Sequence record: DRR723986_3135
Strand: one strand, 5' to 3'
Length of the DNA: 35,544 bases
The translations under genes and the position numbers were made by a program. Each line of letters opens with the position of its first letter. The first letter of the stretch is position 1. The notes under the pieces were generated by a model. The model had not been told where the DNA came from and did no database searches. It saw only the letters and a list, made by a program, of their open reading frames with translations. Below, piece after piece: positions 1 through 35,544 of the stretch.

Positions 1-753
1 ATTTTGGACGGACTCCTGTGTGAAATCAAAAGGGCCCTCCCCCGCCGCCGCCACGATTAAACTTCCACCACCACGAACATATTCCTCCCACCCTGCATTT
101 CTGCTGGTTAAAAGCATATATCCGCTTAAAACAGCCGCCAGTCGTCACTCCGGCCGTCAATACAAGTCTAGCGCTATTGTACCGATTTTCGAGCTGTAAA
201 AAGCTGAACGGCAGTAATACGTGGGTAATCGCTCTGTATTCACGTTCAAGCGGCATGCAACTCGCATTTTTTGTTTGGGGGCGCATCCAAATTATCGTGA
301 GATTCGCACCGAAATTTCTCAATTATTCGCGTGAATACACCAGCTCGCTCCAGCGTGGAAAACCATGACTTTGGGATCGTGAACGGGTTTGCTTGATTGT
401 GTCTTGATTTGGTCACTTTTGCGCTTGGCGATACGTCCGTGTAATTCTCGTGAAAGTGTGCCTCAGTGATGGATACAGATTGGAAGACTGTGCCGCAATA
501 ACTGGCATTCGACTACAACAGCAGACATGGCCGCAAGAGGATAGTACTCCTTCGCACATTCGAGCATTAAAGCCTATCAGCTTGGGAGATTGTGGCAGGC
601 TTGAATGTTTGAGAGTGAGGAATCACTAACTAACAAGAAGATCAAGAAGCCCGAGACCGAACCTGAAGTGAGGGCTCAAGGGCGTTTATGCAGGCGGGCA
701 CGGGGCACCAAACTATTAACAATTGTGGAGAGACATATGCCACGTACTTAAAC

Positions 754-788
754 AAAAAAAGCCTCCTGGAATGCGATCCAGGAGGCTT
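754..788 (-). terminator. Rho-independent terminator downstream of the Omp85-fusion gene
   Basis: Perfect stem GCCTCCTGGA (761-770)/TCCAGGAGGC (777-786), 6-nt loop. The 7-A run at 754-760 is a U tract on the minus strand, about 30 nt past the stop at 819. Confidence 0.9.
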
Positions 789-818
789 AACACATAACAT
801 ACTGATTGTTCAATTCGC

Positions 819-3800
819 TTAGAAGTCCTGACCAAGCGAAATTAACCAAACCGGCTGAGAAAATTTCTCAAAGTTGTTTTTCCAGGCAACGTCGATTTTG
901 AGTGGAAAACCGAGCAGGAAAAGACGCAGACCAATACCGGTACTCATCAAAAGATCTTGTGGCTCGCGGCTTCCGTTTTGATTAACACGTGAAATCACAA
1001 AATCGTCCGTCCAGGCACCACCCATATCAAAAAAGACGTTTAACAGGAATGGGAAGCGGAACTCAGCATTTGAGACGAACATCTTGGTTCCGTTGCGCTC
1101 GTTAATCTCCCAGCCGCGCAGAGGATATCCGGGCGTCAGGAAGTAGAGATCTTCAGCTGAGTTGTAAGGCAGGCGGCCGTCGCTAAATGTACGGTTGATC
1201 CAGTTCTGGGTACCACCGACAAAAAAGGACTGTGCATCCTCGCCAAAGCTGGCACCACCGGCACCGCGCAGGGCAAGCGTAAAACCTGAGCCCACATCTA
1301 TATAGTGGCGCAGATCGGCCTGAAAGGTAACAAATCCGAGCTGGTTATCCGAGAACTTGGGCGACCCCTGGCCTTCCAGAAATAAACGCGTTCCGCGTGA
1401 AGGGCCGTTAAAACCGAACATGACATTATCGTGTACAAAACGCAATTCCGGCACAAAGTGCATGCGCGAAATTGATTCAACTTCGGGATCTTCAACGTTC
1501 TCAGTGGAGGTGTTTAACCACGTCATACCAAACTCTAAACGATCAAACGTGTTAAACGGAAGGTTGGCACCAACGCCGGCACCAAAGTAGCGAAAACGAT
1601 AGAGCGATTCTTCATTTTCCGTGAAGTCATCCTGGCGAACAAAGCGAGCGGTATGGAAACCACTGAAGTTGTAGTCAATTTGTTCGGGCAGGTAGGAATA
1701 GAGTAAGAAAAAGTCGCTATTGTTTAAGTTTAACAGGAGGTTGGCTGAGAAGAATATCTGATGGTTGCCGAGCATATCACTAAACAACATTTGCGTGGCG
1801 CCCTGGACACCAAAGAAGGTATCGTAACCGGCGTTTGCAAATATGAGGTCTGGTGAAAAAGAAATTTTGTACGGTTGTGATTCGAAGCTGTCATTCACGG
1901 CAAGAACAGGGCCATCACCATCACCTTCTTCCAGGTCGGCGATTGCATCCGGATTAGCCTGTACGGCTTTCTGGCGTGAGAAATCAACGTTAAATTCACC
2001 ATAACCTACCAGAGAGTCGGTAGTGGATTGCGGCGCGTCAGGGTCAACAACAGGATCAAGTTCAGTTTCGCCTGGCTGGGCATCACCAGCATCAATATCG
2101 GCTGCGGCCAGCGGATCTGAGTCTTCGAGTGTACGTTTACGAAACTCGGTTAAGATCGGTTGTTTGTCCGGCAGGTCAAAGGGAAAACGCAGCATGAATA
2201 TATCGAAGCTGCCACCATTCTGTGAAGTAAACAGCAGTTTCCCGCCATCACTGGACAAAGACAAGTGTTCGATACCACTAAGGGCATTTGTTTTGGGATA
2301 TGAATCACCCGAAGCGAGATCCATTATGTAGATATTTCCGATGCCACTTTTGTCCGAAACGTACATCAGTGAGTTACCATCCGGCGACGCAGCAATGGAG
2401 GTTTCGTAGTAGGTAGGGTCAAAGGTGAGGCGCTTCATACCGCGCGTATTGATATCAATTGAATAGATATCTTTCTGATCGCGATCGTAATCCCACATCT
2501 TGAGATCTTCGGAACTTGTTCCGGGTTTGAGATTGTCCCCGCGATTGGAGACAAAGTAAATCTTGTTGCTCTCCGGTCCCCACGCAGGAGCCAGGTCGGT
2601 AAAAATATCTTCAGTCAGATTTTGAACTTCACCGGTAGCAAGCTCACAAATGAAAATGTCGGGCGATTCTTCGATAGAAGCCACAAGTGCGACATTTTTG
2701 CCATCGGGCGACCATTTGGCGGAGGTAATCATCCGAAAGCCAAGGTCAAATTTCTCGACATCACCGCTTTCAACATCAATAATGAAGAGAGCATCATTAC
2801 CACCGGCTTTAGCACTAATTGCAACGCGGCGACCATCGGGATCCCATGAGATACCTGGAGAGAGGATGTTTAGATCCTCAAAGTCACGTCCGCGCGAACC
2901 TTCGATCAGCTGTGTAACGCTGCGCTTGCGCGAGTCCAGATCCATCATGTACAAGCTATAGAAGCCGTCACGAAGCGAAATGAAAGCCATGCGTTCGCCA
3001 TTCGGGGAAATAGCCGGAGCGGTATTTAGAAATGTTCGATTCTTCTCGTGGTCCGTAATGCGCGTGGCAAAGTCCTCAACATCTTCATACTTAACGATGT
3101 CGGGCCAGTAGATTTTTTTCATGTCACGACGCCATTGATCGGAAAAGTCTTCCAGATCCATGCCGAAGGTGCTTTTGAAGGCTCCGTTAACCGTTCCGAT
3201 GCTGCGCACACGATTTGTTAACTCGCCGATTTTGGCGCGCCCGTATTTTTTGGCTACGTACCAGTAGAAAGCCTGACCACCACGGTAGGCAGTATAACCA
3301 CCAAGCTCAAACAGTTCAGGCAGATTTTCGCTGATGCTCAAATCGCGTAGAAACATATCTGTTTTGGTATCAAGGCCTTTTACAGCGCTGTATTCAGCAA
3401 AACCTTCGCTCATCCAGAGTGGATATTCCAGGCGAATGTTATTGGTGATTTGTGATTGGACGGAACCGCCATAGAACATGTCATTAATAAATGCATGAAC
3501 TAACTCGTGGCGAATGAGGAGGCGGAAAAATTCCCACTTGCCTTCAAAGGGCACGACGATACGATTTTTTAGCGGCTCGGTAAATCCGGCAATCCCTTCG
3601 AACAGGAAACCCTGCGTCGTATTGGTCTGCTGGAATTGATTGTGCGAGTTATAAACAACTACTGGAATGCGCTGATTAATGTTGTAATTCACATCGCGTT
3701 GCAATTCGTGCAACATACGCTCCGCTACAACAGCTGTAAAATCAGCAAGGTATTTTCCGCCCTGATGGTAGTAAACATCAAAGTGTTCAGACTGTATAAA

Positions 3801-3920
3801 GCGCCAGTCAAAGTCCTGGTATTGGACTTTGTTTTTGCCGAATTGGGCTTGCGCCGGAAGGAAGGCAAAAGACAGCAAGAACAGCGTTATACCGCAAGCA
3901 GACATCCATCTTCGTTTCAT
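819..3920 (-). CDS. Omp85/BamA-superfamily outer membrane protein with N-terminal HEXXH metallopeptidase-like domain and PD40/TolB-like beta-propeller
   Basis: Start moved from 4010 to the ATG at 3920 (AGAGGAG SD upstream, then signal peptide MKRRW...AQA|Q). HELVH plus WMSEGFAE is a gluzincin-like motif. Repeated SPNG/WDPDG/WSPDG/SPDG PD40-type repeats. C-terminal barrel has LRGW, EFRFP, FFDMG, GIGLR and a terminal Phe. No POTRA domains recognised. Confidence 0.85.
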   Translation of the reverse strand: MKRRWMSACGITLFLLSFAFLPAQAQFGKNKVQYQDFDWRFIQSEHFDVYYHQGGKYLADFTAVVAERMLHELQRDVNYNINQRIPVVVYNSHNQFQQTNTTQGFLFEGIAGFTEPLKNRIVVPFEGKWEFFRLLIRHELVHAFINDMFYGGSVQSQITNNIRLEYPLWMSEGFAEYSAVKGLDTKTDMFLRDLSISENLPELFELGGYTAYRGGQAFYWYVAKKYGRAKIGELTNRVRSIGTVNGAFKSTFGMDLEDFSDQWRRDMKKIYWPDIVKYEDVEDFATRITDHEKNRTFLNTAPAISPNGERMAFISLRDGFYSLYMMDLDSRKRSVTQLIEGSRGRDFEDLNILSPGISWDPDGRRVAISAKAGGNDALFIIDVESGDVEKFDLGFRMITSAKWSPDGKNVALVASIEESPDIFICELATGEVQNLTEDIFTDLAPAWGPESNKIYFVSNRGDNLKPGTSSEDLKMWDYDRDQKDIYSIDINTRGMKRLTFDPTYYETSIAASPDGNSLMYVSDKSGIGNIYIMDLASGDSYPKTNALSGIEHLSLSSDGGKLLFTSQNGGSFDIFMLRFPFDLPDKQPILTEFRKRTLEDSDPLAAADIDAGDAQPGETELDPVVDPDAPQSTTDSLVGYGEFNVDFSRQKAVQANPDAIADLEEGDGDGPVLAVNDSFESQPYKISFSPDLIFANAGYDTFFGVQGATQMLFSDMLGNHQIFFSANLLLNLNNSDFFLLYSYLPEQIDYNFSGFHTARFVRQDDFTENEESLYRFRYFGAGVGANLPFNTFDRLEFGMTWLNTSTENVEDPEVESISRMHFVPELRFVHDNVMFGFNGPSRGTRLFLEGQGSPKFSDNQLGFVTFQADLRHYIDVGSGFTLALRGAGGASFGEDAQSFFVGGTQNWINRTFSDGRLPYNSAEDLYFLTPGYPLRGWEINERNGTKMFVSNAEFRFPFLLNVFFDMGGAWTDDFVISRVNQNGSREPQDLLMSTGIGLRLFLLGFPLKIDVAWKNNFEKFSQPVWLISLGQDF

Positions 3921-4287
3921 CGTCTCTCTCCTCTTTGTAATCCGGCCCTTATACAAGAGCGATAAACACCCAGTCAGCCTTGCTGTTGCACGGGAATGCA
4001 GGATAGACACAATTAAGCGTCATTTGGTTAATATCCGGCATGTACATTGAGTCCTTCGTCAAAAAAGTCGCTTACGTCACATAAATATTTTGCCAGAAGC
4101 GTTTAAGTGTTGGAGGAATTGCCGGAGAATGCGCCTGAACGAATCACACCACAATATGGGAGACACTGGAGTAGGAATTGTTGCACATCGGGAGAGCTGC
4201 GGGGGCCATGCGACTGCGAGGACAACGATTCGGCAGCGTGTCAGCAAGGTGTTGAACAGGCAATGCCGAGATACAATTGTCAGAGGT

Positions 4288-5106
4288 TTAGTCGCTTTTG
4301 ACGCTAATGTTCAGCGCGCGCATAGCATTACTGGCCGCATCCTGCTCAGCTTCTTTTTTGTTGCGTCCGGTACCACGGCCGATCGTCTCTGAGTTAATCG
4401 TTAACTCCACGGTAAACTGGCGGTCGTGGTCGGGTCCGGATTCATCCACCACTGAGTACCTGGGAACGCCTTTCCCGGCAGCCTGTGAATGCTCAAGCAC
4501 GATACTTTTATAGTTAGTATCGCGCATGAGTTCGGTTTCCTGCATGATGCGCGTCAAAATATTGTTTACCACAAATTTGCGGGCGACTTCGGCACCTGAA
4601 TCAAGGTAGATTGCCGCAATGATGGCTTCGAGCGCATCGGCAGGAATGGATTCATTGCCCTGTTCCAGAGACTGGCGGGCACTGAGACTCACCATCAGAA
4701 AACTCGTAAGGTCCAGATGGCGGGCACAGTATGCCAAAGACTTGCGGTTTACTAACCAGGAACGCATTTTGGTTAGTTCCCCTTCTGAGACATCTTTGTG
4801 CAGGTAGAACAGTTTTTCGGCTACAATGCTGCTTAGAATGGCATCGCCAAAAAATTCCAGACGTTCGTTGGATTTGACGGTCGCATCGTCGGCCAGTTGC
4901 AGGTAGGAACGGTGAATGAGCGCCTGTTCAAAGATGGGAACATGGTGTATCCGAACTCCCAGGTTATGTTCCAGGCGCTGTTTTTCTTTGACATCCAGAA
5001 AGTTGATTGGCGGAAACTGCTCGGCATCATAGGGCCGTGCGGTGGCATCCGGGTTGGATGCGAGGCGCAGAATCTTTTGCTGTATTTGTTGAATCAATCC
5101 CGGCAT
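4288..5106 (-). CDS. rnc: Ribonuclease III
   Basis: ALIHRSY, NERLEFFGDAIL, ADALEAIIAAIYLD; C-terminal dsRBD (GPDHDRQF...G.G.NKKEAEQ.AA). Confidence 0.97.
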   Translation of the reverse strand: MPGLIQQIQQKILRLASNPDATARPYDAEQFPPINFLDVKEKQRLEHNLGVRIHHVPIFEQALIHRSYLQLADDATVKSNERLEFFGDAILSSIVAEKLFYLHKDVSEGELTKMRSWLVNRKSLAYCARHLDLTSFLMVSLSARQSLEQGNESIPADALEAIIAAIYLDSGAEVARKFVVNNILTRIMQETELMRDTNYKSIVLEHSQAAGKGVPRYSVVDESGPDHDRQFTVELTINSETIGRGTGRNKKEAEQDAASNAMRALNISVKSD

Positions 5107-5136
5107 AGGTTTGCCGAATCCGTCTTGAGAGTTGAA

Positions 5137-6396
5137 TTACTCTTCATATGCTTTCATACAAATCGAAGCATTATGACCACCGAATCCAAAGGTATTGCTC
5201 ACGGCTGCCCGAATTGGGCGCTCGACGGCTTTGTTGGGCACGTAGAACAGGTCGCAATTTGGATCGGGGTTTTGATAATTAATTGTAGGCGGCAATGTAG
5301 AGCGATGAATTGCCAGGACAGTACCAATCGCTTCGATAGCTCCAGCAGCTCCCAGCAAGTGACCAGTCATGGACTTGGTACTGCTGACGGCAATATCTTT
5401 GGCGCGTTCACCGAAAACAGTTTTAATGGCCATTGTTTCATTTCGGTCATTAAACGGCGTTGAGGTTCCGTGCGCATTGATATAATCAATGTCGTTGATC
5501 GTCAAACCGGCATCTTCAATACAAATACGCATTGCACGAACGGCGCCCTCGCCACCTTCGGCAGGCTGCGTGATGTGGAATGCATCATCTGTCAATCCCA
5601 TACCGGAAAGCTCACCGTAAATCCGAGCGCCGCGATCGAGTGCATGTTCCAATGTTTCGAGCACCAGAATTCCACCACCTTCACCCATGACAAAACCATC
5701 GCGGTCGTTATCGAATGGTCGGCTGGCAACCAAGGGATCATCGTTACGCGTGGACAGGGCTTTCATGGCATTAAAACCACCGATACCCATTGGGCAAATA
5801 ACGGCTTCACTACCACCGGCGAGCATGATATCGGCATCACCGCGTTGCAGGAGCATCAGAGCGTCAGCAATACTGTGATTGGAGGTAGCACAAGCAGATA
5901 CTGTGCCGTAGTTAGGTCCCTTAAAGCCGTAGCGAATGGCGATATGACCTGGTGAGATATCCGAAATGAGCATCGGTACAAAGAAGGGCGATATTCGATC
6001 TGGTTTACCATCGCGCAAATACAGCTGCTGTTGCTGATGGTGATAGGTCCACATCCCACCGATACCGGAGCCAACAATTACGCCGGCTCTTTCTTTGTTG
6101 ATCTTATCCAGGTTCAAGCCCGAATCCTGCACCGCCATTTCGGCGGCAGCCATGGCGAACTGCGTAAACAGGTCCATGCGCTGCACTTCCTTGCGGTTCA
6201 TGTACAGCAAGGGGTCAAAGTCTTTGACTTCGCACGCAAAGCGCGTTTTAAATTCGGTGGCATCGAAACGCGTGATGGGAGCTGCGCCGCTGCGCCCTTC
6301 CATCATACCATTCCAATACGATTCTGTAGTATTGCCAATCGGGGTAACGGCGCCAAGGCCAGTTACGACGATGCGCGGGAAATCAAATCGAGCCAT
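5137..6396 (-). CDS. fabF: 3-oxoacyl-ACP synthase II
   Basis: VVTGLGAVTPIG, catalytic SACAT, NAHGTST, KSMTGHLLGAAG, FGFGGHN. Confidence 0.97.
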   Translation of the reverse strand: MARFDFPRIVVTGLGAVTPIGNTTESYWNGMMEGRSGAAPITRFDATEFKTRFACEVKDFDPLLYMNRKEVQRMDLFTQFAMAAAEMAVQDSGLNLDKINKERAGVIVGSGIGGMWTYHHQQQQLYLRDGKPDRISPFFVPMLISDISPGHIAIRYGFKGPNYGTVSACATSNHSIADALMLLQRGDADIMLAGGSEAVICPMGIGGFNAMKALSTRNDDPLVASRPFDNDRDGFVMGEGGGILVLETLEHALDRGARIYGELSGMGLTDDAFHITQPAEGGEGAVRAMRICIEDAGLTINDIDYINAHGTSTPFNDRNETMAIKTVFGERAKDIAVSSTKSMTGHLLGAAGAIEAIGTVLAIHRSTLPPTINYQNPDPNCDLFYVPNKAVERPIRAAVSNTFGFGGHNASICMKAYEE

Positions 6397-6526
6397 GTAG
6401 CAGACTGCAGTTGGTTAGCATGGAGTTGCAGCTAGGCTGCATTTTGCACTGGAATAATTCAATAAGGCCACGATGCGATGGGAGACATCGCAACGCAGCC
6501 TGTCATCATTTCTGCACTGAAACTAC

Positions 6527-6766
6527 TTAGGATGGAATATTGGCGTCAAGATACTTGACGGCATCACCTACAGTTTGGATTTTTTCAGCATCGCTGTCAT
6601 CGATCGAGATGTTAAACTCGCGCTCAAATTCCATGATCAGCTCGACAGTATCGAGTGAGTCGGCGCCAAGATCGTTGGTAAAAGACGCATCGTCTGAAAT
6701 CTGCGAGGATTCAACGCCCAGCTTGTTAACAATAATCGATTGGACTTTTTCTGCAACACTCGACAT
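6527..6766 (-). CDS. acpP: Acyl carrier protein
   Basis: Acidic 79-aa protein with [14 protein letters not shown] phosphopantetheine site, lying between fabG and fabF. Confidence 0.98.
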
Positions 6767-6824
6767 AGTCGTATTTCCTGAAGATCAGTTATTAAAGTGT
6801 AATCGGAAGTTTTAGCATCGAACC

Positions 6825-6856
6825 GAAACTGGCGCAGTTACAGCTGCGCCAATTTC
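6825..6856 (-). other. Intergenic RNA hairpin between fabG and acpP
   Basis: 13-bp stem that needs one G-U pair available only in the minus-strand RNA; no U tract. Confidence 0.65.
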
Positions 6857-6862
6857 AAAACT

Positions 6863-7612
6863 TTACATCGCCAGTCCGCCATCCACGTTCAGGATTTGTC
6901 CTGTAACGTACCCGGAGTCAGCGGAAGCAAAGAACGAGACGGCTCCGGCAATTTCATGACCTTCCGCGCCACGGCGCAGAGGGATCGAATCTACAAATGC
7001 ACTGACCTGCTCTTCGGTAAGTTTTCCCGTCATGTCAGTCTTCACGTAGCCCGGAGCGACGCAATTTACTAAAATATTACGAGACGCCAGTTCCTTGGCC
7101 AGTGATTTAGTTAGCCCCACCAATCCAGCCTTGGACGCTGAATAGTTCACCTGGCCGGCATTTCCGCCCAATCCTACAATTGAACCGATATTAATAATCC
7201 GGCCACTGCGTTGGCGCATCATCTGGCGGCATACGGCTTTACTTGTAAGAAAAGCGCCTTTCAGATTGGTATCTATGACGGCATTCCAATCATCTTCAGA
7301 CATTCGCATCAGAAGAGTATCGCGCGTAATACCGGCATTATTGACCAAAACGTCAAGACGTCCTGCTTTCTCGATCGTTGTTTCGATCAAGGTCTGCACC
7401 TGCTCTGCAGATGAGATGTCGGCCTGAATGGCATGTGCTTTGTGCCCACTCTCTTCGAGATCGGCACAAATTTTTTCGGCAGCTGTTGAACTGGAATTGT
7501 AGGTAAATGCTACCGTGAATCCATCGGCGGCCAGGCGGCGCACAATTGCTTCACCGATACCACGAGATCCGCCGGTGACAAGAGCAACTTTGGGGGTGTT
7601 TTGATCAGACAT
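6863..7612 (-). CDS. fabG: 3-oxoacyl-ACP reductase
   Basis: TGGSRGIG, NNAGITRD, YSASK catalytic motif, VDGG near the C-terminus; fab cluster context. Confidence 0.97.
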   Translation of the reverse strand: MSDQNTPKVALVTGGSRGIGEAIVRRLAADGFTVAFTYNSSSTAAEKICADLEESGHKAHAIQADISSAEQVQTLIETTIEKAGRLDVLVNNAGITRDTLLMRMSEDDWNAVIDTNLKGAFLTSKAVCRQMMRQRSGRIINIGSIVGLGGNAGQVNYSASKAGLVGLTKSLAKELASRNILVNCVAPGYVKTDMTGKLTEEQVSAFVDSIPLRRGAEGHEIAGAVSFFASADSGYVTGQILNVDGGLAM

Positions 7613-7648
7613 TAGAAGACATCCCGTTTTTTGGGTTGAAGTCCAGTA

Positions 7649-8575
7649 TTAATCAGCTGGAAATTGCGATACTTGAGCTGCGGTATCCACACCTGCGATG
7701 GCAACGTCCTTCAGAGTGCGTTTGAGCATGCCCTGGAGAATTTTACCTGGTCCAATTTCAACAAATGAGCGAATGCCCGATTGGAACATCGCATTCAAAC
7801 TCTGTGTCCATAGAACTGGAGAAACTAACTGCTCTACCAGAGCCGTGCGCACATCGACGGCTGAGCGCAATGCTTTGGCGCGCGAATTTGAGTAGACATC
7901 TACACGCGCATCGTGCATTTCAACTTCAGCAATCGCCTCAGCCAATGTTGCCTGAGCACTCTGCATAAGTGGCGAATGGAACGCGCCACTGACTTTGACT
8001 TCCATTACGCGGCGAGCTCCAGCTTCCTTGAAGCGCGATTGCTGCTCACGTAGGAAGTCAGCAGATCCAGATACAACGACCTGCCCTGGTGCGTTAAAGT
8101 TGGCAGCAACAATGACGTTTGAGTCATTCTGCAGTTCCTGGCAAATGCCGACTACTTCATCGTCAGGCAGCCCAAGGATGGCAAGCATTGTTCCAGGGGC
8201 TTGTTCACCGGCCCGGAACATCAGCTCTCCGCGAAGTTTCACTAAGCGAAGAGCACTTTCGAAGTCAATCACTCCGGCTGCATTGAGCGCTGAATACTCA
8301 CCTAAAGAATGCCCGGCCACTGCAGCGAACTCAAGTTTGTCGTTCAGCAGCTCCATAATTATGGCTTCGTGAACAAACAGAGCGGGCTGTGTATAGCGCG
8401 TTTCTTTGAGTAGTTCTTCCGGACCTTCGAAGCAAATTTTGCTGAGCGAAAATCCAAGTATTTCGTCGGCCTGTTCCAGTCGTTGTTTGGCTGGGGCGTA
8501 GGCTTCCACCAGGTCGCGCATCATTCCAACATATTGCGAACCTTGACCGGAAAACAGCAAAGCATTAGTCTTCAT
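7649..8575 (-). CDS. fabD: Malonyl-CoA:ACP transacylase
   Basis: FSGQGSQ, TQPA, GHSLGEY, SGAFHS, EIGPG. Start moved from 8629 to the ATG at 8575 (MKTNALLF), overlapping the fabH end by 11 nt. Confidence 0.96.
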   Translation of the reverse strand: MKTNALLFSGQGSQYVGMMRDLVEAYAPAKQRLEQADEILGFSLSKICFEGPEELLKETRYTQPALFVHEAIIMELLNDKLEFAAVAGHSLGEYSALNAAGVIDFESALRLVKLRGELMFRAGEQAPGTMLAILGLPDDEVVGICQELQNDSNVIVAANFNAPGQVVVSGSADFLREQQSRFKEAGARRVMEVKVSGAFHSPLMQSAQATLAEAIAEVEMHDARVDVYSNSRAKALRSAVDVRTALVEQLVSPVLWTQSLNAMFQSGIRSFVEIGPGKILQGMLKRTLKDVAIAGVDTAAQVSQFPAD

Positions 8576-9581
8576 GTTTCGGCAGCTCCCAGCGTAAATA
8601 AACGCTTCCCCAGGTATATCCGGCACCAAAGCTGGAGAGGATCAGATTATCACCTTTATTGAGGCGGCCCTGTTCGTACCACTCTGACAAACAGATAGGA
8701 ATTGTTCCTGCAGTCGTGTTCCCTAGTCGATCGATATTGATCATGACTTTATTTGGGTCGAGCCCCATCCGCTCACGCGTTGCGTCAATGATTCGGAGGT
8801 TGGCCTGATGCGGAACAAGCCAAGCGATATCATCGGCTTCAAGGTTGTTGCGCTTCATGATATCAACGGTAACTTCTGCCATGCCGACTACGGCAGCTTT
8901 GAAGACAGTGCGCCCATCCTGGTGAACATAGTGCTCACGGTTTTCGACTGACTCTGCACTTGGTGGTTTGGCACTTCCACCAGCAGGCTGAAACAGAAAT
9001 TTTTTGCCGGCGCCATCAATGTGTAAGACGCTATCAACTATGCCAACACTTTCACCGCTTTCATCGGCTTCAACGATAACCGCTCCGGCACCATCGCCAA
9101 ACAGTACGCTGGTGGAACGATCTTCCATATCGATGATGGCACTCATTCGATCACCGCCACACAGTAACACACGGTCTGCAGCACCTGACTCTACAAGGCT
9201 TCGAGCGGTTTGTAATGCAAACAAAAAGCCTGAACAAGCGGCGGAGACATCAAAACCCCAGCAATTTGTCAGGCCCAGCGCATCCTGCACAATACAGGCT
9301 GTAGATGGAAAGACGTGATCCGGTGTCACGGTGGCGCAAATAACGACATCGATGTCGTCCTTGCCAAGACCGCGGCGTTGCATGGCGCGCTCGGCAGCGG
9401 GGCGCATCAAAGTTGAAGTACCGGCGTTAAAGGCGAAGCGCCTTTCGCTTATCCCAGTCCGCGTTTTAATCCATTCATCGGAAGTTTCTAAACGTTCTTC
9501 AAAAAAGGAATTAGTATACACTTCAGGTGGAACGTAATGTGCCACTGAAGATATTATAGCTCTTCGCTTAGGATTTTTCAT
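8565..9581 (-). CDS. fabH: 3-oxoacyl-ACP synthase III
   Basis: WIKTRTGI, AACSGF (Cys), LFGDGAGA, PHQAN (His), GNT (Asn), FGAGYTWG. Confidence 0.97.
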   Translation of the reverse strand: MKNPKRRAIISSVAHYVPPEVYTNSFFEERLETSDEWIKTRTGISERRFAFNAGTSTLMRPAAERAMQRRGLGKDDIDVVICATVTPDHVFPSTACIVQDALGLTNCWGFDVSAACSGFLFALQTARSLVESGAADRVLLCGGDRMSAIIDMEDRSTSVLFGDGAGAVIVEADESGESVGIVDSVLHIDGAGKKFLFQPAGGSAKPPSAESVENREHYVHQDGRTVFKAAVVGMAEVTVDIMKRNNLEADDIAWLVPHQANLRIIDATRERMGLDPNKVMINIDRLGNTTAGTIPICLSEWYEQGRLNKGDNLILSSFGAGYTWGSVYLRWELPKHED

Positions 9582-10638
9582 ATGATGTCTGGGAGAGGCT
9601 TGGCGGGTTCAAGGCGTTGCGTATATGGTCGTTGATCTTGTTCTTTACGACGCTTTCGGCCATAAGAATTGCGTTTTGCATGGCTCTTGCAGAGTTGCGT
9701 CCATGCCCAATCACAACAACGCCATTGACGCCCAATAGTGGAACGCCGCCATATTCTTCATAATCCAGGCCGCTTAAAATGCGTTTCAGCATCGGCCTGA
9801 TCGCAGCTACAGCGAGTTTGTTAAGTAAACCGCGGTCGGCAAAAGAACGAACTTTCGCCTTAAACATCGTCAGGAAACTTTCTGCAAACTTCAGGACGAT
9901 GTTTCCGGTAAAACCATCACAAACAACAACATCGGCATGACCGTTAAGGATGTCGCCGCCCTCAACGTTGCCGATGAAATTTAGTGAACTGTCTTCCAGT
10001 AAATCGTGTGCCTTCAGGACAGCTTCACTGCCTTTATTGCGTTCTTCACCGATATTAAGCAGACCAACACGCGGCAATTCGATGGAATTGAACTGACGCG
10101 TGTAAATGCTGCCCATAACGGCGTATTCGTACAGGAACTTCGGCTTGGAATCAACGTTCGCACCAACGTCCAGAACCAGAGTGTGACTGTTCTTTTGGGT
10201 AGGAATAAAGCTACCAATCGTCGGACGGCTCACTCCTTTGATGCGCCCGAGTGCAAGTGTTGCAACGCTCATTACGGCACCGGTATTACCGGCGGACATA
10301 AAAGCGTCAACAAATCCACTGGCTTGTAATTCAATGCCTTTATATAGCGATGAATCACGCCGCTTCTTGAACACGGATGCTGGATCGTCCTGCATGCCAA
10401 CGACGTCGGAGGCGTCGACAATCGAATAGTTGAGACCGTTGGTATCGTGTTTAGCCAGTTCAGACTTAATGTCGTTTTCACGACCCACGAAAACAATCTC
10501 GAAATTAGATGCATCACGAGCGCGCATGGCCTGGACGGCACCTGCAACTTCGTTAGCGGGCGAGAAGTCTCCACCCATTGCATCTAAAGCTATTCTGACA
10601 ACCTTGGATTCGCTTGACTGGCTCAATTGCGTTCCCAC
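9568..10638 (-). CDS. plsX: Phosphate acyltransferase
   Basis: IALDAMGGD, SAGNTGA, LDVGAN, LLNIGEE..KG, DGFTGNI, GHG. GTG start; exact start uncertain. Confidence 0.96.
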   Translation of the reverse strand: MGTQLSQSSESKVVRIALDAMGGDFSPANEVAGAVQAMRARDASNFEIVFVGRENDIKSELAKHDTNGLNYSIVDASDVVGMQDDPASVFKKRRDSSLYKGIELQASGFVDAFMSAGNTGAVMSVATLALGRIKGVSRPTIGSFIPTQKNSHTLVLDVGANVDSKPKFLYEYAVMGSIYTRQFNSIELPRVGLLNIGEERNKGSEAVLKAHDLLEDSSLNFIGNVEGGDILNGHADVVVCDGFTGNIVLKFAESFLTMFKAKVRSFADRGLLNKLAVAAIRPMLKRILSGLDYEEYGGVPLLGVNGVVVIGHGRNSARAMQNAILMAESVVKNKINDHIRNALNPPSLSQTSYEKS

Positions 10639-10666
10639 CCTGGTTGCACTAAAGCATTACAAAAAA

Positions 10667-10849
10667 TCAGGCTTCTACCGGCTCGATTACACGACGTCCA
10701 TTGTAGTATCCGCAGGACTTGCAGGCAGCATGATTCAGCTTGGGCTCATTACATTGTGGGCATGTACCAATTGAGGGAGCAACGGCTTTGTAGTGTGTAC
10801 GACGTTTGTCGCGGCGAGTCTTGGAAATTTTGCGTTTAGGATGTGCCAT
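10667..10849 (-). CDS. rpmF: 50S ribosomal protein L32 (Zn-ribbon C+ form)
   Basis: MAHPKRKISKTRRDKRRTH with CxxC...CxxCG; canonical position between yceD and plsX. Confidence 0.98.
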   Translation of the reverse strand: MAHPKRKISKTRRDKRRTHYKAVAPSIGTCPQCNEPKLNHAACKSCGYYNGRRVIEPVEA

Positions 10850-10893
10850 AACGGCGTCTCTTCCCCTGCCGACAGTTCGGCAAATAATTGATA

Positions 10894-11430
10894 TCAGTTA
10901 TCTGAAAATTTAATATTCTTCAATGCTTCCCAACGTTTATCGAATATCTCTTCGCCGTCTGCATCTGCGCGGGCATCGGAGTCATCGTCCGTCAGTTCGG
11001 GATAAAGCTTATGCAAATCCTTATCCCGATGTTGCGGTGCCACCCTTTTCATTGGGATATGCACCGCAAGTTCTTCCCGTACTTCGTTCGTAATGTCGAT
11101 GGTTGACGCATCTTCGTGTATGTAATAAGGCGGCTCCGGGTCTACATCATCACGATGTAATTGGAACAAACTTGTGTCCGCCACATACGGAGTTGTCAAC
11201 TCAGTTTCGATCAATTGCTGAAAAGTCTCTCCGGAAACATCACATACCATTTCGGCAAGGCATTCGGCGTGGGCTTCAATGATAAAACGCATTCCAATCT
11301 TGCGTACATCACCTTGAACAAGCACTTCTCCGATAAATTCGGGGAACATTCCATCAATTGAAGTCGCGTCTGTTTGCGCTTCAAATTCGTGGAGACCGTC
11401 TTTCATACCTTTAATTGAGACTTTCAGCAT
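10894..11430 (-). CDS. yceD: YceD/DUF177 family protein
   Basis: Acidic 178-aa protein with CD.SGE, IDIT..VRE..A...P and C-terminal D.RWEALK; directly upstream of rpmF. Confidence 0.88.
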   Translation of the reverse strand: MLKVSIKGMKDGLHEFEAQTDATSIDGMFPEFIGEVLVQGDVRKIGMRFIIEAHAECLAEMVCDVSGETFQQLIETELTTPYVADTSLFQLHRDDVDPEPPYYIHEDASTIDITNEVREELAVHIPMKRVAPQHRDKDLHKLYPELTDDDSDARADADGEEIFDKRWEALKNIKFSDN

Positions 11431-11442
11431 AAGTACAGCCTA

Positions 11443-11473
11443 CAAATATACGGTAAAATGGCCGATATTCAAA
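11443..11473 (-). promoter_or_regulatory. Bacteroidota-type primary sigma promoter of the yceD-rpmF-plsX-fab operon
   Basis: Minus strand reads TTTG (11473-11470), a 19-nt spacer, then TATATTTG (11450-11443). This is an exact match to TTTG-N19-21-TAnnTTTG, 12 nt before the yceD ATG. Confidence 0.7.
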
Positions 11474-11566
11474 GCATGTGAAATGCCTGATTTTTCGACC
11501 ATTCGCGCGGTGTCCAGATGGCTATGACGGTGTACCAAGTTGCATCGGCCGCTGAACACTGTGGGA

Positions 11567-13321
11567 TTAGCCACCAGCTCCGCACCCGAGTGCGTCCAGA
11601 TTCTGGCGCGCCGTTTTGTTGCTGGGATTGATCTTAAGAACTTTACCGTAGGCTTTACATGCAGGCTCTACATTCTGCAATGACTGCTCAGCAATGGCAG
11701 TGTAGAGGAAGCCGTACTCGGACTTGTCATTGAATGCAGTCCACTCGACACACACGAATTTTAGTGCATTGAAGTCTTTGGCCTTATAGAGAATTCCGGC
11801 AAGCCCGACGTACGATCCATCGATTTGCTTGAAAATTCGACTCTTGGCAGCTTCGTCCTTGGCAGAATCAACTTGAGACTTAAGAACGGAAATAGTACCC
11901 TTAAAAGCCTCGATAGCTTTGTCCGTACTGTCCATCTCACGATATGTAAACGCAAGGCGTTGGTAGGCAAATGTGTTCGAGGAGTCCAGGCGAATACTCT
12001 CAGAAAGCGCTGTTGCAGCTGAGTCCAGGCTGCCGCGTGAAAAGTTGGATATTCCAATGTAGAAATACACACGCGCCTTGTCTTTGTCAACAAGAGTGTC
12101 ACAGGCATCAAAAACACCGTGAAACACATCAATCGCTTCGTCATAGTCTTCTATTGAACGGAGCACGTTACCAAACATAAGCTGCAGCTTACAGTCGGGC
12201 TTTTGTTTTATCGCCGTTCGGAAATTGTCAATCGCCGTAACCGTATCGCCGGAAAGAATGGCGGAACGACCATAACGCTCATAGTCCCTGATTTCAAAGT
12301 CAATCTTGCCTTTAAGAGCGCTAAACTCATTGGCAGCTTCTTCAAATCGTTTGCCCAGGTAATATGTCCGTGCCAACATCAAAGAAGATTTATCCGCCAC
12401 GGAATCAACTTTCTGGCGCGCCAACTCAAGATAAATGATGGCTGAGTCGATCGCCTTGACTTCGTAGAAAGAGCGGCCGAGCCACCAATATGCAAGCGGG
12501 CGATCAGGACGCAAGACTGTATAGCGCAGAAGCGCACGGGCAGCAGGTGTATACTGTTGCGCCAAATACAGAATCTTCCCTTTTTCCCAAAATGCGGGGG
12601 CGTTGTTTGTATCCTGCTTGGTAACCTGATCCCACTGAATGAGTGACTTTTTAAGCAAATCATTGCTGGCCTGACGATCCCCGGCTTTACCTGCCAGAGC
12701 CCAGTAAGCGCGGGCTAGTTTAATGCGAGGCTCCAGCAGAGAGTCATCGCGCTTAATCGCCTCTTCATAATTTGTTTTGGCCAGGGCGTACACTTTTTGG
12801 GCGTAGTATAAATCACCAAGAGCCACGTAGGTATCGGGAATCTCATCATCAAGGCCTTGCGCTTTGCGAATTGCATGATCCGCAAGAGTAAGTGAGTCCT
12901 GGATAATAAAGATTTCACCACGAGTCAGGTAATTATAGACGTCATCTTCATTTATATCAAACGCCTCGTCCATCAATTCGTGGGCATCCTCGAATTGATC
13001 AAGAAGCGCGTGTGTCCGTGCTGTTTTACGCAGCACAAACAAATCTTCATCGTCAATGTTCAGCGCGCGTTTGTAGTAGATAAGTGCCGAATCGGCCTTT
13101 TCCAACTGTACAAAAGCATCACCTGTGAGTGTTAGAATTTCCTTGTTACGCGGCGAATCCTTGGTGGCTGCCACCAAGTAATTAGACGCTCCGAGGAAGT
13201 CGCGCACTTTCAGGTATTCCTGCGCTTTGTCAAAATTTGACTGGGACAGAGCCGGCGCAACATTTAGTGCAACCATCAAAACTGCCACCACAGCCATTAC
13301 AGATCCTTGCATGATCCGCAT
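11567..13321 (-). CDS. Exported tetratricopeptide-repeat protein
   Basis: Signal peptide ending ALS|Q; TPR-pattern helices (LG..Y......A...Y..A) over the whole length; GAGG SD upstream. Confidence 0.88.
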   Translation of the reverse strand: MRIMQGSVMAVVAVLMVALNVAPALSQSNFDKAQEYLKVRDFLGASNYLVAATKDSPRNKEILTLTGDAFVQLEKADSALIYYKRALNIDDEDLFVLRKTARTHALLDQFEDAHELMDEAFDINEDDVYNYLTRGEIFIIQDSLTLADHAIRKAQGLDDEIPDTYVALGDLYYAQKVYALAKTNYEEAIKRDDSLLEPRIKLARAYWALAGKAGDRQASNDLLKKSLIQWDQVTKQDTNNAPAFWEKGKILYLAQQYTPAARALLRYTVLRPDRPLAYWWLGRSFYEVKAIDSAIIYLELARQKVDSVADKSSLMLARTYYLGKRFEEAANEFSALKGKIDFEIRDYERYGRSAILSGDTVTAIDNFRTAIKQKPDCKLQLMFGNVLRSIEDYDEAIDVFHGVFDACDTLVDKDKARVYFYIGISNFSRGSLDSAATALSESIRLDSSNTFAYQRLAFTYREMDSTDKAIEAFKGTISVLKSQVDSAKDEAAKSRIFKQIDGSYVGLAGILYKAKDFNALKFVCVEWTAFNDKSEYGFLYTAIAEQSLQNVEPACKAYGKVLKINPSNKTARQNLDALGCGAGG

Positions 13322-13346
13322 TTCCTCATTTAATGCTACAGATATT

Positions 13347-14300
13347 CTATTGAGTGACTTTTAAGTTAAAACGTGCGTGTTCAGGTACAATTCCCGCTTC
13401 CTTAAAGTGCACCATCACTTCCGCATCACGAGCCAGGTACACAAATGTGCCCCAGACTACATCCTGTGTCATGCCTTTGAGCAACCAGCCACGAATGCTG
13501 ACAGGATACGGATACATTTCCATTACAATTCTGGATTGATGCACGAGTCGCGGTGCGATGCGTACGCCATCCTCATTGTCAAAACCTATCGGAATCATGC
13601 GCAAGTCAGGATGCTTAACAACCGTTGACAGCATGGAAATCCCGATAACATTAGCCGAATTGCGCACAAGCGCAAGTACCGAATCCGTCGTTCCGGCAAA
13701 ATGGAAGCGCGCTTTTGGCGCCTCCATGTCGGTAATTTTCAGTAGTACATTGCCATACACAGAAGAGTTAACATCGGTGCAGACAAAATGTGGTTCAGCC
13801 GTAAGTTGTGGGAAGGTTTGCTGAAGGACCGGGGAGGAACTCAGCATTTTCTTACGAAGTAAAGTGTGAGAGAGCGTGTCAATTGGATAGTCTTCGCGCA
13901 CAAAAAATACTAGCGCGTCTTTAGCAAATATGTATTCGGTGTATCGCTCTACATCAAAACTCTTACGAAGTGAGTCTTCATCTGGAAGGTAGTCACGAGC
14001 AATTATGAGGCCGGGAGTATTGCCGGACATCAATTGCTGCATACCGGTGCGAGCATCTTTGCTCTCAACCGTAATCGTAGCATGCTCATATTCAGCATCA
14101 TGCATTTGAATTGCCGGCATGACAATGTCATATACTTCCGCATCACAGACGATGGTAGCTTCGCCTACCGTCGAGCCGGCGATTGGCTTGACTTCTTTGG
14201 CGTCTTTAGCCTTTTCCTCTGCATTGCAGGCAAGAATAAAGCCCATGCAAGTCAGCAGGCATAAACGCGACGCGAATTGCAACACTGGTTTACTCATCAC
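13347..14300 (-). CDS. PstS-like periplasmic binding-fold lipoprotein, ligand unknown
   Basis: Lipobox ILA|C (Cys25). FAKDALVFFV, V.....N.IG and YPY segments resemble the PstS/PBP-like family, but the GS(S/T)T and SGT phosphate motifs are not recognisable. ATGA overlap with the upstream small gene. Confidence 0.7.
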   Translation of the reverse strand: MMSKPVLQFASRLCLLTCMGFILACNAEEKAKDAKEVKPIAGSTVGEATIVCDAEVYDIVMPAIQMHDAEYEHATITVESKDARTGMQQLMSGNTPGLIIARDYLPDEDSLRKSFDVERYTEYIFAKDALVFFVREDYPIDTLSHTLLRKKMLSSSPVLQQTFPQLTAEPHFVCTDVNSSVYGNVLLKITDMEAPKARFHFAGTTDSVLALVRNSANVIGISMLSTVVKHPDLRMIPIGFDNEDGVRIAPRLVHQSRIVMEMYPYPVSIRGWLLKGMTQDVVWGTFVYLARDAEVMVHFKEAGIVPEHARFNLKVTQ

Positions 14301-14512
14301 TCCTCCATTTCCTGTTCGCGTTGGTACTTGCGATAGTTGCCGTAGAAGTTCACTACCCGGTAAATTCCGAACAGGATAAAAACGACGCCGGCGGTTCGTA
14401 GCAGTGTTACGTTGCCAACATAAAACTTGTCGGCATTTAACAACAGAAACAGCCCTACCAGTGATACCATTAAGCGAATGGTAATGTTAATTACGAGCCA
14501 GAAGATGTTCAT
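14297..14512 (-). CDS. Small two-TM membrane protein, unknown function
   Basis: 71 aa with two hydrophobic segments, FGIYR motif and charged tail; the 4-nt ATGA overlap with the next gene supports a real CDS. Confidence 0.75.
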   Translation of the reverse strand: MNIFWLVINITIRLMVSLVGLFLLLNADKFYVGNVTLLRTAGVVFILFGIYRVVNFYGNYRKYQREQEMEE

Positions 14513-14585
14513 CGATGGTAAGCCGGGAATCGCGGGGCTTCGGAAGAGAATCTACGTGGGCTTCCCCTAGACGTCTGGAAACGGA

Positions 14586-14621
14586 GATGGCAGACAGCTA
14601 TTCAGATAACTACCTGCCATC
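14586..14621 (-). other. Intergenic RNA hairpin downstream of the distal tonB
   Basis: Minus-strand RNA forms a continuous 16-bp stem with three G-U pairs and a 4-nt loop (CUGA); the plus strand would have three A-C mismatches. No U tract. Confidence 0.75.
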
Positions 14622-14640
14622 CATGTTTTTGCCGTATGTA

Positions 14641-15429
14641 TTAATTGCGAAGCTTAAATGAGATGGGAATACTTACCCAACATTGAATAGGCTGCTGATT
14701 CTGGATCGCCGGTGTGAATACCGACTCCATGACGGCAGCAACCGCTGCTTCGTTAAATACTTCGTTATCCGACTGTTGAATGATGTGCTTTTTAGGCTTG
14801 CCATCAACATCAACAAGTACACGAATAACAACACTGCCTTCCAGACCAGCTCGTTGAGCGATAGCCGGATACTTCACTTTACGCTGAAGCTCACCAAGGT
14901 CAATGTATGGCTCTTTCTCAACCGGAATAAATTCGAAAGCGTCTGGTTCTTCAACAACTTCGGGAGCGATGTCAAGCGTCACCTCACCAAAGCCGTCGTT
15001 ATCACCAAAGCCATTGAAATCTTCGTCACCACCTTCAGCAGTAGCGCGTGCGATCTCATCGACATTGGCAAAATCCTGAATGTCTTCAGGGATCATAGCA
15101 TCCGGAACAGGAACCGGAGTACCCGCGCGTGCGGCCGGGCCGGAAGCAATCACTACCTCGGATGGCGGCGGTGGCATTGGCGGCGGCGCATCATTTGCAG
15201 AAGGCGGCGGCGGTAAGTTCGAAAGCTTCAGCTTAACAGGAGGTGCGATGAACGCAACTTCATTTGCCTTGGCAACCGATTCAGAAATGATATACCCACC
15301 GACGAATACGCAGAAGATACTCAGCGCTATCAAGAAGGACCGCCAGGTCGAGTTCTTAATGTACTGCTTCAACTCGGAAGCGCCGTAGGCTCCCTTCGTT
15401 TCCTTGTTTGTGGCCTTAGGAGTTGCCAT
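14641..15429 (-). CDS. tonB: TonB-family energy transducer (distal paralogue)
   Basis: AYGASELK N-terminal motif, single TM, Pro-rich linker (PPPPS...PPPMPPPP), TonB C-terminal domain (VKYP..A...GLEG.V.....VD.DG...FTPA...IPISF). Confidence 0.88.
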   Translation of the reverse strand: MATPKATNKETKGAYGASELKQYIKNSTWRSFLIALSIFCVFVGGYIISESVAKANEVAFIAPPVKLKLSNLPPPPSANDAPPPMPPPPSEVVIASGPAARAGTPVPVPDAMIPEDIQDFANVDEIARATAEGGDEDFNGFGDNDGFGEVTLDIAPEVVEEPDAFEFIPVEKEPYIDLGELQRKVKYPAIAQRAGLEGSVVIRVLVDVDGKPKKHIIQQSDNEVFNEAAVAAVMESVFTPAIQNQQPIQCWVSIPISFKLRN

Positions 15430-15480
15430 AAACGCGAATTCTCCAGTTATCTATAATTGTTCCTATAATTCGGAACCGAT

Positions 15481-15505
15481 TCTTGCGGCTGTATTTTCCG
15501 CAAGA
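15481..15505. other. Intergenic hairpin between the two tonB genes
   Basis: TCTTGCGG (15481-15488)/CCGCAAGA (15498-15505), right after the stop at 15507. Confidence 0.55.
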
Positions 15506-15506
15506 G

Positions 15507-16349
15507 TCAGCGCAAACGGAAGCTAATCGGGATACTTATCCAACACGCTACCGGACTTCCGCCCAGCATCGCCGGAGTAACTCGAATCTCACGTACCGCA
15601 GCAACTGCATTTTCAATGAATACGTCGTTATCTGCTGTCAGAACAACAACGCGCCGAATCGATCCATCTGTATCAACCAGCGCGCGGACAACGACTGTAC
15701 CTTCCAATTCGCTTACAATAGCGATATGTGGAAAAATTACTCGACTTTGAAGATCTTTTTGATCAACAATCGGTTCCTGGTCGTAGGCCACGAACTGATT
15801 TGGGTCATTAATGATGTTCGGTTCCGGCTTGGATATTTCTTTGCCGTTACCGTTACCGCCGCCAACTACTGTCGTTGCAGTTGTTGCAGGCGAATCCGGA
15901 TCACCAAAACCATTGCCGTTACCAAGTCCGTACTCGTCAAACTCACTGTCAAAATGCGGATCAAATTCGCTGTCAAGAACTGTATCTTCGATTTTTTCAA
16001 AGACGTCGTCTTTAACAGGCGTAATGATCTGAGCGTCTTCCACGTCGACAGTCTTTTTGGCGACCTGGGGCTCCACTTCGGGACGTACCGGTTCGTCAGG
16101 GCGTGTATCTCCGCCGCCGTCAAATGCACCGGGCGGCAGAATTTCAAAGGGTGGAAGTGAGCCGGCTCCATTCAAATATGGAGGGTTGTCCGGCACCATC
16201 CGATTTAGCATCATTGCAATGATTCCCAAGGAACCAACTAACATTAATGCCATTAAAAAACTCTTGACTGTACGGATAGACGCAGTACGTCTAATTTCCC
16301 TCGCTCCGTATGCGAGCTGAAAAGTGCGCTTTACAATAGCAGCAGTCAT
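15507..16349 (-). CDS. tonB: TonB-family energy transducer (proximal paralogue)
   Basis: AYGAREIR motif, single TM, acidic/Gly-rich linker, TonB C-terminal domain ending CWISIPISFRLR; ATGA overlap with exbD. Confidence 0.85.
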   Translation of the reverse strand: MTAAIVKRTFQLAYGAREIRRTASIRTVKSFLMALMLVGSLGIIAMMLNRMVPDNPPYLNGAGSLPPFEILPPGAFDGGGDTRPDEPVRPEVEPQVAKKTVDVEDAQIITPVKDDVFEKIEDTVLDSEFDPHFDSEFDEYGLGNGNGFGDPDSPATTATTVVGGGNGNGKEISKPEPNIINDPNQFVAYDQEPIVDQKDLQSRVIFPHIAIVSELEGTVVVRALVDTDGSIRRVVVLTADNDVFIENAVAAVREIRVTPAMLGGSPVACWISIPISFRLR

Positions 16350-16900
16350 AATCCCTCAATTTCGGCTTTGTCTTCTTCCGACATCGGCACGAGGGCAAAT
16401 TTACGTTCTCGCTCATCGCCATCGGCCACGATTTGGTTCGTGATCTCGACTTCGGCAAGGTTTAACTCGTCGAGGACGGTAATCACTATTCCGTATTCGA
16501 CATCCTCCGAGACTTTGAGCGCCGTAATCAGGCTGTTGCGTTTTTCAAGGTTTTTGTTGATGGCCAGAGTTCGCAACTCTTCCATCTCAACGCCGAGGGC
16601 TGCTTCCGCACCAAACTTGTAGAAAAGTTTGCCGTCTGCACGCACCAGCAGCGTCATCAGTTCAGACTCCTTCACGTCTACTTGTTCGTTGCGCTCAGGT
16701 GGAATGGACATCTCCATCACCTGCGGCTGAGCCATCGTAGTCGTAAACATGAAAAACGTCAGAAGTAGAAACGCGATATCCACCAGCGGTGTCATATCGA
16801 GCACAAAACCTACACGCTTCTTTTTCTTACGCACGGTGGCGAGTGATCCGCGTTTCTGCTTACCACCACCATCACCACCTAGTGTTCCACCGCCTGCCAT
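16346..16900 (-). CDS. exbD: ExbD/TolR family protein (second copy)
   Basis: DMTPLVDIAFLLLTFFM with the essential TM Asp; Gly/Lys-rich N-terminal extension; YG.VI.VLDEL C-terminal motif. Confidence 0.93.
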   Translation of the reverse strand: MAGGGTLGGDGGGKQKRGSLATVRKKKKRVGFVLDMTPLVDIAFLLLTFFMFTTTMAQPQVMEMSIPPERNEQVDVKESELMTLLVRADGKLFYKFGAEAALGVEMEELRTLAINKNLEKRNSLITALKVSEDVEYGIVITVLDELNLAEVEITNQIVADGDERERKFALVPMSEEDKAEIEGL

Positions 16901-17019
16901 GGCGTTTTCTCCCGGAGAATTGAAGGATAACGGAATAACTGGAAGACAAAACCAAACTGCAATGGGTTACTGCAGGGCAAATCTTTGCCCCAAATCAGAC
17001 AACCTCTGACTGTGCAGGG

Positions 17020-17535
17020 TTAACTACCGCGTTTATCCGTTACGAAATTAAATTCGGTTGCGTTATACCGCTGCATAACGTTCATCAGGTCTTCAATGTA
17101 TTGATAGCGGACAACTTTGTCGGCATCAATGGCGAACTGCGTTTTGTGATTTACTGCTCGAGTGTTGCGAATCAGTTCTTCAAGCAATTCAACCGACTGC
17201 ACTTTAACAAGTGCTTTGCCACGTTGTTCATCCGTCATCCCTTCAACACGAGCGTAAACTGCATCACGCGTGGTCTCATTGGTCAGCGTATAGTAGTAAG
17301 CTGTGTCGCTGTAAACGGTGTCAATACCGATTTTGATCATCGCAACATTCGTTTCAGGAATTTTGGATGTATCGGCAGATGCAACGGGGCGTTGAATCGT
17401 GAATTTCTGTTCGGAATCCGCTTCAGATTTAAACTTCGCAGTGAACATGAAGAAGGTCAACAATAGAAATGCAATGTCAACCAGAGGCGTCATGTCCAGC
17501 ACAAAACCAACGCGTTTTTTCTTGATTTTAGGCAT
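17020..17535 (-). CDS. exbD: ExbD/TolR family protein (first copy)
   Basis: DMTPLVDIAFLLLTFFM; C-terminal IDAD..V.Y..I..LM..MQ......FNFVT; GGAGG SD. Confidence 0.93.
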   Translation of the reverse strand: MPKIKKKRVGFVLDMTPLVDIAFLLLTFFMFTAKFKSEADSEQKFTIQRPVASADTSKIPETNVAMIKIGIDTVYSDTAYYYTLTNETTRDAVYARVEGMTDEQRGKALVKVQSVELLEELIRNTRAVNHKTQFAIDADKVVRYQYIEDLMNVMQRYNATEFNFVTDKRGS

Positions 17536-17555
17536 ACTTCATCCTCCAATCTGAC

Positions 17556-17598
17556 GAGTCGGAAAGACGAAGAGCCTGTAAGCTCTTCGTCTCCGCTC
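17556..17598. other. Intergenic hairpin between exbB and exbD
   Basis: Perfect 11-bp stem AGACGAAGAGC (17565-17575)/GCTCTTCGTCT (17582-17592), extendable with bulges. No U tract. Confidence 0.75.
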
Positions 17599-17605
17599 AA
17601 AACTA

Positions 17606-18388
17606 TTAGTCTTTGATTTTGACTGAGAGGATTTCAGTAACGCTCAGAATCGCTTCGTCGATCATATAGATGAAGTTGTCGACTTTAGTCGTGAAGTAGT
17701 TATACCCCACAATCGCGATTACAGCACCAATCAGACCACCAGCAGTGTTGTAGAGTGCCTCGGAAATACCGATCGACAGCTGCGTAGCAGAAACTGTACC
17801 ACCTTTACCGAGAGCGGCAAAGGCGCGAATCATACCAACTGTAGTTCCAAGCAGACCAATCATAGTCGCAATCGAAGCAACGGTTGAGAGGATTACCATG
17901 TTCTTCTCAAGTAGCGGAGTCTCAAGGTTGGTAGCCTCATCGATCGCGCGCTTGACTTCCGTCATTTTCTTTTCGCGATCAAGCTCACTGTCTGACTTGA
18001 CGGTTTGGAAGGTCTCCAGGCCGGCGCGGATGATGTTTGCCATGCTACCGCGTTGGGTATGGCAAGATTTCAACGCACCGTCAATGTCACCTTTCTGCAA
18101 CTGAACAGAAACGTTCTTAACAAAGACTTCGAGTTTGCCTTTGCCGCGTGCTTTGCTAATTGAGAATGCACGCTCAATAAGGAATGTCGTTGCAACCAGG
18201 ATAAAGGTGATAAGCAATGAAACCAGAATACCGCCGGTGTAGATCATCCCGAGAACATTGCCATCGAGTGGTACGTGACGTACATCTGGATCTGAGAAGT
18301 TGGCAGGATTCCCCATCACAAATTCCCAGAACAGATAGGAGACAACCAACGCAAGGATAATGACGATCGCATTAAAAGCGTTCTTCAT
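17606..18388 (-). CDS. exbB: MotA/TolQ/ExbB proton-channel protein
   Basis: GLLGTTVGMIRAF and GISEALYNTAGGL. Start moved from 18472 to the ATG at 18388 (GGAG SD), which removes the overlap with the STAS gene. Confidence 0.93.
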   Translation of the reverse strand: MKNAFNAIVIILALVVSYLFWEFVMGNPANFSDPDVRHVPLDGNVLGMIYTGGILVSLLITFILVATTFLIERAFSISKARGKGKLEVFVKNVSVQLQKGDIDGALKSCHTQRGSMANIIRAGLETFQTVKSDSELDREKKMTEVKRAIDEATNLETPLLEKNMVILSTVASIATMIGLLGTTVGMIRAFAALGKGGTVSATQLSIGISEALYNTAGGLIGAVIAIVGYNYFTTKVDNFIYMIDEAILSVTEILSVKIKD

Positions 18389-18422
18389 GGAAACACACTC
18401 CAAATAGAATGAAAGTTTATGA

Positions 18423-18770
18423 TTATTTGAAAATTTTGCTCTTGGCTTCTTCGACTGTGTCGTAAATCTCAAACACGAGTGTAAGCTTCGTGATTATGAA
18501 GATGTTTTCGATGTTGTCGCTAATATTACATAGCACAACACGCCCAGCACGTTTTGTAAAACGCTCATGTGCGGAGATCAGCACACCTAAGGCAGTCGAG
18601 TTGATATAAGTAACTTTGGCGAGGTCGACAATCGCAATGTTGTCGTCTTGTTCGGCCACACCGCTGAACAGCTGGCGAAGTCTGTCGGTTTCATCACCGC
18701 CAATAAACTGGCCACGAAGATTGAAGAGCGTAAAGTCCCCACAGTCTTCGGTTTTGATCTGGTCAAACAT
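18423..18770 (-). CDS. STAS-domain anti-sigma-factor antagonist (SpoIIAA/RsbV-like)
   Basis: 115 aa; VDLAKVTYINSTALGVL with the phospho-acceptor Ser position; IF.ITKL..VFEIY.TVEEA. Confidence 0.9.
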   Translation of the reverse strand: MFDQIKTEDCGDFTLFNLRGQFIGGDETDRLRQLFSGVAEQDDNIAIVDLAKVTYINSTALGVLISAHERFTKRAGRVVLCNISDNIENIFIITKLTLVFEIYDTVEEAKSKIFK

Positions 18771-18801
18771 TAAATTCCCTTGCGATGTGATTTGGAAGCT
18801 A

Positions 18802-18809
18802 CAAAGTTA
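18802..18809 (-). promoter_or_regulatory. Putative -7 promoter element for the STAS-exb-ton cluster
   Basis: TAACTTTG on the minus strand, 31 nt before the STAS ATG and followed by TAG as in the yceD promoter. No good -33 TTTG. Confidence 0.5.
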
Positions 18810-18906
18810 TGAAAATACCGCCACGGGGATCATTAAATTTCTGTAAACTGCGAAAACCAGCTACTCTGGCAGACCAACGCAGATGACGGAAATGCTTACC
18901 CCACAA

Positions 18907-19785
18907 TTACTTAGGGCCGTGACTTCCAAAAAGAGCTTTCGGCACCGACCGCATATCTTGTTCTACTTCGCACGCAAAACCGGCCGCACTGAATAGCGCG
19001 GACACTTGCGAAGACGTTCCATCCGCCAGCTCCAAAGAGAAGAAGCCCTGCTTCGAAAGAAGTTGCGGAAAGATTTTGGCAAAGCGTGCGTAGAAAGACA
19101 TACCGTCGGAATAATCAGTTAATGCATCAAGCGGCTCATGGTCACGGACCTCCTGCTGCAGCTGCGCAATCTCAGCTTCCGCAATATACGGAGGATTTGA
19201 AATGATCACGTCAAATGGGGCCTGAATTTTAGGCACTTCCTGCAGAATATCGCAACGCTTGAACACAATGTTCTCTACGGTATTAGCTTTGGCATTGCCT
19301 TCAGCAACCACAAGTGCTGCCTGAGATACATCCAGGCCCAAAACTCTGGAATCCGGAAAACGGCGTGCAAGCGCGATTCCGATACACCCGGAACCTGTAC
19401 CGATATCCAGAATTCGAATGGCAGTAGTCTCCTGCCTGCTCAATCGGTCACAAACCATGTCTACGATCAACTCAGTTTCCGGGCGTGGAATCAAGACTCC
19501 ACTGGAAACGGCTATCGTACATCCCAAAAAGTCAACACTGCCGAGTATATACTGCAGGGGTTCACCCGCAACCCGGCGCCGAATCATTTCACGCAATTCG
19601 GCTAATTCACTCTTTGCCAGGGGCTTGTCATGCTGCACATACAGATCAATACGCTGCAGGCCGGTAACTTTGCATAGTAACAATTCCAGCGACAGGCGCG
19701 GACTGTCAATACCTTTATCAGCAAAGTACGAAGTTCCCCATCGCAGGAGTTCAACAATAGTCCAAACTTTGTCGGTCTGAGACAT
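18907..19785 (-). CDS. prmC: Release factor glutamine methyltransferase
   Basis: GEPLQYILG, VLIPRPETE, LDIGTGSGCI, SNPPYI. Confidence 0.96.
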   Translation of the reverse strand: MSQTDKVWTIVELLRWGTSYFADKGIDSPRLSLELLLCKVTGLQRIDLYVQHDKPLAKSELAELREMIRRRVAGEPLQYILGSVDFLGCTIAVSSGVLIPRPETELIVDMVCDRLSRQETTAIRILDIGTGSGCIGIALARRFPDSRVLGLDVSQAALVVAEGNAKANTVENIVFKRCDILQEVPKIQAPFDVIISNPPYIAEAEIAQLQQEVRDHEPLDALTDYSDGMSFYARFAKIFPQLLSKQGFFSLELADGTSSQVSALFSAAGFACEVEQDMRSVPKALFGSHGPK

Positions 19786-19870
19786 CAGCGAACTTTCCCC
19801 GCAGTGTTTTCACCTGTTGTAGCAGACACCAAAACACACAAATGTGTTACTGTATGAATTTGTGTAGCGG

Positions 19871-22800
19871 TCATACCGACAGGTCGGCACCATAATATTC
19901 CTGGAGAGACTTAACACTTAAATCGGGTGTGCGCATTGTACGCACGGCGCTAAGTGTTGCCGCTGCGGCTGCCAGGGTTGTAAAAAATGGCACCTTATTT
20001 TCCATTGCAGTCCGCCCCATCACGAACTCATCATAGCGCGCGTTTTCACCAATTGGAGTGTTAATAACCAATTGGACTTCACCATTTTTGATGTGATCGA
20101 TACAGGAAGGGCGGCCTTCATAGTGTTTGCGAACTGTACGGACTTCAATTCCCTGCTCAAGCAAGAATGTGGCAGTTCCTTTGGTTGCCCAAATCGCAAA
20201 GCCCATTTCTGAAAAACCCTGCATGATTTCAATTGCACGCAAGGTTTTGTCATGATTACTCAGGGACACAAATACGTTGCCAGACTCCGGCAATCTGTTT
20301 CCACTGGACAAGCGCGACTTAACAACGGCTTTACCAAAGTTTTCGTCAATCCCCATAACTTCGCCGGTTGAGCGCATTTCTGGCCCAAGAAAGATATCGG
20401 TCTTTGGAAATTTGTTAAACGGAAAGACTGACTCTTTAATCGCAACACGATCAGTGGCCAAAGGCATGTCCTTTAAACCAGTTGCACCAAGTTTGATGTC
20501 ACTGATTTTCTCACCAAGCATTACTCGTGTAGCCAGCTTGGCCAATGGAACACCGGTTGACTTGGACACAAAAGGTACCGTCCGCGAAGCACGTGGGTTA
20601 ACTTCAAGCACGTAGATTTGACCGTGCTGCATGGCAAACTGAATGTTTAACAATCCAACCACGTTAAGCGCGCGTGCCAGACGGCGCGTGTACTCGCGCA
20701 TAATCTCAGCTTGTTCGTTTGTCACATTGTATGGCGGTAACACACAGCTTGAGTCACCTGAGTGCACACCAGCCTCTTCAATGTGTTGCATAATGCCGCC
20801 AATAATGACTGTGTCGCCGTCTGAGATTGCGTCAACATCAAATTCGTAGGCATTTTCCAGAAAGTGATCGATCAGTATCGGACGGTCAGGCGAGGCGCTC
20901 AAAGCCTGCATTGTGTATTCACGTACGGTTTCGGCGCGATAACAAATCTGCATTGCGCGGCCACCAAGCACGTAAGATGGCCGAACCAATACCGGATAAC
21001 CGACCTTATCAGCAATTTTTTGGGCGTCATCGATCGACGTTGCCGTACCCCATGATGGGCAGGGAATTTTTTGCTCTTCCAGAATCTGTCCAAAACGTTC
21101 CCGGTCTTCAGCCAGATCGATCCCCTCGGGAGATGTTCCCAAAATTGGTACTCCCGCATTTTCAAGGCTGCGCGCCAATTTTAACGGTGTCTGCCCACCG
21201 AAGGTAACGATGATCCCCTTGGGTTTTTCAAACTCAATAACGTTAATAACATCTTCAAATGTTAAAGGCTCAAAATAGAGTTTGTCAGTTGTGTCGTAAT
21301 CCGTAGATACTGTTTCGGGATTACAGTTAATCATGATAGCTTCGTAGCCGGCCTGTTTAGCTGCAAAAATTCCCTGTACACAACAGTAGTCAAACTCGAT
21401 TCCCTGACCGATTCGATTGGGTCCACCTCCAAGGATGATGACACTTTCGCGATCCGAGCGGACGGCTTCATTTTCGTCCTCGTACGTCGAGTAGTGATAA
21501 GGCGTACTTGACTCAAATTCAGCAGCGCAGGTATCAATAGTTTTGAACACTGGAGTAACGCCCAGCTTTAGGCGGTGTGCACGAATACTGTGTTCGTCAG
21601 CACCACAAATGACGCCAAGTTGAACATCCGAAAAGCCAAGTTGTTTCATCCAGCGCATGCGCGCTTTGTCAACCGTTTTAAGGAAGTTGTCACTACCAGA
21701 CGCGTGCCTGGCCTGCAGCAGACTTTCGGCGGCCGTTACGATTTCACGACACTGCTCAACAAACCACGGGTCAAATCCGGTCAGATCATAAATTTGGTCG
21801 GTGTCAACACCTGCGCGCAAAGCATCGCACAGGTCAAAAAGTGAAGTCGAAGTGCGTTTGCGCAACTTGTTAAGTAATGGTGCCATATCGGCATCACTCG
21901 TAGACGGCGCGTTTAAGTAGGCACCGGAATCATAACCAAAGCCATACCGTTTTTGCTCCAGACTGCGAATTGCTTTTTGGAACGACTCTTTAAAGGTGCG
22001 ACCAAAGGCCATGGCTTCACCTACAGATTTCATCTGTACGCCAAGTTCGTCATCGACTCCCTTAAACTTTTCAAAGTCCCAGCGCGGTATCTTGGTTACG
22101 ACGTAGTCAATTGCCGGTTCAAAACTGGCCGGCGTTTTTTTGGTGATGTCATTGTCAATTTCGTCCAGCGTATAACCAATCGCCAGTTTTGCGGCTATCT
22201 TGGCAATCGGAAAACCTGTGGCTTTAGAGGCCAGAGCAGAGGAGCGTGAAACACGCGGATTCATTTCAATAATTATCTGGCGGCCGTCGCGCGGGTTAAG
22301 CGCAAACTGGATATTCGATCCACCGGTCTCGACGCCGATTTCGCGAATGATTTTTAATGCCGCATCGCGCATGCGCTGATATTCGCGATCTGTTAAGGTT
22401 TGTGCCGGCGCTACTGTAATTGAGTCGCCCGTATGCACACCCATTGGATCAAAGTTTTCAATGGAACATATGATCACGACATTGTCATTTTTGTCGCGCA
22501 TTACTTCCAGTTCAAATTCTTTCCATCCAATAATTGACTCTTCGAGCAGCACACGGTTTACCGGGCTGGAGCTCAAGCCGTGCGCCAGGCGTTCATCAAA
22601 TTCTTCCAGATTGTACGCAATTCCGCCGCCGCTACCACCAAGCGTGAACGAAGGGCGAATAATCAGTGGAAATTCAAGTTCCTGACTAAGCTTGCGGCCT
22701 TCTTCAACGGAGTTTACAAAACCGCCACGTGCCATTTCCAGTCCGCAGCGCTTGACGCACTCCTGAAACATCTCACGGTCTTCGGCTTTGTGAATCGACT

Positions 22801-23161
22801 CTATTTGAGAGCCTATGAGCTCAACATCATATTTGTCTAAAATGCCTTTTTCGTGCAATTCAACCGCTGCATTCAGCGCTACCTGCCCGCCAACTGTCGG
22901 CAAAATTGCATCCGGCTTTTCCTTGCGAATAATCGCTTCAATGTAATCCGCTTCGATTGGCTCAATATAGGTTGCATCAGCTATGTCCGGATCGGTCATA
23001 ATTGTTGCTGGATTTGAGTTAACCAGAATTACTCGAATCCCCTCTTCGCGAAGGGCGATGCACGCCTGCGTGCCACTGTAGTCGAATTCACAGGCCTGAC
23101 CGATGACAATTGGTCCTGAGCCGATGACTAAAACCGAAGAGATATCAGTGCGTTTAGGCAT
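19871..23161 (-). CDS. carB: Carbamoyl-phosphate synthase large subunit
   Basis: [24 protein letters not shown], duplicated ATP-grasp halves (GVHTGDS/GVHSGDS), C-terminal MGS-like domain. Confidence 0.99.
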
Positions 23162-23230
23162 ATCATTCCAACAAAGGGCAGGTTAAAGATGACGTTGATT
23201 CAGATAATGGACTCAGAAAGGGAGCAGTTC

Positions 23231-24178
23231 TCAGGCCAGGCCGCGTGCTTCAGCAATTACAGCCAGTAATGCCATTCGGATTGCAACACCCGACTCGACC
23301 TGTTCCAGTATCAGGGAGCGATCATGCTCAATTACGTCGGCAGTCAGCTCTACCCCACGATTAACTGGTCCCGGGTGCATGACGAGCAGCTCCGGGTGCT
23401 GTTGCATGTGTGCGGCATCTATTCCAAAATACTGCTGAAACTCGCGCAAAGACGGCAAAAGCCCGGCTTGCATACGCTCGTGCTGCAAACGCAAAACATT
23501 ACAGACATCCGACCATTCAAGCGCTTCCTGCAAATGATGAAAGACGCGAATTCCACGGGCCTCAAGACCAGCTGGCAGCAGGCTCCCCGGGCCACAAACT
23601 GCAATATTTGCTCCGAGCGTTGTTAAGATGTCAAAGTTTGAGCGTGCCACACGACTATGCAGGATGTCACCAAGCAGACAAATGTTAACATTTTCGAGGG
23701 AACCAATCCGTGCCCGCAGTGCAAATGCGTCCAGCAGAGCCTGAGTTGGATGCTGGCGGCAACCGTCACCAGCGTTGAGGATGCCACTGGAGAGTCGCTC
23801 CGCCAGGTACCCTGGCACACCAGCCGATGGATGGCGCACCACGATCATATCTGGATGATTGGCGTCAATGGTGAACATCGTATCAATCAATGATTCACCT
23901 TTGGAAAGACTGCTGGCATTGGCCTGGAAACTCAGCGTCTGTGCGCCCAGGCGCTTAGCTGCAACCTCAAAGGATACTCGCGTACGTGTTGAAGGCTCGA
24001 TGAATGCCAGAAAGACGCTAATGCCATGTAAGTCGCGGCTGAAGCCTTCCGCCCCATTTTGGCGCAATTGCTTCAGAAACTTTTCGGTACGTGTAAACAG
24101 GTAATGGATGTGCTCGCGTTGTAAGTCCGCGGCGCTCAGAAGGTGTTGATGCGGAAAAGCCTGTACGGTCTGCACCAT
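23231..24178 (-). CDS. pyrB: Aspartate carbamoyltransferase catalytic subunit
   Basis: EPSTRTRVSFE, NAGDG...HPTQALLD, HSRVARS, RLQHER, HPGPVNRG. Start probably the ATG at 24178 rather than 24274. Confidence 0.95.
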   Translation of the reverse strand: MVQTVQAFPHQHLLSAADLQREHIHYLFTRTEKFLKQLRQNGAEGFSRDLHGISVFLAFIEPSTRTRVSFEVAAKRLGAQTLSFQANASSLSKGESLIDTMFTIDANHPDMIVVRHPSAGVPGYLAERLSSGILNAGDGCRQHPTQALLDAFALRARIGSLENVNICLLGDILHSRVARSNFDILTTLGANIAVCGPGSLLPAGLEARGIRVFHHLQEALEWSDVCNVLRLQHERMQAGLLPSLREFQQYFGIDAAHMQQHPELLVMHPGPVNRGVELTADVIEHDRSLILEQVESGVAIRMALLAVIAEARGLA

Positions 24179-24330
24179 AGGGTGTTTAAGTGTTGCTGAC
24201 GTGTAAGACGAACCTGGAACGGAGAATAATTCTCGATTGACGCAACAGCCTGTCAATAACAATATGCAGATCAAGACGCTAGTTGACCAAGTCTAACCTG
24301 GTTGTATTGCCCACCGAAACGGGTTTATAC

Positions 24331-24360
24331 AAAAAAACCGCTCCGAGGAGCGGTTTTTTT
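24331..24360. terminator. Bidirectional-type intrinsic terminator after hup
   Basis: AAAAAAACCGCTCCGAGGAGCGGTTTTTTT: perfect inverted repeat with A7/T7 flanks, about 20 nt past the hup stop. Confidence 0.92.
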
Positions 24361-24379
24361 ATCGAGAACTCGAAGGTCC

Positions 24380-24700
24380 TCATTTTTTCTTGGGTGCAGC
24401 TTTTTTAGCGTTGCCACTGACGGCGTCTTTCAAGCCTTTGCCCGGCGTAAATTTAGGAACCTTACGAGCAGGAATCTTGATCGATTCACCGGTACGTGGG
24501 TTTTTGCCTTTACGGGCTTTACGCTTTTGAACGGTAAAGGAACCAAAACCAATCAAAGTGACAGCGCCACCTTTTGTCAAAGTTTTAGTAACCGATTCGA
24601 GAACAGATGAGAGAGCACGTTCTGCTTGCACTTTGCTGAGTTCAGCTCCCTCAGCAATTGCCTCAACAAGATCGCTCTTGTTAAGATTGTTAGCCGCCAT
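24380..24700 (-). CDS. hup: HU family DNA-binding protein
   Basis: NKSDLVEAIA, LIGFGSF, RKARKGKNPRTGE.IKIPA, F.PGK.LK; short AKKAAPKKK tail. Confidence 0.96.
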   Translation of the reverse strand: MAANNLNKSDLVEAIAEGAELSKVQAERALSSVLESVTKTLTKGGAVTLIGFGSFTVQKRKARKGKNPRTGESIKIPARKVPKFTPGKGLKDAVSGNAKKAAPKKK

Positions 24701-24746
24701 ACGATGACCCTTGGAGAAGTTGTAAGAAAGAGTAAAAAAGGTGTTG

Positions 24747-24778
24747 TAAACTTAACGTGAATTGTTGTTGATTGCAAG
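24747..24778 (-). promoter_or_regulatory. Putative hup promoter
   Basis: Minus strand CTTG-N20-TAAGTTTA, also readable as TTGCAA-N17-TAAGTT. Confidence 0.45.
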
Positions 24779-24886
24779 AAAAAAGTGGCCGAAAACGTAG
24801 ATTTCATGCGGTTTTTAACCGATTTCTTTCCACAAGCCCGCTCAATTAGCTAGTTCACTGCCCATTTTGGCTGGTAAATGGCATTG

Positions 24887-25396
24887 TTAAAGGGCTAAAA
24901 ATAAAGCAGATAGTGCCGTCATGTGGAAAACTGCATGAAGTGAGAGCGCAGCCAAAAGGCCCGCAACAAGGTCATCCCCCATAACCGCCCATGGTCCGTG
25001 CGCGCCATCAATCTTGTTAATTGGCCATGGTTTAACAATGTCGAACAAACGAAAAAATCCAAAACCCAACAGTATCCAGACCGGCTCAAGTGGAATCAGT
25101 GGTGAGGCCAGGGTCAGGCACATTCCAGCAGCTTCATCAATTACAACTATTGAGGGGTCCTTACCAAAATGCTGCTCCAACGCACCAACGGTAAGTACAC
25201 CCACCACCGTAAACACCAGCGTGCCCAGCATCAGAATCAGGTGCAAATCGGCAAAAGGCAGAAACAAGAGCAGCAATGTAACTGCACTTCCAGCGGTGCC
25301 CGGCGCAGGTAGATAACCGGCGCCACCCAGACTGCAGATGGCAACGCCCAAACGACGCATCGGACTCAAACGCTGGAATTCCCGCCAACGCGACAT
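24887..25396 (-). CDS. pgpA: Phosphatidylglycerophosphatase A
   Basis: APGTAGS, DPS.VVIDE..G, FRLFDIVKPWP, MGDDL.AG; TAATG overlap with pgsA. Confidence 0.94.
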   Translation of the reverse strand: MSRWREFQRLSPMRRLGVAICSLGGAGYLPAPGTAGSAVTLLLLFLPFADLHLILMLGTLVFTVVGVLTVGALEQHFGKDPSIVVIDEAAGMCLTLASPLIPLEPVWILLGFGFFRLFDIVKPWPINKIDGAHGPWAVMGDDLVAGLLAALSLHAVFHMTALSALFLAL

Positions 25397-25995
25397 TAAA
25401 CACCTCTCCGAGGTAAACGCATCAGCAGGCGGCGGTTAGCCATCAGGTATTGCACTCCCGTCCAGACCGTAGCCAGGCACACAAGCGCCATTCCATAGAA
25501 TAAGGCTGAGGGATCGATTACAAGCAAAAGAACCTCTGGGGAGACGTCGGGAGCCAAGGTCTGCCAGGCGATCAGAGTTAACACGTACACAATAAAGGTC
25601 ATTTGCAGAAAGGTTTTGATCTTGCCACCACGTGAAGTAACCACAGCTTGATCCTTGGCTTCGGCATACATGCGCAGGCCGGTAACAACCACATCGCGAA
25701 AGACGACGACCAGTACCATCCACAAAGGAATCAAATCTTCCAATGAGAATGCAAAGAGTGCGGCCAGGACCAGTACTTTATCGGCAAGTGGATCCAGAAA
25801 GACGCCTAGAGGTGTTACCAGCTCATAACGACGCGCCCACCAACCATCCACAAAGTCGGTGACGGCAGCCAGGGTAAAGACTATGATTGCAATCATTTTA
25901 ACGTATGAGTCACTCGCCAGAAAGAGAATGACAAACAGTGGCGCCATTAACATGCGTGCCAAGGTTAAAACAACTGGTCCATTGCGCAGTATCAT
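25396..25995 (-). CDS. pgsA: CDP-diacylglycerol--glycerol-3-phosphate 3-phosphatidyltransferase
   Basis: LT..R, TDFVDGWWARR...T.LG.FLDPLADK, GKIKT..Q. Start likely the ATG at 25995; GTG at 26034 is possible. Confidence 0.92.
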   Translation of the reverse strand: MILRNGPVVLTLARMLMAPLFVILFLASDSYVKMIAIIVFTLAAVTDFVDGWWARRYELVTPLGVFLDPLADKVLVLAALFAFSLEDLIPLWMVLVVVFRDVVVTGLRMYAEAKDQAVVTSRGGKIKTFLQMTFIVYVLTLIAWQTLAPDVSPEVLLLVIDPSALFYGMALVCLATVWTGVQYLMANRRLLMRLPRRGV

Positions 25996-26100
25996 ATGGA
26001 TCTCGGTCTGAGCTCTCGACCTAAAGTCACGCACGCGAATGTCTGGATGGAAATTATCCGGATGGAAATCAAGCGGCGTGGAAATTTGTAACTGTTAGTG

Positions 26101-26877
26101 TTAATGAGAAACTACTGTCCCCGCCTGTTTGACGAGCTCAGCAAAGGATTCAGCCTTGAGAGAAGCTCCACCAACCAGACCACCATCGACGTTTGGACAG
26201 CGCAATAGCTCGCTGACGTTTGCAGGTTTCATGCTGCCGCCATACAAAATGCGCGTGGCCTGTGCCAATTCTTCAGAATACATTGTGTGCAACTGTGAAC
26301 GAATATACGCATGTGCGGCTTCAGCCTGCTCACTACTGGCAGCCAGCCCGGTTCCGATTGCCCATACAGGTTCATATGCAATAATCAGTTTAGATGCGCT
26401 ATCTGCAGATACGGTCCCCAGGCCCTGGCTGATTTGCTGATGCAGAACCGCTTCTGTTTGTTCAGCCTGGCGTTCTTCCAGCGTTTCACCAATGCAATAG
26501 ATTGCCTGCATTCCGGCAGCCACGGTGGCATTTATCTTGTCTGCACAAGCCATGCTGGTTTCAGCATACATTTGCCGCCGTTCCGAGTGTCCGATGATGA
26601 CATGCGAACAACCCAACTCCGCAAGCATTGCCGTGGAAACTTCGCCTGTAAAAGCGCCGTGGGTTGCGGCATTGCAGTTTTGGGCTCCCCAGGCTACACC
26701 TGAGCCGGCAAATTTGTTTTGGGCGCTGCCGAGCGCCAGGAAAGGCGGGCAAACCAGGACGTCGACGTCTTGAACGTTTTGCGGTTCAAGAAGTCCCAGG
26801 AATGCATCCGCAAACTGATTGGTTTCAGCCAGCGTTTTGTTCATCTTCCAATTGCCGGCTATCAGGTAACGCCTCAT
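26101..26877 (-). CDS. tpiA: Triosephosphate isomerase
   Basis: AGNWKM, GHSERR, YEPVWAIGTG, YGGS, GGASL. Confidence 0.98.
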   Translation of the reverse strand: MRRYLIAGNWKMNKTLAETNQFADAFLGLLEPQNVQDVDVLVCPPFLALGSAQNKFAGSGVAWGAQNCNAATHGAFTGEVSTAMLAELGCSHVIIGHSERRQMYAETSMACADKINATVAAGMQAIYCIGETLEERQAEQTEAVLHQQISQGLGTVSADSASKLIIAYEPVWAIGTGLAASSEQAEAAHAYIRSQLHTMYSEELAQATRILYGGSMKPANVSELLRCPNVDGGLVGGASLKAESFAELVKQAGTVVSH

Positions 26878-27443
26878 GGTGCAGTGCTCCGATTCTTAAA
26901 TGACTTCCCACTAACCTTAAATATCTTATAATTTTTCAGGTATTGGTCTGACTCAAAGCCATAACCACTGATGATTTCAGTTGGGGATTCAATCCGAACG
27001 AATTCAGTTCCAAAGATTCGACGCTTTTGTTCTTCCCAGAGCAACAGTGAGGTTTCAAGCGTCGTCTGTGAACTGTCGGAAACGACCACCACATTTCCCA
27101 TTGCCTTCATGTCTTTGGTGCGATCATCAATCTCTGCGCTGTCGGCGGTTAAAACGCTGACGAGTTCCGTGCCTTCGCGATTCATAAATTCGACCGTAAC
27201 ACCTTTGTTTAAGTATGTTTTACGCTGATCCTCAAACACGTTGGCTTCGCCGGCGCGCAGAATCGCACGCACGCGATTTGAGTCCATAAAAAACACTTCA
27301 ACGTCGATGCTGTGATGCGTCGGCAAGCGATCCGGATCCAGGTCCAACGTTTTGGGTGGCTGCTCTTCGGCACAGGCCAACATGCCTAACACCAGCAGTG
27401 CGGCCGTACAGCAACGCAGGCAAACTTTGGAGTACCGCATCAT
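26874..27443 (-). CDS. lptC: LPS export protein LptC (FCB-type)
   Basis: Beta-jellyroll pattern (GV.VEF...G....L.AD.A, A.GNVVV, LET..L.W, V.I......I.G.G.ESD); follows kdsA with ATGA overlap; lipobox-like MLA|C. Confidence 0.82.
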   Translation of the reverse strand: MMRYSKVCLRCCTAALLVLGMLACAEEQPPKTLDLDPDRLPTHHSIDVEVFFMDSNRVRAILRAGEANVFEDQRKTYLNKGVTVEFMNREGTELVSVLTADSAEIDDRTKDMKAMGNVVVVSDSSQTTLETSLLLWEEQKRRIFGTEFVRIESPTEIISGYGFESDQYLKNYKIFKVSGKSFKNRSTAP

Positions 27444-28282
27444 GAATTAGCCACGGGTTTGCTGTATTCGGCTGCAATTTCACGAATAGCCATCACGGAA
27501 TTCAGGAGACTGCCGGCTTCGGCAAAACTCAATTGAGTGGCGGCATCACTTTTGGCATTGGCCGGGTCGGGATGCGCCTCCATGAACAAACCATCGATTC
27601 CGCAACCTGCCGCAGCGCGCGCCAGATGCGGGATAAACTCGCGAAAGCCACCGGATTCAGCCCCAAGTGAAGGCCGCTGGACCGAATGTGTGGCATCATA
27701 AACTACCGGGTAGCCCAGCGAGCGCATAATGATAAGACTGCGGAAATCTACGACCAGATCGTGATATCCAAAACTTGTGCCGCGCTCGGTAAGCCAGATT
27801 GGTCCCCGGCCGGCGCTGCGCACTTTGGCGGCCGCCTTGCCCATGTCCCCCGCTGCCATGAACTGCGCTTTTTTGATGTTGACTTTTTTGCCTGTGGCTC
27901 CGGCAGCCTGCAGCAAATCCGTTTGGCGCGCCAGGAAAGCTGGAATCTGAATAACGTCAACTGCATCGGCAAATGCCTCAACTTCAGCCACCGAGTGGAA
28001 ATCCGTCAGGACCGGAACATTATACTCGCTGCGAATTTCACTGAGCCAGCCGAGCGCGGTTTCATCCCCCACTCCGGTGAAGGAATCAACGCTGCTGCGA
28101 TTGGCCTTGCGGTAGGATGCCTTGAACGTAAACTCAAGTGTATGCGGCTCTGCGATTTTCAGGAGTGCTTCAGCACACTGGCGCAATTGCGCGCGCGATT
28201 CGATGATGCAGGGACCGGCAATCAGGATGAAGGCCGATTCAGCCGTGCTGTCTGTGTTGTTTTGCATTAATTCCGGATTCAC
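27440..28282 (-). CDS. kdsA: KDO8P synthase (metal-dependent type)
   Basis: IAGPC, KASY.KANRSS, QIPAFLARQTDL, ERG..FGY, DATHSVQ, FME.HP; the Cys in AGPC marks the metal-dependent class. Start is GTG 28282 or ATG 28267. Confidence 0.95.
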   Translation of the reverse strand: MNPELMQNNTDSTAESAFILIAGPCIIESRAQLRQCAEALLKIAEPHTLEFTFKASYRKANRSSVDSFTGVGDETALGWLSEIRSEYNVPVLTDFHSVAEVEAFADAVDVIQIPAFLARQTDLLQAAGATGKKVNIKKAQFMAAGDMGKAAAKVRSAGRGPIWLTERGTSFGYHDLVVDFRSLIIMRSLGYPVVYDATHSVQRPSLGAESGGFREFIPHLARAAAGCGIDGLFMEAHPDPANAKSDAATQLSFAEAGSLLNSVMAIREIAAEYSKPVANS

Positions 28283-28479
28283 TGGAGGATCAATAGAGCG
28301 GTACGATTGTGTGTACGCAGAGTCATCAACGTCAAATTACAAAAAGGACAACGGCTTTCACAACCGGAGAGACTGCCGTTTTTCCACATTCTGCGTGTAT
28401 TAATGCCAGATGCGTACGCATCACTCAACGATCATTCAGGCCGCATATTTGCTTGGCAGGGCCCACAAAATTGAATTTG

Positions 28480-28511
28480 CTTGTAGCATCACGGCGGACT
28501 GCGTATATTTC
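28480..28511 (+). promoter_or_regulatory. Putative comB-ftsK promoter
   Basis: CTTG-N20-TATATTTC (also TTGTAG-N17-TATATT) in the divergent intergenic region, 43 nt before the ATG. Confidence 0.45.
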
Positions 28512-28554
28512 CGTTTGGATCCTTGTTCACTAGAAAGCAGCATTCAAGAGGAAG

Positions 28555-29325
28555 ATGGAGATCCAGAGCTATCTCACGCATGGCCTAGTTGCGGATGACA
28601 TGTCCCAACGAGGAAGCATCGCGGTCGTTGTAGACGTCCTGCGAGCATCAACCAGTATTTGTACCGCGCTACACCGCGGTGCCCGCGAAGTTATACCCGC
28701 ACTCGAAATCGAAGACGCAATGCGCATTGCCTCCAAGCTGGACCGCGACGTCCGCCTGCTGGCCGGTGAACGCAATTGTGTAAAACCGGATGGTTTTGAT
28801 CTGGGCAATTCGCCGCGCGAATACACAAACGAGGTTCTTGACGGTAAAGCGCTCGTCTTTACTTCTACAAACGGCGCACGTGCGATTGCCAAAACGCGCT
28901 ATGCCGATCATCGGATCGTAGGTGGTTTTGCCAACCTCTCGGCACTGGTGGAATACATTCTGAATCACCGCGAAGGACCGGAAGGCACGCGACGCCTGGA
29001 CCTGGTCTGTGCCGGTACCGATGGAAACTTTTCGTTTGAAGACACATTTGGCATTGGCGCCATAGCTGCGGCGGTTCGCGCGCGGCTGGACGACGTCCAG
29101 ATTTGTGATGCAACACGTGCAGCTGTAGAGTTGTATACCTTGCACAAATCGCGCCTGACCGACTTTGTGATGTCAACACACCACGCTCAGCGCCTGCAGG
29201 AATTAGGCTTCGGAGAAGACGTAGCTTACTGCCTGAGACTTGACACCGCACCTGTCGTTCCCATATTCGAAAATTCGACGCTGAAGGCCGCGCTCCGCGC
29301 ATCTATGGATAGTCCTTCAGTGTAG
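28555..29325 (+). CDS. comB: 2-phosphosulfolactate phosphatase family protein
   Basis: VVVDVLRASTSI, LAGER, GFDLGNSP, TSTNG, CAG..G.FS.ED; AGAGG SD. Confidence 0.92.
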   Translation: MEIQSYLTHGLVADDMSQRGSIAVVVDVLRASTSICTALHRGAREVIPALEIEDAMRIASKLDRDVRLLAGERNCVKPDGFDLGNSPREYTNEVLDGKALVFTSTNGARAIAKTRYADHRIVGGFANLSALVEYILNHREGPEGTRRLDLVCAGTDGNFSFEDTFGIGAIAAAVRARLDDVQICDATRAAVELYTLHKSRLTDFVMSTHHAQRLQELGFGEDVAYCLRLDTAPVVPIFENSTLKAALRASMDSPSV

Positions 29326-29348
29326 AAGCAGCAGCATGGAGGGGAAAT

Positions 29349-32273
29349 ATGAACCAGAATTCCGACGGCGATGTAGTCATCCGCCGCGAACGTGACGTAC
29401 CCAAAGGCGCAGGTCGTAAGCGGCAGGCTCCACAAACCGGGAATGCGCGCGCACGCGCGGCGACCGGCGGCGCTGCCGGCAGTAAAAAAACAGCCGGAGC
29501 CAAAGGCAAATCCAAACAAGCAGCAACACCCAGTATCTTTCAGCGGCATCGCGACAAGATAGCCGCAGTCCTGCTCGGCCTGGGAGCACTCCTGCTCCTC
29601 CTGGCACTCCTTTCTTATACACCCTACGACGAAGCTAACGCAAGCCTGTCCTTCTCCGATCTGATCGGACTAGTACAGGGCGACGAGGCCGTGCGTGCGC
29701 GCGCCGATACAACCCACAACTGGCTGGGCTTGCTCGGAGCCGTGATTGCGCACTTCCTCTACGTCAATACGATTGGCTACGCTTCACTGATTTTCCCAGT
29801 CCTGATTATGATTTGGGCGTCGGCAATATTCCGCCGGCACGTGGTGCAAAACCTTGTGCGCGCTACGAGTCTGACGCTTGCTCTGGGAGTACTCGCAGCC
29901 GCGTTTGCGGGAGTTATTCAGCTGATTGACTGGATGCCGGCCCTCGCCCCTGAATGGAGCGGCAGCGTCGGACAGTTTATCGCCACGATCAGTTCACAAC
30001 TGATTGGCAGCGCGGGAGCCTTTCTGCTCCTGACGGCACTGACGGCAATCGCGCTGATAGTCGGCCTGGATGTGGACGTCGAAGACCTCTGGGACAAAAT
30101 CCAGCTGAAACTCAAGCAACTGGGCGAACATATTGGCGTTCTCAAGAACAACCTCAAAGCCAAAGCTGACGCAGACGACGGCGAGGAAGAAGACGAAGAA
30201 CCCGAAGTCCCGGCCGCGCCCGAGCCACTCGTAGAAGACATACCGCTCGATCCGGATGAAGAAGAGCCGGCCCGCGCCCTCAGGCGCAGCAGCGAAAAAA
30301 GCGGCGAACCCAGCGGCTGGAACGGCGTGCTGCAACGCATCGATAAATCATCTGCAGAGTCATCAGCAGAGTCGTTTGAAGAATCCCCCGCTGCTTCCGC
30401 AGCAAAAGCCCCCAAGACAAATGCAGCGGCGAATCCTCAGGTTAACACGCCGACCATCCAACCGATGGCCAAGCGCGAAGCAGCTCCGGTTGCAGCTCCC
30501 AAAATAGTACGACGCGAAAACGCCGACACAGCGCCGGCTGCAGATACAACTGTTAACCCGCTGGATGCTGCACGTAAAAGTGCAGCCACTGCAGGACCAG
30601 CAGCCTCCGGTTTAAATGCCGCTCAACGGCTGATGGAGGACGACCCGGAGACAAACAGTGAAATTCAAGAAAGCGTACCGCAGGTAGACGCGCCCACAAC
30701 ACCTTCCTTAACATTAACACTTAAGGAACAGGAAGCCGAAGCCAAAAGTAAAGAGCGGACCTTGGTGGAACAACATCCGCTGGACGAAGAAATTATTTAT
30801 GAACCGCCCAAAATTGACATCCTGATTGACGATGAAGAAGAGATGGATGTTGACGAGGAAGAACTTAAACAAAATGCACGCATCCTGCAGGAGAAGCTGC
30901 AGACGTTTAAGATTGAAATTGAAAACTTAACAGTTACGCCCGGCCCCGTAGTTACGCAATACGAATTTGTGCCCGCCGCCGGTGTTAAAGTCAGCCAGAT
31001 TGAAAACCTGGCGAACGACATCTCAATGGCGCTCAAAGCGCGTGGAATCAGGATTATTGCGCCGGTGCCGGGACGTGGAACGGTCGCCTGTGAAATTCCG
31101 AATGCCAAACCGGCGATGGTGCGTTTTGGTGGAATTGTACGTTCCAAGAAGTTTACTGAAGACAAAAAAAGCATACTGCCGCTGGCACTTGGAAAGTCCA
31201 TTTCCGGTGACGTAATCACAGCTGACCTGGCTAAAATGCCGCACCTGTTAATTGCCGGTTCTACGGGCTCGGGTAAATCTGTAGGTGTTAACACAATTAT
31301 TAACTCCCTGCTTTACAGGATCCATCCGAAGCGCCTTAAACTGATGATTATCGACCCTAAAAAAGTCGAGATGACGTTTTATAAAGATTTGGGCAACCAC
31401 TTTCTGGCAATTTGTCCGGACATCGACGAGACCATTATTACAACGCCGGCGAATGCCGTAACGGCGCTGAAGTCGCTTGTAATCGAGATGGAGCAGCGTT
31501 ATGACGTGCTCGCAAAAGTTGGCCAGCGCAATATTGCCGACTATAATAAGAAGGTTCTGGCGGGCGCATACAAGGACACAACGGACATGGTCCATCGCGA
31601 GATGCCATACATTGTGTGTATTGTGGATGAGCTTGCCGACCTGATGATGACGGCCGGTAAAGAAGTTGAAGAGTCGATTACGCGTCTGGCGCAGCTGGCA
31701 CGTGCTATCGGAATTCACTTAATTGTGGCTACGCAGCGTCCTTCGGTAGATGTTATCACGGGTTTAATTAAAGCCAACTTCCCTGCGCGGATTGCTTACA
31801 TGGTTTCGTCCAAAATTGATTCGCGCACGATTCTGGACATGATGGGAGCAGAGCACCTGCTGGGTAATGGTGACATGTTGTACCTGCCGGGCGGCGCGCC
31901 TAAACCTGTGCGTGTGCAGAATGCGTTTATTACTACTGAAGAAGTTGAAGAAATTTGCCGTCATATCGGGCGCCAGATTGGTTATTCAAAACCCTATGAA
32001 TTACCGACGACGCAGGAAAATCATTTCCAGGCCGACGGTGTTAACGTAGCGGCGGATCGCGATGAACTGTTTAATGAAGCGGCACGTATTGTTGTGCGAC
32101 ATCAGCAGGGTTCGGTTTCGCTCCTGCAGCGTCGTTTAAAAGTTGGTTATTCGCGTGCCGCGCGAATCATGGACCAGCTGGAGGACGCGGGAGTTGTTGG
32201 CTCTTTTGACGGCTCCAAGGCACGCCAGGTGCAGTTTGAGAGTGAGATGGAGTTGGAAGCGGTGCTGGTGTAA
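29349..32273 (+). CDS. ftsK: DNA translocase FtsK
   Basis: N-terminal multi-TM domain, long Ala/Pro/Glu linker, Walker A GSTGSGKS, DELADLMM, ATQRPSVDV, gamma domain SLLQRRLKVGYSRAAR; GGAGG SD. Confidence 0.98.
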   Translation: MNQNSDGDVVIRRERDVPKGAGRKRQAPQTGNARARAATGGAAGSKKTAGAKGKSKQAATPSIFQRHRDKIAAVLLGLGALLLLLALLSYTPYDEANASLSFSDLIGLVQGDEAVRARADTTHNWLGLLGAVIAHFLYVNTIGYASLIFPVLIMIWASAIFRRHVVQNLVRATSLTLALGVLAAAFAGVIQLIDWMPALAPEWSGSVGQFIATISSQLIGSAGAFLLLTALTAIALIVGLDVDVEDLWDKIQLKLKQLGEHIGVLKNNLKAKADADDGEEEDEEPEVPAAPEPLVEDIPLDPDEEEPARALRRSSEKSGEPSGWNGVLQRIDKSSAESSAESFEESPAASAAKAPKTNAAANPQVNTPTIQPMAKREAAPVAAPKIVRRENADTAPAADTTVNPLDAARKSAATAGPAASGLNAAQRLMEDDPETNSEIQESVPQVDAPTTPSLTLTLKEQEAEAKSKERTLVEQHPLDEEIIYEPPKIDILIDDEEEMDVDEEELKQNARILQEKLQTFKIEIENLTVTPGPVVTQYEFVPAAGVKVSQIENLANDISMALKARGIRIIAPVPGRGTVACEIPNAKPAMVRFGGIVRSKKFTEDKKSILPLALGKSISGDVITADLAKMPHLLIAGSTGSGKSVGVNTIINSLLYRIHPKRLKLMIIDPKKVEMTFYKDLGNHFLAICPDIDETIITTPANAVTALKSLVIEMEQRYDVLAKVGQRNIADYNKKVLAGAYKDTTDMVHREMPYIVCIVDELADLMMTAGKEVEESITRLAQLARAIGIHLIVATQRPSVDVITGLIKANFPARIAYMVSSKIDSRTILDMMGAEHLLGNGDMLYLPGGAPKPVRVQNAFITTEEVEEICRHIGRQIGYSKPYELPTTQENHFQADGVNVAADRDELFNEAARIVVRHQQGSVSLLQRRLKVGYSRAARIMDQLEDAGVVGSFDGSKARQVQFESEMELEAVLV

Positions 32274-32282
32274 GGAGTGCTT

Positions 32283-32828
32283 GTGAACGCACAACATGTT
32301 AAAATTCACCCTCCGCGCAGGGACCAGCAGGCTGCAATCGAAACACTGATTGCGGAAGTGGTTAATACAGCGATGCTCTCGGAAGGCGTCGATCCTTCCA
32401 ACCCCGACATCCGCGCAGAAATAACACGCCAGGTTAATGGTTTGGAGGCCAATTTAAACGGCAATCCGGACTTCTACTATTTGGTGGCTGAATCAAAATT
32501 GAAAGTCGTTGCTACCGCAGCAATTGTCCCCGTTAACGAAGTGATACAAAAACACCTGGACTTAAACGCTGATACTCCCGAGCTCGGCAATGTTTTGGTT
32601 GATCACGCGCTGCATGGACACGGCATTGGTGCCGGCCTGTTTCGTGCAATTGTGCAGGAGCTTCAGCGCCGCAATGTTAAAGATTTTGTGCTGGACTGCG
32701 GCTACGGCAAATCACAAGGTTTTTGGAAACATTTATTGGGTTCGCCTGACGTGACACTTAAGGATTACTACGCGCCGGGTGCGGATCATTTGATTTGGCA
32801 GCGCTTGCTTGCGGATGTCGTGACCTGA
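32283..32828 (+). CDS. GNAT family N-acetyltransferase
   Basis: V.V....HGHGIG..L acetyl-CoA motif A. GTG 32283 preferred over 32277 because AGGAG lies 5 nt upstream. Confidence 0.85.
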   Translation: MNAQHVKIHPPRRDQQAAIETLIAEVVNTAMLSEGVDPSNPDIRAEITRQVNGLEANLNGNPDFYYLVAESKLKVVATAAIVPVNEVIQKHLDLNADTPELGNVLVDHALHGHGIGAGLFRAIVQELQRRNVKDFVLDCGYGKSQGFWKHLLGSPDVTLKDYYAPGADHLIWQRLLADVVT

Positions 32829-33070
32829 TACCTTGTTCAGTGCTTCCGGTTCGATTACCCAAAACACCATGACTCGTTTGAGCTGCGCTCACTCGTTAAC
32901 AGCCTTCTTGTTAGTCACTGGGATCAGATGCTGAAGTCTCTGAGTCTGGCGCAAGTCTATGTGAGTTTCCTCTCAACGATTCAGCTGCAAAAACTTGAGA
33001 CTCAAATGTTTGAGGTGAGTTTGAGTACTTCTGTCTGTGGACTCAGCGCAAAACAAGAAGCTCATAAAAA

Positions 33071-33096
33071 AGTCGGCAAAGAATTTGCCAGCGATC
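33071..33096 (+). repeat. Left copy of a 26-28 bp inverted repeat
   Basis: AGTCGGCAAA-G-AATTTGCCAGCGATC; matches the reverse complement of 35517-35544 except in the loop. Confidence 0.8.
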
Positions 33097-33275
33097 TGCT
33101 TCCACTCCCCGCTCACCACGGAACGGATAATCTGCATTGCCAACAGATAAGCTTGAGATGAATTTTCAACTAATGTGACATGTAGGTAAGCATGCTCTCA
33201 ATAAGCCATACCCGTCCGCTTAATCAGGCTACACACTCCCGAGAAATGCACTGAACTTTGGCATTCCCCCTGCCA

Positions 33276-33306
33276 CGTGGAGTAATCGCGTTTGGGATTA
33301 CTCACG
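33276..33306. promoter_or_regulatory. Palindrome upstream of the T9SS cargo gene (operator or leader hairpin)
   Basis: GAGTAATC-N8-GATTACTC (33280-33303), extendable by CGT/ACG with one bulge. Confidence 0.45.
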
Positions 33307-33379
33307 ATCTCTGCCGGCCGCCCGACCTTGGCAGCGATTTTCACTACCTGATTCTTTCTACTATTGCCGGAGTTCTACT

Positions 33380-35356
33380 ATGTCATTGCGCATACTCATT
33401 GGAATTTCAACGTGTCTGCTAGTTGCTGCTGTTGCTACCAGCAGTGCACAAGGTCTTGTAACGGTTCAGTTTGAAGGCAAAGTCACCGCTCTGACGGCAA
33501 ACCAACAAGTATTCAAGATATTTATGTATGATGAAGTCAGCGGCAGCCTGACATTTGATCCCTTCTCTAACCTTCAGTCGACTTCTTCTGAACCATCAAT
33601 GGACAGAAATAGCTATGACCTGAAAACCGGCAGCAACGCTCAGTTTATCGTGAGTATTGGTGAGCACCTGTTCGCTTCCAGGCCGGCAAATCAGATGGCT
33701 GACGAAGATGGCTTTTGGTGTGACTTTCAACGGGAAAAAGTAACGGCAAACAACAATTCACCGACCTGTCGTGTGAAGTTCCAAAATTCCGTCGCAGATC
33801 AAATGTCGCAGACCTTAGCTCCGGCATTTGAGATGAATTTTGAACGGCAAAACTGTCACAGACACGGATATGTAAACGAGCTGGCGAGCTTCACTCAAAC
33901 TACGGATTGGGACAAAGCGACCATCAAAATTCTTGTCCGCGAAGACGGCCACTACGCTGGATTCGTAGCCGAAATCACCTCGTTCAAATTTGTTGATGTT
34001 AACTCCCCATCAATTAGCGGGACGATGTTTATGGACGAAAACTCCAACTGTGAAGCTGATGACGCCCACAATTTGGGCAGACGTGTGATCAAGATCACAC
34101 CTGGACCTTTCCATGCCATCGTCAATTCCGCTGGAGAATATTCGATTCAACTGCCCAGCGGCACATACGAAGCACACATTGCTGAGCGCCCACTCTGGAA
34201 GTTCACCTGTGTAGATGGCCCGACTCAAATCAGGCTGGGAAATGACAATCAATCGGTCGAAGCGCATTACGCTTTTGAGCCCACGCAAATGCTGGAAGCA
34301 CTTGATGTTTCGCTGGCGGCGGGCCGGGCGCGACCGGGCTTTCCCATGGAATATTGTATTCGCCTCGAAAATGTCGGGACACTGCCCTACAGCGGCAGCA
34401 TACGTTTTGAGCACGACGCCTTGCTCACAGACGTTTCAAGCGCACCGGAGGCCGATTGGTATTCCGCGCCGACAGCTGAGTGGCATATCGCTGAACTGCC
34501 AATTGGCACAGTGCAGGTCATTAAAATCAGCACAATGGTCCCTGCAGATGAAACATTACTTGGGACGATGCTGTGCTCTCGGGTAATGAGTGAAGTTGAT
34601 CGTAAATCTGAGGATGAAATTCTGAGCGCCGCGTCCGACGAAATCTGTACGGAAATCCGCGGTGCCTACGACCCAAATGACATTCAGGTATTCAGTGGCA
34701 TTCAGAATGCGGACGGTCCAATCAGTCAGGACAACTTAACACTGACCTATTTAATTCGCTTTCAAAATGAAGGCAATGAGGATGCTCTCACCGTGCGGGT
34801 CGTGGATGCTCTCAGTCAGTTTCACAAGATTGAATCACTGCAGTTTGGCGCCGCGAGCCACCCAGCCGAAATCAGTTTCAACAACGAGGGTGAACTGGTC
34901 TGGACGTTTAATGATATCAACCTGCCACCAAAATCCGTTGACGAAAATGCCAGCCAGGGCTTTGTGAAGTTTAAGGTTAAACTCAAAGACGAACTTGCCA
35001 TCGGCACTGAAATTCCCAACAGCGCAGCTATCCACTTTGACTTTAACAGCCCAGTGATTACCAATACTGTCGTCAGCCGCATTACAAACACCACAACGTC
35101 CGTGGGCTCTGAGCTGGACGCGAGCCAGGTTAAGATTTACCCGAATCCGAGTTCGGACAGGCTACGAGTGCGGCTGGACCAGCCTGGCTTAGCAACTCTT
35201 TCGATTCGCAATCTGCTGGGACAAACCGTATTTTCGGAGTCAAGCGCTTCAGCGGTACATGATATAGACTTGAGTCAAATTCCGCCAGGCAGTTACTTTC
35301 TGAGAGTTGAAACCGAGCAAGGTTCGTTAATTGAACAATTTGCAATTCAGCGTTAA
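33380..35356 (+). CDS. Secreted protein with T9SS type-A C-terminal sorting domain and Ig-like (SdrD-B/DUF11/DPND-type) modules
   Basis: Signal peptide ending SSA|Q; ISG..F.D.N.NC; Y.I...N.GT; AYDPND, LTY.IRFQN.G, A.I.FDFN.PV.TN; CTD with IYPNP, NLLGQ, IDLS....G.Y; GGAG SD. Confidence 0.88.
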   Translation: MSLRILIGISTCLLVAAVATSSAQGLVTVQFEGKVTALTANQQVFKIFMYDEVSGSLTFDPFSNLQSTSSEPSMDRNSYDLKTGSNAQFIVSIGEHLFASRPANQMADEDGFWCDFQREKVTANNNSPTCRVKFQNSVADQMSQTLAPAFEMNFERQNCHRHGYVNELASFTQTTDWDKATIKILVREDGHYAGFVAEITSFKFVDVNSPSISGTMFMDENSNCEADDAHNLGRRVIKITPGPFHAIVNSAGEYSIQLPSGTYEAHIAERPLWKFTCVDGPTQIRLGNDNQSVEAHYAFEPTQMLEALDVSLAAGRARPGFPMEYCIRLENVGTLPYSGSIRFEHDALLTDVSSAPEADWYSAPTAEWHIAELPIGTVQVIKISTMVPADETLLGTMLCSRVMSEVDRKSEDEILSAASDEICTEIRGAYDPNDIQVFSGIQNADGPISQDNLTLTYLIRFQNEGNEDALTVRVVDALSQFHKIESLQFGAASHPAEISFNNEGELVWTFNDINLPPKSVDENASQGFVKFKVKLKDELAIGTEIPNSAAIHFDFNSPVITNTVVSRITNTTTSVGSELDASQVKIYPNPSSDRLRVRLDQPGLATLSIRNLLGQTVFSESSASAVHDIDLSQIPPGSYFLRVETEQGSLIEQFAIQR

Positions 35357-35364
35357 AATTCAGC

Positions 35365-35412
35365 AAAAACTCCCCGGCCGGATGTCTTAAAGTTTATCCA
35401 CTTGGCCGGGGA
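35365..35412. terminator. Probable terminator hairpin after the T9SS cargo gene
   Basis: TCCCCGGCC (35371-35379)/GGCCGGGGA (35404-35412). The A5 run on the left gives a U tract on the minus strand; the plus-strand tail is weak. Confidence 0.55.
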
Positions 35413-35516
35413 TCTGTTGTCGGAGGTTAAGGGTACACCGCCTTCTCGTTCGACCATTGTTATTAATTACTCCATTTAGACGAGTCATTTTTGGCCGGTT
35501 AACCACGGTATTGTTT

Positions 35517-35544
35517 GATCGCTGGCAAATTGCATTTGCCGACT
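35517..35544 (-). repeat. Right copy of the inverted repeat, cut by the window end
   Basis: Reverse complement reads AGTCGGCAAA-TGC-AATTTGCCAGCGATC. Confidence 0.8.

Follow-up and report, generated by a model that had tools for sequence, protein, structure and literature searches.

A nine-gene ExbB-ExbD-TonB cluster that probably encodes an extended, Bacteroidota-type form of the general Ton energy-transducing system

The window analyzed here, a stretch of 35,544 nucleotides from sequence record DRR723986_3135, carries nine genes encoding an ExbB/ExbD/TonB-type motor together with STAS-domain, small membrane, lipoprotein, and tetratricopeptide repeat (TPR) proteins. This cluster probably represents the general Ton energy-transducing system in an extended Bacteroidota-type form, rather than a machine that operates without receptors. 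Judging from gene content, it is most likely the only motor powering outer-membrane nutrient uptake in this bacterium, an assignment that draws on the genomes of five relatives (G001 to G005) in place of a genome of the window's own organism.

As originally predicted, the nine genes are closely spaced and co-oriented. All lie on the minus strand within positions 11567 to 18809, upstream element included (Table 1), and the intergenic gaps from gene 1 to gene 9 are 34, 70, 119, -4, 77, 128, -4 or -1, and 25 nt. Two ATGA overlaps had been proposed; the one at the ExbD_b/TonB_a junction is present and is the sole ATGA in the cluster, whereas the junction between the small membrane gene and the lipoprotein gene reads GTGATG, a GTGA or TGATG overlap. 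The domain assignments made at the outset stand. For ExbB, a start at TTG 18472 was considered and rejected in favor of ATG 18388; relatives align from residue 1.

Table 1. Features of the Ton-type cluster
Feature	Coordinates	Strand	Size and supporting match
STAS-domain protein (SpoIIAA/RsbV-like), cluster gene 1	18423..18770	-	115 aa; PF01740, E 2.6e-15
ExbB/TolQ-type proton-channel subunit	17606..18388	-	260 aa; PF01618, E 4.6e-29
ExbD paralogue a (ExbD_a)	17020..17535	-	171 aa; PF02472, E 9.7e-16
ExbD paralogue b (ExbD_b)	16346..16900	-	184 aa; PF02472, E 7.7e-21
TonB paralogue a (TonB_a)	15507..16349	-	280 aa; PF03544, E 1.5e-15
TonB paralogue b (TonB_b)	14641..15429	-	262 aa; PF03544, E 7.7e-20
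Small two-helix inner-membrane protein	14297..14512	-	71 aa; no family
PstS-fold lipoprotein	13347..14300	-	317 aa; PF12849, E 2.5e-4
Secreted TPR protein	11567..13321	-	584 aa; TPR families over residues 30-570
TAACTTTG, Bacteroidota-type -7 promoter-like element	18802..18809	-	31 nt upstream of STAS ATG

In the closest relative, G001, most of the cluster proteins are 70 to 92% identical to those of the window, with TonB_a at 44%. Searches for the MotA_ExbB family returned 3, 3, 3, 3, and 2 matches in G001 to G005, respectively. All nine matches outside the cluster carry a MotA_N domain and either adjoin FlgK/FlgL or pair with MotB; by these features they are flagellar MotA. ExbD matches numbered 3, 3, 2, 2, and 2, two per genome being the cluster's own. 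The cluster is the sole ExbB/TolQ-type motor in the five relatives, and Plug-domain (TonB-dependent receptor) matches were found outside it in each genome (22, 22, 13, 26, and 11). With a single motor and 11 to 26 such matches elsewhere in the relatives' genomes, the description of the cluster as receptor-less could not be upheld. TonB-dependent receptor genes are commonly dispersed away from tonB, which counts against a reading of the cluster as a machine dedicated to some other purpose.

The motor proteins have the features of Ton components. ExbB scored 101.2 bits against PF01618 (cutoff, 22.9) and found a match at E≤1e-20 in 271 of 301 genomes of the phylum. Each ExbD paralogue combines the ExbD domain (PF02472) with the conserved membrane aspartate, contained in the sequence LVDIAF. 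A 28-residue membrane stretch that includes this aspartate is 100% identical between the two paralogues and is encoded by DNA (83 nt) that is just 77% identical; the periplasmic domains could not be aligned to each other. Both TonB proteins possess a TonB_C domain (PF03544), a hydrophobic N-terminal segment, and PPPP stretches, and they share 33% identity. TonB_b is 87% identical in locus L001 and was found in 14 of 15 close loci, and on this distribution it is the conserved TonB of the locus. TonB_a is only 41 to 44% identical to its counterpart in L001 and L002, where the other cluster proteins are 70 to 92% identical, and a second full-length TonB occurs in 5 of the 15 close loci, most having one; TonB_a is, by these comparisons, a fast-evolving paralogue. 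A YP motif, named according to the available text of a preprint (10.1101/2025.11.18.689179), can be read in the TonB_b sequence.

The locus shares its three motor families with ExbB-ExbD-TonB of Escherichia coli, and the proton-motor architecture and the pulling of TonB boxes are presumably the same. It differs in having two different ExbD proteins, one or two TonB proteins, an extra hydrophobic segment at the ExbB N terminus, and four conserved additional genes, and in NCBIfam equivalog scores that fall far under the cutoffs.

These scores bear on an unlikely alternative, in which one ExbB/ExbD motor carries out both Ton and Tol-like envelope work in lineages that lack TolQRA-TolB-Pal. The TPR protein would then be a counterpart of CpoB and the PstS-fold lipoprotein a counterpart of TolB/Pal, with one TonB paralogue or one ExbD periplasmic domain serving the Tol-like arm. 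The two systems have homologous motors, and the order motor-transducer-periplasmic protein/lipoprotein-TPR parallels tolQ-tolR-tolA-tolB-pal-cpoB. TolB_N was matched in none of the five relatives' genomes, in a search in which E. coli and Caulobacter, used as positive controls, were both matched. In the portions of PMC12204202 available, Bacteroidetes are described as having no identifiable tol-pal loci and CpoB as usually a TPR lipoprotein closing such loci. The ExbD pair, with its identical membrane helix and unalignable periplasmic domains, would also fit, and the available preprint text links loss of one Porphyromonas gingivalis TonB, from a locus of a different type, to cell-surface changes and not to iron homeostasis (10.1101/2025.11.18.689179). 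The NCBIfam scores tilt toward TolQ and TolR over ExbB and ExbD; however, every one is below its cutoff, with ExbB at 102 bits for TolQ (TIGR02796; cutoff, 221) and 60.6 bits for ExbB, the ExbD paralogues at 39 and 48 for TolR (TIGR02801; cutoff, 127), and the TPR protein, which is about twice as long as the CpoB model, at 34.8 bits for CpoB/YbgF (TIGR02795; cutoff, 90.1). Furthermore, both transducers match TonB_C, with no TolA family listed for the cluster proteins in the Pfam and NCBIfam scans, most loci have a single TonB, and the locus contains neither TolB nor Pal nor any OmpA-like wall-binding lipoprotein, its own lipoprotein having a PstS fold in place of a β-propeller. The AglR-AglQ-AglS motor of Myxococcus likewise has one TolQ-like and two TolR-like subunits, a likeness confined to subunit count; unlike that system, the cluster includes TonB proteins, and flagellar genes are present in the relatives.

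The accessory genes accompany the motor far more often than chance would give. Using a lipoprotein profile, ExbB-ExbD-ExbD was identified just upstream of 28 of 40 matches sampled across the phylum, comprising 24 of the 27 matches at E≤2.4e-19 and 4 of the 13 weaker ones. Of these 28 distant loci, 25 encode a TPR protein of 462 to 615 aa after the lipoprotein gene (confirmed by Pfam in nine of nine checked), 25 have an equivalent of the small membrane open reading frame (ORF) between the TonB and lipoprotein genes, and 17 have a STAS gene upstream of ExbB. Among close loci, ExbB-ExbD-ExbD-TonB-lipoprotein-TPR is kept in 14 of 15 and the STAS gene in 10. Approached from the motor side, at least 69 of the best 150 ExbB matches have a lipoprotein match 2.6 to 6.1 kb away (at least 39 of the top 50, at least 25 of the next 50, and at least 5 of the last 50, where adjacency falls off among the more distant ExbB matches); this is a lower bound because the profile was derived from close relatives and the counts cover the matches listed, with 70 others outside. 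The adjacency persists across very divergent genomes with differing flanking genes. The recurrence of this gene order in Bacteroidota, stated in the original prediction, is confirmed by these counts, and the accessory genes do co-occur with the motor. The adjacent fatty-acid genes, from which that prediction drew a possible role in outer-membrane maintenance, flank the cluster in only 8 of the 15 closest loci and no longer do so at greater distances; this neighborhood is therefore uninformative on function.

As had been anticipated, no established function could be attached to the four additional proteins, of which the literature searched contained no functional description. The small membrane protein has no Pfam family, and its closest Atlas clusters are Bacteroidota sequences annotated as "hypothetical protein"; an alignment (A4) shows two invariant residues, G20 and R52, and a shared L(Y/F)GxYR motif. 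The signal peptide of the TPR protein ends in ALS|Q. The lipoprotein has an LAC lipobox with a near-invariant Cys. Its PF12849 match was under the Pfam cutoff when the single sequence was scanned; the family profile matched solved PstS proteins at E 2.8e-30. PstS structures (4omb and 4gd5) were the best Foldseek matches to its AF2 model (pLDDT, 90.8), with TM-scores against 4omb, 4gd5, and 1twy of 0.61 to 0.69 (query) and 0.73 to 0.83 (target). It thus has the type II periplasmic binding fold of PstS and is clearly of PstS descent. Of the phosphate-ligand motifs of PstS (G-S-S/T-T, S-R, and S-G-T), the protein retains just the Arg and a single Ser motif, and G-S-(S/T)-T has become (C/V)-D-E-x. 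By its sequence, the anion site is remodeled, with most phosphate-binding motifs lost. In contrast to PstS, the protein is lipid anchored, has Asp-Glu in place of the Ser/Thr motifs, and has no PstCAB partner in the window.

It is very unlikely that the lipoprotein and TPR genes are mere passengers of the operon, serving a separate purpose such as periplasmic anion or solute binding and having no physical or functional link to the motor. The evident PstS ancestry and the retained Arg and Ser of the anion site speak for this reading. Against it, neither pstCAB nor any other permease adjoins the lipoprotein gene in the window, acidic residues stand in for G-S-(S/T)-T, the small membrane gene and the lipoprotein gene overlap stop to start, and adjacency to the motor is maintained in very divergent genomes despite their different flanks.

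The STAS protein scored 59.9 bits against TIGR00377, above the cutoff of 53.45, and its sequence matches in the PDB are anti-sigma antagonists. It shares with SpoIIAA/RsbV the STAS fold and a conserved Ser at the phosphorylation position, that of Y-I-N-S-T, which does not vary among the 25 orthologues. It differs from these antagonists in heading a membrane-motor operon, in having no adjoining anti-sigma kinase gene, and in a G-G-x-E motif of its own, also invariant (GGxET in 24 of 25). RsbW-like and SpoIIE-like genes are present at other sites in four of the five relatives' genomes; the fifth genome contains neither STAS nor SpoIIE, and its locus is likewise without a STAS gene.

A locus of the same type is the TonB2 system of Riemerella anatipestifer, described in the available text of PMC4446302 as exbB2-exbD21-exbD22-tonB2 with leuS upstream; the tonB2 mutant shows poor growth with hemin and in medium whose iron is chelated. 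The equivalence draws on this locus description, rather than on aligned Riemerella sequences, and on locus L088, which has the same leuS context, includes the TPR gene, and has no STAS match; the description in PMC4446302, as far as available, names no STAS gene and no second TonB. By analogy with this system, the cluster would energize uptake in a proton motive force (PMF)-dependent manner. Bacteroides thetaiotaomicron has 11 TonB, 5 ExbB, and 8 ExbD homologues, with TonB4 and TonB6 needed for glycan uptake, and in the parts of the report available slowed growth on the tested sugars and glycans is noted only for tonB4 and tonB7 deletions (PMC10350073). By annotation only, BT2664 to BT2668 resembles the cluster, with ExbB (BT2668), ExbD (BT2666-7), TonB5 (BT2665), and a "substrate-binding domain-containing protein," and nearly every Bacteroides examined has a TonB5 homologue (PMC10350073 and PMC10434189, available portions). 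This locus is not the one demonstrated to drive glycan uptake. An iron-stimulon table gives its genes fold values of -3.1 to -2.7 (PMC10434189), which we read as lower expression under iron scarcity. The role of the module may therefore be more special where other motors exist, as with the several Ton systems of Bacteroides, in contrast to the relatives studied here, in which the cluster is the sole motor. Least credible is the original view of a dedicated trans-envelope machine serving no TonB-dependent receptors at all, instead of nutrient uptake: the window has no receptor gene, the accessory genes are tightly conserved, and tonB5 is not among the deletions reported as slow, but it would leave the relatives' receptor matches without a driving motor and conflicts with the Riemerella tonB2 iron and hemin phenotype (PMC4446302).

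In the preferred interpretation as a Ton system, the family assignments can be set on a motor of established form. The known Ton motor architecture is ExbB5-ExbD2-TonB, and an ExbB pentamer would accordingly be arranged around an ExbD pair, probably a heterodimer of the two paralogues, with the same membrane helix and different periplasmic domains. Proton flow via the ExbD aspartates would drive TonB_b and the extra paralogue TonB_a, and the TonB C-terminal domain would pull on the TonB boxes of outer-membrane receptors whose genes lie at other sites in the genome. More tentatively, the small two-helix protein might be an additional inner-membrane subunit. The lipoprotein, which possibly no longer binds phosphate in the manner of PstS, might form a periplasmic accessory module with the long TPR protein, and this module could conceivably position or gate TonB/ExbD with respect to the wall or the outer membrane. 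Equally tentative is a coupling by the STAS protein of the motor's cytoplasmic face to a partner-switching kinase/phosphatase network. It is distinctly unlikely that a single proton motor handles uptake and envelope maintenance in lineages without Tol-Pal via an unrecognized seven-to-nine-part complex. Such a complex would combine an ExbD heterodimer whose periplasmic heads differ with a fourth, small membrane subunit; an ex-PstS lipoprotein and a TPR protein would make up a periplasmic arm replacing TolB/Pal/CpoB, and a cytoplasmic STAS phospho-switch would turn the motor on or off.

A family scan of the window, covering outside the cluster ORFs of at least 110 aa except carB, which was named by likeness in relatives, identified no Plug/TonB-dependent receptor, TolB_N, Pal-like, or PstCAB family, in line with the original statement that the window has no TonB-dependent receptor, stand-alone tolB, pal, or pstCAB. 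A 1063-aa protein (819-4010) in which PD40 repeats are joined to a peptidase domain is not tolB. The TAnnTTTG element noted ahead of the cluster is present (Table 1); across the whole window the motif is not enriched (17 matches observed versus 20.6 ± 4.4 expected), although 11 of 27 related loci have it 37 to 65 nt ahead of STAS. The sequence TATATTTG was found 12 nt before yceD.

Reading of the open reading frames in the window placed nine genes head to tail on the minus strand, from 18770 to 11567, and searches against Pfam and NCBIfam gave families to eight of them, in agreement with the original prediction of nine co-oriented genes. The start of ExbB was assigned to the ATG at 18388, 34 nt past the STAS stop codon, and the proteins of relatives align with it from residue 1. 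Two ATGA overlaps had also been described; that between ExbD_b and TonB_a does read ATGA, but the other reads GTGATG.

Genes of the motor cluster in the window, in order of transcription
Gene product	Position	Strand	Family assignment
STAS-domain protein	18423-18770	-	Pfam/NCBIfam
ExbB	17606-18388	-	Pfam/NCBIfam
ExbD_a	17020-17535	-	Pfam/NCBIfam
ExbD_b	16346-16900	-	Pfam/NCBIfam
TonB_a	15507-16349	-	Pfam/NCBIfam
TonB_b	14641-15429	-	Pfam/NCBIfam
Small membrane protein, 71 aa, two hydrophobic helices	14297-14512	-	no family
Lipoprotein	13347-14300	-	weak PBP_like_2/PstS match
TPR protein, 584 aa, signal peptide	11567-13321	-	Pfam/NCBIfam

The TAnnTTTG element proposed to lie in front of the cluster is present (TAACTTTG, 31 nt before the STAS start) but is not enriched in the window, where 17 matches were counted against 20.6 +/- 4.4 expected, no more than by chance. 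In front of STAS the motif does recur: 11 of 27 related loci carry it 37 to 65 nt upstream of the gene, where roughly one would be expected by chance (a rough estimate from motif length), and this recurrence fits a transcription unit with STAS as its first gene. A second TAnnTTTG (TAGTTTTG) is found at 17598-17605, directly after the ExbB stop codon and 62 nt before ExbD_a, and could act as an internal promoter or be there by chance. An Rfam scan of the window gave no match, and a scan for sigma-70 promoters and terminators did not exceed the shuffled-sequence background.

Scanning reference genomes with an alignment of the lipoprotein identified 15 loci (the close set), with titles naming Candidatus Kapaibacterium/Kapabacteria, Chlorobiota, Ignavibacteria, or Bacteroidota, and in two cases "uncultured Hyphomicrobiales." In the closest two loci, the proteins of the cluster are 70 to 92% identical to those of the window, except for TonB_a (41 to 44%). 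We infer that the organism belongs to a Kapabacteria-like branch of the Bacteroidota/Chlorobiota group. Two loci from MAG records (L002 and L005) closely match Kapabacteria-type loci though titled "uncultured Hyphomicrobiales bacterium," a label that is probably wrong.

The order ExbB-ExbD-ExbD-TonB-lipoprotein-TPR was kept in 14 of the 15 close loci, while the fifteenth, from an Ignavibacteria record, matched in the lipoprotein alone at the thresholds used. STAS was present in 10 of the 15, a detectable small membrane gene in 11, and a second full-length TonB in 5; of the flanking genes, prmC was retained in 10 loci and the yceD-rpmF-plsX-fabH block in 8. In a phylum-wide sample of 301 genomes, 162 had a match to the lipoprotein profile (E <= 1e-5). 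Forty of these matches, covering the full range of E values, were fetched and the window proteins compared with each. ExbB and two ExbD genes lay just upstream on the same strand in 28 of the 40. Of these, 24 came from the 27 lipoprotein matches with E <= 2.4e-19 and 4 from the 13 with higher E values; around the other 12 matches the comparison showed no gene of the window. Within the 28 motor-adjacent loci, a TPR protein of 462 to 615 aa followed the lipoprotein gene in 25 (18 by tblastn and 7 by Pfam), with two of the remaining three having an ORF of fitting size there and the third cut off by its contig end. Between the TonB and lipoprotein genes, 25 of the 28 had a small ORF with hydrophobic helices, and STAS lay upstream of ExbB in 17.

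Viewed from the motor side, ExbB matched in 271 of the 301 genomes (E <= 1e-20). Among the matches listed, at least 69 of the best 150 ExbB matches had a lipoprotein match 2.6 to 6.1 kb away (at least 39, 25, and 5 in successive groups of 50 by rank), 35 had one on another contig, several of these at contig ends, and 32 had none in that genome. These adjacency figures are lower bounds, as the sequences behind the lipoprotein profile came from close relatives and a further 70 matches to it lie outside those listed. The accessory genes thus co-occur with the motor well beyond chance, and the exbB-exbD-exbD-tonB-pstS-like-TPR order that the original prediction described as recurrent in Bacteroidota is indeed so, both in the close set and phylum-wide. 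In eight genomes (G188, G164, G272, G044, G144, G068, G200, and G064), a weaker match to the lipoprotein profile was located 18.9 to 21.2 kb from the ExbB ortholog, a near-constant spacing suggesting that one clade has a more extensive conserved gene arrangement.

Genome-wide family searches were performed in five relatives, the closest included. MotA/ExbB-family matches numbered 3, 3, 3, 3, and 2, one per genome being that of the cluster, and all nine others carry MotA_N, five of them beside flgK/flgL and four paired with MotB. ExbD matches numbered 3, 3, 2, 2, and 2, two per genome being the cluster's own. The same genomes contain 22, 22, 13, 26, and 11 matches to the Plug domain of receptors and 7, 8, 6, 8, and 2 matches to TonB_C. 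None of the five had a TolB_N match, in a search that was positive in the controls E. coli and Caulobacter. Since every MotA/ExbB match outside the cluster carries MotA_N and Plug matches range from 11 to 26, the cluster is the only motor available in these relatives to drive a sizeable complement of TonB-dependent receptors, and a separate Tol motor is absent. The core families are those of a Ton system, and the locus probably works like one; assignment to Tol-Pal is not supported, as all equivalog scores were below their cutoffs and no TolB was found. In each of the five relatives (L016, L018, L019, L020, and L021), the second MotA-like gene with MotA_N follows flgK-flgL directly with no adjoining MotB, and four of the five also hold a separate MotA-MotB pair; it is unusual for a stator subunit to stand alone beside hook-associated genes.

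The window itself, by a family scan of its ORFs, contains no TonB-dependent receptor, tolB, pal, or pstCAB, as first reported. The reading built on this, of a receptor-less, dedicated PMF-driven trans-envelope machine, is not supported, given the sole ExbB-type motor and the many receptors encoded elsewhere in the relatives, and given the phenotype of a locus of the same type in Riemerella anatipestifer, whose tonB2 mutant showed weak growth on hemin and when iron was chelated (PMC4446302). That locus and L088, a locus from the more distant set, have the leuS context in common, and in L088 a TPR gene follows the lipoprotein gene. That study agrees with the cluster serving receptors.

Bacteroides thetaiotaomicron has 11 TonB, 5 ExbB, and 8 ExbD homologs, according to the sections available of the study describing them (PMC10350073). 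By annotation, the counterpart of the cluster in this species appears to be tonB5 (BT2665) with BT2666-2668 and a "substrate-binding domain-containing protein." The tonB5 locus is described as conserved in almost all Bacteroides examined and, within those sections, is not one shown to serve glycan uptake, slower growth being reported only for tonB4 and tonB7 deletions (PMC10350073). In an iron-stimulon table, BT2664-68 stand at -3.1- to -2.7-fold (PMC10434189), which we read as lower expression when iron is scarce. Based on these tonB5-locus data, the module may have a narrower job where other motors exist. A preprint on the Porphyromonas gingivalis TonB PG0785 describes surface-remodeling phenotypes and speculates on overlap between Ton and Tol; the PG0785 locus was considered as an equivalent and set aside, as the preprint groups it with the B. 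fragilis TonB3/B. thetaiotaomicron TonB4 type (10.1101/2025.11.18.689179).

The two ExbD proteins contain a 28-residue membrane stretch that is 100% identical, and BLASTP gave no alignment between them outside it. The underlying DNA (window 16743-16825 and 17441-17523) is only 77% identical over 83 nt, which rules out recent gene conversion as the cause and argues that selection on the protein keeps both membrane helices alike. Identical helices are expected of two different subunits in the same ExbB pore, and we infer an ExbD heterodimer with two different periplasmic heads. TonB_a and TonB_b are 33% identical. TonB_b is the conserved TonB (87% identity in the closest relative), and TonB_a, the divergent protein of the closest two loci, is missing from most loci. 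In one relative (G004, contig C10, approximately 12400 to 14950, within L012), extra TonB_C ORFs lie between the TonB and lipoprotein genes, and one of these, a 401-aa frame, matches TonB_C three times. The locus seems to tolerate expansion at its TonB position.

A profile of 29 lipoprotein sequences searched against solved structures matched PstS proteins (E = 2.8e-30), and an AlphaFold2 model (mean pLDDT, 90.8) had PstS structures as its top Foldseek matches; the lipoprotein is a true PstS relative. Across the family, (C/V)-D-E-x stands in place of the PstS strand-1 motif G-S-(S/T)-T, and A-R-x in place of the second Ser/Gly motif, with only the S/A-R arginine and an N-S-S/G remnant retained of the PstS motifs, whose residues we take to be the phosphate ligands. 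As a result of these replacements PstS-like phosphate binding is unlikely, while the fold is kept. The lipoprotein differs from a working PstS in these binding motifs and in having no PstCAB partner in the window. The idea of a TonB-box-like motif in its N-terminal linker was dropped, since the conserved T-x-G stands immediately before the first strand of the fold.

Conservation of the STAS protein is striking. In an alignment of 25 STAS proteins (the window and 24 loci; L002, L012, and L073 were left out), the serine at the SpoIIAA-type phosphorylation position and a G-G-x-E motif are invariant, the latter reading GGxET in 24. RsbW-like kinases and SpoIIE-type phosphatases are encoded elsewhere in the genome in all but one of the five relatives; that one has neither a STAS nor a SpoIIE match genome-wide, and its cluster also lacks the STAS gene. 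With five genomes, this tracking of the STAS gene with SpoIIE can count only as a lead.

The small membrane protein belongs to no Pfam family, its members giving only scattered weak matches, and its nearest Atlas clusters are unnamed Bacteroidota proteins. Within the family G20 and R52 are invariant and an L(Y/F)GxYR motif is common to members. A profile of the TPR protein searched against solved structures returned generic TPR matches only, mostly to eukaryotic or designed proteins. At its C terminus (window 11567-11660), two cysteines are the majority residues in the consensus of a 31-sequence alignment (A-C-x-x-Y-x-K-V-L ... L-x-C), and these might form a disulfide.

Knowledge of the ExbB5-ExbD2-TonB motor is the basis of the core mechanism that we propose, in which proton flow through the ExbD aspartates would drive TonB, and TonB would pull on the TonB boxes of receptors encoded elsewhere in the genome. 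More tentatively, the small membrane protein could be a fourth inner-membrane subunit, the lipoprotein and TPR protein might conceivably join in a periplasmic module for positioning or gating TonB/ExbD, and STAS could, speculatively, couple the motor to a phosphorylation switch. In Bacteroidota, a phylum of central importance to carbon turnover in the gut and the environment, Ton motors energize the uptake of glycans, vitamins, heme, and siderophores, and to our knowledge nearly all mechanistic understanding of Ton comes from the three-protein E. coli system. The core of the cluster is ordinary, and its gene order is already visible in the published annotation of Riemerella and B. thetaiotaomicron; the conserved additional genes are a genuine question. 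In the literature library searched, no work on the STAS, small membrane, lipoprotein, or TPR genes came to light, in line with the earlier statement that no function had been established for them. Phylum-wide, the small membrane protein, the remodeled PstS-fold lipoprotein, and the long TPR protein are near-constant companions of one type of Ton motor, in some lineages the sole such motor, and are joined in many lineages by the STAS switch protein. They are concrete candidates for missing Ton subunits or regulators, and also for a role in outer-membrane upkeep in bacteria without Tol-Pal. Tractable species carry loci of the orthologous type, which opens these candidates to ordinary genetics and biochemistry.

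Elsewhere in the window are the housekeeping genes rnc, fabF, fabG, fabD, fabH, plsX, rpmF, yceD, prmC, and carB, together with genes for an aspartate/ornithine carbamoyltransferase, pgpA, a CDP-alcohol phosphatidyltransferase, tpiA, an LptC-like protein, a KdsA-like protein, and ftsK. A 1,063-aa protein at 819-4010 has PD40 beta-propeller repeats joined to a Peptidase_MA_2 domain; its repeats are TolB-like, yet it is not tolB. A 658-aa protein at 33380-35356 carries DUF7619 and a type IX secretion C-terminal sorting domain, and by virtue of this domain the organism probably has a T9SS.
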